Shown here: one piece after another, positions 1 through 64,000 of the stretch
Numbering within the stretch: position 1 is the first letter of the stretch
Layout of the letters: each line of letters opens with the position of its first letter
Assembly (NCBI GenBank): GCA_035402765.1
Contig: DAONDX010000001.1
Span: forward strand, 13,090-77,089
DNA length: 64,000 nucleotides
Source of the DNA: Candidatus Omnitrophota bacterium
GTDB taxonomy: Bacteria > Omnitrophota > Gorgyraeia > Gygaellales > Profunditerraquicolaceae
Direction: 5' to 3'
The notes under the pieces: model-generated
What the model saw: only the letters and a program-made list of their open reading frames with translations
Database searches by the model: none
What the model was told of the DNA's origin: nothing
Translations under genes and position numbers: made by a program

Positions 1-138
1 AACGCCGTTAAGCGCGATGCTATCGCCCACTTTAGCATCCGACAATGACAGTTTGGCGGCCACCTCCAAAAGAATTACTCCGGATCGCCGCGTTATTCTT
101 TTCACCCGGCCTAATTCTTCAACAATTCCCGTAAACAT
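1..138 (-). CDS. ribE: riboflavin synthase alpha subunit, N-terminal fragment (the gene runs off the window start)
   Basis: The reverse-complement of 1-138 translates to MFTGIVEELGRVKRITRRSGVILLEVAAKLSLSDAKVGDSIALNGV. This is the typical RibE N-terminus (MFTGIVEE...GDSIA.NGV). The ATG at 136-138 abuts the ribD stop at 139-141. Confidence 0.65.
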   Translation of the reverse strand, partial: MFTGIVEELGRVKRITRRSGVILLEVAAKLSLSDAKVGDSIALNGV

Positions 139-1233
139 TTAACTCACCCTTGCCGAAACTAATAGTTCTTCACCAAAACGCCTGATTTTAAAATCCCTTA
201 ATTTTATCGCTTGATCGACGCGCTTAACTCCGCTGCCCATTACCGAGGAAACCGCATCCTTTCCGCCGATGATTTTAGGGCTGATAAAAAATAATATTTT
301 GTCGACCAATCTTTCATCAAACAACGAACCGATCAGCGTGCCTCCGCCCTCCACTATAATATTACTGATGTGTAACCCCGCCAATTTTTTTAAAGCATCG
401 CGCAAATTGATCTGCCCGGCTTTTTCCTTAACTTCGAGGATTTTGGCTTTAGCGGCCAGTTTTTTCCGATTCTCCGTTTCCTGCCCCGGGCGGCTGGGCA
501 GAGTAATAATAATCACCTGGCTGGCGCCGGCAAAAATATTAGAATCTTCCGCTATGCTTAAATTACTATCCACCACGATCTTAATTAATTTTTTTTGAGA
601 AAACCAGGCGTTCAGGCTAGGATTGTCGCGTAACACGGTATTAACCCCGACCATAATCGCATCATAATCTTTACGCATGCGATGAGCAAAAGCCCGCGCC
701 TTATCCGAAGTGATCCACTTGGAATCACCGGTCCGGGTAGCAATCCGGCCGTCTAAAGATTCGGCGACTTTTACCGTGATAAAAGGAATCCGGGTAGTAA
801 TATATTTTATAAAACTTTCATTAATTGCTTTTAATTGCTCGCCAAGCACTCCCACTCTTACTTTAATATTACTTTGCTTAAGCAAAGTAACCCCTTTGCC
901 GTTATTCAAAGGATTGGGATCGATCATCCCGACCACTACCTCTTTGATCCCGCTGCCGATTATCCGATTAATACAAGGCGGAGTACGTCCGGTGTGCGCG
1001 CAAGGCTCCAGAGTAACGTAAAGAGTTGCCCCTTTGGCTTTTTTCCCCGCTTCATCTAAAGCCACTATCTCAGCATGGGCAAATCCGGCGCGAGCATGAA
1101 AACCGCGGCCGATAATTTTACCCGCTTTTACCACTAATGCGCCGACCAAAGGATTAGGCGAAGTTTTCCCTTTCGCTTTAAGGGCTAATTTTAAAGCCAG
1201 CCTCATGTAATGTTCATCGAGCGGTTTAATCAT
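139..1233 (-). CDS. ribD: bifunctional diaminohydroxyphosphoribosylaminopyrimidine deaminase / 5-amino-6-(5-phosphoribosylamino)uracil reductase
   Basis: It has the deaminase zinc motif HAEIVAL...TLEPCAHTGRTPPC followed by a reductase domain. The ATG at 1231-1233 overlaps the upstream stop in ATGA fashion. Confidence 0.9.
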   Translation of the reverse strand: MIKPLDEHYMRLALKLALKAKGKTSPNPLVGALVVKAGKIIGRGFHARAGFAHAEIVALDEAGKKAKGATLYVTLEPCAHTGRTPPCINRIIGSGIKEVVVGMIDPNPLNNGKGVTLLKQSNIKVRVGVLGEQLKAINESFIKYITTRIPFITVKVAESLDGRIATRTGDSKWITSDKARAFAHRMRKDYDAIMVGVNTVLRDNPSLNAWFSQKKLIKIVVDSNLSIAEDSNIFAGASQVIIITLPSRPGQETENRKKLAAKAKILEVKEKAGQINLRDALKKLAGLHISNIIVEGGGTLIGSLFDERLVDKILFFISPKIIGGKDAVSSVMGSGVKRVDQAIKLRDFKIRRFGEELLVSARVS

Positions 1234-2045
1234 TTTTTAGCCGACCTCAACTTTTCAACTAACTCTAAAGGTACTTTGATCATGCCTAACTTTATATCCG
1301 GTTTTGCGCTGCCGTGAAAATCTGTGCCACCGGTAACCAGAAGATTAAGTTTTTTCGCCAGGTCTAAATAAAAATTAACCATGGATTGGGAATGTTCAGG
1401 ATAATAGACCTCAATGCCTTCTATGCCATAACCAGCAAATTCGCTGATTAATGCGTCATTATATAACATGTACGGATGCGCTAAAACAGCGACGCCTCCG
1501 GCAGCATTAATCATCTTAATCGCTTCTGCCACTGATAGGCGAAATCCTAAAACATAAGCCGGCGACCTATCCCCGATATATTTGCGGAAGGCTTCAGCGG
1601 TAGAACCCACCACCTTCTCTTTTACTAATGCCCGGGCGATATGCATCCTGCCCACCGTAGCCTGGCCAGAAATACCAAAAACCGTTTCGGCATTAAGTTT
1701 TATACCCAGCCCGGCTAAATTTTCAATAATCTTATGTACCCGTTCAACACGATTAAGCCGGATCAATTTCAATTTCGCAAGCAGCTCCTGATTCCGGTAA
1801 TCCAAAAAATACCCTAAAACATGCACTTCCTGATTCTCATGCTGAGCGGTCAATTCAATACCCGGGATTATTTCAAGCTCCGTACCGGCTGCCTGCGTCA
1901 ATGCTTCATCCAAACCTTCCGTTGAATCGTGATCCGTTATCGCCAGCGCACCGATCCCCCGGCGGAGGCCTTCCTTAACCAATTGCGCAGGCGTATACGT
2001 ACCATCGCTGTGAAGAGTGTGTACATGTAAATCAGCATATTTCAA
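1230..2045 (-). CDS. PHP-domain metal-dependent phosphoesterase
   Basis: The N-terminal DLHVHTLHSDG motif and the histidine/aspartate pattern fit the PHP family. It has a TTG start preceded by GAAGGTG. Confidence 0.75.
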   Translation of the reverse strand: MKYADLHVHTLHSDGTYTPAQLVKEGLRRGIGALAITDHDSTEGLDEALTQAAGTELEIIPGIELTAQHENQEVHVLGYFLDYRNQELLAKLKLIRLNRVERVHKIIENLAGLGIKLNAETVFGISGQATVGRMHIARALVKEKVVGSTAEAFRKYIGDRSPAYVLGFRLSVAEAIKMINAAGGVAVLAHPYMLYNDALISEFAGYGIEGIEVYYPEHSQSMVNFYLDLAKKLNLLVTGGTDFHGSAKPDIKLGMIKVPLELVEKLRSAKK

Positions 2046-2118
2046 GCGGCACCTTCTAACTTAGGCGCACTTTTAACCTTTTGGCATTTTAAATTTAAAA
2101 ATAAAGAAGGCTCAGGGT

Positions 2119-2535
2119 TCATTTCTCTTTTTCGATTTTTATTTGATCCAATATCGCGTTAACAAATTTTCCCGACTCTAAACCTGAATACTTCTTGGCC
2201 AGCTCCACCGCCTCATTGATCGCCACCTTCGGGGGGATATCCGAACGGAATAAAAGCTCAAAACACCCCAGGCGCATAATATTACGGTCTACAAAAGCCA
2301 TGCGCTCAAGCTGCCAATTCGCGGCATATTTACTGATCTTTTTATCAATTTCCTGCAGATGCTCAACTACCCCTCCCAATAACTCTGCCGAGAAATCTTT
2401 AAGCTCACCGGATAAATCCTGCCGGTCATCAACCGCACAAAAATTTTCTAAAATTTCCTGCCACTTGCCCTGGGTAATATCAACCTGATAGAGCATTTGT
2501 AACACATATTCACGCGCTTTAGTCCGTTTACGCAT
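2119..2535 (-). CDS. nusB: transcription antitermination factor NusB
   Basis: 138 aa. The motifs AREYVLQMLYQ and FVNAILD are typical of NusB. It sits inside the rib operon, as in many bacteria. Confidence 0.85.
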   Translation of the reverse strand: MRKRTKAREYVLQMLYQVDITQGKWQEILENFCAVDDRQDLSGELKDFSAELLGGVVEHLQEIDKKISKYAANWQLERMAFVDRNIMRLGCFELLFRSDIPPKVAINEAVELAKKYSGLESGKFVNAILDQIKIEKEK

Positions 2536-2630
2536 AAGAAGTAATTGAGCCCTTGATTAACTTGTCTAACAAATTAATCAAAGACGAATTGATCCGGCCG
2601 GTAATCCTTGCGGCAGGATAAGGTTAATAA

Positions 2631-3098
2631 TTATTTTAATTCCCCGGTTAAACTCACCATCTCGATAGCTGAAAGTGCCGCATCAGCGCCTTTATTGCCG
2701 TCCTTGGAACCTGAGCGTTCTACTGCCTGCTCAATGCTATCGGCAGTAATTACGCCAAAAATAACCGGTAGTCCGCTATCCAATGAAACTTTGGCCGCAC
2801 CTTTTGCCACTTCGGCAGCAATATAATCAAAATGCGGAGTTGCGCCCCGGATAACCGTACCCAAACAAATTATAGCATCAAATAATTTAGCTTTGGCCAT
2901 TTTCTGAGCGACCAGCGGAATTTCAAATGCCCCGGGGACCCAAGCTACCGTAACATCTTTATCTTCTGCTCCGTGCCTGACCAAGGTATCGATACAACCG
3001 CTAACCAGCTCTTTAGTCATAAAATCATTAAACCGTGAAGCCACCAAACCAAAACGCATGCCCTTTGCTAACAACTTGCCTTCAATCACCTTTGCCAT
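2631..3098 (-). CDS. ribH: 6,7-dimethyl-8-ribityllumazine synthase
   Basis: 155 aa with [18 protein letters not shown] and [24 protein letters not shown] precedes the ATG. Confidence 0.9.
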
Positions 3099-3207
3099 AT
3101 TTCCTCCTTAATGAGTCCGTCATAAATCATGACGGAAGAATTAATCCCGCCGCATTGCCGAAATTCTCGATAATTTCAGCTAAACTTTTAAAGCAGGAGT
3201 TCACCGC

Positions 3208-4416
3208 CTAAATGTCTAATTGATGCCCCATCTTTTCTTTTTTGGTTTTAAGGTATTTAAAATTCTCGGCATTCGGCTTGATCTCAAGGGGTACCCGCTG
3301 CGCCACCCCTAAACCATAACCCTCCAGGCCGACAATCTTTCGCGGATTGTTAGTTAATAACCTGATTTGTTTAATCCCCAAATCCACTAAAATTTGAGCT
3401 CCGATTCCATAATCACGTAAATCCGCTTTATGCCCCAAAGCCTCATTAGCTTCGACCGTATCCATTCCGTTATCCTGCAAGTTATAAGCCCGTAGCTTCT
3501 CAACCAGGCCGATACCGCGGCCTTCCTGGTTCATATAAAGGATTACGCCTTTTTTTTCCAGAGCGATCATTTGCATCGCTCTCTCCAGCTGTTTTCCGCA
3601 ATCACAGCGCAGGGAACCAAAAACATCTCCGGTCAGGCAGGCCGAGTGTACACGCACTAATACGGACTCATCTGACCAATTCCCCATACATAAAGCAAGA
3701 TGAGACTGGTTATTAGTCTGATCGCGGTAAACTATTAATTTAAACTCGCCGAATTTAGTCGGTAATTTAGTTTGCACAACCACCTCTACTAGTTTCTCCC
3801 TCCGGCGGCGGTATTCAATCAGACTAGCAATTGTACAGATCTTTAAAGAGTGACGGCGGGAAAATTCTAAAAGCTGCGGCAAGCGGGCCATACTGCCGTC
3901 ATCATTCATGATCTCACAAATTACCCCGGCCGGATAAAGCCCGGCCAGGCGCATTAAATCTAAACTCGCTTCCGTATGGCCAGCCCTGACCAAAACCCCG
4001 CCCCGCCGTGAACGCAAAGGAAAAATATGCCCTGGGCGCACCAGATCTTCCGGCTGGCTCTGCCGGTTAATTAGGACCTCAATTGTTCTGGCGCGATCAG
4101 CCGCCGAAATTCCGGTCGTAACTCCGCTGGCTGCATCCACAGAGATCATCCAGGCAGTTTTAAAAGGATCTTCAAGATTAGCCTGCAAAGTATTCTTAAG
4201 CATCGGATCCAACTCCAGGAAACGCAGCCTCTCTTCTTCCATGGGAACGCAGATCAAGCCGCGGCCGAATTTAGCCATAAAGTTAATGTCTGCGGATTTC
4301 ACGCTTGAAGCAGCCAGCACTAAATCGCCTTCGTTCTCCCGGTCTTCATCATCAACCACAATCACCATTAAACCGGCTTTTAAATCTTCCAAAATTTCTG
4401 GGATACTGTTAAACAT
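3208..4416 (-). CDS. ribBA: bifunctional 3,4-dihydroxy-2-butanone-4-phosphate synthase / GTP cyclohydrolase II
   Basis: 402 aa. The N-terminal DHBP synthase half carries VVDDEDRENEGDL. The C-terminal GTP cyclohydrolase II half carries CDCG, GRGIGL and NNPRK. Confidence 0.9.
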   Translation of the reverse strand: MFNSIPEILEDLKAGLMVIVVDDEDRENEGDLVLAASSVKSADINFMAKFGRGLICVPMEEERLRFLELDPMLKNTLQANLEDPFKTAWMISVDAASGVTTGISAADRARTIEVLINRQSQPEDLVRPGHIFPLRSRRGGVLVRAGHTEASLDLMRLAGLYPAGVICEIMNDDGSMARLPQLLEFSRRHSLKICTIASLIEYRRRREKLVEVVVQTKLPTKFGEFKLIVYRDQTNNQSHLALCMGNWSDESVLVRVHSACLTGDVFGSLRCDCGKQLERAMQMIALEKKGVILYMNQEGRGIGLVEKLRAYNLQDNGMDTVEANEALGHKADLRDYGIGAQILVDLGIKQIRLLTNNPRKIVGLEGYGLGVAQRVPLEIKPNAENFKYLKTKKEKMGHQLDI

Positions 4417-4440
4417 AGATTTTTTCTTTCAGTCCCGAAT

Positions 4441-4482
4441 CTCCCAATAAAAAAATAAACCCGAACAAACTCTTCGGGTTTA
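4441..4482 (-). terminator. intrinsic terminator hairpin serving as the expression platform of the FMN riboswitch
   Basis: On the minus strand the hairpin AAACCCGAAGAGUUUGUUCGGGUUU is followed by UAUUUUUUUAUU. It lies between the aptamer and the ribBA start. Confidence 0.5.
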
Positions 4483-4529
4483 CATTCTCCTCCGCTAAAA
4501 CTTAGCAGATTAACTACAGACTGTAATAA

Positions 4530-4712
4530 TCTTTTCTCATCTGGACTTTCGCCATTCGCATGGCACCATCGGCTCTGGCATTTCACCAGATCTGCAGCCG
4601 CATGAACTTATGCGGCGGCTCGCGGGCTTTTACGCCCGGCGTTAAATAAACGCCGGTGTGCGCTTCTGCGCTACCGCCGGTAAGGAGTTTCACCTTGCCC
4701 CAAAGATTAATT
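4530..4712 (-). promoter_or_regulatory. FMN riboswitch (RFN element) upstream of ribBA
   Basis: The reverse-complement reads GGGGCAAGGUGAAACUCCUUACCGGCGGUAGCGC...CCGCGAGCCG...GCAGAUCUGGUGAAAUGCCAGAGCCGAUGGUGCCAUGCGAAUGGCGAAAGUCCAGAUGAGAAAAG. This matches the conserved RFN blocks (CCGGCGGUA, CCGCGAGC, GAUCUGGUGAAAUUCCAGAGCCGACAGU, AAAGUCUGGAUGGGAGAAG). Confidence 0.85.
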
Positions 4713-4741
4713 GTTAATTAGTTTAACAACAGAAACTGGAC

Positions 4742-4770
4742 TTGTCAATATATTTAAAAACGGCTATAAT
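4742..4770 (+). promoter_or_regulatory. sigma70-type promoter TTGTCA-17-TATAAT ending 6 nt before the pncC ATG (leaderless-type)
   Basis: TTGTCA at 4742-4747, a 17-nt spacer, TATAAT at 4765-4770 and ATG at 4777. There is no SD. Confidence 0.45.
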
Positions 4771-4776
4771 AACTTT

Positions 4777-5253
4777 ATGCCTGCTTCAATAATCCGAAAA
4801 ATCCATTACCAGCTGATTAAACAAGGCAAAACCATTGCTGTTGCTGAATCCTGCACCGGAGGTCAACTTTCTTCTCAACTAACCAGCCTGCCGGAAGCTT
4901 CCCGTTATTTCCTTCTCGGAGCAGTCACCTACAGTAACAAATCCAAGGAACTGCTCCTAAATATCCCGGCGGGAATAATTGCAAAATACGGAGCAGTTTC
5001 CAAGGAAGTGGCGATATTAATGGCCCGGAATATTAAAAATAAAATGCGTGCCGATTTTGGCTTAAGCATTACCGGAATTGCCGGGCCGGGCGGGGCAACC
5101 TCAGCTAAACCCGTTGGCACAGTCTATATCTGCCTCTGCGCCAAAAAACTGGAGATTTGCCGTAAATTTATCTTTCCGGGCAACCGGAAAACTATCTGTA
5201 AGAAAACCGTTGAGAAATCTTTACTTTTATTATGCGCGCATTTATCGCCATAA
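4777..5253 (+). CDS. pncC: CinA C-terminal domain protein / nicotinamide-nucleotide amidohydrolase
   Basis: The motifs AVAESCTGGQL and ITGIAGPGG fit the CinA-C/PncC family. The track start (TTG at 4711) would overlap the riboswitch, so I placed the start at the ATG at 4777, just after the promoter. Confidence 0.8.
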   Translation: MPASIIRKIHYQLIKQGKTIAVAESCTGGQLSSQLTSLPEASRYFLLGAVTYSNKSKELLLNIPAGIIAKYGAVSKEVAILMARNIKNKMRADFGLSITGIAGPGGATSAKPVGTVYICLCAKKLEICRKFIFPGNRKTICKKTVEKSLLLLCAHLSP

Positions 5254-5795
5254 AACTTCCCCCGGAAATTAATGCTTCCCTGATTAAACTCCAGCATGAA
5301 CTAAAACTAACTCTGCCTAAAATTAGCTGGGTAAAACCGGCTAACCTGCATCTTACTTTAAAATTCCTGGGCGAAATCTCTACCGAGCAACTCGCCTGCG
5401 CCGCACAAAAGATCCCGGAAATAATTAAAGGTTTTTCTCCATTCGAAATTAAGCTGGAAACCTTAGGCGTCTTTCCCGATTTAAGCCGGGGGCGGATAAT
5501 TTGGATCGGCTCCCAAACCCCTGATCCTGAGCTAAAACGCCTGGTCGGAGAAATCGAAAAAGAACTATCGAAAATCGGACTGCCCAAAGAAAAACACTCT
5601 TTCCAGGCGCACATCAGCCTGGGCCGGATAAAACAACCTTTAAACCCTTTAGATTTAGAATGCTGCCTGAAAAAAGTATGGAATGATTGTGCAACTCTGG
5701 ATTTGAAATTTAGCGCCGCGGGAATTACTTTGTTTAAAAGCCAGCTTAACCGGCAAGGAGCCGACTACAGCATATTGCAAGAATTAAACTTTTGA
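5232..5795 (+). CDS. thpR: RNA 2',3'-cyclic phosphodiesterase (2H phosphoesterase, LigT/ThpR)
   Basis: Two H-x-T/S-x motifs (HLTLKF and HISLGR) fit the 2H phosphoesterase family. Confidence 0.8.
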   Translation: MRAFIAIKLPPEINASLIKLQHELKLTLPKISWVKPANLHLTLKFLGEISTEQLACAAQKIPEIIKGFSPFEIKLETLGVFPDLSRGRIIWIGSQTPDPELKRLVGEIEKELSKIGLPKEKHSFQAHISLGRIKQPLNPLDLECCLKKVWNDCATLDLKFSAAGITLFKSQLNRQGADYSILQELNF

Positions 5796-5802
5796 TAATA
5801 TT

Positions 5803-6270
5803 TTAAAGAGGCAACTTCAGAATGATTTGTAATATCAGGTTGGTGTAAATTCCGGCGATCAAGTCATCGCCAATAACCCCCACCGCTCCATGCCTGTTCT
5901 GTATACGCCCGGCAGGATAGATTTTAAGCGTATCCAAAATACGAAAGATCAAAAATCCCAGAAAAATTATCTTAAAATCCAGCGGCATAAAACTAAGCGC
6001 AACCAAGATACCTGCTACTTCATCAATCACGATACAACCCGGATCTTTTTTATTAAGCAACTTCTCCATCCGGCCGCAGACCATTAATCCCAGGAGGATA
6101 ACCCCTAAAATTAATCCCAAATAGGTTATCCAGGAAAAACCCCGGGACCAATAAAATAAACCTACCCCCGCCAGACTGCCGAAGGTACCAGGCATCAGCG
6201 GTAAATAACCGATAAAAAAAACAGTAGCTGCGATTTTAACAAAAGCTGCGTTTATTTCTTTAAATCTCAT
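5803..6270 (-). CDS. pgpA: phosphatidylglycerophosphatase A
   Basis: The GTFGSLAG and DEVAG motifs and the membrane topology fit PgpA. The ATG at 6268-6270 overlaps the pgsA stop (ATGA). A longer ORF from the ATG at 6300 is also possible. Confidence 0.75.
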   Translation of the reverse strand: MRFKEINAAFVKIAATVFFIGYLPLMPGTFGSLAGVGLFYWSRGFSWITYLGLILGVILLGLMVCGRMEKLLNKKDPGCIVIDEVAGILVALSFMPLDFKIIFLGFLIFRILDTLKIYPAGRIQNRHGAVGVIGDDLIAGIYTNLILQIILKLPL

Positions 6271-6845
6271 AGGCGGGTAATTACTTTTCGATTCTGCCAT
6301 AAATAGGATAGCCCGGAATAAAGAGTTAATCCTACAGTTAAGAGCATTAATATAAATATTCCCTGGCGGAAAACTTTTTCCCAGGCGGGATTCCAGGTAT
6401 AATATTTTAATACTATTTCTTTAAGCAGAATAAAACCTAAAATGGTAAAAATAACCACCATTTGCAGGACGGTTTTATGCTTGCCGGCCCGCGCCGCAGA
6501 AAGCACCTTGCCCTTGTTTAAAGCAAACAGGCGCATCGAAGTGATTAAAAATTCCCGGGAAACAATGATCACAAACATCCAGGCATCAATTAGCTGTAAC
6601 TGCACAAATGCCGCAAAAGCTGCGATAACCAAAATTTTATCGGCGATCGGGTCCATAAGCCTGCCAAAGTCCGTTACCATATTCCGGCTTTTAGCGATCA
6701 TTCCGTCAAAGTAATCCGATAAAGCGGCCAGGATAAAAACCACCAGAGCGATCGCTTTAGGCCAGAGCCCGTTGCAAAATAAAAAGAACATAAACACAAA
6801 AGTTAAGATAATGCGCGACATGGTTAATCGATTAGCAAGATTCAT
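6267..6845 (-). CDS. pgsA: CDP-diacylglycerol--glycerol-3-phosphate 3-phosphatidyltransferase
   Basis: It carries the CDP-alcohol phosphatidyltransferase motif DYFDGMIAK...DPIADK and is a multi-TM protein. Confidence 0.85.
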   Translation of the reverse strand: MNLANRLTMSRIILTFVFMFFLFCNGLWPKAIALVVFILAALSDYFDGMIAKSRNMVTDFGRLMDPIADKILVIAAFAAFVQLQLIDAWMFVIIVSREFLITSMRLFALNKGKVLSAARAGKHKTVLQMVVIFTILGFILLKEIVLKYYTWNPAWEKVFRQGIFILMLLTVGLTLYSGLSYLWQNRKVITRL

Positions 6846-8088
6846 TTTTTGGCTCCCCCACTAGGTCATACTCTAAAGTATCTGTAATTTTTACCTGAAT
6901 GAATTTACCGATTTGCAATTTTTGCTTGGTATTTACATAAACCAATCCGTCTACCTCCGGAGCATCCCCTTGGCTGCGCCCGAGGAAACCTGCATCCTGC
7001 TTTTCTTCCAGTAAAACTGAAATGGTCCTGCCTAAAAATTTAGCATTTACTTCTGAAGCTACTTCCCGCTGCGCCAGCATGATTTGATCAAACCTTTCCT
7101 GTTTTATACGCTGGGAGATCTGCCCCTTAAATTTGTATGCCGCAGTCCCCTCTTCCCGGGAATAAATAAAAACACCTAACCGGTCGAATTTTACATCTTT
7201 GACAAATTCCACCAATTCTTTAAATTCTTTTTCCGTCTCCGAAGGAAAACCCACAATCAAGGAAGTACGTAAATAAACCCCGGGAATTGTTTTCCTGATT
7301 TTTTTGATCAGAGCAACGATCTCATCCTTAGTGATCGGCCGGTTCATCGCCGCCAGGATGCGATTATTAATATGCTGGATGGGTAAATCAATATACTTAC
7401 AAACCCTGGGCGAATCCGCAATTAATTCCAGTAATTCAGAGCTAACCCGCTGCGGATTCAAATACAAAAGCCGAATCCATCCGACATTCGGCGTATTATT
7501 GATTATTTTGCGCAATAAGCCTGCCAGCTGGCTTTTTACGGAAGTATCCATGCCATAACCGGTGATATCCTGGCCGATAATATTTAATTCAGAAATTTTA
7601 TCCCGGTTAAAACCTCTAAGTTTCCGGATGATCACCGCCGGATCCAGACTCTTTAATTTGCCCTTGATCTTGGGAATAATACAATAGCTGCACCGGTTCA
7701 GGCAACCTTCGCATATCTTCAGATAAGCGTAGTGTTTCGGAGTTAAAGCCAACCTTGGAAACCCGGAATTCTCTCCCGGGGTCCCCACAAAAGCGTCTAT
7801 TTCCGGTAATTCTTTAGCTAGATCTTTATAACGCTGCGCCAGACAGCCATAAACAATTATTTTTTTAAGCTTACCCTGCTTCTTTAATTCGATCAAATCC
7901 AAGATCGCATCGATAGATTCACGCTTGGCATCTTGAATAAAAGCACAAGTATTTACTAAAACTACCTGTGCTTGAGTGACATCCTGGATGATCGAATATT
8001 TTTTTAGCTTAAGCCGCCCGGCAAGCATTTCGGCATCCACTAAATTCCTGGGGCAGCCTAAACTCAATATTCCTATTTTTTGCTTCAC
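6832..8088 (-). CDS. rimO: ribosomal protein S12 methylthiotransferase
   Basis: The N-terminal IGILSLGCPRN, the radical-SAM CxxxCxxC (CLNRCSYC), the TPKHYAYLKI block and a C-terminal TRAM domain all fit RimO. It has a GTG start with an AGGAG SD. Confidence 0.8.
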   Translation of the reverse strand: MKQKIGILSLGCPRNLVDAEMLAGRLKLKKYSIIQDVTQAQVVLVNTCAFIQDAKRESIDAILDLIELKKQGKLKKIIVYGCLAQRYKDLAKELPEIDAFVGTPGENSGFPRLALTPKHYAYLKICEGCLNRCSYCIIPKIKGKLKSLDPAVIIRKLRGFNRDKISELNIIGQDITGYGMDTSVKSQLAGLLRKIINNTPNVGWIRLLYLNPQRVSSELLELIADSPRVCKYIDLPIQHINNRILAAMNRPITKDEIVALIKKIRKTIPGVYLRTSLIVGFPSETEKEFKELVEFVKDVKFDRLGVFIYSREEGTAAYKFKGQISQRIKQERFDQIMLAQREVASEVNAKFLGRTISVLLEEKQDAGFLGRSQGDAPEVDGLVYVNTKQKLQIGKFIQVKITDTLEYDLVGEPKNESC

Positions 8089-8163
8089 CCCGCTCCTTCT
8101 ATCTTATTCATTCCAATGGTTCCCGCACCTTTTAAACAATTGAAATATAAAGAAGGAGCGGGG
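8088..8163 (-). promoter_or_regulatory. 13-bp perfect inverted repeat (CCCCGCTCCTTCT / AGAAGGAGCGGGG) pairing the rimO SD and start codon with the sequence just downstream of the rodZ stop
   Basis: Seen directly. The arms are 8088-8100 and 8151-8163 with a 50-nt loop. One arm contains the rimO SD and the first base of the GTG start. The other ends 1 nt before the rodZ stop codon. Confidence 0.4.
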
Positions 8164-8164
8164 T

Positions 8165-8950
8165 TCATCTAGAAATCTTCAGGCCATCTTTATTGATTAC
8201 GATATTTTTTAAAGCCTGACCCGGCCGGCCAAGATTAGCAAAACGCTGGTCATTAACCTGCAGCTCTACCGCTCCGGCATTTCCCAGGGATAATTCAACT
8301 TTTTCGCTCGCCTTCCAGGTTTCGCTGCGTCCCCGGGCAAGCACCCCATGGAAAACGACCTTCCCGTCAACTTTAGCTGAAATCCAGGATTTACCGCGCG
8401 CGAATATTCCTAAAGTAAACCCCTGAGTCAAATCTTTATTAATTTTGGAAGCGGTCGGTGCGGTTTTTGCGGCTGAAACCGGCATTGAAATTTTGGCTTT
8501 TTCTAAACGGCTTCTTTTGGGCCGGGAAGAAACAAATTTAATTAAATTGCCGGCTAAAATTATGCAGAGGACTGCCGCTCCCCCGATAATAATTATTTTT
8601 TTTAAATTAACCAGAGGCTTAATCGCTCCCAGCTTAATCGAAGCATCTTTGATAAAAGAGGACTTTTTATCTATCCGCGCTCCGATCGGCCTGCCCACGG
8701 TAGCATTTAAGGCCGGTTTTTTAGTTACCTGGCTGGGGGTAATAAAATCCTTGGTATCTATCCCCAGATAACCGCAGTAAATTTTAATAAAACCTTTAAG
8801 GTAGATCGGGCTCAGATTGGAGATGCTGTCGCCTTCGATCGCCCGCAGGATGTTTAAATGAATCTTGGTCTTCTTCTGAACATCCTCTAAACTTAACCCC
8901 CGCTCTTGTCGAATTTTTTTTAGCCGGGAACCGGCTGTTTCAATATTCAT
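8165..8950 (-). CDS. rodZ: cytoskeleton protein RodZ-like (HTH-XRE domain, one TM helix, C-terminal DUF4115-like domain)
   Basis: The N-terminal HTH (LKKIRQERGLSLEDV), a single TM segment and the conserved C-terminal beta domain fit RodZ. SD AAGGAAGGTG precedes the ATG. Confidence 0.7.
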   Translation of the reverse strand: MNIETAGSRLKKIRQERGLSLEDVQKKTKIHLNILRAIEGDSISNLSPIYLKGFIKIYCGYLGIDTKDFITPSQVTKKPALNATVGRPIGARIDKKSSFIKDASIKLGAIKPLVNLKKIIIIGGAAVLCIILAGNLIKFVSSRPKRSRLEKAKISMPVSAAKTAPTASKINKDLTQGFTLGIFARGKSWISAKVDGKVVFHGVLARGRSETWKASEKVELSLGNAGAVELQVNDQRFANLGRPGQALKNIVINKDGLKISR

Positions 8951-8973
8951 CCCGCACCTTCCTTCTAATTCAA

Positions 8974-9002
8974 TTTATAAAACCGTAAATTTTAAATGTT
9001 AA
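8974..9002 (-). promoter_or_regulatory. candidate promoter for rodZ (minus strand TTAACA-17-TATAAA)
   Basis: The reverse-complement of 8974-9002 reads TTAACATTTAAAATTTACGGTTTTATAAA, about 25 nt upstream of the rodZ SD. Confidence 0.3.
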
Positions 9003-9030
9003 ATTTTTAGAGGGGATGGGGTTCATCCCC
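9000..9030 (-). terminator. candidate intrinsic terminator downstream of ftsK
   Basis: The minus-strand RNA reads GGGGAUGAACCCCAUCCCC (7-bp stem, 5-nt loop) followed by UCUAAAAAUUU. The U tract is weak. Confidence 0.3.
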
Positions 9031-9051
9031 ACTGCCTTCTTGTTAGCAATA

Positions 9052-11244
9052 CTATTTATCTATAGGATTACCGCTGGTTAAATCTTTAAGCCAAGCCTCC
9101 CGATCCACTAAAATCCGGCGCGGCTTACTTCCTTCGAACGGCCCGACTAAACCTTCCAATTCCATCATATCAATAATACGCGCGGCACGCGTATACCCTA
9201 AACGCATACGTCTTTGTAATATAGAAACTGAAGCCTGATTGCTTTCCATAATCACCCGGACCGCCTCATCATAAAGCTCATCTTTATCGCCGCCGCCGGC
9301 TGAACTATTTTTCTGCTGATCCTTAAGAATTTGGTCATCATAAGCCGGTTCGCCCTGAGCTTTGATAAAACCTACTACTCGCTCGATCTCGGCATCTTTA
9401 ACTAAAGCCCCCTGAATACGGATCAAATCTTCTTTCCCGGGCTGTAAAAACAGCATATCTCCTTTGCCTAATAACGCTTCGGCACCGTTGCTATCCAAAA
9501 CTGTACGCGAATCCACTTTAGAGGCTACCTTAAAAGATACGCGCGCCGGTAAGTTAGCCTTAATTACTCCGGTAATTACATCTACGCTTGGACGCTGTGT
9601 AGCTAAGATCAAATGTATCCCTACTGCCCGCGATAACTGCGCCAGGCGGGTAATCGCATTTTCGATCTGATCACGGGCGACACTCATTAAATCCGCGAAC
9701 TCATCAACGATTACAATAATGTAAGGGATCTTTTCCTGTTTTTCATTATAAGCCTCAATGTTCCTGGCTCCGGCTTTAGATAAAAGCACATAGCGCGACT
9801 CCATCTCGGAAACCACCCAATTAAGAGCAACCGCGGCTTTTTTAGCGTCAGTAACTACGGGACATAAAAGATGCGGCAGGCCGTTAAAAGGCATCAATTC
9901 TACCATTTTAGGATCGATCATCAAAAACTTCAGGTCATTGGGAGAATCCCGGAAAAGTAATGACAGGATGCAGGTATTTACGCAAACAGTTTTACCGCTA
10001 CCGGTAGTCCCGGCAATCAACAAATGCGGCATATCATCTAAATCCCCGAATACGGAGCGGCCCGTAATATCTTTGCCCAAAGCTATAGTCAAAGGAGATT
10101 TTTGTTTATGATATTCCGCGGAGGTAAGCAGATCGCGGATACAAACTAAACTGCTTTGCAAATTAGGCACCTCTACCCCGACCCTGCCCTTTCCCGGAAT
10201 GGGGGCAATAATCCTGATTGACTGGGCCTTAATCGCCAAAGCAATATCATCACTTAAATTCTCGATCCGGTTAATCTTGACTCCGGCAGCAGGTTCGAGT
10301 TCATAGCGGGTAATTACCGGGCCGCGGATAATATCCGTAACTTTTGCCGAAATACCAAAATCCTCTAAAGTGTTTTCCAGGGTCCTGGCGCAATCCTCCA
10401 AATCTTCTTTCATCTGTTTAGAATCCGAAGGAGACGGCATATCTAATAGCTCAACGGACGGCAAATGATAATCCCCGATCTTTAAATCACCGGGCTTTGG
10501 CTTTATTTCTTCGGTTTGCGGTTTAACTTTATTAATTTGAATCTTTGGCTTCGGCGCGGCTTGAGCTTCCGGCATGAAAATCTTTGGTTTTACCGGCGCG
10601 TTTTCCGGCTCCGGTTTTTTAAGCAAAGCGTTATTTTTGTTATTCAGGCTGGATTTAACTTTTACAACCGCATCTTTTTGCTTTTTATTAATGACCGCTA
10701 AACCCGCAAAAACGGATTTGATCTTACCGATTAACTTAAAAAAAAGCGAGGAGATAAGTTCCTCGTTGAAAAAAGCCCAGCCAATAATTAAAAAAAGGGT
10801 AAAAATAACTGAGGCACCGAATACCGCAAAAGTTCTTGTTACATTAGCGGAAAGTTGGGAGCCGAAGAATCCTGCCGATTGGAATCTCAATAAATCGTTG
10901 TCCAGGTTGAACATCCCGATAAGCGAGCTTAAAGAGATCAGCACCGTAAAAACCCCGATGATGCGCGCAAGACTTATGTAAATTTTATCCTGACGGAAAT
11001 ATTTAATGCCGGCGCGGATCGCCAAAAGAGGAATGATAAAACTGCAGATATTCCCAAAAAACAATATTAAGCAACCGCCCATGTAGGCGCCGAAAACTCC
11101 CAGAAGATTTTTGGGGGGAAAATTGGGATGCGAAGTATAAAAAACAAGGTCCAAACGGTCAAAGCGGATAAGGCTGGCGAGAACCATCAGCCCCACTGCT
11201 ACTAGAACGATGCCCTTGACCTCATTGATTCTTCTTTCTCTCAC
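9052..11244 (-). CDS. ftsK: DNA translocase FtsK
   Basis: 730 aa with N-terminal TM helices, a proline/lysine-rich linker, the Walker A GTTGSGKT in a FtsK/SpoIIIE motor domain and a C-terminal gamma domain. Confidence 0.9.
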   Translation of the reverse strand: MRERRINEVKGIVLVAVGLMVLASLIRFDRLDLVFYTSHPNFPPKNLLGVFGAYMGGCLILFFGNICSFIIPLLAIRAGIKYFRQDKIYISLARIIGVFTVLISLSSLIGMFNLDNDLLRFQSAGFFGSQLSANVTRTFAVFGASVIFTLFLIIGWAFFNEELISSLFFKLIGKIKSVFAGLAVINKKQKDAVVKVKSSLNNKNNALLKKPEPENAPVKPKIFMPEAQAAPKPKIQINKVKPQTEEIKPKPGDLKIGDYHLPSVELLDMPSPSDSKQMKEDLEDCARTLENTLEDFGISAKVTDIIRGPVITRYELEPAAGVKINRIENLSDDIALAIKAQSIRIIAPIPGKGRVGVEVPNLQSSLVCIRDLLTSAEYHKQKSPLTIALGKDITGRSVFGDLDDMPHLLIAGTTGSGKTVCVNTCILSLLFRDSPNDLKFLMIDPKMVELMPFNGLPHLLCPVVTDAKKAAVALNWVVSEMESRYVLLSKAGARNIEAYNEKQEKIPYIIVIVDEFADLMSVARDQIENAITRLAQLSRAVGIHLILATQRPSVDVITGVIKANLPARVSFKVASKVDSRTVLDSNGAEALLGKGDMLFLQPGKEDLIRIQGALVKDAEIERVVGFIKAQGEPAYDDQILKDQQKNSSAGGGDKDELYDEAVRVIMESNQASVSILQRRMRLGYTRAARIIDMMELEGLVGPFEGSKPRRILVDREAWLKDLTSGNPIDK

Positions 11245-11253
11245 TTCTATAAT

Positions 11254-13353
11254 TTAACTACCCTGTTGCGGGGTTTCCGGAGTTTCAGCTTGTTTTTTAC
11301 TTAAATTAATCCTGCCTAATTCATCAATACCGATAACTTTAACTTTAAATTCATCCCCTACTTTAACTACATCGTCAATTTTTTTGACAAAAGTATTGGA
11401 GAGCTCAGATACATGCACCAGCCCCTCTTTGCGCGGAGCCAACTCTACAAATGCGCCGAATTGCATAATCCTTTTTACTTTACCGATATAAATTCTCCCT
11501 ACTTCTACTTCATCGGTAATGGCTTTGATCATTTTGATCGCCGCATCGGATTTAGCCGCATCGATTGAACCCACCAAAACCGTACCGTCATCTTTAATGT
11601 CGATACTGGCTCCGGTAGCCGCGATAATTGCCTTGATTGTCTTACCACCCGGGCCGATAAGTTCTCCGATTTTTTCAGTATTAATCTTTAAAACATCAAT
11701 ACGCGGGGCAAAGCTGGAAAGCTCTTCCCTGGGGCTGTTAAGCGCCGCGCTCATTTTATCTAAAATAAACAACCTTCCTTCTTTCGATTGCGCCAGACAT
11801 TCTTTAAGCAAATCCAGAGAAATCCCGGCGTTCTTAAGATCAAGTTGTACAGCAGTAATTCCTGTACGGGTCCCGGCAACTTTAAAATCCATATCGCCGA
11901 AATGATCCTCTAATCCGGCGATATCCGTTAAAATTGCCGTTTTATCCCCTTCTTTAACCAATCCTAAAGCCACTCCTCCCACTGCTTCTTTGATCGGCAC
12001 CCCGGCATCCATCATCGACAAGGTAGCCGCGCAAACTGAAGCCATACTGCTGGAACCGTTAGATTCTAAAATTTCAGAAACTACCCTTACGGTGTAAGGA
12101 AATTTCTCTTTTGACGGCATTACCGCCAGTAAAGCTTTTTCCGCCAGAGCCCCGTGGCCGATCTCACGCCTGCCGGGACTGCGCACCGGACGAGTTTCAC
12201 CGACGCTAAAAGAAGGAAAATTATAATGCAACATGAAAGACTTCTTTTTTTCTCCGTCTAAAGACTCAATTAATTGCTCGTCTTCTCCGGTACCTAAAGT
12301 AGTCACCGCTAAACTCTGAGTTTGGCCGCGCGTAAAAAGGCTTGAACCATGGGTACGCGGAAGCACAGCAACTTCACAGGTGATCTCCCGAATCTGCTTA
12401 AATGAACGCCCGTCAATACGCAGGCCCTCATCCGAAATCATTTTACGCACCTGTTTTTTTTCAACTTCATGCAAACCGGTGTGGATATCCGCAGCCAGAA
12501 AACCTTCGGCGGTTAGCTGCTCATCCAATTCTTTAGTTAATAAAGCCACTTGCTCTTCACGCTCTTCTTTTTTACTTAATTTATAAACCTTGGCTAATTT
12601 CTGCTGAGAAAGCGCTTCGATCTTCTGCATTAAAGCCGGATCAACCAGTTTTAACGCAACATCAGCTTTTGCCTGGCCATAAAGGCGGGCAAACTCTTCC
12701 TGCAAAGCCAGAATGGGCTTTAAACTATCCATCCCGAATTTTACAGCTTCAAAATATTCCGCTTCAGAAACCTCTTTTGCCTTTGATTCTAGCATTACTA
12801 CGCCATTTTTATTACCGGCGACAACTACTTCTAAATCCGCGCTTTCGGTCTCGCCGTAAGTGGGATTTAATACTAATTCATTATTGATCCGGGCAACCCG
12901 GCAACTGGCTAATGGACCGTTAAAAGGAATATCCGAAATAGACAAAGCGGCGCTGGCCCCGATCAAAGCCAGGACATTCGGGTCATTCTCTCCGTCGCTT
13001 GATAATACCATCGCCATCACCTGCACTTCATTCAAAAATCCTTCAGGGAACAACGGCCGAATAGGCCGGTCAATAAGCCGGCTGCCTAAAATTTCATTTT
13101 CCGAAGGCCTGCCCTCACGTTTAAAAAAACCTCCGGGAATCCTGCCGGCGGCATAAGTTTTTTCCTGGTACTCAACGGTCAACGGAAAAAAATCCTGCCC
13201 TTCTTTAATTGAGCTGGACATGCAAGCAGTAACTAAAATCACGGTTGAGCCGTAAGTAATCGTTACCGAACCATTAGCCTGTTTGGCCAATCTTCCCGTC
13301 TCTATAATAAGGTCATTCTTACCAAATTTAATTTTTAAGCTTTTATTTTGCAT
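11254..13353 (-). CDS. pnp: polyribonucleotide nucleotidyltransferase (PNPase)
   Basis: 699 aa with two RNase PH domains, a KH domain and an S1 domain. Confidence 0.95.
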   Translation of the reverse strand: MQNKSLKIKFGKNDLIIETGRLAKQANGSVTITYGSTVILVTACMSSSIKEGQDFFPLTVEYQEKTYAAGRIPGGFFKREGRPSENEILGSRLIDRPIRPLFPEGFLNEVQVMAMVLSSDGENDPNVLALIGASAALSISDIPFNGPLASCRVARINNELVLNPTYGETESADLEVVVAGNKNGVVMLESKAKEVSEAEYFEAVKFGMDSLKPILALQEEFARLYGQAKADVALKLVDPALMQKIEALSQQKLAKVYKLSKKEEREEQVALLTKELDEQLTAEGFLAADIHTGLHEVEKKQVRKMISDEGLRIDGRSFKQIREITCEVAVLPRTHGSSLFTRGQTQSLAVTTLGTGEDEQLIESLDGEKKKSFMLHYNFPSFSVGETRPVRSPGRREIGHGALAEKALLAVMPSKEKFPYTVRVVSEILESNGSSSMASVCAATLSMMDAGVPIKEAVGGVALGLVKEGDKTAILTDIAGLEDHFGDMDFKVAGTRTGITAVQLDLKNAGISLDLLKECLAQSKEGRLFILDKMSAALNSPREELSSFAPRIDVLKINTEKIGELIGPGGKTIKAIIAATGASIDIKDDGTVLVGSIDAAKSDAAIKMIKAITDEVEVGRIYIGKVKRIMQFGAFVELAPRKEGLVHVSELSNTFVKKIDDVVKVGDEFKVKVIGIDELGRINLSKKQAETPETPQQGS

Positions 13354-13387
13354 GATCGCTCTTTCTTTTTTTTATGGATAGGTTCTT

Positions 13388-13407
13388 CTTGAGTTTACTT
13401 TCTCAAG
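13388..13407 (-). promoter_or_regulatory. rpsO-pnp intercistronic hairpin spanning the rpsO stop codon
   Basis: CTTGAG-N8-CTCAAG with the stop codon in the loop. It sits at the position of the RNase III / autoregulatory hairpin in the classic rpsO-pnp operon. Confidence 0.35.
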
Positions 13408-13664
13408 CTAAGTTTTCCCAGTATCTCTTCATATTTCTTCATATCCTTATCCTTGAGATACTTGAGGAGTCTGCGGCGCCTACTTACCAGTAGCAGTAAC
13501 CCGCGGCGGGAATGGAGATCTTTTTTATGCGATTTAAAATGCAGACCTAAATCATTGATTCTCTCGGTTAAAATCGCTATCTGTACCTCAGCGCTTCCGG
13601 TATCCCTGGCATGCACTTTAAAATCATCAATTAATTTTGCTTTTTGTTCCTTGACCAAAACCAA
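13395..13664 (-). CDS. rpsO: 30S ribosomal protein S15
   Basis: 89 aa with LTERINDL and HSRRGLL. TTG start with SD AAGGGAGGT 6 nt upstream. Confidence 0.9.
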
Positions 13665-13780
13665 ATTTCTACCTCCCTTTTCTTAAAGATTATACGATAA
13701 TTAATTCCACAAGTCAACAGGTTAATATACTGAATAGATTTAATCTGCCGACAGATGAAATTATGGCGATCGGCTATCGG

Positions 13781-13906
13781 TTATTTCTTTTCTAACAGTT
13801 CAATCATTTTATCCAGCTTTTGAATTACTAAAACGCTGAAATAAACAAACCAAACCGTTAAAGCTAATGAAACCAAGCCTGCGATAAAATTTGCGCCGGT
13901 TGCCAT
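13781..13906 (-). CDS. small hydrophobic protein (41 aa, one predicted TM helix), not in the ORF track
   Basis: The ATG is preceded by AAAGGAG with a 4-nt spacer. The translation is MATGANFIAGLVSLALTVWFVYFSVLVIQKLDKMIELLEKK. It lies in an otherwise empty 290-bp gap upstream of rpsO. Confidence 0.4.
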   Translation of the reverse strand: MATGANFIAGLVSLALTVWFVYFSVLVIQKLDKMIELLEKK

Positions 13907-13951
13907 GTGGACTCCTTTTTAATATTTGAATATTCTACCACAAGAAAATGT

Positions 13952-14374
13952 TTATGCAACTTCAATCTCATTAATTTTCTTGCGTCCCAGCTTCTTTTGC
14001 GCCTGGCGCCGCTTACCCTCTAAGATTTTAATTTTAATACTTTTGGGTTTTTGGCGGTTCCGGCGCATAATTTTAGCTTTTAGAGACTGCCTTTGTAAAA
14101 TGCCTTCTTGCATTCGATGTTCGATTTTACTCAATAGAATATGCCGGGCTAAAGAACGATTCAAGAGCTGCGAACGCTGACGCTGGCATTTTACTTCTAA
14201 TCCCGTAGGCAAATGTTTTAGATAAACACAGGTTGAGGTTTTATTTACATTCTGGCCGCCGGGGCCGCTGGAACGGATGAAATTCTCCACAATATCCTCT
14301 TCCCGCACCCCCAGAAGCGCCATTCTTTTTTCCAGCGTCAGATTCTTTTCAACCGCTACTGTCATCAAAATCAC
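13952..14374 (-). CDS. arfB: peptidyl-tRNA hydrolase ArfB (alternative ribosome-rescue factor B)
   Basis: 140 aa with a GGQ motif (SSGPGGQNVNKTST) and a basic C-terminal tail. The start is GTG, or the ATG 9 nt downstream. Confidence 0.8.
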   Translation of the reverse strand: MILMTVAVEKNLTLEKRMALLGVREEDIVENFIRSSGPGGQNVNKTSTCVYLKHLPTGLEVKCQRQRSQLLNRSLARHILLSKIEHRMQEGILQRQSLKAKIMRRNRQKPKSIKIKILEGKRRQAQKKLGRKKINEIEVA

Positions 14375-15027
14375 TCCCTGATTTCCTGATCGATATTTTT
14401 AATCAGGTTATCCAAATCTTTAACCAGCGGCGCCGGAAGCAGCTTAAGCACCGCCACCTCCTGTTTAAGCATCCGTAACTGGCCGAGCAACCTTTTTAAG
14501 ACCGAGCTTCTTTTCTTTTCCGCGGCTTCTTCGGGATCAAGTTCCTGCCTTTGACGGATAATCACCCCCAGATTTTTTTTGATCTCCTGGGCGTCCCGGC
14601 CTTTCTCAAATACCTCTTTTTTCAAATCATGGTAATCGTGCTCATCTAAACTTTTATTATTCTTAGCCTGGCGTAAAATATTAACGGATTCATAACTGGG
14701 AAGATTAACCGGCTGAGCTGAATCAGTATATTCATTCTTTAAATACTGCGGTTCCTCTTTTTCCAGAAAATAATACGATTTGAGCAGTTTCATTGCCGTT
14801 TGCTTACGAATGCCGATCTCGCGGGCCGCATAAACTTCAAAACTAGCATACCCCCATTCCTTATACATCTTATCCTTCCAAACTGAATATAAAGAACGGC
14901 CTAGCTGGATCCAGGAACATTTAAAATTCTTAGCGCTCTCAAGAATATGATAACGCAAAGAATTAACATCCAAATTCTCCATTCTGGACTCAATATTCTT
15001 AAGTGATCTTGATTTTGTCTCTTCCAC
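14371..15027 (-). CDS. hypothetical protein (218 aa); a possible HTH-like segment IGIRKQTAMKLLK and a charged coiled-coil C-terminus
   Basis: A long ORF with codon usage consistent with its neighbours. I recognise no family. Confidence 0.5.
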   Translation of the reverse strand: MEETKSRSLKNIESRMENLDVNSLRYHILESAKNFKCSWIQLGRSLYSVWKDKMYKEWGYASFEVYAAREIGIRKQTAMKLLKSYYFLEKEEPQYLKNEYTDSAQPVNLPSYESVNILRQAKNNKSLDEHDYHDLKKEVFEKGRDAQEIKKNLGVIIRQRQELDPEEAAEKKRSSVLKRLLGQLRMLKQEVAVLKLLPAPLVKDLDNLIKNIDQEIRE

Positions 15028-15044
15028 CTTTTTTAATCCCCCGC

Positions 15045-16106
15045 CTACTGGCCGAAAATAGCCTTCAACTCTTTACCTACCCCTTTATACTGATCAATGA
15101 TCGTTGCCACTTTATCCACCAGCTGCTCCGGGGACTGAGCCGCTAAATTCTTGCCCGCCGCCTTTAAAATTATTTTCTGCAGTTTTTCCTGGCTTAAAGC
15201 CGGATTATCCAGCAAAGTATCGATATCAAATTCTAAATTCAGATTGCCTTTAGTATCGGTAAATAAATCCAGGGCATTTTTTGTCAAATCTAAATTTAAC
15301 AACTCCTGCTGGGCATCGGCATAAACCAAATTTGAAAGATTGAATTTAGTAGAGATGCGCAAAGCATTATTTTTAGAGTTAAAAGTTGAAACTAAATCCA
15401 AGTTAGCGGAAGAAAGTTTGCGGTTAGAAATAAAATTTCCATAATAAACCGAGAATTTCGTTATATCCAGATGCTTAACTTCCAGCTCCGCATCCAGATC
15501 GCGGGCCGGGTAATCAAGCCATCCGCTAAAAGTAACTTCACCAAAAACTTCAGCCTGCCGGCTGAACAGCTGGGCGCTAACGCTAAAGTTTGTCGCTAGA
15601 GAAGTGACTGGAAGAGCGACCTTATTCACCTTAATATTCAACTTAGCTAAAATCACCTGGAAACCTTCGGGGCTAACTTTTTTATCCGTAAAGATTATTT
15701 TACCATCGCGCAAATTAAGGCTGGTTAAATAAATATCCGGAGACTTACCTTTTTGTTCCAAGACCGGCAGGTTCAACTTGCCCTCCGCCGACTGCTCCAG
15801 GGTAATTACCGGTTCAACGATCGTTAAACCGTGAATAACCACTTTGCCGAATAACAGCGCTAACAGATTAGGAGACAAAGATATTTTTTTAATACTGGCT
15901 AGTTGTCCGATCTCTAATCTTTCCAAAGTGATCGTAAACGGGAAACTTAGAGTTATTTTGCCCAGATGGCTTTTTAGTTTCAAATTCTGCTGAATTTGCT
16001 GCTCAACGATCCGGGGGGCATATATCCCGATCAGAATATTAGCGACCAGGAAGAAAACCAAAAGAATACCACAAATCCAAAAAATAATTTTAAACTTTTT
16101 TTTCAT
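15045..16106 (-). CDS. N-terminally membrane-anchored beta-rich protein, AsmA-like/DUF748-like (tentative)
   Basis: A single N-terminal TM helix, then a long repetitive beta-strand region with no catalytic motifs. The family assignment is tentative. Confidence 0.5.
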   Translation of the reverse strand: MKKKFKIIFWICGILLVFFLVANILIGIYAPRIVEQQIQQNLKLKSHLGKITLSFPFTITLERLEIGQLASIKKISLSPNLLALLFGKVVIHGLTIVEPVITLEQSAEGKLNLPVLEQKGKSPDIYLTSLNLRDGKIIFTDKKVSPEGFQVILAKLNIKVNKVALPVTSLATNFSVSAQLFSRQAEVFGEVTFSGWLDYPARDLDAELEVKHLDITKFSVYYGNFISNRKLSSANLDLVSTFNSKNNALRISTKFNLSNLVYADAQQELLNLDLTKNALDLFTDTKGNLNLEFDIDTLLDNPALSQEKLQKIILKAAGKNLAAQSPEQLVDKVATIIDQYKGVGKELKAIFGQ

Positions 16107-16109
16107 CGG

Positions 16110-16838
16110 TTATTTTCCTAAAACTTGCGCGGCTTGAATTCGTGAACGGACGGTATCTCTAAGCAAGGCAAAATCTCCCGCGCCAAAACCTTCAGTATCC
16201 ACGGGCTCAAGAACAATAACTTCTGCGGCAACTTTAGTCTTAAAAATCCAGCTACCCTTAGGAATGGCTTTTTGCGTTCCCCTTAAGCAAATCGGCAGAA
16301 TAGGCTTTTTCTCTTTAATCGCCAGTTTAAACGCTCCATTCTGGAACTGCCCCATTTCATCGGTACTGCTGCGCGTTCCTTCCGGAAAAAATAACACCGA
16401 CATATCTTTGCGCAACCAATTACTTGCCTGATGATAGATTTCTTTAATACTGGCAAAATCACCCCGGGTGAGTTTAATATGCTTAATCAAGCTTAAACAC
16501 CAACCGATAAAAGGAACACTGAACAAACTAGCCTTAGCTACCCACTTAAACTGGCATTTAATCTGGTAAAGCACGACAATATCCGCCATGCTTTGGTGGT
16601 TAGCAATGATCACATAAGTCTTTTTAGGATCAATGTGTTCGAGACCGCTGACTTTAAGACTCCAATAAGGATTTAAACCAATCAAAGAATCCGACCACCA
16701 GAAACACTGCCGATGAGTGATCTTCTTCTTTTTATCGAACGGAAAAAGCAGGATATTTAAAACAAAGACGGCCAAAAAAAGCAGGATGGTCAATAACCCG
16801 CTACCGACCCAAATAAATACAGAAATAATCGCGTTCAT
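16110..16838 (-). CDS. plsC: 1-acyl-sn-glycerol-3-phosphate acyltransferase
   Basis: Acyltransferase motifs NHQSMAD (H-x4-D) and FPEGTRS, with an N-terminal TM helix. Confidence 0.8.
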   Translation of the reverse strand: MNAIISVFIWVGSGLLTILLFLAVFVLNILLFPFDKKKKITHRQCFWWSDSLIGLNPYWSLKVSGLEHIDPKKTYVIIANHQSMADIVVLYQIKCQFKWVAKASLFSVPFIGWCLSLIKHIKLTRGDFASIKEIYHQASNWLRKDMSVLFFPEGTRSSTDEMGQFQNGAFKLAIKEKKPILPICLRGTQKAIPKGSWIFKTKVAAEVIVLEPVDTEGFGAGDFALLRDTVRSRIQAAQVLGK

Positions 16839-16887
16839 TCTCTTACCTGACTATATCCCAAATCCCGGGGGTTGTCAACTTTTAGAT

Positions 16888-19797
16888 TTAACGGATCACG
16901 GCTTGAGGACAAATCTGGCTATAGGCGCAATAGGTGCAAGCCTTATATTCGGGCTTAGCCGGATAATCCTGCTGGCGGATCCCCGTGGAAACCTTCAGGA
17001 TATCCTCTTTAACATCATCTAAATCTGACTGGCTGAGTTGGCAGCGTCCGGTAATCCCGGATTCCAGAAAATACAGTTCTACCGCCACCGGCAGGCTCCC
17101 GAAACGATACTGATAAGCTAAAGCATAAAGCGCCAGCTGCTTGTTTTCCTTGACCCGCTTATCAGCATCCTTCTGTGTCTTAATCGCCGAAGTCTTAAAA
17201 TCCGTGATTACCGCACCATCTTTTTCCATATCGATACGGTCAAATCTACCGGAAATTTTGTTGTTACCGATCACAAAAGAAAATTCTTCTTCAATATATT
17301 TAGGGACAGAGCGGCGTTTTTCTTCATCTTTATAAAATCTGGTTAAAGCCTGGCGGCCGATACGAAAACGCTCCTCCTGATGGTTAGCGTCTAGAAACCC
17401 TTGCGGATCAAAATTTGCTTCAAAACAGTCCAAAAGTTCATCTAAGCTGAAACTCTTATCATTAAGTTTATGCAGTAAATACTGGCTTACTGCCTCATGC
17501 ATGGCCCGGCCGTAAATAACCGTATGATGTTCCATGATCGGCACGCGCAGTATATTCACATATTTATATTTTAAGGGGCAGGTTAAATAATCATCAATCT
17601 GATAATAACTTAAGGAAACTAATTTATCTTCGGGCAGCTTCGACAGGGCTGGCCTGAGTAATTCTACGGCCGGGGCGAAACGCTGGATGCTCTCGATAGC
17701 CGATGTCTTTTTCTTTTCCACGGCTTCCAGCTGCTTACCCAACGCCTCTAACACAAATTGGCTTACCTTACGTAACCGCTTGCCGCCATAATCATCAGCG
17801 CTTGTCAAATATAACTCTTCCTTAGCGCGGGTCATCCCGACATAAAAAAGACGCCGCTCTTCCTGAACGTGAAAATCTCCGGTCGGCAAAACTTCTTTGA
17901 TTAAGCAATCCGGAAGTTCGATTTGCTGTGAACGCTTGGGAAGCGGGAACTTTCCTTGTACCAGGCTGACTAAAAAAACCACTCTAAACTCCAGCCCCTT
18001 AGCTTTATGGATCGTCAGGATATTCACCGCATCCTGATCCAGGTCAGCCTCTACTGTCGGCGGGTCATCTCCTGAATCAATCAACAAATTAAGATGCTGA
18101 ATAAAGCTAATCACCCGGTCCTGACGGGCCACCAATTCATAGTCCCGAACCTGATTAAAAAACTTGGCAATATTCTGAATCTGGGTTTCCTTTTCCAAAG
18201 TAGGATCATGCGTCAGATACTTAAGGTAACCGGTATCAGTAAGAAATCTGTACAGCAGCTTACCGGTAGTTTCATTCCGGGAAACCTGCAGGAAATTCTC
18301 AATCTCTAACAATATTTTTTTTATTTTATCTTTGGTCGCTTGGCTGACCTGCGCTAATTCCGGGATTATTTCTAAATCCCCGAACACCGCGTAAAGCGAA
18401 CGATTCCGGCGGCGGGCCAAGTGGTTGCATAACGCCAGATCCGTTAAATTTACTTTATAGACCTGGGAGCTTACCAGGTAATACAAGCTTAACGAATCCG
18501 AAGGATTGGCAATTACGCGCAGAAAATTAATGCACAGTTTCACTTCTTCCCGTCCATACAACCCCTGATTACCGCTAAACTGCCAGGGGATATTCTGCAT
18601 GTTCAAAGATTGGATAAAACTCTGGGCGTCAGAATTTGAACGCACAAGGAGCGCAAAATCTCTATACTTAAACTTACCGGAACTTACTTTATCTTCTATA
18701 ATCTTACTTACGGCATCCGCTTCAGCTGAATGTGTATCAAAATGCAGGTGTTGCGGCTTCAAGCCGCCTTTAACCAAACCGACCAAATGTTTATTAATTT
18801 TGGCTTTGATCTCAAAACGTTCCGGATTATTATACTGAATCAATTGATAAGCACTATCTAAAATATTCTGAGTGGAACGATAATTCTGGATAAGCGTAAT
18901 ATTCCTGGCTTGGGCATACTCCTGAGTAAAATTAAGCACATTACTATAAGCTGCCCCGCGCCAGCGATAAATACACTGGTCATCATCGGCAACTACCGTA
19001 ATATTTTTTCCAGGGCCGGTTAAAAGCTTAACCATCTGAAACTGGGCAAAATTAGTATCCTGGAATTCATCAACTAAAATATATTTAAACTGTTTCTGGT
19101 AATTTTGCAGGATCAAAGGATGGCGGCGTAAAAGTTCCAGACTTAAATAAAACTGATTGCCGAAATCCACCAAGCCGGCGGCAGCCATCAATTCCTGGTA
19201 TTTAAGATAGGCCGCAGCTACTTCCATTTGTTGAACGGCCAGCTCTTCCCTGGCCTTATCAAGCAAATCAGTTTTAGCCTGGATTAAAAAATCCTGAGCA
19301 TATTTAAAATATTCTTCCGCGCAAACATCTTCATCTTTAGCCCGGCTGAAAAATGAAATCAGCGCTTCAATAAAACGGGTAGGTTCAGCCAACGGCCGGT
19401 AATAATCAAGTTTGAATTCAAAAAGGTGCTCGCGGAAAAATACGGCAGCTTCCGGCTGGGCCAGAACTTTAAAATCCGGATTAAGCCCGGCCACTAAAGC
19501 ATTCTCCCGCAGGAGGCGGTCCCCAAAGGCATGGAAGGTCGAGATCCAAATATCGGTATAACCGTATGGCATAAGAATATCCACCCGCTCCTGCATCTGG
19601 CGGGCGGCTTTATCAGTAAAAGTAAGCGCTAAGATTTCATCGGTTTTAGCCAGCCCCTGATTGATCAACCAGGCAATACGCTGAGTGATCAGGCGGGTCT
19701 TGCCGGTTCCTGCCCCGGCAATAATCAACAGCGGCCCCTCTTTATGGGTAACCGCTTCGATCTGCTCCTTATTTAAACCTTCAAGTACTTTATCCAT
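16888..19797 (-). CDS. UvrD/PcrA-type superfamily-1 helicase fused to a C-terminal PD-(D/E)XK (Cas4/AddB-like, Fe-S) nuclease domain
   Basis: Walker A GAGTGKT and the UvrD helicase motifs span the first 650 aa. The C-terminus carries DRID...DFK...QLALY and a cysteine cluster C..YCAY..C typical of RecB-family nuclease domains with an iron-sulfur cluster. Confidence 0.8.
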   Translation of the reverse strand: MDKVLEGLNKEQIEAVTHKEGPLLIIAGAGTGKTRLITQRIAWLINQGLAKTDEILALTFTDKAARQMQERVDILMPYGYTDIWISTFHAFGDRLLRENALVAGLNPDFKVLAQPEAAVFFREHLFEFKLDYYRPLAEPTRFIEALISFFSRAKDEDVCAEEYFKYAQDFLIQAKTDLLDKAREELAVQQMEVAAAYLKYQELMAAAGLVDFGNQFYLSLELLRRHPLILQNYQKQFKYILVDEFQDTNFAQFQMVKLLTGPGKNITVVADDDQCIYRWRGAAYSNVLNFTQEYAQARNITLIQNYRSTQNILDSAYQLIQYNNPERFEIKAKINKHLVGLVKGGLKPQHLHFDTHSAEADAVSKIIEDKVSSGKFKYRDFALLVRSNSDAQSFIQSLNMQNIPWQFSGNQGLYGREEVKLCINFLRVIANPSDSLSLYYLVSSQVYKVNLTDLALCNHLARRRNRSLYAVFGDLEIIPELAQVSQATKDKIKKILLEIENFLQVSRNETTGKLLYRFLTDTGYLKYLTHDPTLEKETQIQNIAKFFNQVRDYELVARQDRVISFIQHLNLLIDSGDDPPTVEADLDQDAVNILTIHKAKGLEFRVVFLVSLVQGKFPLPKRSQQIELPDCLIKEVLPTGDFHVQEERRLFYVGMTRAKEELYLTSADDYGGKRLRKVSQFVLEALGKQLEAVEKKKTSAIESIQRFAPAVELLRPALSKLPEDKLVSLSYYQIDDYLTCPLKYKYVNILRVPIMEHHTVIYGRAMHEAVSQYLLHKLNDKSFSLDELLDCFEANFDPQGFLDANHQEERFRIGRQALTRFYKDEEKRRSVPKYIEEEFSFVIGNNKISGRFDRIDMEKDGAVITDFKTSAIKTQKDADKRVKENKQLALYALAYQYRFGSLPVAVELYFLESGITGRCQLSQSDLDDVKEDILKVSTGIRQQDYPAKPEYKACTYCAYSQICPQAVIR

Positions 19798-19833
19798 ATT
19801 TATTCGCCCACTTAACCTTAACCTAAATTTAAA

Positions 19834-20874
19834 CTAATCCCTATTAATCATGCGGATCATTTCGTAGAGCCGGCCATAATCACGCAGATTAAAATTCATC
19901 CCCAGGCGCGGTAAATCAATAAATTCATTTTCCTGGATTTCTTTAGCCGTCGGAGGGCAAACCTTAATTTCGCCGCCGGTGATAATATCTTTAAATTCCT
20001 TATTTATAAACTTTAACGTCTTCTCGGAAACCGGCCGTTTTAATCTTAAAACGGCTACCCCCGAAACATATCTGATAGAATGATATACCCGGTAAAAATC
20101 TTCGATATATTTAACTGCCGCCTCTACTGTTTTAGCGATTTGAATAAGGTTAAGATCTTCTTTCTTAATATATCTTTTTTTAACTAATTGTCCGGCGACG
20201 AAATTCATCCAGGTACGCCAATAGCTAGAGCCTTTAGGTTCCATCAGGACTATTGGACGGGGGCGGGATTTACCGGTCTGCACTAAAGTAATCATCTCAA
20301 ATCCTTCATCCAACGTGCCGAATCCACCCGGAAAAATAGCCGTGGCATCGGTTTCTTTGACAAAAATTAATTTTCGGGTAAAGAAATATTTAAAGTTGAT
20401 CAGTTTTTCTTTTTCATCAACATAAGGATTGGGCTTCTGTTCAAAAGGCAAACGGATATTTAAAGCGAATTCTTTCCCCCGGCCGGCGCCTTTATTGCCG
20501 GCCTCCATTACCCCCGGACCGCCTCCGGTTACGATCATATAACCTTTTTGAGTTAATTTCCGGGAGAGGGCTTCAGCCATCATATATTCGGCAGAATTAT
20601 TTTTTGAGCGGGCGCTTCCAAAAATAATTACCTTTTTAGTCTGCCGGTAGGGAGAAAAAATCTTAAAGGAATACCGCAACTCCTTAAGCGTGTTATTGAC
20701 CAGTTTGAGGTCGCCTCGATCGCAAGACTCCTTGCCTAATTTCACGCTGGTAGTTAATATCTGGCGCAGTAGATGCTCCGTTTCCGGAGAACCGGATTTT
20801 TCAGCCAGCTGGCCGATCAAATCATCGATTGCCCGGTCGCCGACTTCATAATCTCTCAAAGTTTTTTCCATCAT
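19834..20874 (-). CDS. LOG family / TIGR00730 Rossmann-fold nucleotide-binding protein with N- and C-terminal extensions
   Basis: The core GSARS...VTGGGPGVMEA...PGGFGTLDE fits the LOG family. The roughly 75-aa N-terminal and 90-aa C-terminal extensions resemble the PpnN architecture. Confidence 0.7.
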   Translation of the reverse strand: MMEKTLRDYEVGDRAIDDLIGQLAEKSGSPETEHLLRQILTTSVKLGKESCDRGDLKLVNNTLKELRYSFKIFSPYRQTKKVIIFGSARSKNNSAEYMMAEALSRKLTQKGYMIVTGGGPGVMEAGNKGAGRGKEFALNIRLPFEQKPNPYVDEKEKLINFKYFFTRKLIFVKETDATAIFPGGFGTLDEGFEMITLVQTGKSRPRPIVLMEPKGSSYWRTWMNFVAGQLVKKRYIKKEDLNLIQIAKTVEAAVKYIEDFYRVYHSIRYVSGVAVLRLKRPVSEKTLKFINKEFKDIITGGEIKVCPPTAKEIQENEFIDLPRLGMNFNLRDYGRLYEMIRMINRD

Positions 20875-20898
20875 AAAGACCCGTTTAAATGGCGTTAA

Positions 20899-21255
20899 CT
20901 ATTTAACAGGAAACCCGAGTTTGCGTAATTCCTGCGCTGCTTGACCGCGAAAATCACCCTGTAATTGAATAACATAATCTTTAACCGCTCCGCCTGTACC
21001 AAAACGCTGTTTTAATTTCTTAGCTAAATCCAGAAGCCCGGTTTCATTCAAATTAAGACCGTAAATTAAAGTCATGCCTTTGCCCTGACGGCCTTTAACC
21101 TCATAACTTAAACGCACAACGCCATCAGCATCCGGGATAACCGCCTTCTTTAACGCCCGGCATGCACAGCCAACCTTGGCTTGGCCGCATTCAGGACAGA
21201 TCTTTCCGGATGCCGTAGAATAAACCAAATGCGAACCTGAATTTTTATTTTCCAT
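20899..21255 (-). CDS. yciH: translation initiation factor SUI1/YciH family
   Basis: 118 aa with an N-terminal CxxC...C..C segment followed by a SUI1 fold (VRLSYEVKGRQGKGMTLI). Confidence 0.85.
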   Translation of the reverse strand: MENKNSGSHLVYSTASGKICPECGQAKVGCACRALKKAVIPDADGVVRLSYEVKGRQGKGMTLIYGLNLNETGLLDLAKKLKQRFGTGGAVKDYVIQLQGDFRGQAAQELRKLGFPVK

Positions 21256-21257
21256 AT

Positions 21258-21809
21258 TTAAAATGAAAAAAATGACTTTTTTTTCGCCGGAACCTTCAAT
21301 GCCTTTCTTTGGTATAACTCCATGACCTCATCTGAAACCGGCTGGCCGAATACTTTTGCCTGCTTTAAATCTGTCCAGGCCAGCTTGTATTCTTGAGTTT
21401 CATAATAAGCTTTGGCGCGGTACAAATAAGAAAGGCCGTCATCCGGCTTCATACTGATCGCCTGGTTTAAATCATAAAATGCCTGATTATACCAACCCTT
21501 AAGCGCATAGGCATTACCCCTCTCGGCATATGCCGCCACATCATTAGAATTAATATGGATAGCTTCGGTAAAATCAGAGATCGCCTGATCATAAAGCTTT
21601 ATAAAACAATAGGCTTGCCCGCGATAAAGATAAGCGCCGTAACTTGGCTCCAGATCAATAGACTTGCTGAATTTTTCGGCCGCCTTTTCATACATCGCTG
21701 CCTGATAATAAGCCATACCGCTATTTTTCAATTTTTCCGCGTCAGTGAATGCGTAGCTATTGCCAGCCAGCATAAACACAAAAACTAAAATAACCGTTAG
21801 CTTATTCAT
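21258..21809 (-). CDS. tetratricopeptide-repeat protein with an N-terminal signal peptide
   Basis: A signal peptide followed by TPR-like repeats (AYYQAAMYEKA, AYLYRGQAY, AYAERGNAY, LYRAKAYY). Confidence 0.7.
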   Translation of the reverse strand: MNKLTVILVFVFMLAGNSYAFTDAEKLKNSGMAYYQAAMYEKAAEKFSKSIDLEPSYGAYLYRGQAYCFIKLYDQAISDFTEAIHINSNDVAAYAERGNAYALKGWYNQAFYDLNQAISMKPDDGLSYLYRAKAYYETQEYKLAWTDLKQAKVFGQPVSDEVMELYQRKALKVPAKKKSFFSF

Positions 21810-21839
21810 TTTCCCCGGGCATCTCCTTGGTTTAAAATT

Positions 21840-22076
21840 TCAATAATTAAAAAGATCCTTCAGCGCATACTGCTTACCGACAGCCTTATTCAAAGCATTC
21901 AGTATCCGGTATTGAATTTTTAAATTCAAGCGCCTGCCGATAGAGGCGCGATGAACCATTTTATGCGTAATTTGTTCGGTAGAGTGGCTCACTAAATCAT
22001 TAGCCTTAAATCCATGTTCGGCCATGATTTTAGCAAGCGGCTGCTCTCTCAAATCTCTTTCAATTTCGTTATGCAT
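21840..22076 (-). CDS. hypothetical protein (78 aa)
   Basis: An ATG-initiated ORF with no SD and no recognisable family. It is the first gene downstream of the divergent promoter region. Confidence 0.4.
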   Translation of the reverse strand: MHNEIERDLREQPLAKIMAEHGFKANDLVSHSTEQITHKMVHRASIGRRLNLKIQYRILNALNKAVGKQYALKDLFNY

Positions 22077-22360
22077 CTGGAAAAATACGTTTTATCCTAG
22101 CGGACAAAAATTTTATCTTTTAATGTCCTTAAAAACAGCCATATACAACTAAAGAATATGAAAATTAAATAGGCCGTAATCAAAAAATACTCATTCTCCA
22201 GAATTACTTCATCCAGACTTCTTTTTTTTAGCTTAACGGCCATCTTCCGGCGGTTCCTTACCTGCGATTGCAGTGATCATAAAATAAGCCTTAACTTCTG
22301 CTTTATTGCTCTCTTATGGATAGCTGGATCTGGATCCTGATAAGCACTCTATATTCTATC

Positions 22361-22388
22361 TTGACAACGCCGAAATTTCAAGTATACT
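22361..22388 (+). promoter_or_regulatory. sigma70-type promoter TTGACA-16-TATACT for rpmB
   Basis: TTGACA at 22361-22366 and TATACT at 22383-22388. It is followed by a 120-nt leader with hairpins and an AGGAG SD before the ATG at 22510. Confidence 0.5.
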
Positions 22389-22509
22389 TAATAAACTAAA
22401 TGACATCAGGGGCGAGTTTACCGGCCGAGTGTCGTATCAACCTAAAGAATACAACCAGCGCTGATGGGAATTGCGCTAGTGTCGTGTTCGTACACGAGGA
22501 GTTCTAAAA

Positions 22510-22761
22510 ATGCTTAAAAAATGCGTAATCTGCAAGAAAGGTGCACTGCAAGGGAAAGTATTATCCAGAAAAGGCCAGCATAAAGCTAAAGGCGGTACAG
22601 GCTCAAAGATCGCCCGTTGGTCTAAACGCAAATTTCTGCCTAATCTGCAAAAAGTTAACCTGCTGGTCGAAGGCACCTCAAAACGGGTTTATATCTGCGC
22701 CAAATGTATCAAAAAAGGCGGTTTTAAAAAAGTTACTCCCCGCGTCAAATTCACTACTTAA
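22510..22761 (+). CDS. rpmB: 50S ribosomal protein L28 (zinc-ribbon type)
   Basis: 83 aa with CxxC...CxxC and the conserved KFLPNLQKV block. Confidence 0.85.
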   Translation: MLKKCVICKKGALQGKVLSRKGQHKAKGGTGSKIARWSKRKFLPNLQKVNLLVEGTSKRVYICAKCIKKGGFKKVTPRVKFTT

Positions 22762-24442
22762 AAAATATATCTTTTGCCTCCAGGATCAGAGATTCCTCCT
22801 GACGCCAGCTATCTATTTTAGGAGTATAAATTAAATCAAAAGACTCCGCCTGCAGTAAACTTTCTCTCAAATTACTCATCCCAAAACCGATTATTTCAAG
22901 GGTCGTCACTCCATCGGTTGCCCAGAACTTCAAAGTACCGCGATTTAAAAGCTGCACCTTCCCTCTTAACTTTAAGTTACGCGTATAAAAAAGAGGCTCC
23001 GGATTAGCCATGCCAAACGGTTCAAGTTGCTCTAATTCTTTAACCAGCGCTGCGCTTAAATCACCCAAGGCAAGCTCAAGATCCACATCTTTACTCGGCA
23101 GTAGATCATCAATATTTAACTGGTCACTGGCCAGTTTGTTAATGCTTTTCCTGAATTCATCAATATTATCTTTAGTAATTAACAAACCGGCGGCATGAGC
23201 ATGCCCCCCGAAACTATCCAGCAGATCCTTAGAGTCCATTAAAGCGTCAAAAAGATGGAAATTTTTAATTGAGCGCGCCGAACCCTTGCATAGATCATCT
23301 TTTATTGAGATCACGATTGCCGGACGATAGAATCTATCCGACAACTTAGAGGCGACGATGCCTAAAACCCCCTGGTGCCAATCTTCTTTAGCGATGACGA
23401 TGACTTTTTGTTCCTTGAAATTCATTTGCTGATTGATCATTTCCTCGGCTTCTTCCAAAATCTTACTTTCAATCTTCTGGCGCTCCCGGTTAAAGTGTTC
23501 CAGCTGGCTAGCTAGATATTGCGCTTCCTGAGTATCCTGGCACATTAAAAGTTTCAAAGATACTTCGGCATAATCCATGCGGCCGGGAGCATTCAGGCGC
23601 GGGGCAATGATGAAACTGACATAAGTAGAATTAAATTTTTTATTTTCGATACCGGCATTCTCGATCATCGCACGCAAGCCCAATTTCTTAGTTTTCGGCA
23701 AACAAGATAAACCCGCCTTGGCAATAATCCGGTTTTCGCCGGTTAAAGGCACGCTATCGGCAATTGTACCTAAAGTAACCAAGTCTAAATCATCCATCAA
23801 TAAAGAACCGGATACAGCTTGAGCAAATTTATAAGCTACCCCTACTCCGGCTAAATCCCGATAAGGATAACCTGAATGTTTTACTTTGGGGTTAATTATG
23901 CCGGAGGCAGCCGGCAAATTAGAATCCTGGGGTTCATGATGGTCAGTAACAATAACATCAATATTGGCCTGCCGCAAAGCCGCAACCTCTTTATGGTTAA
24001 CGATACCGCAATCAGCAGTAATCATAAGTTTCACCTGGTTTTCCTTGGCAAACCGGACAATTTCCTGATTTAGGCCGTAACCTTCGTTAACCCGATGCGG
24101 AATATGGTGCAGCACTTCCAAACCCATTCCCACCAGGGTATTTTTAAGCAAAACTGTGCTGGTAATCCCGTCAACATCATAATCGCCGAAGATCATTATC
24201 TTTTCTTTATTTTCCTTAGCTTTATTAACCAAACTCACCGCTTTGGGCATATCCGAGAATAAATGCGGGCTGAATAAATCATTGATCGAACTTTTAAGGA
24301 ATTTTTCGGCGGCGGCGGCAGTAGTTATTTTGCGGTTGATCAAAACTTGGGCCAATACTTTAGAAATGCCTAATGCTTTGGAAAATTCATTTTGCAGGGA
24401 AATATTGGGAATCGCTAAACTTAGAATTGACTGGCTGGACAT
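22754..24442 (-). CDS. recJ: single-stranded-DNA-specific exonuclease RecJ
   Basis: A DHH domain (IFGDYDVDGITS, DHH motif DHHEP) and a DHHA1 domain. Confidence 0.9.
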   Translation of the reverse strand: MSSQSILSLAIPNISLQNEFSKALGISKVLAQVLINRKITTAAAAEKFLKSSINDLFSPHLFSDMPKAVSLVNKAKENKEKIMIFGDYDVDGITSTVLLKNTLVGMGLEVLHHIPHRVNEGYGLNQEIVRFAKENQVKLMITADCGIVNHKEVAALRQANIDVIVTDHHEPQDSNLPAASGIINPKVKHSGYPYRDLAGVGVAYKFAQAVSGSLLMDDLDLVTLGTIADSVPLTGENRIIAKAGLSCLPKTKKLGLRAMIENAGIENKKFNSTYVSFIIAPRLNAPGRMDYAEVSLKLLMCQDTQEAQYLASQLEHFNRERQKIESKILEEAEEMINQQMNFKEQKVIVIAKEDWHQGVLGIVASKLSDRFYRPAIVISIKDDLCKGSARSIKNFHLFDALMDSKDLLDSFGGHAHAAGLLITKDNIDEFRKSINKLASDQLNIDDLLPSKDVDLELALGDLSAALVKELEQLEPFGMANPEPLFYTRNLKLRGKVQLLNRGTLKFWATDGVTTLEIIGFGMSNLRESLLQAESFDLIYTPKIDSWRQEESLILEAKDIFFK

Positions 24443-26083
24443 TTACATCTTCTCTGGCTGGGTAATTCCTAACAACTCTAATCCGCTGGATAAAACAATT
24501 TTTACCCCTTTGATCAAAGCTAACCGGGCGGCCATTAAAGACTGATCCTGATCCAATACCCGGTGTAAATCATAAAACTTGTGAAAACTTTCAGCCAGCT
24601 CCTGCAGATAAACCGTGAGCATATACGGATCGCAGGTAACCCGGCAAATGTTTAAAATCACATCAAATTCCAGCATTTTCTTAATTAAATTCAGCTCTTC
24701 TTTTTCCTTAAGCACGGTAAGGTCTAAATCGTTTTGAATCTCCAGCGCGCTGCTGCGCAATATGCTGCAGATCCGCGCGTGGGCATACTGGACATAGAAT
24801 ACCGGATTATCCGAACTTTGTTTTTTAGCCACTTCCAGATCAAAATCCAAATGGCTGGATGTCCGGCGCATCAAGAAGAAAAACCGGGCGGCATCCGGAC
24901 CAACTTCATCTAAGACCTCCCGTAAGGTTATATACTGTCCCCGCCGGGTCGACATTTGTATCTCCTGGCCATTGCGAAAAATAGTAGCTAATTGGACAAT
25001 CACCACATCCAGATCACGGCCTTTATGTCCTAAGGCCTCAATCGCCGCTTTGATCCGGCTGATATAACCGTGATGATCCGGCCCCCAAAGATTAATCAAC
25101 CAGCTAAACCCGCGGTCAAATTTGTCCTGATGATACGCAATATCCGGCGCCAGGTATGTTTGGCTGCCATCGCTTTTAATAATCACCCGGTCTTTATCGT
25201 CGCCAAAAACGGTGGATTTAAACCAAAGCGCCCCGTCTTGCTCATATAAAAATCCTTTTTCCTTTAGCTGAGCAAAGGCTTTTTCGATTTTACCGCTTTT
25301 AGCCAGCTGCTTTTGCGAATACCAACAATTAAATCTAACTCCAAAATCGTCCAATTCCTGTTTAATAACTTTTAAAATATAATCCCCAGCAAAGCTTCCC
25401 AAATCCGTATCCTTAATATTCTGGCTATCTGCGGCTTTGGCAATGTCATAAATATAATCACCCTGATAATAATTCTCCGGAAACTCTATTTTTTGGCCCT
25501 TTAATTCCTTAAGTCTCAAGCCCACTGATGCGCCCAGGATATTTATCTGATTGCCTTCATCATTAAGATAATATTCCCGGCTAACATCAAAACCGATAAA
25601 AGATAGAACATTAGCTAAACAATCTCCAACGGCTGCCTGCCGGGCGTGAGCCACAGATAAAGAACCGGTAGGATTAGCGCTGACAAATTCAATTAAAACT
25701 TTCCTTTTATCTGCCGTAACGGTTCTTAAAGCTTCTTTACCCCGGGTAATAATCTCCCTAAGCTTTTCATAAAAATAATCTTCTTTAAGGTAAAAATTGA
25801 CAAACCCTGCCCCTTCGACTTTAACTTGAGTAACCAGGTCTTGGAGCTGGGCAGATGCGGCGATCTTGTTTTGCAGGCAAGCGGTCAATTCTGCAGCAAT
25901 CACTTTAGGGGAACGTTTCTGTAATTTACTTAATTTTAAAGCAAGATTAGTGCTGAAATCACCAAAACGATTATCGGTAGGTAGATCGAGAGAAATTTTT
26001 TCCGGATAATCCCCCCGCCATCCTAAGTCCGTTAAACAACACGTAACTAAATCGGCTAGCTCTGCTTGAACATTTTTAGGCAT
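24443..26083 (-). CDS. argS: arginine--tRNA ligase
   Basis: 546 aa. The class I signature ANPTGSLSVAHAR is a HIGH-like motif and QMSTRRG is KMSK-like. An anticodon-binding DALR domain is also present. Confidence 0.9.
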   Translation of the reverse strand: MPKNVQAELADLVTCCLTDLGWRGDYPEKISLDLPTDNRFGDFSTNLALKLSKLQKRSPKVIAAELTACLQNKIAASAQLQDLVTQVKVEGAGFVNFYLKEDYFYEKLREIITRGKEALRTVTADKRKVLIEFVSANPTGSLSVAHARQAAVGDCLANVLSFIGFDVSREYYLNDEGNQINILGASVGLRLKELKGQKIEFPENYYQGDYIYDIAKAADSQNIKDTDLGSFAGDYILKVIKQELDDFGVRFNCWYSQKQLAKSGKIEKAFAQLKEKGFLYEQDGALWFKSTVFGDDKDRVIIKSDGSQTYLAPDIAYHQDKFDRGFSWLINLWGPDHHGYISRIKAAIEALGHKGRDLDVVIVQLATIFRNGQEIQMSTRRGQYITLREVLDEVGPDAARFFFLMRRTSSHLDFDLEVAKKQSSDNPVFYVQYAHARICSILRSSALEIQNDLDLTVLKEKEELNLIKKMLEFDVILNICRVTCDPYMLTVYLQELAESFHKFYDLHRVLDQDQSLMAARLALIKGVKIVLSSGLELLGITQPEKM

Positions 26084-26144
26084 TTTTATTTTTAATCGCG
26101 GTTGGCACTCACCTAAACGGTACTCAGGCGTCGGGCAATAGGCA

Positions 26145-26175
26145 GCACCAACGCAGCTACTTTAAGCGCGGGGTG
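26145..26175. repeat. degenerate copy of the ACACCRRCGC...GCGYYGGGTGT hairpin motif (between argS and rsfS)
   Basis: GCACCAACGCAGCTACTTTAAGCGCGGGGTG resembles the units of the 26572-26795 array. Confidence 0.3.
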
Positions 26176-26205
26176 ATTTCACTCGGCGCCAGATAAACGG
26201 CAAGC

Positions 26206-26562
26206 TTAAAACTTTGGGGTTTTGATCCTTACCCGTTTGGCGTCAGACCAAAGCCCCTCTAAAGAATAAAACTCTCTTACCGGTTTATAAAACGCATGCG
26301 CGATCACAGAAGCATAATCCAAGGCAATCCAGCCTGACTCATCGTTCGGGGAAACCTTTGAAAGAGATTTTATTTTTTGAGTTTCTAAATCATCTTGAAT
26401 TGCCCGGGCAATTGCAGCCGCCTGCCTTAAAGAATTACCGCTGGCAATCACAAAATAATCGCAAAACCCGGCTACCTTAGAAACATCCAGGATAATAACC
26501 TGTTCGGCTTTTTTAGATTTGGCAACCCAGGCAATGCGTTGCGCTAATTGTTTCGAGTCTAT
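26206..26562 (-). CDS. rsfS: ribosome silencing factor RsfS (Iojap); start codon uncertain
   Basis: The track ORF begins at the GTG at 26451. The in-frame upstream translation KIDSKQLAQRIAWVAKSKKAEQVIILDVSKVAGFCDYFV is clearly RsfS N-terminus, continuing to the in-frame stop at 26581-26583. No ATG, GTG or TTG occurs in that stretch. Confidence 0.7.
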   Translation of the reverse strand: MDSKQLAQRIAWVAKSKKAEQVIILDVSKVAGFCDYFVIASGNSLRQAAAIARAIQDDLETQKIKSLSKVSPNDESGWIALDYASVIAHAFYKPVREFYSLEGLWSDAKRVRIKTPKF

Positions 26563-26571
26563 TTTATACTC

Positions 26572-26795
26572 CTTGTCTACCTAGACAACACCAACGCAAT
26601 ACCTTTAAGCGTTGGGTGTCTTGTCTACCTAGACGACACCAACGCAATACCAATTAGCGTTGGGTGTAGTCCTCAGTCAAATTAAACACCGGCGCAAATC
26701 AAAATAAGAACCGGACGTCTTATTAACGTCGGATGCCGCTCTATTAACAACACCGGCGCAATACCAACCAGCGCCGGTTAACACTTACTGAATAA
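26572..26795. repeat. array of hairpin repeats: two 48-bp tandem units plus two related units with compensatory stem changes
   Basis: Units at 26572-26619 and 26620-26667 differ at 4 of 48 positions. Each contains the palindrome GTCTACCTAGAC and the hairpin ACACCAACGC-loop-GCGTTGGGTGT. Downstream units read ACACCGGCGCAATACCAACCAGCGCCGGTT and ACACCGGCGCAAATC..., keeping the pairing AACGC/GCGTT against GGCGC/GCGCC. Confidence 0.6.
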
Positions 26796-26809
26796 ACTAT
26801 TATTATCTC

Positions 26810-26962
26810 TTATTTAGCTTTCCCTAAGATCTTATACATTCCGGTTCCGCATTCAGGACATTTGCCTTTCATTGCTGCCCGGCCGTTTTTCATCGTTACC
26901 TTCTGCTCATCTTTCATTGTTTTCTTACCCTTACATTTTACGCAATATCCAGTTTCACCCAT
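26810..26962 (-). CDS. small zinc-ribbon protein (50 aa, CxxC...CPECG), not in the ORF track
   Basis: The ATG is preceded by AAGGAGG with a 6-nt spacer. The translation is MGETGYCVKCKGKKTMKDEQKVTMKNGRAAMKGKCPECGTGMYKILGKAK. It resembles a widespread 50-aa zinc-ribbon family (DUF5679-like; the DUF number is from memory). Confidence 0.6.
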   Translation of the reverse strand: MGETGYCVKCKGKKTMKDEQKVTMKNGRAAMKGKCPECGTGMYKILGKAK

Positions 26963-27007
26963 TTGTTTCCTCCTTTTTATGCAACATGCATGTTCCCATT
27001 ACCGTTA

Positions 27008-27036
27008 ATTTTAACATAGTAAATTTTTCATGTCAA
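27008..27036 (-). promoter_or_regulatory. sigma70-type promoter TTGACA-17-TAAAAT for the small zinc-ribbon gene
   Basis: The reverse-complement reads TTGACATGAAAAATTTACTATGTTAAAAT. It is followed by a 45-nt leader to the SD and the ATG at 26962. Confidence 0.5.
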
Positions 27037-27039
27037 ATA

Positions 27040-27071
27040 ATTAATGGGGCCTTCCCGCGGAAGCTCCGGGC
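27040..27071 (-). terminator. candidate intrinsic terminator after the CNNM/CBS gene
   Basis: The GC-rich palindrome GGCCCGGAGCUUCCGCGGGAAGGCCCC is followed by AUUAAUUAUUUG, 16 nt after the stop. Confidence 0.4.
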
Positions 27072-27086
27072 CTAAAGAATATCTGC

Positions 27087-28094
27087 CTACCCCTTGGAAT
27101 GCTTGCCTTTCATAGAATGCTTCTCTTCTATCTCTCCGACAATTTCTTCCAACAAGTCTTCTAAAGTAACCAGACCTAATGCTAAATTATTCTTGTCGGC
27201 GATAATGGCAATCTGAATCTTATCAGTTTGAAACCTCCTGAGCATCTCACTAACCCGCATTGAACTGGGGACAAAACAAGCCCCGTGCAGCAGATCCTGC
27301 AACAGGAATAAACCTTTTTCACGCAAAATATACAAAAGATCGCGGGCATAAACTATACCGATAATATTATCCTTCTTCCCTTGATATACCGGAAGCCGGG
27401 CATGCCCCTCTTCCACAAAAATACTTAACAAATCTTCGGAAGTAATATTGATATCTACCGCGATAATTTTTTCTTTAGGAACCATAACATCGGCTAATTT
27501 AGTATTTCCGAATTCAAAAATACGGTGGAACATCTTACGCTCTTCTTCACTTAAGACTCCCTCCTCCTGGCCAACCTCAATTAAGGTTTTTAATTCTTCC
27601 ACGGTAATCAAAGGGGATTTCTTAGCTGTGTCTGCTGCAAATATTTTTAAAAGGAAATTACTGATCCCAATAAAAAATGTGATAAAAGGTTTTAGAATTA
27701 CCAACGCCCCTTCCATAAACGGCGCGGTAAACAAAGCGACCTTTTCAGCATGTTTAGAAGCAAGTATTTTAGGAGTAACTTCACAAAAAATCAGCAAAAA
27801 TAAAGTTGTCGTAAAAGTAGAAACTACAACCCCCCAACGGTAACCGAAAATCGGAAGAAATATTCCGGTGACAATCGCCGAAACCGCGATATTTACCAGA
27901 TTATTACCGATGAGTATAGCCGCAATCACTTTATCTAATTTAGCTACCAGCCTGGCAACACTTTGAGCGCGCTTAATTTGCTGCTGCAGCATATGCCGCA
28001 GCCGGATTTTGCTTAATCCGATCATCGCGGTCTCAGATGCCGAAAAGAAAAAGGAAAGTACGACCAAAACTAATATAATTAAAAAAATAATCAT
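27087..28094 (-). CDS. hemolysin-family protein with a CNNM/DUF21 transmembrane domain and a CBS pair (no CorC_HlyC domain)
   Basis: The N-terminal four-TM DUF21 motif FFSASETA is followed by tandem CBS domains. The ORF ends after the CBS pair. Confidence 0.8.
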   Translation of the reverse strand: MIIFLIILVLVVLSFFFSASETAMIGLSKIRLRHMLQQQIKRAQSVARLVAKLDKVIAAILIGNNLVNIAVSAIVTGIFLPIFGYRWGVVVSTFTTTLFLLIFCEVTPKILASKHAEKVALFTAPFMEGALVILKPFITFFIGISNFLLKIFAADTAKKSPLITVEELKTLIEVGQEEGVLSEEERKMFHRIFEFGNTKLADVMVPKEKIIAVDINITSEDLLSIFVEEGHARLPVYQGKKDNIIGIVYARDLLYILREKGLFLLQDLLHGACFVPSSMRVSEMLRRFQTDKIQIAIIADKNNLALGLVTLEDLLEEIVGEIEEKHSMKGKHSKG

Positions 28095-29365
28095 CCCTGC
28101 CTTAAATTAAGTTTGTGATAAATTTGTTTTTCGTTCTTGCCCAGCGGTCCGATCAAAGCCAGATTAATAATCTCTTGCCGGAATATCTGTCTGGCAACCA
28201 GACGGACATCCTCCAGGCAAACCCGGTTTACCTCTTTAATAATCTGATCTAAAGAATAAACCTTATCTAAACAGGCAATACTCTCCCCCATCCAAAGCAT
28301 ATATTCCATAGTATCCTCAAGCGCCAGACTTAACTGCCCCTGATAAAACTCTTTGGCCCGCTTGAATTCATCTTTAGTGACCAGGGTCTTTTTAGTCTTA
28401 CCCAACTCTTGTAAAATCAACCCCAGGCAATCCTGGACCTTAAGGTTATCGATCCCGGCATGTACTAAAAATACTCCGGTATCATTATAACGTTTAAGCC
28501 CGGTACCGATTTCATAAGCCAAGCCTCTTTTTTCCCGGACTTCATTAAAAAGCCGGCTGGACATATTCCCCCCTAAAATTATATGCAAGATTGCCTGCGC
28601 GTGCCTTAAAGGATGATCGCGTTTTAAAGCGTGAAAACCCATGGCCATATGGGTCTGTTCGGTCCCTTTATGAAAAATCTTTAGCTGCGGCTTATCTTGA
28701 GATTGCCGGGCTTTTATAAAAGTATTTAACCCGCTATTTTTAAGCGGAGAAAAAATTTCCGAAACCCGGCTTGCCAATAAATCATCCTCCAGTAAACCGG
28801 CGGCACTAATCACCATATTCTCCGGAGTATAGTGCCGGCTTTGGAACGATTTTAAAACCTTTCGATCGATACTATTTACGGTTTCCACTGTGCCGATTAC
28901 CGGAGAACCTAAAGCTTGCCGCGGCCAAAGTAGTTCATCCAGCAGTTCATTAACATAGCTTTGCGGAAGATCCCGATACATCTTTAACTCTTCCAAAACC
29001 ACGGTTTTTTCTTTATGAATATCCGTTGCCGTTAAGCACGGGTTGATCACCATGTCGGATAAAATATCTAAAGCCTCCAACAGGTAACGGTGGGGAATCT
29101 TAACCAGATAGCAGGTGTGCTCCTCGGAAGTAAAACCATTCAGCGATCCCCCTACTCCTTCAATCGATTCTTTGATCGAGCGGCAGGAATATTTTTTACT
29201 GCCTTTAAAAAGCAGGTGCTCAAGAAAATGCGAGATGCCTTTTTGCTCAGGCAGCTCATAACGACTGCCAATATTGATCCAAATTCCCAAAGACACCGAA
29301 TGCACCCCGGCGGAACGCTTAGTGATTATTCTTAAACCGTTCTTTAGTTTTTTTCTTTTATACAT
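28091..29365 (-). CDS. M16-family zinc peptidase (pitrilysin-like)
   Basis: The inverted zinc-binding motif HFLEHLLFKG is followed by a glutamate in the N-terminal domain. 424 aa with a two-domain M16 layout. Confidence 0.8.
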   Translation of the reverse strand: MYKRKKLKNGLRIITKRSAGVHSVSLGIWINIGSRYELPEQKGISHFLEHLLFKGSKKYSCRSIKESIEGVGGSLNGFTSEEHTCYLVKIPHRYLLEALDILSDMVINPCLTATDIHKEKTVVLEELKMYRDLPQSYVNELLDELLWPRQALGSPVIGTVETVNSIDRKVLKSFQSRHYTPENMVISAAGLLEDDLLASRVSEIFSPLKNSGLNTFIKARQSQDKPQLKIFHKGTEQTHMAMGFHALKRDHPLRHAQAILHIILGGNMSSRLFNEVREKRGLAYEIGTGLKRYNDTGVFLVHAGIDNLKVQDCLGLILQELGKTKKTLVTKDEFKRAKEFYQGQLSLALEDTMEYMLWMGESIACLDKVYSLDQIIKEVNRVCLEDVRLVARQIFRQEIINLALIGPLGKNEKQIYHKLNLRQG

Positions 29366-30143
29366 TTAATTTCCCCACAAATTCGCCTACTCTTTGCACC
29401 AAATTAGCCCTTCCCATATTTTTTTTGATCTGGGCAACGATTGCGCTGCCTACAATTACTCCGTCGGAAATCCGGCCGACCTGACGGACTTGTCCGGCAT
29501 TTGATATGCCAAACCCGACACAAACCGGTTTAGTGGTTAACTTTTTAATGGCGGCTAGCTTGATTTTTAAATCTGAACTTAAATTTTTACGGCCGCCGGT
29601 TACCCCGGTCAAAGAAACATAATAAATAAATCCGCGGGCAACTTTCAAAATAGCCTTAATCCTCGCTAAAGAACTGGTAGGAGTAATAAAACAAATATTC
29701 GCCAGCTGCTTTTGGTTAGCATAACGGCTGAATTCTCTGGCTTCTTCAAATGGTAAATCCGGGATAATCACTCCGTCGACGCCGGCGGCTTGCGCTCTAT
29801 CCACAAAAGCTTTTTGGCCAAAACAAAAAACCGGATTATAATAAGTCATCAAACAAATCGGCACATCAGTAACTTTACGCAAACGCTTAACTAATTCTAA
29901 GATCTTTACCAGATTAGTCCCTTTTTTAAGGGAATATCCTGAAGCTTCTTGAATCGTAGGACCGTCAGCCAGGGGATCAGAAAAAGGCACGCCCAATTCA
30001 ATTAGATCTACTCCTTTTTTCTCTAATTCCATAACTAACCCGGCGGTCGTAGATAGATCCGGAAAACCAGCAGTAATAAAAGCAATAAAAGCTTTCTTAC
30101 CTTGATTTTTCAGTTGAATAAATTTTCTATCAATCCTGTTCAT
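29358..30143 (-). CDS. trpA: tryptophan synthase alpha chain
   Basis: Motifs [17 protein letters not shown] and GFGIS. I placed the start at the ATG at 30143 (MNRIDRKF...), which overlaps the trpB stop. The track start at 30179 is a TTG. Confidence 0.85.
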
Positions 30144-31335
30144 GTAAATCCTTATCCCCTCTTCCGGAAAGACAAACAATAACTAAAGCCCGCTTAAACA
30201 TTTTTTTAAATTTATTTAGATATCCGATCGCATGCGCAGACTCCAGCGCCGGAATGATCCCTTCCACCAATGATAATAATTTAAATCCCGCCAAGGCCTC
30301 TTGATCCGTAACTGAAGTATAATCAGCCCGTTTGATCTGCTGATAATAAGCATGCTCCGGCCCTACTCCCGGATAATCTAATCCGGCAGCCACCGAATAC
30401 GCATTTTTGATCTGGCCGAACTTATCTTCTAAAATTTTTGATTTAGTACCGTGCAGCACTCCGACTGAACCTGCGCCTAAGCTGGCAGAATGTTTACCGG
30501 AAGCTAAACCTAACCCCGCCGCTTCCACTCCGATCATTTTAACCTTCGAATCATTAAAAAAAGGATGAAACAGCCCCATGGCATTACTGCCGCCGCCAAC
30601 ACAAGCCAACAGATAATCCGGAAGACGCTTTTCTTTCTTTAAGATCTGCGCCCGGGCTTCTTTACCGATCACCGATTGGAAATTACGCACCATTTCAGGA
30701 TACGGATACGGCCCGGCAACCGTACCAATTACATAGTAGGTATTGCGCACATTAGTTACCCAATCCCGCAAAGCCTCGGTCATGGCGTCTTTTAAAGTTT
30801 GCGTGCCGCTTTTTACACTGATCACCCTGGCACCCAGCAATTTCATCCGCATTACATTTAAAGCCTGACGGCGGATATCTTCCTCTCCCATGTAGACATC
30901 ACATTTTAACCCGAATAAAGCCGCCACCGTAGCCGTAGCCACCCCATGCTGGCCTGCCCCGGTTTCGGCAATCAATCTTTTTTTACCCATTCTTACCGCT
31001 AAAAGCACCTGCCCCAAAGTATTATTAATTTTATGCGACCCGGTGTGCAGGAGATCTTCTCTTTTTAAATAAATTTTCCGAATACCTAAATACCGGCTTA
31101 AATTAACCGCTTCATAAAGCGGAGTCGGACGCCCCGCATACTCGGCAAGATAATCGGCTAGCTTGCGGTTAAATTCTTTATCGCCCTTAACTTGCGCGTA
31201 TTCTTTAGTTAATTCATCCAAAGCATAAATCAGCGTTTCAGGAACAAACCTTCCTCCAAATTGCCCAAAATGGCCTACCTTAGAAACAGGTTGGTACGGT
31301 TTTAATTTTTTATTGAGTTGGATAAATTTTTTCAT
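30130..31335 (-). CDS. trpB: tryptophan synthase beta chain
   Basis: [12 protein letters not shown] and the PLP-lysine motif HTGSHKINN. 401 aa. Confidence 0.95.
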
Positions 31336-31696
31336 AATCCCTTAGCGAACCATTGCTTAAAAAATCTTTTAGAATATCATACCCTTTGCCCAGATCCCCG
31401 AACATCCCCTGGACGTTACCCAAGAGGTTAAAAGAAGGCATACTGAAATTAGTCAGATTAGCCCTAAAAGCCATAATTTTATACATCGCCGCATCCAGCA
31501 TAAAAGAAGCTAAGTAGATAAAAACACCGCAAATCAAAATTAACACGGCTATCCAAGTCAAGCAGCCCAGCAGGCATTTCATCCCTTTGCTTTTAGGCTT
31601 TATAAACAAGCCGCGTTTATCTAAAAACTCACCGCAATAGCGGCATTTTATGGCGTCATCTTGAATTTCTTCTGCGCAAAATTGGCACTTTTTCAT
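31310..31696 (-). CDS. hypothetical zinc-ribbon / transmembrane protein embedded in the trp operon
   Basis: The N-terminal CQFCAEEI...CRYCGE zinc ribbon is followed by two predicted TM helices. The ORF overlaps the trpB start by 26 nt and lies 12 nt after trpF. Confidence 0.55.
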
Positions 31697-31708
31697 ATCT
31701 GGCTTTCT

Positions 31709-32320
31709 TTAGCTTAATGCCTGAATAAATCTTTTAACCTTCCGGTGGTCTTTTTTTCCGGGGCTTGATTCTAAACTGCTGGAAGCATCCACCCAATCAG
31801 GTTTTAATAAACTAACCGCCTTAATCACATTGCCCGAAGTCAATCCTCCGGAAATAAATACGACAGGCTTCATTCTAGCTGCTTGAGCAAGTATTTTCCA
31901 GTTAAATTTTTTTCCCGTACCGCCTAAACTGGTCTTAGAAAAACTATCAAACAAATAAGCAAAAGTTTTATATTGAAGAACCTTGTTCAAATCCTCTTTT
32001 TTTCCTATCCGGAAAGCTTTAATAACTTTATAATCTTTAAATTTCCGGCAGTAAGCAGGCGATTCTTGGCCGTGGAATTGTAACATATCTAAACGCACTT
32101 CCCGGGCGATCCTTCTTACCGTAGGCATCTTTTCATCCACAAAAACTCCCACCCGTAAAATTCTTTTCGGCAGGATCTTGGATATATTTTTAGCTTGCCG
32201 CGGTTGAATATAACGCGGGCTTTTTTTATAGAAAACAAATCCTAAAGCCCCGGCGCCGGCAAAATAACTAAATAAAGCATCCTCTAAATTAGTAATCCCG
32301 CATATTTTTACTTTAACCAT
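31709..32320 (-). CDS. trpF: phosphoribosylanthranilate isomerase
   Basis: 203 aa with N-terminal KICGIT and the TIM-barrel PRAI family. Confidence 0.85.
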   Translation of the reverse strand: MVKVKICGITNLEDALFSYFAGAGALGFVFYKKSPRYIQPRQAKNISKILPKRILRVGVFVDEKMPTVRRIAREVRLDMLQFHGQESPAYCRKFKDYKVIKAFRIGKKEDLNKVLQYKTFAYLFDSFSKTSLGGTGKKFNWKILAQAARMKPVVFISGGLTSGNVIKAVSLLKPDWVDASSSLESSPGKKDHRKVKRFIQALS

Positions 32321-32414
32321 ATTTTTAAACCTTAAACCGGCGGTAGCGCTAAACGGGAAAACTTCAGTAGCAGGCTGCCCGCCGATAGCTTAGCGACCAG
32401 GACCCTTAAAGCGC

Positions 32415-33203
32415 CTACCAGCCCATTACCTCTTCCACTTTGTTTTTGATATCTTCTGCTTCCATAAAAGCTGTACCAATCAACACTCCGCTAGCACCTA
32501 AAATTTTCAAAAACAAAATATCCTGTGAATTTTTTATCCCGCTTTCAACCACGACTGTCTTTTCTTTGGGAATTAAAGTAAATAATTTCTCCGTGGTCTT
32601 AAAATCAATCTCAAGCGTGCGGAGCGAGCGGTTGTTAATACCAATAATCGGCACCTTAAGGCTCAAGACTTTCTTAAGCTCTTTTTCATCATGCACTTCA
32701 ACCAGATAATCCAATCCCAGGGTATCGGCAATCTGCATTAATTCGACCAGCTTGTCTTTAGTCAATAGGTCGGCGATCAATAGGATTGCGTCCGCCCCGA
32801 AATAACGCGACTCATAAACCTGATAGCTTTCTAAAATAAAATCTTTTCGCAAAACCGGGACCGTCATAATATTCTTGACCTGATTTAGATAAGCCAGATT
32901 ACCGCTAAAAAAATCCTCTTCCGTCAATACAGAAACCGCTTGGACCCCGGCATCCTGATAATTACGGGCGATCTCCTCTAAATTAAAATTCTGCCGGATA
33001 ATGCCTTTAGAAGGCGAAGCCTGCTTGATCTCGGCGATTAACGAAATTTGTTTAGGCTTGCTGATTGCTTCCTTAAACGGCCGGGTAGCCGGCAAACCGG
33101 CTGATTGAGCAATTAATTCCTCCTGGCTGATCTGCTGTTTAGCCAAAAGGATCCTTTCTTTCTTTTTCGCCACAATTTGCTTTAAAATATCGGTTTTAGC
33201 CAT
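32415..33203 (-). CDS. trpC: indole-3-glycerol phosphate synthase
   Basis: Motifs IAEIKQASPSKG and GINNRSL. 262 aa. Confidence 0.9.
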   Translation of the reverse strand: MAKTDILKQIVAKKKERILLAKQQISQEELIAQSAGLPATRPFKEAISKPKQISLIAEIKQASPSKGIIRQNFNLEEIARNYQDAGVQAVSVLTEEDFFSGNLAYLNQVKNIMTVPVLRKDFILESYQVYESRYFGADAILLIADLLTKDKLVELMQIADTLGLDYLVEVHDEKELKKVLSLKVPIIGINNRSLRTLEIDFKTTEKLFTLIPKEKTVVVESGIKNSQDILFLKILGASGVLIGTAFMEAEDIKNKVEEVMGW

Positions 33204-34209
33204 TATTCGAATACTCCTTCAATAACTTGAGTTTATTAGCTGCCGCCCCGGAATCAATGGATTCTGCCGCGAGTTTTATTCCTCTGGCGATGGTATCAGT
33301 TTTATTGGCCGCATAAATAGCGCAACCGGCATTAAGTAAAACAATATCCCGGCGGGCGCCCCGGGCTCCGGTTAAGATACTATTAGCAATTTCCACATTC
33401 TCATCGACTGAACCGCCCAATATATCATTAATGTTTGCCCGCTTAAAACCGAAATCCTCCGGAGTGATTTCATAATCTTTGATCACCCGGCCGGAGACCT
33501 CAGTAACAAAAGTCTTCTCCGTCGTAGTTATTTCATCCAAACCATCCGCTCCATAAACCACTAAGATGTGGCTGGAGCCTAAATTATGCAGGACTTCTGC
33601 CAGAGGCCTTACCCATTGTTTAGAGTATACGCCGATCAGCTGATTCGTTGCCCGCGCCGGATTAATCAACGGCCCGAGAATATTAAAAATTGTTTTTTGG
33701 GCAATTTGTTTTCTTGCCGGCATGACATAGCGCATCGCTAAATGCAGCTTGGGAGCAAATAAAAAAGCAATCCCGATCTCTTCAAGGCATTTTTTAATTT
33801 TCGCCGCATCCATGTCAATTTTGACACCTAAAGCTTCCAGGATATCCGCGCTTCCGCACCGGCTGGATACGGAACGATTGCCGTGTTTAGCTACCGTCAC
33901 TCCGGCGCCGCTGGCAACTAAAGCGGAAATTGTGGAGATATTAAAGGTGCCTTTTTTATCTCCCCCGGTACCGCAGGTATCCAGGATATTAGGCTTATCT
34001 ACAATTACCGGCTCAACATATTTAAGCATCACATTTACCGCCGAGGTTATTTCGGCCACGGTCTCGCCTTTTTCATTCAGGGAAGTTAAAAAAGCAATGA
34101 TATCGGCGGTATCCACCGCGCCGCTTAAAATCTCCCGCATTACCTGTTGCATCTGCAAAGGCGTTAAATTCTTTTTATCCAATAACCGTTTAATCAAATC
34201 TTTAATCAT
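33196..34209 (-). CDS. trpD: anthranilate phosphoribosyltransferase
   Basis: Motifs DTCGTGGD and NISTISA. 337 aa. Confidence 0.9.
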   Translation of the reverse strand: MIKDLIKRLLDKKNLTPLQMQQVMREILSGAVDTADIIAFLTSLNEKGETVAEITSAVNVMLKYVEPVIVDKPNILDTCGTGGDKKGTFNISTISALVASGAGVTVAKHGNRSVSSRCGSADILEALGVKIDMDAAKIKKCLEEIGIAFLFAPKLHLAMRYVMPARKQIAQKTIFNILGPLINPARATNQLIGVYSKQWVRPLAEVLHNLGSSHILVVYGADGLDEITTTEKTFVTEVSGRVIKDYEITPEDFGFKRANINDILGGSVDENVEIANSILTGARGARRDIVLLNAGCAIYAANKTDTIARGIKLAAESIDSGAAANKLKLLKEYSNNG

Positions 34210-34772
34210 TTAAGTTTAATAAAATTATCCAGTATGTCTTTGCCGCTTTTAGTCAATATTGATTCCGGATGAAACTGTACGCCCCAAACAGGATAAGCTT
34301 TGTGCTTCAGGCCCATAACTTCAGCATCATTTGTCCAAGCGATTAGCTCCAGGCAATCCGGGAGGCTCCTCTTTTCCACCAGCAAAGAATGATAACGCGT
34401 AGCCATAAACGGATTGGGAATATTTTTAAAAATATCTTTTTGGTTATGATAAATTTTGGAGGTCTTGCCATGCATCAACCTGGCGGCTTGCACGATTTTG
34501 CCTCCGAAACAATAGCCGATCGCCTGGTGCCCCAGGCAAACTCCCAAAATAGGGATTTTTCCGCAAAATTCTTTGATTACCGCACAGGAAATACCGGCAT
34601 TTTCCGGCCGGCCCGGGCCCGGAGAAATAACGATCTTTTGCGGATTGAGCTGTTTAATATCTTCAAGAGAAAGAAGATCATTGCGATAAACTAAAACCCG
34701 CTGTCCTAATTCTCCCAGGTACTGGACCAGATTATAAGTAAAAGAATCATAGTTATCGATCATTAAAATCAT
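34206..34772 (-). CDS. trpG: anthranilate synthase component II (class I glutamine amidotransferase; trpG/pabA type)
   Basis: The GATase triad context GVCLGHQ and HPE. 188 aa. No trpE is adjacent. Confidence 0.85.
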   Translation of the reverse strand: MILMIDNYDSFTYNLVQYLGELGQRVLVYRNDLLSLEDIKQLNPQKIVISPGPGRPENAGISCAVIKEFCGKIPILGVCLGHQAIGYCFGGKIVQAARLMHGKTSKIYHNQKDIFKNIPNPFMATRYHSLLVEKRSLPDCLELIAWTNDAEVMGLKHKAYPVWGVQFHPESILTKSGKDILDNFIKLK

Positions 34773-36031
34773 TCTTTTTCTCTCCAGACTCTTGCGCCTA
34801 AATTGATCAATTTTTGTTCGATAAATTCATACCCCCGCTCCAAGTGGTATATCCTGGAAATAGAAGTCTTGCCGTTCGCGGCAAGCCCGGCCAGGACCAA
34901 ACCAGCGGAAGCCCGCAAGTCAGATGCCATTACCGGAGCTCCGGATAGACTCTTTATCCCTTCCACAATCGCATGCGGCCCTTCTCTCTGGATATGGGCG
35001 CCCATTCGGTTAAGTTCGGCAACATGCATAAACCGGTCAGGATAAATTTTCTCAGTAATTACGCTGATACCCGGAGTAACCGCCATTAAGCTCATCATCT
35101 GCGCCTGCATATCGGTAGGAAATCCCGGGTAAGGAAGAGTGGTAATATTTACCGAATTTAATTTCCGGTTACCCTTAACCCGCACTGCCCCATCCTTGGC
35201 TTCCAGATGCGCCCCGGCTTCGTTTAATTTATCGATTAATGACCCCAAATGCTGGTATTGCACATTTTTAACCAGGACATCTCCGCCGGTGACCAGGGAA
35301 GCCAAGATCATTGTCCCAGCTTCAATCCGGTCAGGGATTATCTGATGCACGGCGCCGTGTAAATACTTGACTCCCTCGATTTCAATTACCGGAGTGCCAT
35401 GACCTTTAATTTTTGCGCCCATTTTGATTAAAAATTCCGCTAGATCTACTACCTCCGGCTCACAAGCCGCAGATTCAATAATCGTTTTACCGGATGCTAA
35501 CACCGCGGCCATCATTACATTATCCGTAGCTAAAACTGAGGAACCAAAAATCCCGCCCAGATAAATATAGGCGCCGCGTAATTTACTGGCCTTGGCAATC
35601 ACATATCCGGCATCAATACTAATATCAGCACCCAGTGCCCGGATGCCTTTCAGGTGCAGATCGACCGGACGCACGCCGATTACGCAGCCTCCGGGAAGGG
35701 AAACTTTGGCTTGTTTCAATTTGCCCAAAAGTGGCCCCAAAACGCAAAATGAAGCCCGCATCGTCGAAACTAATTTATATTCGGCGATAAAACTGGCCTG
35801 CTTACCGGCAGCAACACTAACTTTGCCTTTGTCAAAATCGGCGATCTTGCCTAAAGCGCGTAAGATCTTAAGCATGCTGTTGGTATCGCGTAAATTCGGC
35901 ACGCCCTTAATTACGCATGGCTCATCCGTAAGCAAAGTCGCCGCCATAATCGGCAACACCGCATTTTTTGCCCCCGAAATCGTAACCTCGCCTTTTAATT
36001 TTACTCCGCCTTCAATAATCAATTTATCCAT
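34769..36031 (-). CDS. murA: UDP-N-acetylglucosamine 1-carboxyvinyltransferase
   Basis: 420 aa. The active-site context LPGGCVIG and the EPT family fit MurA. It overlaps trpG by 4 nt. Confidence 0.95.
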   Translation of the reverse strand: MDKLIIEGGVKLKGEVTISGAKNAVLPIMAATLLTDEPCVIKGVPNLRDTNSMLKILRALGKIADFDKGKVSVAAGKQASFIAEYKLVSTMRASFCVLGPLLGKLKQAKVSLPGGCVIGVRPVDLHLKGIRALGADISIDAGYVIAKASKLRGAYIYLGGIFGSSVLATDNVMMAAVLASGKTIIESAACEPEVVDLAEFLIKMGAKIKGHGTPVIEIEGVKYLHGAVHQIIPDRIEAGTMILASLVTGGDVLVKNVQYQHLGSLIDKLNEAGAHLEAKDGAVRVKGNRKLNSVNITTLPYPGFPTDMQAQMMSLMAVTPGISVITEKIYPDRFMHVAELNRMGAHIQREGPHAIVEGIKSLSGAPVMASDLRASAGLVLAGLAANGKTSISRIYHLERGYEFIEQKLINLGARVWREKE

Positions 36032-36824
36032 TTGCAGAAATCCCCTGTTTAGCTATCACTACGCGTTTTATATTATTGTAATCTTTGATGATCTCCAGAA
36101 TATTAAAGCCCTGTCCAACACACAGCGCTCTGACCTGATTGGCCTGATTGGCCCCGACTTCCATAGCCAATAAACCATCTTGATTTAAATATGCAGCCGC
36201 CCGAAGAATAATTTTGCGGTAAAAATCCAAACCGTCAATACCGCCGGCTAAGGCTAAAGACGGCTCATAAGATATTTCTCTGGCCAACCCCCCTAACTCC
36301 TGCCTGGTGATATAGGGAGGATTGCTGATAATTAGATCAAATTTATCCCGATCTTCTTTTAACGCGCTAAAAATATCGGAATGTAAAAATTTAATTTTAA
36401 CTTTGTGCAAATCCGCGTTTTTTTTAGCTAATTGTAAAGCGCAAACAGAAATATCCGTAGCCCAAACTTGCGCCTGCGGCAATAGTTTAGCCGCTGAGAT
36501 AGCAATGCACCCGGAACCCGTACCCAGATCAAGAATCTTAAGCCGGCGGGTTTTACCCAGCGGCTTTAATTTCTCAAGCGCAGAACTTAATAAAATTTCA
36601 GTTTCCGGGCGGGGGATCAAAGCGCGTTTATCGACCTTAAATTCCAGGCCCATGAATTCAGTTGATCCTAAAATATACTGCAACGGTTCACCCGTAATCC
36701 TGCGCTTAAATATCCGGCAGGCTTGGGCAGATTTATTGCCGCCTAACCGTTTTTCTTTATTCAAATATAAAGACAACCGGTCACAATTTAAAATATGGCT
36801 GTAAACTAATTCCGCTTCGTTCAT
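36024..36824 (-). CDS. prmC: release-factor glutamine N5-methyltransferase
   Basis: SAM-binding motifs DLGTGSG and IISNPPY. 266 aa. Confidence 0.85.
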   Translation of the reverse strand: MNEAELVYSHILNCDRLSLYLNKEKRLGGNKSAQACRIFKRRITGEPLQYILGSTEFMGLEFKVDKRALIPRPETEILLSSALEKLKPLGKTRRLKILDLGTGSGCIAISAAKLLPQAQVWATDISVCALQLAKKNADLHKVKIKFLHSDIFSALKEDRDKFDLIISNPPYITRQELGGLAREISYEPSLALAGGIDGLDFYRKIILRAAAYLNQDGLLAMEVGANQANQVRALCVGQGFNILEIIKDYNNIKRVVIAKQGISANG

Positions 36825-36877
36825 GCGGCACCTTTATTGCTTAAGTTCTATACGCCCAAACTTTTGATATCCAAAGA

Positions 36878-37948
36878 TTAAACGCCGCGCTGCTGGCGTT
36901 TATTCTCTTGTTCTGCTTTCAATAAAGCCTCAAAAAGTTCATCCATCTGCCCCTCTAAAATCCCTTCCAATTGGTGAGAAGTAAAATTGATCCGGTGATC
37001 CGTGACCCGCCGGTCAGGATAGTTATAAGTCCGTATCTTTTCACTGCGGTCACCGCTGCCGATTTGAGTTTTCCGGGCACTGGATAATTTTTTTGCCTCA
37101 TTCTCAACCTTTACCTCTAAAATACGGGCGCGTAAGACTCTCATCGCCTTAGCTTTATTCTTAATTTGTGAACGCTCATCTTGACAAGCCACTACCGTAC
37201 CGGTGGGAATATGCGTAATCCTGACCGCGGAATCCGTTTTCTGCATGTGTTGTCCGCCGGGGCCGCTGGAACGGTAAGTATCAATCCTTAAGTCTTTTGG
37301 TTCAATCACTAAATCAATCTCTTCCGGTTCCATCAATACCGCCACCGTAGCTGTGGAGGTATGGATCCGCCCCTGGGATTCTGTCGTCGGCACCCGTTGC
37401 ACGCGATGTACCCCGCTTTCAAATTTCAAACAACGGTAAGAATCCTTTCCTTTTACGCTAAAAACTATTTCTTTAATCCCGCCGGCCTCATTAATACTGG
37501 AATACATCGGTTCAATAGTCCAGCCTTTGTTATCAGCATATTTAGAATACATCCGGTATAATACGGCCGCAAAAAGCCCGGCCTCATCGCCTCCGGTGCC
37601 CTGACGGATTTCCACGATACAGTCACGCCCGGCATCCTTATCTTCTCCGGCCAGGATTTTATCCAGTTTCCCCATCAGGATAGTTTTTTTCTCGGCTAAA
37701 ATCACCTGTTCGGCGCGGGCCAATTCGATAAACTCCTGCTCATGCTTACCCGCCATCACCGTTTCAAGATCGGCAATTTCTTTAAGCAAATCCTTATACT
37801 CCCGATATAAAGAAACCAGCGGCTTGATATCCGACAGCTCCTTAGCCAGCTTATTATAGGTCTGGCGGTCGCTGATCTGCTCATGGTTCCCCAAAAGCTG
37901 CTCCAGTTCCTGGTAACGGATAACAGATTTTTCTAGTTGTTTATACAT
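36878..37948 (-). CDS. prfA: peptide chain release factor 1
   Basis: GGQ motif SGPGGQHMQKTDSAV and a PxT-type decoding region. 356 aa. Confidence 0.95.
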   Translation of the reverse strand: MYKQLEKSVIRYQELEQLLGNHEQISDRQTYNKLAKELSDIKPLVSLYREYKDLLKEIADLETVMAGKHEQEFIELARAEQVILAEKKTILMGKLDKILAGEDKDAGRDCIVEIRQGTGGDEAGLFAAVLYRMYSKYADNKGWTIEPMYSSINEAGGIKEIVFSVKGKDSYRCLKFESGVHRVQRVPTTESQGRIHTSTATVAVLMEPEEIDLVIEPKDLRIDTYRSSGPGGQHMQKTDSAVRITHIPTGTVVACQDERSQIKNKAKAMRVLRARILEVKVENEAKKLSSARKTQIGSGDRSEKIRTYNYPDRRVTDHRINFTSHQLEGILEGQMDELFEALLKAEQENKRQQRGV

Positions 37949-38109
37949 TTAATGAGCGGACAACTTATGGAGGCCAAGCCGACATAAGTTGTAGCTCCGA
38001 TTTATCGGAGCGTCCGCGAATTAATACTGTGTCTGCGAGAAAATTCTAGAGAATTTTCGAGCGGGAAGACACAGCAACTTGTGAGTCCGCACTTAAATCA
38101 TTGGCGGAT
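37949..38109 (-). ncRNA. candidate structured cis-RNA element, copy 1 (fills the rpmE-prfA spacer)
   Basis: Nested inverted repeats: GCGGAC...GTCCGC, a 10-bp stem ACAACTTATG/CATAAGTTGT, GCTCCG-N6-CGGAGC, and AAAATTCTAGAGAATTTT. It shares the conserved block GCGTCCGCGAATTWAT and the AT palindrome with the second copy at 51350-51501. Confidence 0.45.
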
Positions 38110-38316
38110 TTATTTATTCTTCTTGGCGTATTTCTTGACAAACTTATCCACGCGGCCGGCAGAATCCACTAATTTTTGCTTACCGGTAAAAAACGGATGG
38201 CATTTCGAACAAATTTCCACCCGGATGCTTGGCTTAGTGGAACGGGTATGCACCGTCTCACCGCAAGCGCAGATAATCGTACTTTCTTTGTAGTTAGGAT
38301 GAATTTTCTCTTTCAT
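38110..38316 (-). CDS. rpmE: 50S ribosomal protein L31
   Basis: 68 aa beginning MKEKIHPNY with the zinc ribbon C..C...C..C. Confidence 0.9.
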
Positions 38317-38390
38317 TTTGACCCCTTTCTCTGTTTGTTGTTTTTAAATACTTTTCGGTTAATACTGCCGCTTCTTATTGCGGCAATAGT

Positions 38391-39650
38391 TTATTTTTGA
38401 TTCATACTGTTTAAAAATTCTTCATTATTCTTTGTTTTACTTAACTTTTCGATCAACAACTCCATGGCTTCCACGTTATTCAACTCATTTAGAACCTTTC
38501 TTAAGATCCAGGTTTTGCTTAACACATCCGGCTTAACTAAGAGCTCCTCGTGGCGGGTATTTGAACGCTTAATATCAATGGCCGGATAAATTCTGCGCTG
38601 GAAAAGATTACGATCCAGTTGAGTCTCCATGTTGCCGGTTCCTTTAAACTCTTCAAAGATAACCTCATCCATCCGGCTTCCCGTATCCACCAGGGCCGTA
38701 GCAATAATCGTCAAGCTTCCGCCTTCATCTACCGCGCGGGCGGCGCCAAAGAATCTCTTGGGTTTCTGCAGGGCATTAGAATCAATACCGCCGGAGAGAA
38801 CTTTTCCGCTGTGCGGAACCACAGAGTTATAAGCCCTGGCCAGACGCGTAATACTATCCAGAAGCACAACCACGTCACGCTTATGCTCAACCAGGCGCTT
38901 GGCTTTTTCTAAAACAATTTCAGCAACCTGCACGTGGCGTTCCGGCGGCTCATCAAAGGTGGAAGAGATAACTTCCCCTTTAACATTACGCTGCATATCC
39001 GTAACTTCTTCCGGACGCTCATCAATTAACAGAACGATCAGGATCACATCCGGATTATTACTGGTGATGGCGTTAGCGATTTTCTGCAACAGGACAGTTT
39101 TCCCGCTATAAGGCTGCGCAACGATCAAACCACGTTGCCCTTTACCGATCGGCGTAAGCAGGCTCATGATCCGCATAGATATTTCATCGGGTTTTGTCTC
39201 CATATTGAACGGCTCACGCGGATAAACCGGGGTAAGATTATCAAAAAGCACTTTTTCTTTTACTTCATCGGGATTTTCAAAATTTACCGCTTCAACCTTA
39301 AGCAAGGCAAAATATTTTTCCCCTTCCTTAGGCGGACGGATCTGGCCGCTGACCGTATCTCCGGTACGCAGTTCAAATTTTCTGATCTGCGAAGGAGAAA
39401 TATAGATATCATCCGGACAAGGAAGATAATTATAGTTGGGGCTGCGTAAAAAACCAAACCCTTCGGAAAGTATTTCCAATACCCCCTCCCCAAACATCAA
39501 TCCTTCTTTTTCAGCCTGAGCCTGAAGAATTTTAAAAATCAGATCCTGTTTTTTTAACCCGCTGGTACCATTGGCATTTAATTCACGAGCCAACTTGTTC
39601 AATTCACTAATCTTCATTTCTTTTAGATTTTTGATGTCTAACTTTTCCAC
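38391..39650 (-). CDS. rho: transcription termination factor Rho
   Basis: 419 aa with an N-terminal RNA-binding domain, the RecA-like ATPase [15 protein letters not shown] and the Q and R loops. Confidence 0.95.
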
Positions 39651-40246
39651 AACTGCCTCCGTATTTTAACAACTTGTTTCTGGGTTTTACTTAAATAGCT
39701 GCTATTATCTATGATAAAATCCGCAAAACGTGACTTTGCCCTTTGCGAAATCTGGGATTTCATTCTTAAAATTACCTGCTGTTTTGTAAGTTTCCGGCTC
39801 TTGCGGGTACGTAGAATTTGTTGTTCTCTTTTTGCGGTTACCACGACCAACTTATCTACGATATTTGCTAACCCTGTTTCAATAATTAAAGCCGCATCCA
39901 GAATAACCATACTTTTATTCGAATTACGGATGCGCCGCTTAATCTGCCGGATCAATTCCGGATGCATAATCCGATTGAGCCTGGCTAAAGCTGATGGATC
40001 GCAAAAAACAATTTCCGCCAATTTGACCCGGTCGATGTCATTATCCGCTTTAAGGATTCCCCGGCCAAAAGATTTTACTATTTTCCTGTAAGTAGCACTG
40101 CCGCGGAATAAAAGTTTGTGCCCCAGGCAATCGGCATCGATCAGCAAGCTATCTTTGGTTTTAAAAAAACCAGCGACTGTGCTTTTACCGCAGCCGATAT
40201 TACCGGTGATCCCTAAAATCAACTTATTTCTTCTTGGCTTTGGCAT
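39638..40246 (-). CDS. coaE: dephospho-CoA kinase
   Basis: P-loop [15 protein letters not shown] placed the start at the ATG at 40246 ([15 protein letters not shown]). The track start at 40303 and an ATG at 40258 are alternatives; all three overlap the glgA 3' end. Confidence 0.75.
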
Positions 40247-41612
40247 ATAACTGGACATACTTATCCGCTGATACCTTCCAGGAAAAATTACACTCCATAG
40301 CATGGCTAACCAAAGATGCCCATTTCTTTTTATTCTTGAACACCAGCCTGGCTTTATTGATTAATTTTAGTAACTCTTGCTTGGTATACCGGCTAAACAC
40401 AAAACCGTTATTCCGGTTGATGGTATCGGCCAATCCTCCGGTTTTAAAAACCAGCGGGATCGTCCCGTAGTGCAGGCTGATCAACTGCCCTAATCCGCAA
40501 GGCTCATATTGAGAAGGCATAAGAAAGATATCGCTGCCCGCGTAAATTTTATGCGCCAGAGGATCGTCAAATTTTAAATTCAATGAAATAACTTTTGGGT
40601 ATTTTGCGGCCGCACTTTTTAAAAGCTCCTGATATTTTAAATCTCCCGCTCCCAGAATCACTAACTGGATATCCATTTTGCAAAGCTCATCTAAGCCTTC
40701 GACAAAAATATCCAAACCCTTCTGTTCAGCCAGGCGGGAAACCATCCCCAGAACCGGTATATTTTTGTCTACCGGCAACGAGCAGGTTTTTTGTAAATCC
40801 TCTTTATTAAAAGATTTATTTTCCGGATTAGCCAGGGAATAATTCTGCATAATAAATCCATCGGTATTAGGATCCCAAACCGAATAATCGACACCGTTTA
40901 AAATGCCGCTTAAAACATTACTGCGTTCTTTCAAGAGCCCCTCTAAACCAAACCCCAGTTCTTTGGTTTGAATTTCATCAGCGTAAGTGGGACTAACGGT
41001 ATTTATAAAATCGGCAAAAACTATCCCCCCTTTGAGCAAATTCACTTTGTTATAAAATTCAAAACCGTCGATCCCGAAAAGTTTCCAGTCCAGACCAAGC
41101 TTCGAAAACTCTTCTTTAGCAAAAACCCCCTGATAACCGATATTATGCAGGGTGAGAACACACTTCATCCGTTTATAAAAACTTATTTCTGAATATAAGT
41201 TCTTCAAATACGCCGCAATTAAGCTAGCCTGCCAATCATGTAAATGCAGGATATCGGCGGGGAAATTTATTTCTTTTAATAGATCCAGGGACCGGCGGCA
41301 AAAAAAAGCAAACCTTTCTAAATTATCCGGGTAATCACCGTTTCTATCGCCATAAAGACCTTCGCGGTTAAAATATTCTTTATTTTCAATAAAAAAGACT
41401 TTGATATCCTTTCCGATCACCGCTGACGATACATCTTTGGAAATTCGGGTGATTTTTATTTTAGCATCCGTAATACATTTATACCCGGGCATGATCACAA
41501 TTATTTCATGGCCGCAGTACTCCAGGGCTAGAGGCAAAGCTCCGGCCACATCCGCCAGGCCTCCGGTTTTAGCAAAAGGTACCACCTCTGAAGCAAACAT
41601 CGCTATCTTCAT
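40224..41612 (-). CDS. glgA: glycogen synthase (ADP-glucose type, GT5)
   Basis: N-terminal MKIAMFASEVVPFAKTGGLADVAGALP. 462 aa. Confidence 0.9.
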   Translation of the reverse strand: MKIAMFASEVVPFAKTGGLADVAGALPLALEYCGHEIIVIMPGYKCITDAKIKITRISKDVSSAVIGKDIKVFFIENKEYFNREGLYGDRNGDYPDNLERFAFFCRRSLDLLKEINFPADILHLHDWQASLIAAYLKNLYSEISFYKRMKCVLTLHNIGYQGVFAKEEFSKLGLDWKLFGIDGFEFYNKVNLLKGGIVFADFINTVSPTYADEIQTKELGFGLEGLLKERSNVLSGILNGVDYSVWDPNTDGFIMQNYSLANPENKSFNKEDLQKTCSLPVDKNIPVLGMVSRLAEQKGLDIFVEGLDELCKMDIQLVILGAGDLKYQELLKSAAAKYPKVISLNLKFDDPLAHKIYAGSDIFLMPSQYEPCGLGQLISLHYGTIPLVFKTGGLADTINRNNGFVFSRYTKQELLKLINKARLVFKNKKKWASLVSHAMECNFSWKVSADKYVQLYAKAKKK

Positions 41613-44173
41613 GAACTTACCTCCTCTCTTGATGAAAACGCTGACATCTCCAACCAGTTGGCTCCTTTTTTCATATCTACTTTTACAGGTACATTTAATT
41701 TCATAACATTCTCCATTTCATTTTTAACCAGCCCGGCTAAAATATCCAATTCCGAGATCGGCAGGTCAAAAACCAGTTCATCGTGAATCTGTAAAATCAT
41801 TTTAGCTTTCAAATTCCTGCTTGTAATCTGCGCGGCGATCTTAATCATCGCCAACTTAATTAAATCACTGGCTGTCCCCTGAATCGGAGTATTTACCGCC
41901 TGGCGTTGAGCAAACTGCCGCAACCCTATATTTTTATTATTAATTTCCGGAATATACCTTCTTCTGCCTAATAGCGTAACCACAAAACCTTCCTCTTGCG
42001 CCTTTTTGATCTGCGCCTCGATAAATTCTCTGACTTTAGGATAACGTAAGAAATAGGCGTCAATAAAATCCTGCGCCTGCCTTACCGGGATCCCTAAATC
42101 TTTGCTTAAGCCAAAGGCGCTTTGGCCGTAAATAATGCCGAAATTTACTCTTTTAGCTACTTCGCGCATCCTTTCCTCAACTTTGGATTCAGGAAGGTTA
42201 CAGATCAATGAAGCGGTAAGCCGGTGCACATCCTGATGTTTGTGAAAAGCTGCAACCAGCGTAGGATCGCCGCATAAATGCGCTAAAACCCTCAATTCAA
42301 TTTGCGAATAATCACAAGAGAGCAGGCAATTGTTTTTTCCGGAAGTAATAATTGCCTGCCTGATCTTCGCTCCGATATCGGTCTTAATCGGTATATTCTG
42401 TAAATTCGGATTGCTGGAACTAAGCCTGCCGGTCTCCGTACCGGTCTGATTAAAAGAAGTATGCACCCTGCCGTTAGAAGGATCAACTAACTTAGGCAAA
42501 GCATCCACATAAGTATTTTTTAGTTTAGTTAATTGCCGATACTCCAATAATAAAACCGGCAAGGCATGCTTTTCCGCCAGCCTCTTAAGCACCTCTTCAT
42601 CCGTAGACGGGCCGGTTTTAGTTTTTTTAATTACCGGCAGGGCCAGCTTTTCAAAGAGAACCTGGCCTAATTGTTTAGGCGAGTTAATATTAAACTGCGT
42701 ACCGCTGGCCTGGTAAATATCCGAAATCAATTTAATCAATCGATGCTCAATATCACGCGAAAGATTATTCAGCAATTCTAAATCCAGTTTGATCCCATCC
42801 TGTTCCATCACCGCCAAAATACCCACCAGGGGCATTTCAAGATCAAAGAATAATTTAGAGAGGCTTTTCTCCCCTAAAGCCTGTAAAAGAAAAGGTTTTA
42901 ATCTGACGGTTAAAGCCAATGCCTCCTTGGCATCCAAAGATCCCGGACGGATAAATTCCCCTAAATTTTCTAAAGCTAAATCCTCTAACGCATAACTTGA
43001 GCGCGAAGGATTTAACAAATACGCCGCGATCATCACATCAAAATCTATGCCATTTAATATCCAGCCTTCTTTAAATAAAGAAACTTTCAATTTTTTAAGG
43101 TCATGGCCTGTCTTTTTTATCCGGGGATCGGCAAGCGCTGCCCGTAAAGCCGTCCGGACCGGTTTGGCGCTAAAAAATTTTCCCTTAACGGCAAAATATA
43201 GATCTTCGGAACTGCTTCCGTAAATAGCGATCTCATCGCCATGCTTAAGCATGGCGGACAGCTCTTCCTGATCACAATCGCAGAGGCTGGTTGAAACAGT
43301 CTTATCCTGACAAGCAAGCGGCAATTCACTTAATAGTTTCTTAAACTCCAGTTTTTTAAAAACACTGGCTAACCTGGGATAATCCGGCTGGCCGGTTTTA
43401 GCTTTTTCTAAATCCAAATCCAGATCCAGCGCCTGATCCAAAGTAATCAGTTCTTTATTTAAATTTATTTGTTCCCGATGCTCAAGGATCATCGCTTTGA
43501 TCTTTTCAGGTGTAATTTTGGCAATATTCTTGATTAGTTTTTCCAAAGAACCAAATTCCAGAATAAGCTTTTGAGCAGTTTTATCTCCGATCCCCGGAAC
43601 CCCCGGAATATTATCCGCAGCATCACCCATCAAGGCGATAATATCCACCACTTGCTCCGGAGCAACCCCAAAACGCTCCTTCACTTTAGCGGTATCATAA
43701 AATACCCCGCTATCTTTATGCGGGCTGAATACCGAAATATTTTTATCTACTAATTGCAGGATATCTTTATCGCTGCTGACAATAGTCACCGCTAATGACT
43801 CAGCGGCGGCTTTTTTAGCCAACGCCGCGATCAGATCATCGGCTTCAAAACCCGCTTTCTCAAAGATCGGCACTCCGTAAGCTGCGATCACCTCTTTAAT
43901 TAAAGGGATCTGGCTAATGAGAGCATCCGGCATAGCCGGCCTTTGCATTTTATATTGCGCAAACTTCTTCTGGCGGAAAGTTTCCCGTGAGAGGTCAAAA
44001 CAACAAACCAGATAATCGGGTTTTTGTTCTTTTAATATTTTGTTAAGAATGTTTATAAATCCGTAAACAGCGTTTGTCGGCTGCCCGGCGGCGGTACTTA
44101 AAACCTTTAAAGCATAAAAAGCCCGGTAACAAAATGCAGTGGCATCAATCAAGAAAAAACTTTTTTTAGCCAT
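41609..44173 (-). CDS. polA: DNA polymerase I
   Basis: 854 aa with a 5'-3' exonuclease domain, a 3'-5' exo-like domain and polymerase motifs A (DYSQIELR), B (RRxAKxxNFGxxYG) and C (HDE). Confidence 0.95.
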   Translation of the reverse strand: MAKKSFFLIDATAFCYRAFYALKVLSTAAGQPTNAVYGFINILNKILKEQKPDYLVCCFDLSRETFRQKKFAQYKMQRPAMPDALISQIPLIKEVIAAYGVPIFEKAGFEADDLIAALAKKAAAESLAVTIVSSDKDILQLVDKNISVFSPHKDSGVFYDTAKVKERFGVAPEQVVDIIALMGDAADNIPGVPGIGDKTAQKLILEFGSLEKLIKNIAKITPEKIKAMILEHREQINLNKELITLDQALDLDLDLEKAKTGQPDYPRLASVFKKLEFKKLLSELPLACQDKTVSTSLCDCDQEELSAMLKHGDEIAIYGSSSEDLYFAVKGKFFSAKPVRTALRAALADPRIKKTGHDLKKLKVSLFKEGWILNGIDFDVMIAAYLLNPSRSSYALEDLALENLGEFIRPGSLDAKEALALTVRLKPFLLQALGEKSLSKLFFDLEMPLVGILAVMEQDGIKLDLELLNNLSRDIEHRLIKLISDIYQASGTQFNINSPKQLGQVLFEKLALPVIKKTKTGPSTDEEVLKRLAEKHALPVLLLEYRQLTKLKNTYVDALPKLVDPSNGRVHTSFNQTGTETGRLSSSNPNLQNIPIKTDIGAKIRQAIITSGKNNCLLSCDYSQIELRVLAHLCGDPTLVAAFHKHQDVHRLTASLICNLPESKVEERMREVAKRVNFGIIYGQSAFGLSKDLGIPVRQAQDFIDAYFLRYPKVREFIEAQIKKAQEEGFVVTLLGRRRYIPEINNKNIGLRQFAQRQAVNTPIQGTASDLIKLAMIKIAAQITSRNLKAKMILQIHDELVFDLPISELDILAGLVKNEMENVMKLNVPVKVDMKKGANWLEMSAFSSREEVSS

Positions 44174-44228
44174 TAATTATTATATATTTAAGGAATTCAA
44201 TGTAAGGAAAGAGTTTTGCGGTACGTTT

Positions 44229-44987
44229 CTATCGCGTCAGAGCCCTTAGCTCTGCCTTCTCAATAAATGCTTCAATCTCCGGATTCTCCTGATCTAGGTA
44301 CTGCGCATCCAATGCTTCTTTAATGGCCGTCGCCATATCCCCTCTGTCAAAACTTTGTTTCGCTTTTTTAAAGAGTTCTTTCGAGACATTCTCGTCTTCT
44401 TGGATAAATTCGGTTTTATTGCTGGCAATATCTTTCATCAACCCTAAGACTTCTGCTTCCCGTTCATCAGCAAAAGGTTTACCGGATAAAGACATGCGGA
44501 TATCCCGCAGCCGATTGGCGGCTTTCTGCGTCCAGGGATCATCCGGAGCACCTGTCTGAACACGTTTATCCCAATAAAAAGCCGCCTTTTCAAAGTTACG
44601 CTGGCCTTCATAAAACAAAGCTAAATTGGAATAAGCGCTGGAATAAAGCGGATCAATCTTAATTGACTTTAAATAATTTTCCTCGGCCCGGGCAAGCGAA
44701 CCCATTAATTCATAAACTACGCCGATATCATTAAAGGCCTCAGCAAAATTAGGATATATCGCTACAGCTTTTTGATAAAGACTCAAAGCCTGTTCTATAT
44801 TACCCATCCGCTGATATTCTAAACCCTGTTCCCGATATTTTATAGCGGACTGATGCTTCGAACCAGCTAGATCACCAGCCATAGAAGCACCTTTTAGTTC
44901 CTGAGCTAAAGCTGAACCCGAAAAACCAAGAACATATGATATTGCGATTACAGTAATTATGAGTTTAGGCGGGAGAGAATTATTCAT
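44229..44987 (-). CDS. tetratricopeptide-repeat protein with a signal peptide
   Basis: A signal peptide followed by TPR repeats (ALSLYQKAVAIYPNFAEAF, AEENYLKSIKIDP, etc.). Confidence 0.7.
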   Translation of the reverse strand: MNNSLPPKLIITVIAISYVLGFSGSALAQELKGASMAGDLAGSKHQSAIKYREQGLEYQRMGNIEQALSLYQKAVAIYPNFAEAFNDIGVVYELMGSLARAEENYLKSIKIDPLYSSAYSNLALFYEGQRNFEKAAFYWDKRVQTGAPDDPWTQKAANRLRDIRMSLSGKPFADEREAEVLGLMKDIASNKTEFIQEDENVSKELFKKAKQSFDRGDMATAIKEALDAQYLDQENPEIEAFIEKAELRALTR

Positions 44988-45000
44988 TTATCTGTTAATT

Positions 45001-45028
45001 ATTATATACATTTAAATGTAGCCGTCAA
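45001..45028 (-). promoter_or_regulatory. candidate sigma70-type promoter TTGACG-16-TATAAT, 13 nt upstream of the TPR-gene ATG (near-leaderless)
   Basis: The reverse-complement reads TTGACGGCTACATTTAAATGTATATAAT followed by AATTAACAGATAA and the ATG. There is no SD. Confidence 0.4.
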
Positions 45029-45124
45029 GAAGAATTTAAACACTTTGTAGCTTTTATCTGGCGGAATTCTGCCAGCCGGTTTAGAACTCTTAGGCCTAAA
45101 AACCGGGCAGAATCCCTGGATACC

Positions 45125-47689
45125 TTAAATAATCGGATCCATGGTTAAAGCCGGATGCCCGGCTGTTTTTAAAAAAACCAGGAGCTCTTCGCAACTGGTT
45201 GCCGCGGATTCATCGGCAATTTTATCCAATAGGTCCGGCTGCCCGATTTCCCGGCATCTAGATCTAAGCTTATCCCCTAAAATTTCTTTTAACTCTTTGG
45301 GCATCCAGACTACTCTGGCTAATCCGCCTTCAGCTGAAATAAATTTCTTACTTAAAATATACAGCTTACCCACTCCCAAAAACCCCGGGGTCTGTACCCC
45401 GCCGCCAACTGAACCGGCTAAAGTAGTAAAACTCATCCCGGAAGGGGTAATTCCGGAATAATCACGGTGCACCAGCATTACGCCGTTAGCTTCAGGAACG
45501 ATCGCCACAATGCATTCGAAACAACCGCAGGAGGATTGCGGACCATCCATCAAAGAATACATACTTACCGTTTCGATCGTCTGATTGGATTTTTGCCGCA
45601 CAAAAGCGTTGACATTATCCCATCGGCCTAATCGTCCGTCTAAAAGATTGCCTTTGGGAATAGGCTGATTCGGCCCGCTGGGAATAATTTCAAAAGAAGC
45701 TTTAGCATCCAGCCAGGAATATGCCCCGCATAACCCCAACCGCTCAGGAGTAACTACGCAAACATGATTGGGAGCAAACGATTGGCATAACAAACAGGAA
45801 TAAAAAGTATCCACACTCTCATCGGTCATGCCGGCCAAACGTTCATCGCGCTGGTTATATGCCTGCTGGGCGCCGAGCGCGATCTTTTCAACATCCTCCC
45901 GGTTTGTATAAAGCTTAATCTGCACTTTATCCACGATAGCGCTATATTCCGAATGCAACATCGCATGTAAAATAATCCCCAGATGTTTAAGCCGAAAACC
46001 TTTCTGATAAGCATCTTTGGAAATTCTGATCCAAACCATATCGCGCTGGCCCATGTGCATCAGGCCCATCGCGTAATTAATAAAACGATGAATTTGCCTT
46101 TCCAATATCGGCTCAAAATCTTTTTGCATTTTACGGCCGAACACATCAACCACGATCGCCAAAGGCAGGTTAGTCGTCCCGGCGGCCAATTGATCAATAT
46201 CCGGACCGATCAATTCCACACTCGCGTCCGTTACATCAGATTCATCAGCAGAACTTAAAAACTCAATCGCTTTTGAAGCCTGGCCTCCGAATTCAACCGC
46301 CAGCTGCTCTTTACGCACACGCTCACCTTCAAAAGCAGCCGCATACGGAACAGGGACCGCCACCTGCGACATTTTAACTTTAATCCCGCGGGTCAAGATG
46401 CATTTAGAAGATAATTTCCGATAATCCTGTTCAGTAACTAAAGCCTCAAATAAAGTAGTGTCCATCTTACCTACTTGCGGCACATCTAAATCAGTAATGA
46501 CCGGCAAACCAAAAGCCATCGCCCCTAAGCCCGTAGCAACTAAAAGCTCATCCACATGACTGAGCAATAAAACAAATGCGGGAACCCGGTTACGAATATA
46601 ATCTGCTATCCCTTCCCACTGCCCAGGCTTATTGCCGCCGTAAATCAATGGAGCGCGTATCGCGAAATTAACCGCGTAAATCGCCGAAAGATAGTCCTGG
46701 CCTAAAGGCACAATATAATTCTCCAGGCCTAATTGAACCCCCTGATTCTGAAGCTGTTGCTTAAAAGTACTGCCGTTAATATTACCGGCCAGAAAACTGA
46801 CAATACTTTTAGACTGAAAATCACGGATTAATTCCACCGCAGATTGTTCGTCTTTAGCCGGGCCCAGAATTACCGCGATTCCGGCGATCCTGCCGTCAAC
46901 TAATTGCAAACCCAACGACCGTAAAATATTATCCGGGATAAAACCCAACCCCTCCACCGGATGTTTCTGGTTCAATACCGCTAAAGCCGCTAAAATTTCC
47001 TCGCAAATTAAAGTTGCCACAGCCCGGTTTAATAAACCTCCGTAGCCCTTAATGGACAGTCCGCTGGGAATAATTTGGTTATTCGCCAAAGCTTCTGCCT
47101 GAGCAAAAGCCGTTGAACAATCCTGTAAACTTTTTACCTCAATATTCAACAAAGCATTGACCAAAGGCAAATAATAGTTAGTTTCCCCAAACCCGATCGC
47201 CGCAGCCTGGCCTTTTTCACTTATCGCGCTGGCTAAAGATTGACGCGTAAGATTTAATACATCCTCTGAACCCTTTGTTCCCAGATCTACCAACAATTGA
47301 GGCAATACCCCGGGGCCGGACTGCTCTGCGGCCGGTAGCGGCATCGCTTCATCCACAAAGATCACTAAACATACCCCGATAGCTTTACCGCCCTTGAATT
47401 TTACCGCTTCTGCGCGCCCTTCACCGACAATTTCCTGTATTAAAGCATCAATGATTTGGATATCCGCAGGCAGCTCTTCAGCAATCTTATCACTGCTTAC
47501 CAGCTTAATCGGAACTTTATATTTTTCATGCAACAGCCTGGCCAGCCTTAAAGCGCCGGGCGTCTGGCCGCCGATGCAAACAGTATCATTGATCAGATAA
47601 GCATCTAATTTCTTTAAATCATCTTCGCAGCTGACTAAAACTACCCCTTTTTTCCTTGCTCCGGGTATTTGCGGTAAATTAACGGCCAT
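45125..47689 (-). CDS. acsB: CO dehydrogenase/acetyl-CoA synthase beta subunit (acetyl-CoA synthase, AcsB/CdhC family) with an N-terminal extension of about 120-150 aa
   Basis: Strong matches to AcsB blocks: DESVDTFYSCLLCQSFAPNHVCVVTPERLGLCGAYSWLDAKAS, SCGCFECIVAIVPEANGVM, GGVQTPGFLGVGKLYILSKKFISAEGG and the C-terminal HPALTMDPI. Confidence 0.85.
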   Translation of the reverse strand: MAVNLPQIPGARKKGVVLVSCEDDLKKLDAYLINDTVCIGGQTPGALRLARLLHEKYKVPIKLVSSDKIAEELPADIQIIDALIQEIVGEGRAEAVKFKGGKAIGVCLVIFVDEAMPLPAAEQSGPGVLPQLLVDLGTKGSEDVLNLTRQSLASAISEKGQAAAIGFGETNYYLPLVNALLNIEVKSLQDCSTAFAQAEALANNQIIPSGLSIKGYGGLLNRAVATLICEEILAALAVLNQKHPVEGLGFIPDNILRSLGLQLVDGRIAGIAVILGPAKDEQSAVELIRDFQSKSIVSFLAGNINGSTFKQQLQNQGVQLGLENYIVPLGQDYLSAIYAVNFAIRAPLIYGGNKPGQWEGIADYIRNRVPAFVLLLSHVDELLVATGLGAMAFGLPVITDLDVPQVGKMDTTLFEALVTEQDYRKLSSKCILTRGIKVKMSQVAVPVPYAAAFEGERVRKEQLAVEFGGQASKAIEFLSSADESDVTDASVELIGPDIDQLAAGTTNLPLAIVVDVFGRKMQKDFEPILERQIHRFINYAMGLMHMGQRDMVWIRISKDAYQKGFRLKHLGIILHAMLHSEYSAIVDKVQIKLYTNREDVEKIALGAQQAYNQRDERLAGMTDESVDTFYSCLLCQSFAPNHVCVVTPERLGLCGAYSWLDAKASFEIIPSGPNQPIPKGNLLDGRLGRWDNVNAFVRQKSNQTIETVSMYSLMDGPQSSCGCFECIVAIVPEANGVMLVHRDYSGITPSGMSFTTLAGSVGGGVQTPGFLGVGKLYILSKKFISAEGGLARVVWMPKELKEILGDKLRSRCREIGQPDLLDKIADESAATSCEELLVFLKTAGHPALTMDPII

Positions 47690-47718
47690 CTTTAATAAAT
47701 CCTCGCTGATATAATTAA

Positions 47719-48591
47719 CTATAACCCGCTTGCCTCTAAAACCCGGGGAACAATCTTATCCCAGCCGATAGACATAATATGGATCCCCCGGCACATAGGT
47801 TTTAATTGTTTGATTAAACGGCTGGCAATTTCGATAGAGCTAATTTCCTTATCTTTACTTTCCTGCATCTGTTGAATTAAATTTTCCGGGACCATTATCC
47901 CGGCAACATGTTTATTCATATAACGGGCCATGTTTGCGGATTTTAATAAAACAATACCTGCGATAATCGGCACCTGAACATGTTTAATTTTAGAAATAAA
48001 ATTTTCAAAAGTTTTTGCATCAAAAACAGCCTGGGTTTGGAAGAATTCGGCTCCGGCGGCAATTTTTTTATCCATTTTCATGATTTGCGGCTCTAGCGGA
48101 TCGCAACCAGGGTTAACCACCGCGCCAACACAGAATTTTGGCGCAGTACCCTCTAAGGCATTATTTTGCATATCAAAACCGGTTTCTAACTTTCTCGCCG
48201 CCTGGATCAACTGCACGGAATCCAAATCAAAAACTGGTTTAGCCTGTGGATGGTCCCCTAAACTCGGATGATCCCCGGTAGCAATCAGGATATTCTGAAT
48301 CCCTAAAGCCGCTGCGGAAAGTAAATCTGACTGCAGGGCCAGGCGGTTACGATCACGGCAGGTCAGCTGATAAATAGGCTCAAACCCATTTTGCTTAAGT
48401 AAGAAACTTACGGTTAAAGATCCCAGGCGCATTACGGAGCTTTGCAAATCCGTAACATTAATCGCATCAGCCTTATTACGCACAAGCTGGGCCGCTGCCA
48501 ATAGTCTATCCACATGGATCCCTTTATCCGGACCGACCTCGGAAGTAATTATAAATTTCCCTGCTTGCAGTTTTTCCTGAAAAGTCATCAC
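47719..48591 (-). CDS. metF: 5,10-methylenetetrahydrofolate reductase
   Basis: 290 aa; MTHFR TIM-barrel family (…AINVTD…, GIQNILIATGD). Confidence 0.85.
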   Translation of the reverse strand: MMTFQEKLQAGKFIITSEVGPDKGIHVDRLLAAAQLVRNKADAINVTDLQSSVMRLGSLTVSFLLKQNGFEPIYQLTCRDRNRLALQSDLLSAAALGIQNILIATGDHPSLGDHPQAKPVFDLDSVQLIQAARKLETGFDMQNNALEGTAPKFCVGAVVNPGCDPLEPQIMKMDKKIAAGAEFFQTQAVFDAKTFENFISKIKHVQVPIIAGIVLLKSANMARYMNKHVAGIMVPENLIQQMQESKDKEISSIEIASRLIKQLKPMCRGIHIMSIGWDKIVPRVLEASGL

Positions 48592-48618
48592 TAGTTTAAT
48601 GAATAGTTTGATTTAGAT

Positions 48619-49470
48619 TTAAGGCTGTTGGGCTTTAGCAGCTGCTTCAACCAGGTTACGCATTAAAATCGCAACTGTCAAAGGACCCACCCCTCCCGGA
48701 ACCGGAGTAATATAGGCGGCGCGTTTTGCAGCTGTTTCAAATTCTACATCCCCGATAATCTTACCATCTAAACAATTTATACCTACATCAATGACTACCG
48801 AGCCCTTTTTTATCCATTCGCCTTTAATCAAGCCCGCCTGACCGACCGCGACAATCAAAATTTCCGCTCTTTCCACATGCTCTTTAAGCTTACCGGCCTG
48901 ACTGGTCGCGATATGACAAACAGTAACGGTGGCAAATTTTTCCAATAAAAGCATGGCCAGCGGCTTACCGATAATTTCGCTATGGCCGACAATCACTACT
49001 TCCTTCCCGTAGAGATCTATACCGGTAGAAAATAATAATTCTAATACAGCATTAGCGGTACAAGCGGCGATCCTGGCTTTGCCAAAAAGAACTTTGCCGA
49101 TATTAGTCGGATGCATTCCTTCAACATCTTTGCCGGGCAGGATAAACTCGCAAATTCTCATATAATTAATATGCGACGGAAGCGGAGACTGTACGATGAT
49201 ACCGTTAATCGCAGGATCCGAGTTAAGCTTAATAATAGAATCGATCAGTTTGTCTTCGGAAATACCCTCCTCCAACTGAAATAGTTTATAAACTATCCCT
49301 AAGTCAGCGGCAATTTTAGCTTGAGATTTCACATAGGCCAGCGCGGCGGCATTTTCACCGACCACAATACTGGCTAAAACCGGAGACTGCCTCAAACCCG
49401 CCACGGCAAGTTTAAGCTGTTCTTTAATTTTATCGGCAACCACTTTACCTTCTAATAATTTTGCCAACAT
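48619..49470 (-). CDS. folD: bifunctional 5,10-methylene-THF dehydrogenase / 5,10-methenyl-THF cyclohydrolase
   Basis: 283 aa with GRSNIVGKP-like VVIVGHSEIIGKPLA and PGGVGPLT. Confidence 0.9.
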   Translation of the reverse strand: MLAKLLEGKVVADKIKEQLKLAVAGLRQSPVLASIVVGENAAALAYVKSQAKIAADLGIVYKLFQLEEGISEDKLIDSIIKLNSDPAINGIIVQSPLPSHINYMRICEFILPGKDVEGMHPTNIGKVLFGKARIAACTANAVLELLFSTGIDLYGKEVVIVGHSEIIGKPLAMLLLEKFATVTVCHIATSQAGKLKEHVERAEILIVAVGQAGLIKGEWIKKGSVVIDVGINCLDGKIIGDVEFETAAKRAAYITPVPGGVGPLTVAILMRNLVEAAAKAQQP

Positions 49471-50008
49471 TTTCCTCCGTGTTTTTGCGGATCTTCAGTA
49501 TAACCTTACGCATGCGCTTTAATTCTTGGCCTGTCTTTTGAGTAAGCTTACGGTCGCCCAAATTTTTTAAATTAATCTCCACATTAAAAACAGCGGCGGT
49601 AAAAGCGGATTCAAAAAAGATCGCCGCTACCGCCACATCGCTGATCAAATTAACATTACCTTTGGCAACCAGCGGCGGACATAATTTAGCTGCCTGGCAG
49701 CAAAGGCGGGCAAGTTCCAAGGGCACCTTTAATGCGCTTCTGATATTTTTGCTCTGATAGGCCGCAACATCTAAATCCACTAACCTTAAAAATTGCCGGG
49801 TTAATTTTTTAGATTTTGCTAAGATCGGTTTTAACTCCTGCTCAAAAAGCGCATAGCGGGGTTTGCCTAAAGTAAAATTGACGACCATGCTCAAAAGGCC
49901 GGAACCCATGGCCGCATTGAAGGCCGCGGCCGAACCGCCTCCCGGGGCAGGGATCCTGGCAGAAAGATCATTTAAATATTTGTTTAAGCTTTGAGTTTTA
50001 TATTTCAT
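49445..50008 (-). CDS. fchA: methenyltetrahydrofolate cyclohydrolase / formiminotransferase-cyclodeaminase-type (FTCD_C) protein
   Basis: FTCD_C signature PAPGGGSAAAFNAAMGSGLLSMV. 187 aa. Confidence 0.7.
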   Translation of the reverse strand: MKYKTQSLNKYLNDLSARIPAPGGGSAAAFNAAMGSGLLSMVVNFTLGKPRYALFEQELKPILAKSKKLTRQFLRLVDLDVAAYQSKNIRSALKVPLELARLCCQAAKLCPPLVAKGNVNLISDVAVAAIFFESAFTAAVFNVEINLKNLGDRKLTQKTGQELKRMRKVILKIRKNTEENVGKIIRR

Positions 50009-50013
50009 GGTTT

Positions 50014-50394
50014 TTAAATTGTAAAGTTAGCGGTCAATTCAAAAGCATTGGTGATCAGGGATATCTGCGGCCGGTGATCGAGATATAAGATCCCCACCAC
50101 ATCAAAACGGGCTGCATGTTCCAAAAGATTATTCGATTTTAAATAATCAACCGCAACTTTCGAAATCTGGTTTTGTTTCCGGGCGGTAACTGCTTCCTGA
50201 GGCAGCCCCGACTCAACAGTATTTCTGGCTTTAACCTCTAGAAAACAAACTACGCCCTTATGTTTAGCGATAATATCGATCTCGCCGAATTTATTTCTAT
50301 AATTACGCTCCAGGATTTTATAGCCTTTGGTTTTTAAAAACTTGACCGCGGTATTTTCCGCAAGCCGGCCGAATTCTAAGCTTCCTGTACACAC
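50014..50394 (-). CDS. yraN: YraN-family endonuclease (UPF0102)
   Basis: 126 aa with GEIDIIAKHKGVVCFLEVKAR. Confidence 0.8.
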   Translation of the reverse strand: MCTGSLEFGRLAENTAVKFLKTKGYKILERNYRNKFGEIDIIAKHKGVVCFLEVKARNTVESGLPQEAVTARKQNQISKVAVDYLKSNNLLEHAARFDVVGILYLDHRPQISLITNAFELTANFTI

Positions 50395-50990
50395 CTTAAA
50401 AAACTCTTTCTATGGATAGCAATCGGCCCTCTGGCTTTTAAAATAGCCCGGTGCAATTGCGTAGGATAACCTTTATGCCTGATAAATTCGTATTGCGGAT
50501 AAATTTTATGAAAGGATGCCATGATCTGGTCCCGGCGCTCTTTTGCTAAAATACTGGCGGCAGCGATACTTAAAGATTTACCGTCCCCGCCTACGATACT
50601 TAAGTAAGGCAAATCTAATTTCAGATGCATATTACCATCCACCAAAACAAAAGTCCGTTTTAATTGCCCGGGGCTTAGTTGGGCAACTAAACCTCTCACC
50701 GCCTTTTGCATGGCTAAAATTGTCGCTTGTAAGATATTAACCTGGTCAATCTTAAGATGATTAACCGCGGCAATGCTATACAAAGACTTGCTCTGAATTT
50801 CAAAAAACGCGTCTTTTCTTTTTTGAGCAGATAATTTTTTAGAATCATCCACCCGGTGCTGGAACTTAAAATCTTTTAGCCACACCGCCGCCGCCACTAC
50901 CGGTCCGGCCAAAGGCCCGCGCCCTGCTTCATCCACGCCGATAATTAAATCGTAGCCCTTAAGTTTGAATTTCTTTTCGTAAGACAGCAC
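50376..50990 (-). CDS. rnhB: ribonuclease HII
   Basis: GVDEAGRGPLAGPVV active-site motif. 204 aa. Confidence 0.9.
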   Translation of the reverse strand: MLSYEKKFKLKGYDLIIGVDEAGRGPLAGPVVAAAVWLKDFKFQHRVDDSKKLSAQKRKDAFFEIQSKSLYSIAAVNHLKIDQVNILQATILAMQKAVRGLVAQLSPGQLKRTFVLVDGNMHLKLDLPYLSIVGGDGKSLSIAAASILAKERRDQIMASFHKIYPQYEFIRHKGYPTQLHRAILKARGPIAIHRKSFLRCVQEA

Positions 50991-50995
50991 TAACT

Positions 50996-51349
50996 TTAAA
51001 CTTTTTCTTCCCGGTTATCTATCTTAGTAGCGTGTTTACCAATCTTTCCTCTTAAATAATAAAGCTTGGCCCGCTTAACCTTACCCTGACGGATAATCTC
51101 GATCCGCTCAATCACAGGTGAATAAAGCGGGAAAACGCGCTCCACTCCCTCGCCGGAAGATACTTTTCTTACGGTAAAATTTGTTTTAGTACCCGAACCG
51201 CTTTTAGCGATGACCACCCCTTCAAAAGGATGCAGACGGAATTTATCCGGTCCTTCGGGAATTTTAGTAAGTACTTTCACGGTATCTCCGACATTAATTG
51301 CCGGCATCTCTTTCTTAGTGAACTCTGCTTCAATTGACTTTATATCCAT
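50996..51349 (-). CDS. rplS: 50S ribosomal protein L19
   Basis: I placed the start at the ATG at 51349 ([10 protein letters not shown]) with SD AAAGGAGG 8 nt upstream. The track start at 51391 would read through that SD and the structured element. Confidence 0.9.
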
Positions 51350-51501
51350 TCTTGTTGCCTCCTTTAAATGAACGGATGACTTACTAAACATCAGCGACGT
51401 AAGTCATCGCTCCGGCTTACCGAAGCGTCCGCGAATTTATTCCGCCGAATATTTCAAAATTCTAAAGAATTTTTAAAATAGTTTCTGAGGCGGAACGTTC
51501 C
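51350..51501 (-). ncRNA. candidate structured cis-RNA element, copy 2 (fills the trmD-rplS spacer)
   Basis: It shares with copy 1 the blocks GCTCCG...CGAAGCGTCCGCGAATTTAT and AAAATTCTAAAGAATTTT. At the position of the copy-1 hairpin it has a different perfect 10-bp stem, GATGACTTAC/GTAAGTCATC, which is a compensatory change. Confidence 0.45.
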
Positions 51502-53291
<1,790 letters not shown>

Positions 53292-53308
53292 TTATATTTA
53301 AGTTTTAA

Positions 53309-53343
53309 GCTTACAGCTTACAGCTTACGGCTTATAACTTACA
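53309..53343. repeat. tandem heptamer repeat (GCTTACA)x5, degenerate, in the tgt-queA spacer
   Basis: GCTTACA GCTTACA GCTTACG GCTTATA ACTTACA. Confidence 0.4.
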
Positions 53344-53347
53344 ACTA

Positions 53348-54340
53348 TTAAACAATCAGCATTGCATCGCCATAACTGTAAAACCGGTATTTATTATCCA
53401 CTGCTTCCCGGTAGGCTTTAATCATTAAATCTTTGCCCCCGAAAGCACAGACGAGCATAAAAAGCGTGGTCATCGGTAAATGAAAATTAGTCAGCAGGCA
53501 ATCGGCTACAGAAAATTTATACCCCGGGTAAATGAATAGATCGGTGCTACCTTCTTTACGGCCGGAGGCATAAGTTTCCAGAGCCCTCAGGCTGGTCGTC
53601 CCCACTGCAATCACCCGGCCCAGATCTGATTTTACCTTATTTAAGGCAGCAATTGCCGCCTCCGGTATTAAAAATTGCTCAGGTTCCATTTTATGTTCAA
53701 TAATATTTTCGCATTTTACCGGACGGAATGTACCTAACCCCACATGCAAAGTTACATAAGCTAAATTAACCCCCGCCGAATTAATTTGTTTAAGCGACTC
53801 CGCTGTAAAATGCAAACCGGCAGTAGGAGAAGCCAGGGCTCCTGCGTTTTTAGCATAAACCGTCTGATAATAAACCGTATCCAGGTCTTCGGGTTCCCGT
53901 TTGATATACGGAGGCAAAGGCACCACACCAAAATCATAAATCATATCCGCATCCGGCTGCTTAAAACTGATCTGCCCCCGGCTGCTTAAAAAACCGGTAA
54001 TTTTACCCGAAGCAAAAATGATCTTTTCCCCGACTTTTGTGCGACTGGGTTGAACCAAACAGGAAAAAGTTGTCCCGTTAAGCCGGCGGGTGAGCAAGAT
54101 TTCAACCCGGCCCCCGGTTATCTTTTTCCCCATTAAACGGCAATGTAATACCCTGGTATCATTAAGCACCAGTAAATCATTTTTTCTAAAAAATCCGTTA
54201 ATATTTTTAAATACCCCGTGGGTGATCGAGCCGGCCTGGCGGTCTACGATCATTAATCTGGCCTCTTCTCTTTTCTCCAAAGGATACTGCGCGATCAATT
54301 CTTTAGGCAGCGGATAATCAAATTCAGCGAGTTTTAACAT
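53348..54340 (-). CDS. queA: S-adenosylmethionine:tRNA ribosyltransferase-isomerase
   Basis: 330 aa with N-terminal LAEFDYPLPKELIAQYP and a C-terminal GD motif. Confidence 0.9.
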   Translation of the reverse strand: MLKLAEFDYPLPKELIAQYPLEKREEARLMIVDRQAGSITHGVFKNINGFFRKNDLLVLNDTRVLHCRLMGKKITGGRVEILLTRRLNGTTFSCLVQPSRTKVGEKIIFASGKITGFLSSRGQISFKQPDADMIYDFGVVPLPPYIKREPEDLDTVYYQTVYAKNAGALASPTAGLHFTAESLKQINSAGVNLAYVTLHVGLGTFRPVKCENIIEHKMEPEQFLIPEAAIAALNKVKSDLGRVIAVGTTSLRALETYASGRKEGSTDLFIYPGYKFSVADCLLTNFHLPMTTLFMLVCAFGGKDLMIKAYREAVDNKYRFYSYGDAMLIV

Positions 54341-54398
54341 AAAAGTAAATAATTATAAACTTAAAAGTTTTAGGATAATCAACGTGATTTTAAAAGAT

Positions 54399-55583
54399 TT
54401 AATTCAGGTAGCCAATAATTTGATCGGTTAAATCGTCGATAGAATAGAGGACTATACCGTCGGGAGCCAAACCGTTAATTAAACAAAACTGGTTAAAGAA
54501 CAGATCCGGGTTCTCTTTCATCAAAAACGCTCCGATACCTACATAAATTTTCCCTTTACCGCCGCGATGGCCCAGGCTGCTTTTTACCGTTTCTTTAATA
54601 AACTGGTTATCTTTGGTATAAGACATCAATACCACATAATCAATAATCCCCTCTTCCAACCAAGCCGACCAATCTTGGAATGCGTTGCTATATGCGCGTT
54701 CAACAACCGGGATCACCGCGCAGGAGACCAGCAGAGCCGGAGATTTAACTTTGATCAAACTTGAAATTTTACGCGTTAATTCCGTGACCTGCTGGCGTTT
54801 CCAATTATCCCAAGTCAGATATTCATCTTCGTTATTTAACGTATCTAAAACATTGATCCCGGTTTTTTCGCGAAAGCGTTCGACATTAGCAGGCCCATAG
54901 CCATAAGTCAAACCGAATTTATTAAAACGGGAACCCGGGACAAACGGAACCGGCGAGGGATAACGCAGGTAATCTAAATGGATGCCGCTGAATAACGGAT
55001 AACGATTAATAATTTCATTAATAATCGTCAGCATATATGATTCGACCTTAGGGTCACCCGGCTCTAAAAATATCAGGTCCTCTCTCAAATAATATTTATC
55101 CAGCTCCGTGCTTGAGGAAATCTTCGCCGGACGCTGATACTGATCCAAAGTCAGGATGGAATTACCATACTTATTTAAAATATCCGCTTTTTCATTTTTT
55201 CCCAGCCCTAAGACGTTTACCCAGGCAAAAACTTTGATATTATTCTGCGCCGCCTCACGCAGCAGTAAATCCAGGGGGTCTATACCGGCAGAGGCAACCA
55301 TCTGGTTATATTTAGTCCGGTCACAGATCTTAGAATCAAAATAAGCGTTACCGGATTGAAAAATCTGAAGATAAATCTCATTGATCTTGGCTTTATTGCA
55401 TTGGGTAATTAAATTATGCACACCCTGTTGTGAATAAAGAATTTTTTTACTGGAAAATACCGATACCCAAATACCCCGGGCGGTAACCTCCTGGCTTGCG
55501 GGATCTTGGTTATTTTCGGCGGCCGCCGGTCCCAGATTAAAGAAATAACAAAATATAAATATAATTAATATTTTAGCTTTCAT
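54399..55583 (-). CDS. secreted glycoside-hydrolase-like family 10 (GHL10/DUF187) protein
   Basis: A signal peptide followed by a TIM-barrel-like domain with KVFAWVNV and GIHLDYLRYP, typical of GHL10 lipoproteins. Confidence 0.6.
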   Translation of the reverse strand: MKAKILIIFIFCYFFNLGPAAAENNQDPASQEVTARGIWVSVFSSKKILYSQQGVHNLITQCNKAKINEIYLQIFQSGNAYFDSKICDRTKYNQMVASAGIDPLDLLLREAAQNNIKVFAWVNVLGLGKNEKADILNKYGNSILTLDQYQRPAKISSSTELDKYYLREDLIFLEPGDPKVESYMLTIINEIINRYPLFSGIHLDYLRYPSPVPFVPGSRFNKFGLTYGYGPANVERFREKTGINVLDTLNNEDEYLTWDNWKRQQVTELTRKISSLIKVKSPALLVSCAVIPVVERAYSNAFQDWSAWLEEGIIDYVVLMSYTKDNQFIKETVKSSLGHRGGKGKIYVGIGAFLMKENPDLFFNQFCLINGLAPDGIVLYSIDDLTDQIIGYLN

Positions 55584-55624
55584 TTTATCCCAAAACCCCT
55601 AACCGCCTCCATGCGGCCAGCTAA

Positions 55625-56173
55625 CTAAACCTTAACTTCGCCTTTTAGCTCTCTCCTGGAATCCAGGGAGTATTTACAACCACAATATTTCTGGCGATAA
55701 ATACCTTTTTGTTTAGCTTCCAGCTGCGCCCGGCGGAAACCAGGCCGGAAATCTTCATAATAAAAATCGATACCTGCCTCTTGCCCTATGGCCTGACCCA
55801 ATTGTTTAAGCAATTCATGGTTTTGATATGGGCTGACTAATAAAGTGGTACTGAATGCGGCAAAGCCGCCTGCCTTGGCCTGCTGAGCGGTTTTGCGTAA
55901 CCGCAGCGACCAGCATAGACAACAGCGCTCTGGATAATCTTTCTGCGCACTAACCGCCTGAAAAAAATCAGCGTCACGAAACTCCGGGTATTCTACCTCC
56001 AGGGCAAATTCTTTAGCCAGGATTTTTAAGCCCTCCACACGGCGCAGGTATTCTGCGGCCGGGTAGAGATTGGGATTATAATAAAACCCCCGAATTCCAA
56101 ACCCCCGCTCTTTTAATCTGCTAAAAGGATAGATCAAACAAGGCCCGCAGCAGATATGCAGTAAAATATCCAT
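55625..56173 (-). CDS. queH: epoxyqueuosine reductase QueH (DUF208)
   Basis: N-terminal HICCGPC and conserved cysteines. 182 aa. Confidence 0.8.
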   Translation of the reverse strand: MDILLHICCGPCLIYPFSRLKERGFGIRGFYYNPNLYPAAEYLRRVEGLKILAKEFALEVEYPEFRDADFFQAVSAQKDYPERCCLCWSLRLRKTAQQAKAGGFAAFSTTLLVSPYQNHELLKQLGQAIGQEAGIDFYYEDFRPGFRRAQLEAKQKGIYRQKYCGCKYSLDSRRELKGEVKV

Positions 56174-56186
56174 CGCCTTAAAACAA

Positions 56187-57239
56187 CTAGAAAATTTCTT
56201 GCTGTTGCTCTTGATTAAATTTTAAACCAAAATGCTCAAAAGCCTTACGGGTGGCAATCCTGCCCCGCGAAGTACGTTTTAAATATCCGGCCATTAAAAG
56301 ATACGGTTCGACCGCATCTTCAATCGTATCCACCTCTTCATTAAGGCTGGCGGCTAAAGATTCAATCCCCACCGGGCCGCCGCCGAAAGACTCCAGGATC
56401 AATTTTAAGACCTTACGGTCCAAGTCATCAAAACCTGCCCGGTCAATACCCAGCTCGTTAAGGATCTTAGCCGCAGACTTCTGGTCAACGTTATCGATTT
56501 TTAAAACCTGAGCGTAATCCCGCACTCGGCGCAAAAGACGATTAGCGATCCGGGGAGTCCCCCGGGAGCGGGCAGCAATCTCTAAAGTTGCCGCGTCGTC
56601 AATTTTTACCGATAGCAACTGGCTGGAATTTTTGATAATTTTAGCCAGGTCTTCCACATTATAAAAATCCAAACTATAGAATATGCCGAATCTGCCACGC
56701 AGCGGGGCAGCCAAAAGACCCGTACGGGTAGTCGCTCCGATCAAAGTAAATGGCTTAAGATTAAATTTAATGGTTTTAGCGTATGGCCCTTTATCAATGA
56801 CAAAATCGATCTGAAAACTTTCCATAGCCGGATACAGGAATTCTTCGACCACTTTAGACATCCGGTGAATTTCATCGATAAAAAGAATATCCCCTTTTTC
56901 CAGGTTGGTCAGGATCCCGATCAAATCCCCGGCCCGTTCAATTGCCGGCCCGCTGGTCGCGGTAATTTTAGCCCCCATTTCATGAGCGATAATATGCGAC
57001 AGGGAAGTTTTGCCCAAACCCGGAGGCCCGCTTAAAAGCACATGCTCTAAAGGATCTTTCCTCTGCCGGGCGGCCTGGATAGCAATCTTTAAATTATCCA
57101 CAATATCTTTATGGCCGACAAACTCGCTAAACTTCTTCGGCCTTAAGGAGATATTTAAAACTACATCCTCTTCGGATTCTTTAAGGTTGCTGACAACGGA
57201 ATCAGGTTTCAGTAGTGCGTGTCTGGTCTCTTCGCTCAT
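56187..57239 (-). CDS. ruvB: Holliday junction branch-migration helicase RuvB
   Basis: AAA+ Walker [10 protein letters not shown], Walker B LFIDEIH and a winged-helix C-terminus. Confidence 0.95.
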
Positions 57240-57972
57240 AGGGAATAATATTCTCTTTATTTCGGGATATAATGATATCTTCGAACTCCCCGGACTGCCG
57301 GGCGATAATTTCTCTCATTTTAGCCAATTCCAGGATGGCTAAAAAAATCGCGATGATCTCCAGCTTACTTTTCGCCTTAACAAATAACTCCGAAAGCTTA
57401 ATTTCGGTTTGGACTAAAAGCAGATGCAGTATATCGTGAACTTTTTGCTCAACCGTATACTGATCTTTAATCACCTCGTAAAAAACTTCCCGGGGGATAT
57501 CTTTTAGCGCCTGCGAAAAGGCATTGATCAGGTCAAAAATACTGGCTTCAAAATAGACTTCCTGCTTATCCTTGTCCTGGCTATCGGCCGGTTCCTCGGT
57601 TTTCGGCCGCTTAAAAACTTCCTGCTGGCTGATCTCCCTTTGTTTTAAATTTTCGGCGATTTGCTTGAATTTTTCATACTCCAGAAGCCTTTTAACCAGT
57701 TCGGCCCGCGGGTCTTCTTCCTCTTCGGCAGGGGCGGTCTCTTCGGCCGGCAGCAACATCTTGGATTTTATTTGCATCAAGGTAGCCGCCATAATCAAAA
57801 ACTCTCCGACAATATTTAAATCTAATAACTGCATCAAATTAATATACTCCAGATATTGCTGTGTAACTTTGGCAATCGGAATATCATAGATATTAAGATG
57901 GTCTTTTTTTACTAAATATAAAAGCAGGTCTAAAGGACCTTCAAACATCTCCAGGCGGATTTTATAATTCAT
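57202..57972 (-). CDS. scpA: segregation and condensation protein A
   Basis: N-terminal [14 protein letters not shown]. 256 aa. Confidence 0.85.
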
Positions 57973-58044
57973 CCCGCACCTTCTTTCTGATTAAATTCTT
58001 CAGGCCGGCAGTTTGCGCAATTAAACGGTTAAAAGATACCGGAT

Positions 58045-59028
58045 TCATATCTTTAAAAGCCCCCTCACCTGGTCAATAGTTTTATCCGCCACCAGCAATG
58101 CCTTTTGCCTGCCCTCTGATAAAATATCCTGGATGTATTTTTTGTTTTTTTGCAATTTTTCTCTTTTTTCCTGAATCGGCGCCAGGGTATTTGTAAGTAA
58201 AACGGCTAATTCTTTTTTGCATTCCGTACAACCGGCCTGCGCTTTAGTGCAGCGCTCATGTACCTGTTTTTTAAGGACCGGAGCAAACGCCTCATAATAT
58301 GAATAAACACTGCATTTATCCGGATGTCCGCAATCGGCAACGCGAATACGCGCAGGATCCGTAAACATGCCCTGCACCTTTTTACGGATGACTTCCGGAG
58401 CATCAGAAAGCGAGATATAATTATTATAGCTCTTGCTCATCTTACGGCCATCCAGCCCTAAAAGGCGGGTAGTCTGCGTAAGCAAAGCTTTGGGTTCCGG
58501 AAAACAATCTGTCTTATAAAGATGATTGAACTTCCTGACGATCTGACGGCTCAACTCCAAATGCGGTAGTTGATCCTCTCCTACCGGCACTCCGTCGGCT
58601 TTATACAGCAGGATATCGGCGGCTTGTAAAACCGGATAACCTAAAAAAGCATAAGTACTTAAATCGCGGTTGGCCACTTGACGCAGCTGTTCTTTATAAG
58701 TCGGGCAACGTTCCAGTAGCCCTAAAGGCGTAATCAGGGAAAGAATAAAGTATAACTCCAGGTGCCCCGGCACTTGCGATTGAATAAAAATTGTCGACCG
58801 GGCAGGGTCAACCCCGCAGGAAAGCCAATCAATAACATTATCCAGCGTATTGGCCTTTAGATCTGCCGGATTTTCATATTCCGACATCAAGGCATGCCAA
58901 TCCGCAACCATAAAAAAACAATCATACTCATCTTGGAGCTTAGTCCAATTAGCTAAAGCGCCCACCAAATGGCCCAGGTGTAATTTACCCGTAGGCCGCA
59001 TCCCGCTGAAGATTCGTTTTTTAGTCAT
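58045..59028 (-). CDS. trpS: tryptophan--tRNA ligase
   Basis: The class I motifs are a HIGH-type TGKLHLGH and a KMSKS-type KMSKS. 327 aa. Confidence 0.9.
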   Translation of the reverse strand: MTKKRIFSGMRPTGKLHLGHLVGALANWTKLQDEYDCFFMVADWHALMSEYENPADLKANTLDNVIDWLSCGVDPARSTIFIQSQVPGHLELYFILSLITPLGLLERCPTYKEQLRQVANRDLSTYAFLGYPVLQAADILLYKADGVPVGEDQLPHLELSRQIVRKFNHLYKTDCFPEPKALLTQTTRLLGLDGRKMSKSYNNYISLSDAPEVIRKKVQGMFTDPARIRVADCGHPDKCSVYSYYEAFAPVLKKQVHERCTKAQAGCTECKKELAVLLTNTLAPIQEKREKLQKNKKYIQDILSEGRQKALLVADKTIDQVRGLLKI

Positions 59029-59070
59029 ATTCTAATCTTGCGTTATAAATCTTAAATTGTAAGTTTAAAC

Positions 59071-61299
59071 TTACAGCTTTCTGGCGATCTTCTCTATACT
59101 ATAGGCCTCAATGATATCGCCTTCCAAAAGCTGGTCAAATCCGCCGATGGCAATCCCGCATTCATACCCTTCGCCGACTTCGCGCACATCATCCTTAAAA
59201 CGTTTAAGGCTGGAAATCTTGCCTTCAAAAGCCACGTCTCCGTTACGTAAAACCGTAACCAGGCAATTCCGGTTAACCTTGCCCTTAGTTACATAACAGC
59301 CGGCAATCAACCCGGAACGGGAAAGCTTAAACATTTTTCTAACCTCCACCCGGCCTAAGAAAATTTTCTTTAATTTTGGATCGAGCATCCCCTCAACCGC
59401 AGCCTTAATGTCATCAGCCAGCTCGTAAATAATATTATATATTTTAACTTCAATGCCTTCTTTAGCGATTAATTCCTTGGCTGGCTCATCAGCAATAACA
59501 TTGAAACCTAAAAGCAGGGCGTCAGAAGCTACCGCCAAAATTACATCGGAAGTATTAATATTTCCGGCACCCATATGCATAATATTGATCTTTATCTCGG
59601 AAACATTCAATTTATCCAAGGTATCCTTAATCGCCTCCAGGGATCCTTGCACATCCGCTTTAATAATTAAATTCAATTCTTTAATTTCACCGGCGGCAAT
59701 CTGAGCATGCAACTCTTCCAGATTTACCCGTTTTACTTCTTTAACTTGTTGAAGTTTTTCTTTTTCCACGCGCGATGCGATCAAGCTCTTGGCCAGTTTT
59801 TCATCTTCAATCACAAAAAACTGTTCTCCGACCTGTGGAATTCCGCTGATCCCCAGGATCTCTACCGGTGTTGCCGGGCCTACGGTAGTCACATTCTGAC
59901 CGCGGTCATTGAGCATCGCCCGGACCTTGCCGTAAAAATTACCTACAATTAAATTTTGGTTGAGCCGTAATGTTCCGTTCTGCACCAGGAGCGTAGCTAC
60001 CGGGCCTCTGCCTTTAGCCATCCGGGCCTCCACGACAATTCCATAAGCCAAGCGATCAGGGTTAGCTTTTAACTCCATCATCTCAGCTTGCAACAAAATC
60101 ATCTCAAGCAAATTATCTATACCCTGGCCGGTCTTAGCCGAAACCGGAACAGTAATCGTTTTTCCTCCCCAATCCTCAGGATTTAATCCGGCGGAAGCCA
60201 ATTGCTTTTTAACCATATCTAAATTCGCCTGCTCTTTATCTATTTTATTGATCGCTACGATAATCGCTACTTGCGCCGCCCGCGCATGATCAATAGCTTC
60301 CTGAGTTTGCGGCATAATCCCGTCATCCGCCGCCACAACTAATACTACAATATCGGTAATTCGCGCCCCACGGGCACGCATAGCGGTAAACGCTTCATGT
60401 CCGGGCGTATCTAAAAAGGTGATCTCGCCCTGCGGAAGACTGACCCGATAAGCCCCGATATGCTGGGTTATTCCTCCGTGTTCTTTTTCAGTAACTTTAG
60501 TTTTACGGATAGCATCCAGAAGTGAAGTCTTGCCATGATCAACATGCCCCATAAAAGTAACGATCGGCGAACGATTTTTAAGTTCGCTGGGTTTATCTAC
60601 CCTTTTATGCGCCTGCAAAGCCAGCTCTTCCGGATTAAGAGCTTTTTTTACCCCAAAATTATATTTTAAGCACAACTTATTCAAAGTATCTTCATCCAAA
60701 GGCTGGTTAATCCCGGTCATTACCCCCATACCCATAAGATGTTTAATCAGAACCGAAGACTTCTCCTGCAATTTAATCGCCAGATCCTTAACCGTAATGG
60801 GAAGTTCAAGCTCGATCATTTTTTCTGGAGCAGGCTTAACTTCCGGCTTAACTTCAGGTTTTATTGCCGGCTTGGCCTCAACTTTCACTTCGGCTTTATG
60901 AACAGGCTTGACTTCAACTTGAACCTCAGGTTTATGGCTTTGGCTAACGGAAGCCAAACCATTGCCATGCGGCTTATGGCTTTGGCTAACGGAAGCCAAA
61001 CCATTACCTTGCGGCTTATGAACAGGCTTAACTTCAACCTTGATCTCAGGCTTATGAAGAGGTTTAACCTCAGCTTTAGGCTCAATCTTAACTTCAGGCT
61101 TAATAATAGGTTTTAAAACCGAAACTAATTTCTCTTTGGGCTTTTTTATTGTCGTTTTGGGCTTAAGAGGTTTGGCTGCAGCCTTAACTTTGGCGGTGGC
61201 GCCTTTAGTAGCCGCCGGCTTTTTAATCTTTGCTTCCACTTTAACTTTAGGCTTAACTATTTTTTTCACCGCTGCTTTCTCTTTCTTTATTTTTAGCAT
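59071..61299 (-). CDS. infB: translation initiation factor IF-2
   Basis: The N-terminus is lysine/proline/valine-rich and repetitive. The G domain carries GHVDHGKT and DTPGH, followed by the IF2 C-terminal domains. Confidence 0.95.
60933..61016. repeat. 42-bp in-frame tandem duplication inside the infB N-terminal low-complexity region
   Basis: Units at 60933-60974 and 60975-61016 differ at 2 positions. They encode the duplicated peptide [13 protein letters not shown](H/Q). Confidence 0.6.
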
Positions 61300-61349
61300 A
61301 TCTCTCTTTCCTTCCCGCTCAAACTATGAAGACGGGTCTTTAGATAAAA

Positions 61350-62618
61350 TTACAGAAGTTTTTTAGCCCCGGCAATAATTTTTTGCGCTTTTTTTTCTCC
61401 AATACCCTTGATTTCGACCAGCCCCTTTACATCCAGCTTAATTATATCATTGACATTCTTAATCCCTGCCTCTTTTAAGCTATCAGCAATCTTGGAACTA
61501 ATACCTAAAAGATCTTCCAAAGAAGCTTCTTTCTTGGCCTGCGGCTTGGCTGTTTTTTTGGAAACCTTTTTAACTTCCTTCTTAGCCTTCTTCGGTTTAA
61601 CCGTTTCTGCATCAACCACCGCTTCCTCGGCGGAGGTCGAGACGGCTTTGGCTTCACCGCTTAAAGCCTCGGCGGCAATCATACTCTTGGTACGGATATC
61701 CAGTTCCCAGCCCACCAAACGGGAAGCCAGGCGCACATTCTGACCATGTTTACCGATGCTCAAAGATAATTGGTCATCATCAACAATTACTCCGGCTTTC
61801 ATCTTATCCCGGTCTAATTTAATCTCCGAAACCTTAGCCGGAGAAAGCGCCGCCTTGATATACTCACGCACATCTTCATTAAAACGTACGATATCGATCT
61901 TCTCTCCTTGTAATTCATTAACAATATTTCTTACCCGGTTACCGCGCATGCCTACGCAGGCCCCTACCGCGTCCACCTTTTCATTTTTAGAATAGACGGA
62001 AATTTTAGTCCGTTCACCCGCTTGGCGCGATATACCACGGATCTCCACGATCCCCTCATAAATCTCAGGGACCTCAAGCTCAAATAATTCTTTAACTAAA
62101 TTCGGATGCGCGCGCGACAAAATAATCTGCGGGCCCTTAGTATCCTTTTTTACTTCTACCACATAGGCCCGGATACGCTGCCCTTGTTTAAACTCCTCTT
62201 TGGGCGATTGTTCGCGCTTAAGCAAGACCCCTTCAGCCTTACCCAACAAATCCACGATCACATTGCCTTTTTCAAAACGATAAACCGTACCGCTGACGAT
62301 CTCCCCCACCCGGCTTTGAAATTCCACAAACACCACATCTTTTTCTGCTTCGCGCATTTTCTGAATAATTACCTGCCGGGCAGTCGAAGCGGCGATGCGT
62401 CCGAAATCAATGTTGGTCACCGGCTCATTATTGCGAAAAGCCCGGATTTCACCGGTTACCCGGTCGATCTGGACTTTAAATTCCTCATCCGGTTTTAAAT
62501 CAATCACCCTTTTGGCGGCGCTAAGCATCGCGCTTTCTACAGCCTCCAGCATGATCTCTTTTTTAATTCCTTTTTCTCTTTCGATCTGTTCGATAATTGC
62601 TAAAAGTTCCTGACTCAT
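61350..62618 (-). CDS. nusA: transcription termination/antitermination factor NusA (with a lysine-rich C-terminal extension and an HhH domain)
   Basis: An N-terminal domain, S1, two KH domains, then a KKAKKEVKKVSKK tail and an HhH domain. I placed the start at the ATG at 62618 with SD GGAGAG 9 nt upstream. The track start at 62633 is a TTG lying inside that SD. Confidence 0.9.
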   Translation of the reverse strand: MSQELLAIIEQIEREKGIKKEIMLEAVESAMLSAAKRVIDLKPDEEFKVQIDRVTGEIRAFRNNEPVTNIDFGRIAASTARQVIIQKMREAEKDVVFVEFQSRVGEIVSGTVYRFEKGNVIVDLLGKAEGVLLKREQSPKEEFKQGQRIRAYVVEVKKDTKGPQIILSRAHPNLVKELFELEVPEIYEGIVEIRGISRQAGERTKISVYSKNEKVDAVGACVGMRGNRVRNIVNELQGEKIDIVRFNEDVREYIKAALSPAKVSEIKLDRDKMKAGVIVDDDQLSLSIGKHGQNVRLASRLVGWELDIRTKSMIAAEALSGEAKAVSTSAEEAVVDAETVKPKKAKKEVKKVSKKTAKPQAKKEASLEDLLGISSKIADSLKEAGIKNVNDIIKLDVKGLVEIKGIGEKKAQKIIAGAKKLL

Positions 62619-62642
62619 TTTTTTACTCTCCAATCATGATTA

Positions 62643-63101
62643 TTAAATTACCAATTGTGCCTTATTTATTTTTATTAACGGAATCTCTAAAAGCCTTCCC
62701 TCAACCTGAATAAATACTGCGGTTTCATCCACCTGTTTAATTATTCCCTGCCATTGACACTTGCCCTCAATTAAATCCTTAAGAAAAAAAACTGCTTCTT
62801 TATCAATAAAACGCGCAAAATCCTTGGGCTGCTTAAGCGGCCGGTCCAGCCCCGGAGAAGAAACCTCCAGGAGATAATCAACCGAAATTAGATTTCTTTC
62901 TTCGATCAGGTTTTTAAGCTGCCGGCAAAGCACGGCACACTCTTGTAAATTTATACCGCCTTGCGGCTTATCTGCCAAAACGGTTAAAACTACCCGCCTG
63001 CCTTCAGGCCGGCAGATTAAATCCACCAGCTCCAAATTATTACTTTGAAAAATACCGGCAAATGAACCGCTTAATTCTTTAATTAAAGCTTCGCTGATCA
63101 A
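62643..63101 (-). CDS. rimP: ribosome maturation factor RimP
   Basis: 152 aa immediately upstream of nusA, with RimP-family N- and C-terminal domains. Confidence 0.85.
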   Translation of the reverse strand: MISEALIKELSGSFAGIFQSNNLELVDLICRPEGRRVVLTVLADKPQGGINLQECAVLCRQLKNLIEERNLISVDYLLEVSSPGLDRPLKQPKDFARFIDKEAVFFLKDLIEGKCQWQGIIKQVDETAVFIQVEGRLLEIPLIKINKAQLVI

Positions 63102-63121
63102 AGCAGGCCCCCTGGCGATTT

Positions 63122-64000
63122 TTAACCCTGCCCAGATAAAAATCCGGCAATCTCCTTTACAGCATTTTCTTTAGGAATAAGGTGCGTACTATTATCTTTA
63201 CGTATCCTTAATTCAACATTATTAGCTTCCAGGCTCTTTTTTCCAATGACAATACTGGCCGGTACTCCGGTTAAATCCGCGTCTTTAAATTTAACTCCCG
63301 GTCGTTCATCGCGGTCATCAAAAAGAACCTCCCAGCCGCCGGTCCGCAGATCCTGATATAAGCAATTGGCCGCCTGCATAACCAACGGATTAGTCACATC
63401 TAAAGGCAGAATTGTAATATCGAAAGGAGCAACCTGTCGCGGCCAAACAATTCCGTTAGCATCGTTATTCTGCTCAATAATTGCCGAGATTAAACGCGAC
63501 ACGCCGATACCATAACAGCCCATGATCAGGGGTTTAACCTGCCCGGAATTATCCGAAAAATTAGCCTGCATGGCTTGACTGTATTTTGTTCCAAGCTTAA
63601 AGATATGCCCGACTTCAATGGTATTGACCTTCTCCATCTGAACCTTGCATTTAGGGCATGAAAGATCCTCTTCTTTAAACGCCTTTGCCGTTTTACATTG
63701 CGGGCACACCAACACGACATCTTCCCCTAACGGCGCTTCCACCATAAATTCGTGCGAAACTTTACCGCCCATTACTCCGCTGTCAGCTTCGGTAATCAAA
63801 ACCTTTAATCCGCATCTGGTAAATATTCTCTTATATGCTTCATACATCAACTGATAATTTTTATCTAAACCCGCTTCATCCTGGTCAAAACTGTAAGCGT
63901 CTTTCATAATAAACTCGCAGCAACGGATAAGACCAAAACGCGGCCGCATCTCATCGCGGAATTTTGTCTGGATCTGATACAAAACCAAAGGCAGCTGTCT
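63122..64000 (-). CDS. proS: proline--tRNA ligase, C-terminal part (the 5' end lies beyond the window)
   Basis: Class II motif 3 GCYGIGVSRL and the C-terminal zinc-binding / anticodon-binding region. The reading frame is still open at position 64000. Confidence 0.85.
   Translation of the reverse strand, partial: RQLPLVLYQIQTKFRDEMRPRFGLIRCCEFIMKDAYSFDQDEAGLDKNYQLMYEAYKRIFTRCGLKVLITEADSGVMGGKVSHEFMVEAPLGEDVVLVCPQCKTAKAFKEEDLSCPKCKVQMEKVNTIEVGHIFKLGTKYSQAMQANFSDNSGQVKPLIMGCYGIGVSRLISAIIEQNNDANGIVWPRQVAPFDITILPLDVTNPLVMQAANCLYQDLRTGGWEVLFDDRDERPGVKFKDADLTGVPASIVIGKKSLEANNVELRIRKDNSTHLIPKENAVKEIAGFLSGQG

Follow-up and report, generated by a model that had tools for sequence, protein, structure and literature searches.

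A dispersed two-hairpin repeat of Omnitrophota, clustered upstream of rsfS and frequently abutting Shine-Dalgarno sequences

Between a small zinc-ribbon gene and rsfS in a contig of a Candidatus Omnitrophota bacterium lies a cluster of short hairpin repeats, and the question raised by this locus is whether the cluster is an RNA structure belonging to the rsfS operon, a set of sites for a DNA-binding protein, or a group of copies of an element that occurs also elsewhere. Omnitrophota are uncultured, mostly ultra-small bacteria, and to our knowledge almost nothing is known about their gene expression. The whole stretch of DNA analysed here, called the window below, has a length of 64,000 nucleotides. 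It seems probable, while falling well short of certain, that the rsfS array is a lineage-specific cluster of copies of a dispersed REP/MITE-like mobile repeat of about 47 nt, the persisting copies of which are sense-strand RNA leaders.

The array in the rsfS region

All the genes concerned are on the minus strand, in the order CNNM/CBS (27087-28094), DUF5679, array, rsfS, argS (24443-26083) and recJ, and the repeats are therefore best read as the reverse complement. The DUF5679 zinc-ribbon gene (26810-26962, minus strand, 50 aa; Pfam PF18930, E 1.8e-15) forms the context upstream of the array and stands outside the repeat family. The promoter-like site TTGACA-17-TAAAAT named in the original prediction is present at 27036-27008 on the minus strand and matches at 11 of 12 positions. 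The RsfS of the window shares 99% identity with a protein that was named from a MAG of Candidatus Omnitrophota.

The two 48-bp tandem units described earlier (26572-26619 and 26620-26667) are real and 92% identical to each other, and the covariance models R1 and R2 detect them at 66-72 bits with E of about 1e-15. In RNA sense they read ACACCCAACGC-N5-GGUAUU-GCGUUGGUGU-(U/C)-GUCUAGGUAGAC-AAG. The unit proximal to rsfS (26575-26621, minus strand; R1 72.2 bits, R2 66.2 bits) consists of two hairpins, P1 and P2, with the sequence AGACACCCAACGC-UUAAAGGUAUU-GCGUUGGUGU-U-GUCUAGGUAGAC, and its tandem copy (26623-26669, minus strand; R1 68.3 bits, R2 65.5 bits) lies 48 nt upstream with the junction ...GACAAG|ACACC... 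between the two. The second unit in RNA order continues directly into GAGUAUAAA-AUA-GAC-UCG, where rsfS has its ribosome-binding site and 5' end; as read from the sequence, the Shine-Dalgarno sequence (SD) AAGGAG (26569-26574, minus strand) stands directly 3' of P2 and is followed by the spacer UAUAAA and an AUA start at 26560-26562. The repeat pattern originally proposed, ACACCRRCGCAATACC, occurs beyond chance, with six matches at up to three mismatches and a mean of 1.03 in 100 shuffles, none of which reached six. The motif GTCTACCTAGAC had been taken for a perfect palindrome; it has in fact 5-nt arms around CC, and in RNA sense it forms the mini-hairpin GUCU-AGGU-AGAC.

The array holds two intact copies and several decayed ones. 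Two further units had been claimed at a spacing of about 55 bp; one of them is a hairpin at 26750-26781 (CCGGCGC/GCGCCGG) that has P1 only and scores 29.5-32.5 bits, the other is a lone arm at 26685-26695, and the start-to-start spacings in the array are 48, 50 and 64 nt. The P1-only hairpin, AACCGGCGC-UGGUUGGUAUU-GCGCCGGUGUU (26743-26783, minus strand; R2 32.5 bits, E 1e-6; R1 29.5 bits), lies 28 nt past the DUF5679 stop codon and is followed by no P2, and the change from AACGC:GCGTT to GGCGC:GCGCC between units keeps the pairing, as had been noticed. The lone arm is an orphan 3' arm GCGCCGGUGUU (26685-26695, minus strand; R2 14.6 bits) with its own 5' arm absent; its sole possible partner is 26773-26781, an arm also used by the hairpin at 26750, and an equivalent orphan arm is present in the orthologous array of locus L064. 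A terminator scan detected within the array a terminator-like hairpin GACGUUAAUAAGACGUC with the U-rich tail CGGUUCUUAUUUUGAUUU (26700-26730, minus strand), and this separate hairpin (26714-26730) is the only terminator-like site there. On the other side of rsfS, in the spacer towards argS, the degenerate copy that had been proposed was detected (26135-26178, minus strand; R1 16.6 bits, E 0.16; R2 14.3 bits), as a weak match of 14-17 bits with E of about 0.1. This spacer has 122 nt in the window and 38-41 nt in the relatives L192 and L193.

A search of the window against Rfam 15 at the gathering threshold returned the FMN riboswitch alone, and over 25900-27200 with E up to 10 it gave only chance-level matches, none of them a family match to the array. 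A literature search on repeats and RNA motifs of Omnitrophota or Omnitrophica and on the P2 sequence found no description of such an element, and the two-hairpin repeat has apparently gone undescribed so far.

Structure and distribution of the repeat family

The unit of about 47 nt is made of P1, a hairpin of 10 bp with one bulged C and an 11-nt loop, and of P2, which follows with a linker of 0 nt and is itself usually followed by the SD. The P1 consensus in RNA sense is RCA-C-CCNNCGC / GCGNNGG-UGU, with a 3-bp foot (RCA/UGU), the bulged C and 7 bp, and the consensus of its loop is YNANNKGWAUU, in which A16, G20, U23 and U24 are nearly invariant. P2 has 4-6 bp of free sequence and mostly an NNGU tetraloop, and its sequence is swapped between copies with the pairing kept (GUGU/ACAC, GCCC/GGGC, CCUCC/GGAGG). 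Paired cells amount to 98-99% (98.3% in the pattern-unbiased set), and in the pattern-unbiased set 11 of the 14 pairs have changes on both sides, the observed covariation score was reached by none of 500 shuffles, and sliding the partner columns abolished the signal. RNAalifold on an independent MAFFT alignment recovered both P1 and P2 with the 0-nt linker. Cells with G·U outnumber those with A·C in two alignments (57 vs 3 and 68 vs 11), with the caveat that one position gives 44 of the 68 G·U cells and that the alignments were fitted with covariance models; the excess of G·U indicates that the pairing is selected on the sense strand, co-oriented with the downstream gene. In an in-silico insulator test the native units gave no convincing gain in predicted SD accessibility, the predicted unpaired probability of the SD being 0.55 with native and 0.49 with shuffled units (p = 0.07).

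Several known kinds of signal were tried for the unit and dropped. CsrA/RsmA GGA sites do not fit the loops, as position 21 of the P1 loop is A in 75 of 121 and U in 44, position 19 is U in 23, and the P2 loops are of the type NNGU (AGGU, UCGU, ACGU, UUGU and others). A sigma-70 promoter inside the unit was rejected since P2 varies and there is no conserved -10 element, and a tRNA-like or K-turn-like nature of P1 was rejected on inspection.

An exact-pattern scan of species-representative genomes, with one genome per species, found 57 loci, of which 54 are in 18 MAGs labelled Omnitrophota or Omnitrophica (up to 16 loci in one MAG), two carry a Planctomycetales label and one, from an Acidobacteriota MAG, is a chance hit. 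A second pattern, in which only P1 was constrained and P2, the SD and everything downstream were left free, found at least 118 metagenome loci, and matches to the covariance models number 96 in 468 kb and 142 in 614 kb. A scan of 2.9 million viral contigs gave one match, which speaks against a phage link.

The window itself has three loci by covariance model R2. A unit in the 5'UTR of rpmB (L28; 22449-22495, plus strand; R1 39.5 bits; R2 46.8 bits, E 1e-10) has the P2 GUGU-UCGU-ACAC; behind it come GAGGAG, 8 nt and the AUG at 22510, and a sigma-70-like promoter is located about 60 nt upstream. The rsfS and rpmB loci are 4 kb apart and in opposite orientations, each matching its own gene. A unit-like element was also detected at 4630-4671 on the plus strand (R2 27.2 bits, E of about 3e-5), within the variable region of the FMN riboswitch (4525-4711, minus strand) and antisense to it. 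The riboswitch match takes up 187 nt for a model of 138 positions, the extra 49 nt or so being this antisense two-hairpin element, and in L180 the orthologous riboswitch carries a nested composite unit at this position.

The repeat breaks short-read assemblies. The DUF5679 protein is identical in nine metagenome contigs, three of which (L005, L006 and L009) end inside the repeat, and contig L008 (Ga0209098_1053473) is chimeric at 1331-1440, where it matches the window up to unit 2 and then the copy immediately upstream of rplP. This switch inside the repeat indicates that further copies are present elsewhere in the genome.

Position relative to genes, gain and loss

In the 67 leaders derived from genomes the unit has the same orientation as the next gene and P2 ends 5-18 nt, most often 11-14 nt, before the start codon; about 40% of these units are within about 25 nt after an ORF on the same strand, and the others are in primary 5'UTRs beside divergent genes. 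Among the 121 metagenome leaders the start is at a distance of at most 30 nt in 76 and of 31-75 nt in 13, which are mostly composites, and the tRNA-adjacent units number five by automatic classification and at least seven by eye. At least 78% (about 80%) of the 121 stand directly before a co-oriented start codon or a tRNA, several of those in the class 'other' being short ORFs or contig ends. In most copies GGAG begins exactly where P2 ends. About 10% of the copies run antisense to the neighbouring genes, precede a promoter or lie beside terminators, so the orientation bias is not absolute. The downstream genes are unrelated: the 110 proteins represent 142 Pfam families, each with three members at most, which excludes a riboswitch or a regulon-specific leader.

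Some arrangements differ from the usual one. In the P2 variant UCCUCC-NNGU-GGAGGA, seen before pgk and argH orthologues (L081, L100, L119, L134, L146, L149 and L179), the SD doubles as the 3' strand of P2, which predicts that it is sequestered. At three loci (L147, a pgk orthologue, L161 and L067) there is no recognisable SD and the start codon lies 0-3 nt past P2. Units abut tRNA genes for Gly, Pro, Lys and Leu (L028 at 650-696, L069, L089, L096, L098, L157, L175 and L178), with the 3' strand of P2 taking the first 2-3 tRNA bases and a P2 of the form CGC-AAUAGGUAUU-GCG that resembles the top of the P1 hairpin. Others are followed by an A-run and a terminator hairpin instead of a gene, often antisense between two genes (L117, L122, L123, L176 and L177), and these could be stand-alone small RNAs or dead copies.

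Comparison of orthologous loci reveals gain and loss of the unit, which is facultative at any given gene. The synteny CNNM-DUF5679-rsfS-argS is kept in relatives with RsfS 60-94% identical and the array absent; it was not found at any of 11 fetched orthologous rsfS loci, 8 of them distinct and several being copies of one sequence. The spacer between DUF5679 and rsfS has about 250 nt in the window and about 20-55 nt in the relatives, where the stop codon is followed by a few spacer nucleotides, (A)GGAG, 6-7 nt and AUA, with no unit. Only the window and LacPavin MAG_41_16 (L064, RsfS 92% identical) have the array at rsfS, and the two arrays differ in detail, while in the JAPLLZ MAG the rsfS site is empty and units are found at other loci. 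The array thus appears to be a recent insertion that extended the spacer from about 30 to about 250 nt, and with the longer spacer rsfS would get a structured leader ending in P2-AAGGAG-N6-AUA. As a conjecture, the array with its terminator-like hairpin may partly uncouple DUF5679 and rsfS.

Conversely, some sites that are filled in relatives are empty in the window, most clearly the 5'UTR of rpsO, where L032 (5560-5720) has a 96-nt nested composite between ...UAUAAUCUUUAAGAAAG and AGGAGG and the window is continuous. The rpsO gene (S15) of the window (13640-13720, minus strand) is preceded by a TTGACT-17-TATAAT promoter and its 5'UTR is short, at about 15 nt; the composite of L032 sits after the predicted transcription start and before the SD, with AAG on both sides of the insert. 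AAG also stands at the tandem junctions, and an AAG target-site duplication or an insertion into AAG|GAG would suit this filled and empty pair and the GUCUAGGUAGAC clade, but the flank 5' of the unit shows no conservation across the broad set; directly before P1, AG is found in one clade only, and these two bases vary in the pattern-unbiased set. At L156 (1561-1604) a complete unit is in frame within a conserved ORF and translated as ...SSDSTPRLLELRGCLPGGENIQV..., and the window orthologue of this ORF (about 47357-47512, minus strand, 74% identical) has ...SSDKIAEELPADIQI... instead and no unit.

Nested and tandem copies are common. Direct tandems have the form unit-AAG-unit-AAGGAG, and nested copies have a complete inner unit in the apex of the outer P1 loop, with different NN pairs in the inner and outer stems. 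There is only one recurrent inverted pair (L085, L116 and L118). By a hand count of scores the SD-proximal unit is the closest to consensus in 15 arrays vs 7, which is not significant. The units could be linked to no transposase and show neither terminal inverted repeats nor a consistent target duplication. The 1.25 Mb of fetched Omnitrophota loci, a small sample of loci rather than whole genomes, contain three IS200-like Y1 transposase genes (PF01797; L030 4173-4751, L140 3792-4466 and L055 5042-5629), each flanked by palindromes of its own that differ from one another and from the P1-P2 unit. An association with RAYTs was accordingly dropped, and classical systems of REP/RAYT type may coexist with the P1-P2 family.

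Explanations and relation to known repeats

In the explanation favoured here, the repeat would spread and turn over like a mobile element of the REP/MITE type, and its persisting copies would be transcribed in sense as parts of mRNA or tRNA leaders and be constrained to fold on that strand. The unit would then be a generic RNA leader module rather than a gene-specific switch, either as a structured 5' boundary of the ribosome-binding site or as a determinant of processing or stability, and P1 could be a sequence-specific handle for some factor. More tentatively, it is possible, if rather doubtful, that the unit is a working RNA device in which a factor peculiar to the clade recognises P1 by its sequence (an endoribonuclease, a ribosome-associated protein, or a reverse-transcriptase-like or transposase-like enzyme acting on the sense strand) and P2 is the structured 5' boundary of the ribosome-binding site, the whole being a portable cassette that punctuates polycistronic transcripts and tRNA precursors, or an element homing to the SD. 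The SD-less starts close to P2, the SD-containing P2 (CCUCC-NNGU-GGAGG) and the terminator-followed copies, which look like small RNAs, are hints of such a device.

The copies could instead belong to a purely selfish element acting at the level of DNA (REP/REPIN or a minimal derivative of IS200/IS605), the hairpins of which matter only as single-stranded substrates of a transposase, with the position beside the SD reflecting target preference and purifying selection and no RNA function. The gain and loss between close relatives with clear filled and empty sites, the in-frame copy in the L156 ORF, the antisense copy in the FMN riboswitch, the nested insertion into P1 loops, the presence of Y1_Tnp genes in these genomes, the AAG on both sides of the rpsO insert and the lack of a measurable gain in predicted SD accessibility are all in line with it. 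However, about 80-90% of the copies are co-oriented with the adjacent gene, including the two opposite loci 4 kb apart in the window, P2 stands exactly at GGAG in most copies, its 3' strand is sometimes formed by the SD (CCUCC...GGAGG) or by the opening bases of a tRNA, the Y1 transposases encountered have other palindromes on their flanks, and the broad set has no conserved tetranucleotide 5' of P1, and we regard the selfish reading as unlikely, with some real chance of being right. We give somewhat less credit to a dedicated cis-acting site for one trans-acting factor, be it an operon-punctuating endoribonuclease, a global RNA-binding regulator or a ribosome-associated protein, with P1 as the hairpin for recognition and P2 as the one that protects or clamps the newly made 5' end. 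Such a site would suit the near invariance of the P1 sequence, the bulged C, A16, G20, U23 and U24 across clades next to a P2 conserved in shape only, the absence of a linker between the hairpins, the units between cistrons, in primary 5'UTRs and before tRNAs, the different and non-interfering NN pairs of nested stems, and the copies that resemble small stand-alone RNAs in being followed by a terminator. Orthologous genes nevertheless manage without the unit, no candidate factor was identified, and the stray copy in an ORF and the antisense copy in a riboswitch would be unexpected for a purely functional site.

The original prediction of a structured RNA holds in that the hairpins have true compensatory variation and a sense-strand constraint across hundreds of relatives. 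Its more specific version, a 3'UTR structure, attenuator or riboswitch of the rsfS operon, has in its favour that a single 5' arm has two alternative 3' partners (26759-26750 or 26695-26685) and that the terminator-like hairpin lies between these two, but units precede unrelated genes, namely rpmB in the window, rplP in the same genome and genes of 142 Pfam families in relatives, and the array is entirely absent from the orthologous spacers of relatives and without a match in Rfam. The units are also unlike intrinsic terminators or attenuators, as they have no U-tracts, P2 coming straight after P1 and the SD straight after P2, and we consider an rsfS-specific element very improbable. Operators in duplex DNA for a dimeric DNA-binding protein, suggested earlier since GTCTA-CC-TAGAC and the P1 arms are inverted repeats, are hardly credible at all: the sequence of P2 changes completely between copies with the pairing kept, G·U is tolerated far more often than A·C, and the P1 loop is asymmetric, conserved and able to contain nested copies. 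It had also been reasoned that many copies scattered in the genome without conserved structure would make the array a generic REP element; dispersed copies are indeed many, but their structure is kept and their fixed position and orientation beside the SD are very unlike REP.

The closest parallels to the element as favoured here, a dispersed repeat with persisting RNA leader copies, are the REP/BIME/REPIN sequences of Enterobacteria and Pseudomonas (REP-RAYT), which are also short GC-rich imperfect hairpins with compensatory stem changes, number tens or more per genome, lie in the intergenic spacers of operons, are transcribed together with their neighbours, cluster locally, and are gained and lost between relatives; the many extragenic palindromes per genome that mark such systems are found here too, with up to 16 loci per MAG. 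In contrast to these, the Omnitrophota unit has two different hairpins in fixed order and a consensus common to at least 18 species-level MAGs. REP/BIME/REPIN lie after genes in either orientation or as inverted doublets, whereas the Omnitrophota unit is in sense in about 80-90% of cases and ends exactly at the SD, its clusters are direct tandems or nested, a GTAG-type tetranucleotide at the 5' foot is absent, and the 1.25 Mb of fetched loci contain no Y1 gene flanked by the repeats. Rickettsia palindromic elements (RPE) are likewise dispersed hairpin repeats and resemble the copies in frame in a gene (the L156 ORF) and in an RNA element (the FMN riboswitch), but they are 100-150 bp long, mostly intragenic and without a link to ribosome-binding sites, and intragenic copies are a rare exception in Omnitrophota. 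The Correia (NEMIS) repeats of Neisseria and the ERIC/IRU repeats of Enterobacteria are also small non-autonomous repeats in mRNAs and can alter the processing, stability or expression of the adjacent gene. They differ in having 100-150 bp, terminal inverted repeats, a TA duplication and both orientations, compared to the 47 nt, lack of terminal inverted repeats and fixed SD register of the Omnitrophota unit. As regards MITEs, terminal inverted repeats are absent and P1 and P2 are unrelated hairpins, and AAG flanks the rpsO insert and occurs at the tandem junctions, without recurring in the broader set. It shares with the cis-regulatory leaders of Rfam (riboswitches, ribosomal-protein leaders) the covarying sense-strand hairpins immediately before the SD, but it has no specificity for a gene family, no conservation between orthologues and no match in Rfam 15, and it is multi-copy, tandem and nested.

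Dispersed hairpin repeats are already known, and the new aspect here is the SD-abutting, sense-oriented design with two hairpins. The Omnitrophota repeat unites an unusual trio of features, as two covarying hairpins stand in exact register with the ribosome-binding site, are found in many species and apparently still move between loci, and it would be a natural case of a portable leader cassette. The P1-P2 unit could also be used as a concrete RNA bait for a new RNA-binding or processing factor or for a new site-directed mobile element.

For annotation, the P1-P2 family merits a covariance model of its own, and the repeat may account for broken assemblies and wrongly called starts in these genomes. 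The rsfS gene of the window has no ATG, GTG or TTG start; its frame opens after an in-frame UAG, the Pfam match of RsfS requires the N-terminal extension, and the only plausible start is the AUA located 6-7 nt past GGAG. Because of this AUA start, RsfS is mis-called by gene callers as truncated or extended, with lengths of 81-158 aa in databases. The AUA is kept in 8 of the 9 distinct orthologous loci read (window, L064, L185-L188 and L192-L195; the check did not extend to L189/L190 and L191), with or without the array.

Follow-up and report, generated by a model that had tools for sequence, protein, structure and literature searches.

A structured intergenic repeat upstream of rplS and prfA in Candidatus Omnitrophota and its family

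The trmD-rplS and rpmE-prfA spacers

The spacer between trmD and rplS is located in a stretch of 64,000 nucleotides of Candidatus Omnitrophota DNA, which was analysed as a whole (hereafter the window), and all genes around it lie on the minus strand. The upstream gene, trmD (51502-52182, minus strand; PF01746 at the syntenic position), ends with a TAG stop codon at 51504-51502, while rplS (50996-51349, minus strand; PF01245) encodes the 117 aa ribosomal protein L19 and has its true start at the ATG 51349-51347. The trmD-rplS spacer consequently spans 51350-51501 (152 nt). The Shine-Dalgarno sequence (SD) of rplS, AAAGGAGG, is found at 51365-51358 (minus strand) with an 8-nt spacer to the ATG. 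An ORF call extending rplS to 51391 (50996-51391) is wrong, as had already been suspected in a preliminary description of this DNA, since the L19 homologues listed (n = 120) are all 113-135 aa and nearly all 117-119 aa long, and the trmD stop codon stands 14-15 nt before the same start in relatives whose spacer is bare.

The gene borders and the alignment agree with the preliminary description in that the whole 152-nt spacer is filled by one structured element. This copy (copy 2; 51364-51495, minus strand) consists of a hairpin A followed by an irregular hairpin, in which a helix P1 encloses hairpins B and C. Hairpin A (51440-51495, minus strand) was recognised in RNA folds; it begins 6 nt past the trmD stop codon and rises from a TTCCGCC/GGCGGAA base to a tip formed by the palindrome AAAATTCTTTAGAATTTT. 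The base TTCCGCCTCA...TTCGGCGGA is also present in three orthologous spacers of relatives (L071, L072, and L076) and recurs upstream of metK (L016 and L019) and in a rho-rpmE spacer (L078). The core (51365-51439, minus strand) is supported by a covariance model match of 69.2 bits and by the covariation of the family. Its outer P1 is UAAAU/AUUUA, its inner P1 is GCGGA/UCCGU with one G·U pair, and a tandem UC/UC mismatch places 51434-51433 opposite 51371-51370. Hairpin B (51409-51426, minus strand; GCUUCGGUAAGCCGGAGC) branches off the 5' strand of the long helix and is optional and hypervariable. Hairpin C (51377-51406, minus strand) has the lower stem UGACUUAC/GUAAGUCA, found by both folding and the covariance model, which differs from the consensus ACAACUUAC/GUAAGUUGU by two compensatory double changes; its apex is degenerate and the second UC/CUC consensus loop is lost. 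Copy 2 folds with a z-score of -4.6 (0/200 shuffles fold as well) and is a diverged and somewhat decayed family member.

The same architecture is present in the rpmE-prfA spacer (37949-38109), and the claim that the trmD-rplS spacer holds a true second copy of that element stands, with covariance model scores of 69 against 91 bits and 75% identity. Copy 1 (37948-38075, minus strand) comprises a hairpin A (38026-38075, minus strand), defined by its fold, and a P1/B/C core (37949-38025, minus strand), defined by fold and covariance model. It folds with a z-score of -6.9, again with 0/200 shuffles folding as well. Specifically, the covariance model matches copy 1 at 37948-38025 with 90.5 bits (E = 3e-27) and copy 2 at 51364-51440 with 69.2 bits (E = 4e-20). 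Compared spacer against spacer, the two have 75% column identity with identical long blocks that include AAAATTCTNTAGAATTTT and AATTCGCGGACGCT, and the differences within stems are compensatory. No third copy was detected in the 64-kb window by covariance model, descriptor or pattern scans, and a helix-TC-helix...TC-helix descriptor for more diverged copies gave only background beyond the two known ones.

The two copies differ in the way they meet the translation start. The AUG of prfA (37948-37946, minus strand) follows directly after the last P1 pair of copy 1 and has no SD, whereas the SD of rplS is left free by copy 2, being single-stranded except for its first A, which belongs to the last P1 pair. 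This contrast in start-site exposure, to which the preliminary description had drawn attention, is real. It stems from what neighbours the insertion point, namely an SD at rplS and an SD-less AUG near the rpmE stop codon at prfA, and does not look like two designed regulatory states.

Distribution, fold and placement of the family

A genome scan with the core pattern returned true matches on four contigs of three Candidatus Omnitrophota MAGs, upstream of rpsP (L002, a tandem pair), prfA (L011), and metK (L016 and L019); approximately 30 matches in Actinomycetota, Planctomycetota and others were discarded as GC-rich chance matches. When hairpins B and C were left free in the pattern, a metagenome scan gave 35 loci, 32 of them true (L047, L050, and L063 are chance matches). 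The C-stem/P1 signature had 0 matches in viral contigs. A covariance model (R1) built from 31 distinct cores detected further copies in the fetched loci, on either strand and as densely as four in 2.5 kb, compared with two in the 64 kb of the window. The family has been found so far only in Candidatus Omnitrophota. Concerning the window itself, its L19 and RF1 are 79-100% identical to proteins labelled Candidatus Omnitrophota; the PF01245 homologues of its rplS product carry this label at 79-92% identity, and its RF1 is 100% identical to a protein labelled 'MAG TPA Candidatus Omnitrophota'. No description of the element was found in the literature on Omnitrophota RNA motifs or repeats, and the family is previously uncatalogued.

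Strong divergence is common among the copies of one genome. The cores upstream of prfA in L051 and of rplS in L068, both from the same metagenome, are identical, and two copies on one contig (L080) are closely similar, differing by a compensatory change in inner P1; both cases count for recent copying or gene conversion. Tandem and partial duplications were found at L002, L044, L060, and L062, and the arrangements are mosaic, with tandem, inverted-pair and partial copies.

The unit is about 110-160 nt long, with a folded repeat of roughly 130 bases. Hairpin A is always present and its sequence is essentially arbitrary, with a GC-rich base and a 3' end that abuts P1; one subfamily, which includes both window copies, has the tip AAAATTCYNNRGAATTTT. 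A weak and inconsistent AGG-like motif was noticed 5' of some copies. The outer P1 is a 5-bp AU-rich helix (U-N-A-A-U/A-U-U-N'-A) and is followed by the tandem UC/UC mismatch, which is strictly conserved, and by the inner P1 with the consensus GCGGAC/GUCCGC. P1 runs into the lower C stem (AACUUAYG/CRUAAGUU), giving about 14 bp from the first UC/UC mismatch to a second one, UC/(C)UC, beyond which lies a short variable apical stem-loop. Hairpin B and a UAC linker form an optional hypervariable insertion in the 5' strand of this 14-bp helix, and several family members lack B, with only a 1-2-nt bulge in its place. The UC/UC motif occurs in many A hairpins as well. Invariant positions are mostly base-paired, apart from the two UC/UC loops. 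The P1 arms (TNAATTCG... / ...CTCATTNA) can be described as inverted repeats with a strictly conserved 2-nt mismatch, outside which hairpin A is situated.

In a model-based alignment of 43 matches (41 distinct), 98% of 960 cells hold a pair and double-sided changes are seen in 16/24 pairs. None of 500 shuffles reached any of the observed covariation measures, and controls with partners slid by 1-3 columns pair in only 30-46%. As this alignment was fitted to the model, it leans toward structure. Two observations are free of this bias: the outermost P1 pair, N-N', which lies outside the search pattern, covaries in a plain MAFFT alignment (AU17/UA12/CG7), and B-less variants replace the whole inner P1 and still pair (GCGCAU/AUGCGU, GUGCA/UGCAC, GCCCA/UGGGC, and ACAC/GUGU). 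This comparative evidence shows a fold maintained by compensatory change, which is the general mark of a structured RNA under purifying selection. The P1 5' strand could alternatively pair with the 5' flank of hairpin A, but this was inconsistent across copies.

The element precedes more than 20 unrelated genes. Among them are rplS (at least six genomes), rpsP, rpmE, prfA (four genomes), infA, metK (two genomes), ribBA, ribH, and glgA, together with exbB/motA-like, ptsN-like, glycosyltransferase, ROK kinase and rubrerythrin-like genes, a leuA-type aldolase gene, a DUF5679 zinc-ribbon gene, and genes for membrane proteins. The shared regulatory leader of rplS and prfA that was implied by the preliminary description therefore gives way to a generic element. 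It occupies the gap from the stop codon of one gene to the ribosome-binding site of the following one, in approximately 90% sense orientation; about four copies are antisense to both neighbours, often as inverted pairs sharing one hairpin A. Placement was counted over 42 distinct copies. An SD and start codon follow in 21, and in 20 of these 21 the SD starts -1 to +1 nt from the last P1 pair (1 nt past it at rplS of the window). Seven copies have an AUG flush with P1 and no SD, and one more, before a small basic ORF, may belong with them; the genes of this kind are prfA, infA, ribBA, a recJ-like gene, and that for a small basic protein, with the register of the AUG relative to P1 varying by 1-2 nt. 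The start is more distant in four copies, and no start codon was found for the remaining ten, which are tandem first copies, lie at contig ends, or are antisense to flanking genes. At the DUF5679 gene of L080, a TTGACA-17-TAGAAT promoter is followed by about 25 nt, the element, and then the SD, which places the element within the 5' UTR; it is flush with the SD there, while the element-less orthologue in L078 has about 45 nt of UTR room.

Orthologous spacers were compared among relatives with the common synteny tgt-trmD-[spacer]-rplS-rnhB-yraN-FTCD-folD. The trmD-rplS spacer holds a full element in the window, L052, and L068, and a short hairpin A with a B-less core in L071 and L072. L076 has kept the outer P1 and has a perfect hairpin in place of hairpin C, while the spacers of L075 and L077 (69 and 74 nt) contain no recognisable element and may hold remnants. 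Finally, those of L073 and L074 are 14-15 nt long and have the same AAAGGAG SD and no element, although the L19 of L074 is 89% identical to that of the window. Absence of the motif from orthologous spacers had been named beforehand as an observation that would speak against it; many relatives do carry it at this site, and from some it is cleanly absent. Concerning copy 1, the rpmE-prfA spacer is empty (0-19 nt) in L078, L079, and L080, where prfA nearly abuts the rpmE stop codon and, in two of them, lacks a canonical GGAGG SD. The rho-rpmE spacer is filled with the element in L078 and L080 and empty in L079 (TAA-T-AAAAGGAG); that of the window is different. In every filled/empty pair the insertion starts 0-6 nt past the stop codon and ends at the SD, and no direct repeat of 2 nt or more was found at the borders in three such comparisons (trmD-rplS, rho-rpmE, and the DUF5679 5' UTR). 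These spacers show gain, loss and decay of the element among closely related genomes, and a target duplication is nowhere to be seen.

Comparison with known signals and repeats

Searching the whole window against Rfam 15 at gathering thresholds returned only an FMN riboswitch (4525-4711), and at E ≤ 10 both spacers gave chance-level matches only, the best being gyrA RNA with 18.5 bits against a gathering score of 45. No promoter-like site lies within either copy according to a sigma-70 scan (-35/-10). Intrinsic terminators were absent from copy 1, and copy 2 had only a chance-level match at hairpin C (51411-51393); hairpin A is followed by UNAAUUCG and not by a U-run. Sigma-54, ECF and hairpin-promoter ideas were rejected by eye, as the only segment with constant spacing carries no such motifs. 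By inspection, tRNA-like, RNase P, K-turn, hammerhead, hairpin-ribozyme, ANTAR, and CsrA motifs were rejected as well, and ARAGORN detected no tRNA in the window. A riboswitch or other ligand-sensing leader was also set aside, given the heterogeneous downstream genes and the mostly paired invariant positions.

Among known families, BOX elements, Correia elements and REP/RAYT-type palindromes come closest to the element. Small interspersed intergenic repeats that are co-transcribed are known from pneumococcus, where BOX (boxA-boxB(n)-boxC) and RUP/SPRITE have been described (PMC3049150). BOX resembles the present element in being shorter than 200 nt and modular, with an optional inner module that folds alone (boxB; here hairpin B), and in having terminal arms that pair in a tight RNA fold with no clear mobilising enzyme or target duplication (PMC3049150). 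BOX is co-transcribed and affects downstream genes depending on its orientation (PMC3049150); co-transcription of the Omnitrophota element is likely. The pneumococcal repeats are enriched between convergent genes and at 3' ends, with a strand bias that mirrors coding bias (PMC3049150), whereas the element is found at 5' ends, 0-1 nt from the SD and about 90% sense. Furthermore, it has no sequence similarity to BOX, belongs to another phylum, and has tandem UC/UC mismatches, which are not a BOX feature. The Correia elements (CREE) of Neisseria are likewise intergenic hairpin repeats of 100-160 nt, polymorphic between related genomes, whose mRNA hairpin can be an RNase III substrate and which can alter adjacent gene expression (PMC2649163). 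However, CREE have 26-bp terminal inverted repeats, a TA target duplication and IHF sites and can create promoters (PMC2649163), none of which was seen here.

REP/BIME sequences (REPIN, with the Y1/HUH enzyme RAYT) and the palindromes of IS200/IS605 share with the element imperfect palindromes with conserved mismatches, lack of target duplication, extragenic location, mosaic, tandem and inverted arrangements, and strand-specific structure. In contrast to REP, the element is larger, branched and sequence-variable in hairpin A, and REP sequences show no such placement beside the SD; the test for a REP/BIME-RAYT system failed, with no conserved 5' GTAG-type tetranucleotide in the alignment. Compared with REP/BIME, BOX and Correia together, it stands apart by a fold strongly maintained by compensation in old diverged copies and by a 3' helix that ends 0-1 nt from the SD in about 90% sense orientation. 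Small size, multiple copies, and insertion polymorphism between relatives would suit a MITE, but a classical one (DDE-transposase derived) was rejected because target duplication is lacking; true terminal inverted repeats are probably lacking too. Integron attC sites resemble the element in conserving structure over sequence, in their helix-mismatch-helix-variable-tip hairpin with a seemingly better folded bottom strand, and in lying between an ORF and the ribosome-binding site of the next. Nevertheless, RYYYAAC/GTTRRRY core sites are missing from either strand of the consensus and the flanks are syntenic housekeeping genes (trmD-rplS, rpmE-prfA, rho-rpmE), not cassettes.

Origin and role

We lean towards reading the element as an interspersed structured intergenic repeat comparable to REP, BOX and Correia, co-transcribed, leaving the SD exposed, and with a generic intercistronic or 5'-UTR role. 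A repeat of the REP/BIME, BOX and Correia kind is indicated by the many loci, the gain, loss and decay, the near-identical paralogues and the mosaic arrangements. It would have spread, like these repeats, as a small non-autonomous mobile or recombining sequence, and it would be transcribed together with its neighbours. Since each hairpin is closed in itself, the stop codon before the element and the SD after it would be kept side by side with the SD single-stranded, and insertion into a very short, often translationally coupled junction would be tolerated. Selection would then preserve the pairing. As RNA, the element would most likely be a generic barrier or processing structure that affects mRNA stability and insulates the ribosome-binding site, and it would act as no L19- or RF1-specific sensor. 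Several observations count against a mobile repeat. Neither a transposase or RAYT nor another enzyme that could mobilise it was identified, classical terminal inverted repeats and target duplication are lacking, and the window copies, at only 75% identity, suggest functional RNAs that are old and individually conserved more than a parasite active in recent times. Random insertion does not explain the strict SD placement and the approximately 90% sense orientation, which could reflect either a function linked to the ribosome-binding site or a target preference. Finally, conserved non-canonical features that favour the opposite strand, together with the missing sense G·U excess, count against a sense RNA.

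The same strict placement could also be that of a dedicated cis-regulatory RNA, whose helices and UC/UC loops would bind a phylum-specific protein or sense a global signal and thereby control, at the ribosome-binding site, translation initiation of a broad housekeeping regulon that comprises translation factors, ribosomal proteins, metK and others. We regard this as possible, though unlikely. The strong covariation with an invariant core sequence, the fixed distance of 0-1 nt to the SD or the AUG flush with P1, and the prevailing sense orientation speak for it, as do the orthologous sites retained across species (prfA four times, rplS six times, metK twice), the many targets that are translation genes, and the divergence of paralogues in peripheral helices, which is reminiscent of riboswitch or T-box copies. 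On the other hand, the downstream genes are functionally heterogeneous, and relatives with 80-90% protein identity have the same loci cleanly free of the element or with a decayed one. Copies that are tandem, truncated, or antisense to the genes beside them also occur, the conserved nucleotides are in helices and not in junctions or loops, and G·U pairs are not in excess on the sense strand.

That last point belongs to an oddity of strand. Sheared-type G•A pairs and GNA mini-hairpins are classic stabilising hairpin motifs. On the mRNA strand, the conserved non-Watson-Crick features of the element are UC/UC mismatches together with loops of the form C(UNC)G or C(UNNC)G; read on the opposite strand, they become tandem G•A mismatches and, in many loops, C(GNA)G or C(GNNA)G. 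In 33/37 cores the antisense strand gives the more stable RNA fold. G·U pairs are not enriched in sense (19 sense against 23 antisense-equivalent; 10 against 7 in the core and 9 against 16 in hairpin A), which is unusual if selection acts on the mRNA-strand RNA. Orientation relative to genes thus points to a sense RNA and motif chemistry points to the other strand, a conflict for which single-stranded DNA or specific protein recognition is a conceivable explanation. A folded single DNA strand, probably the one opposite the mRNA, might be the substrate of an HUH/Y1 transposase, a hairpin recombinase or a replication factor, the RNA fold being a by-product; we give this somewhat less credence than a cis-regulatory RNA. 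The tandem sheared-type G•A pairs and the C(GNA)G or C(GNNA)G loops of the antisense strand, the more stable antisense fold and the wobble statistics, symmetric between strands, would agree with it, as would the insertion polymorphism, the three filled/empty site pairs with no target duplication, and a strong orientation bias, as is seen with IS200/IS605 and REP. With DNA energy parameters, however, both strands fold about equally well, and for genes co-directional with replication the strand exposed as lagging-strand template is the sense one. Moreover, no Y1 or RAYT gene was seen in a non-systematic look at about 400 kb of loci, hairpin A is variable while IS200/IS605 ends need two recognised hairpins, and neither a conserved flanking tetranucleotide nor a REP-like GTAG exists.

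The flush AUGs raise another alternative, which we consider improbable: the RNA of the element may serve as a processing module or cleave itself as a ribozyme, with the cut at the boundary of hairpin A and P1 or at the 3' foot of P1; such a cut would separate the cistrons into short-leader or leaderless mRNAs and account for the SD-less starts. Seven to eight copies with an AUG 0-1 nt past P1 and no SD would fit, and hairpin A, often 0-6 nt past the upstream stop codon, resembles a protective 3' hairpin; RNase III cleavage of Correia RNA is a precedent (PMC2649163). Against it, neither copy matches an Rfam ribozyme even at E ≤ 10, the AUG register relative to P1 varies by 1-2 nt, and the position of prfA 0-20 nt from rpmE, with no canonical SD in 2/3 element-less relatives, attributes its flush AUG to a tiny ancestral rpmE-prfA spacer.

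L19 leaders are known in Firmicutes, and like L19_leader (RF00556) and other ribosomal-protein leaders the element is a structured RNA directly upstream of rplS, a site where several relatives have kept it. An autoregulatory leader specific to L19 can nonetheless be dismissed with hardly any reserve, and one specific to RF1 likewise, by the distribution across more than 20 unrelated genes: the element occurs beyond rplS and is dispensable there, two close relatives lacking it, and RF00556 gave no match in the window at its gathering score or at 51250-51600 at E ≤ 10, in line with the earlier assertion that this is not the known L19 leader; indeed no Rfam family reaches its gathering score on the element.

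The interspersed repeat that we favour may also have been put to use. As a speculative and rather unlikely extension, the family would be a phylum-wide, undescribed cis-acting RNA or folded single-stranded DNA in which a dedicated Omnitrophota factor reads the two tandem pyrimidine-pyrimidine mismatches (G•A on the opposite strand) 14 bp apart and determines where mRNAs begin, or how ribosomes gain access, at dozens of housekeeping genes, among them the SD-less prfA, infA, and ribBA, and it would represent a domesticated mobile repeat.

Omnitrophota are uncultivated, ultra-small and possibly host-dependent bacteria, and to our knowledge their gene regulation is essentially unknown. The element offers a handle on the processing or insulation of operon mRNAs in this phylum and bears on the question of how translationally coupled junctions can take up a small mobile element and remain intact. 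In practical terms, it causes false N-terminal extensions of ORFs in annotation, as for rplS here, and its covariance model can serve as a marker for Omnitrophota contigs. If the UC/UC (G•A) motifs are a protein recognition code, they would constitute a new module of RNA- or DNA-protein recognition, and if a dedicated factor does read them, the family would be a global layer of control at the ribosome-binding site, built from a domesticated mobile repeat.

Inverted and antisense copies of the element

Copies of the element are found as inverted pairs or in antisense orientation at several of the loci carrying it, namely L065 (450-617), L055 (5496-5687 and 6975-7287), L040 (799-992) and L046 (273-332 and 1300-1357). 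Both elements of the inverted pair demonstrably have a central hairpin A in common in L065 (450-617) and L055 (5496-5687), and the inverted pair of L040 may likewise be built around a single one. Further copies are antisense to the genes on both of their sides, and in mRNAs with such antisense copies it is the tandem G•A version that is transcribed. On the sense strand, an AGG(T)A-like motif recurs 0-10 nt 5' of hairpin A at many loci (e.g., L041, L045, L043, L016 and L002); it could be either a decayed duplicate of the target on the Shine-Dalgarno side or a piece of the element itself.

Scrambled, duplicated and neighboring sequences

In the 5' UTR of a DUF5679 gene (L079, 20290-20380), element-like pieces, ATAAATTCACAC ... 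GGCGGGAATATTTAAAGGAGG, occur in scrambled order, which suggests that an element copy once present there has been partly deleted or rearranged. At locus L039 (1-260, minus strand), a tRNA-Met (CAU) gene is immediately followed by the element, after which a 17-nt copy of the tRNA 3' end (AAATCCAGTCGCCGCCA) is located at the contig edge. Such an arrangement looks like the scar of an integration event, or like a repeat at which the assembly broke off.

Three mini-ORFs in tandem (L044, 5440-5760, minus strand) precede a leuA-like gene and encode, in order, MMPWMKKA*, MPWMRK* and MPWMKK*. One element stands between the first and the second mini-ORF and another between the second and the third; one of these elements retains the outer P1 (AAUUCG...CUCAUU) alone and has a different inner hairpin. 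A series of GGTCAC-like repeats comes next. Concerning other ORFs, a candidate transposase-like one of 436 aa, recognized by its N-terminal sequence only, was detected approximately 100 nt 3' of the element in L053 (314-2954), and three pilin-like genes in tandem come after it. Additionally, a small GIY-YIG-like ORF (L043, 1568-1843) is situated about 1.3 kb away from another element.

RNA features of the window and the syntenic regions

The Rfam search of the whole window led to an FMN riboswitch (RF00050) at 4525-4711 on the minus strand with 85.7 bits, and no other family reached its gathering score. Two small extra hairpins were also located on the minus strand, TCCGCCAATGATTTAAGTGCGGA at 38084-38106, immediately past the rpmE stop, and TTGCCGCAATAAGAAGCGGCA at 38365-38395, within the rho-rpmE spacer. 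In two relatives (L078 and L080), the latter spacer bears a complete element instead. Across the syntenic loci (L071-L080), the conserved neighborhood comprises genes of the Wood-Ljungdahl pathway, specifically acetyl-CoA synthase/CODH, MTHFR, FolD and FTCD, which adjoin the rplS and prfA regions.
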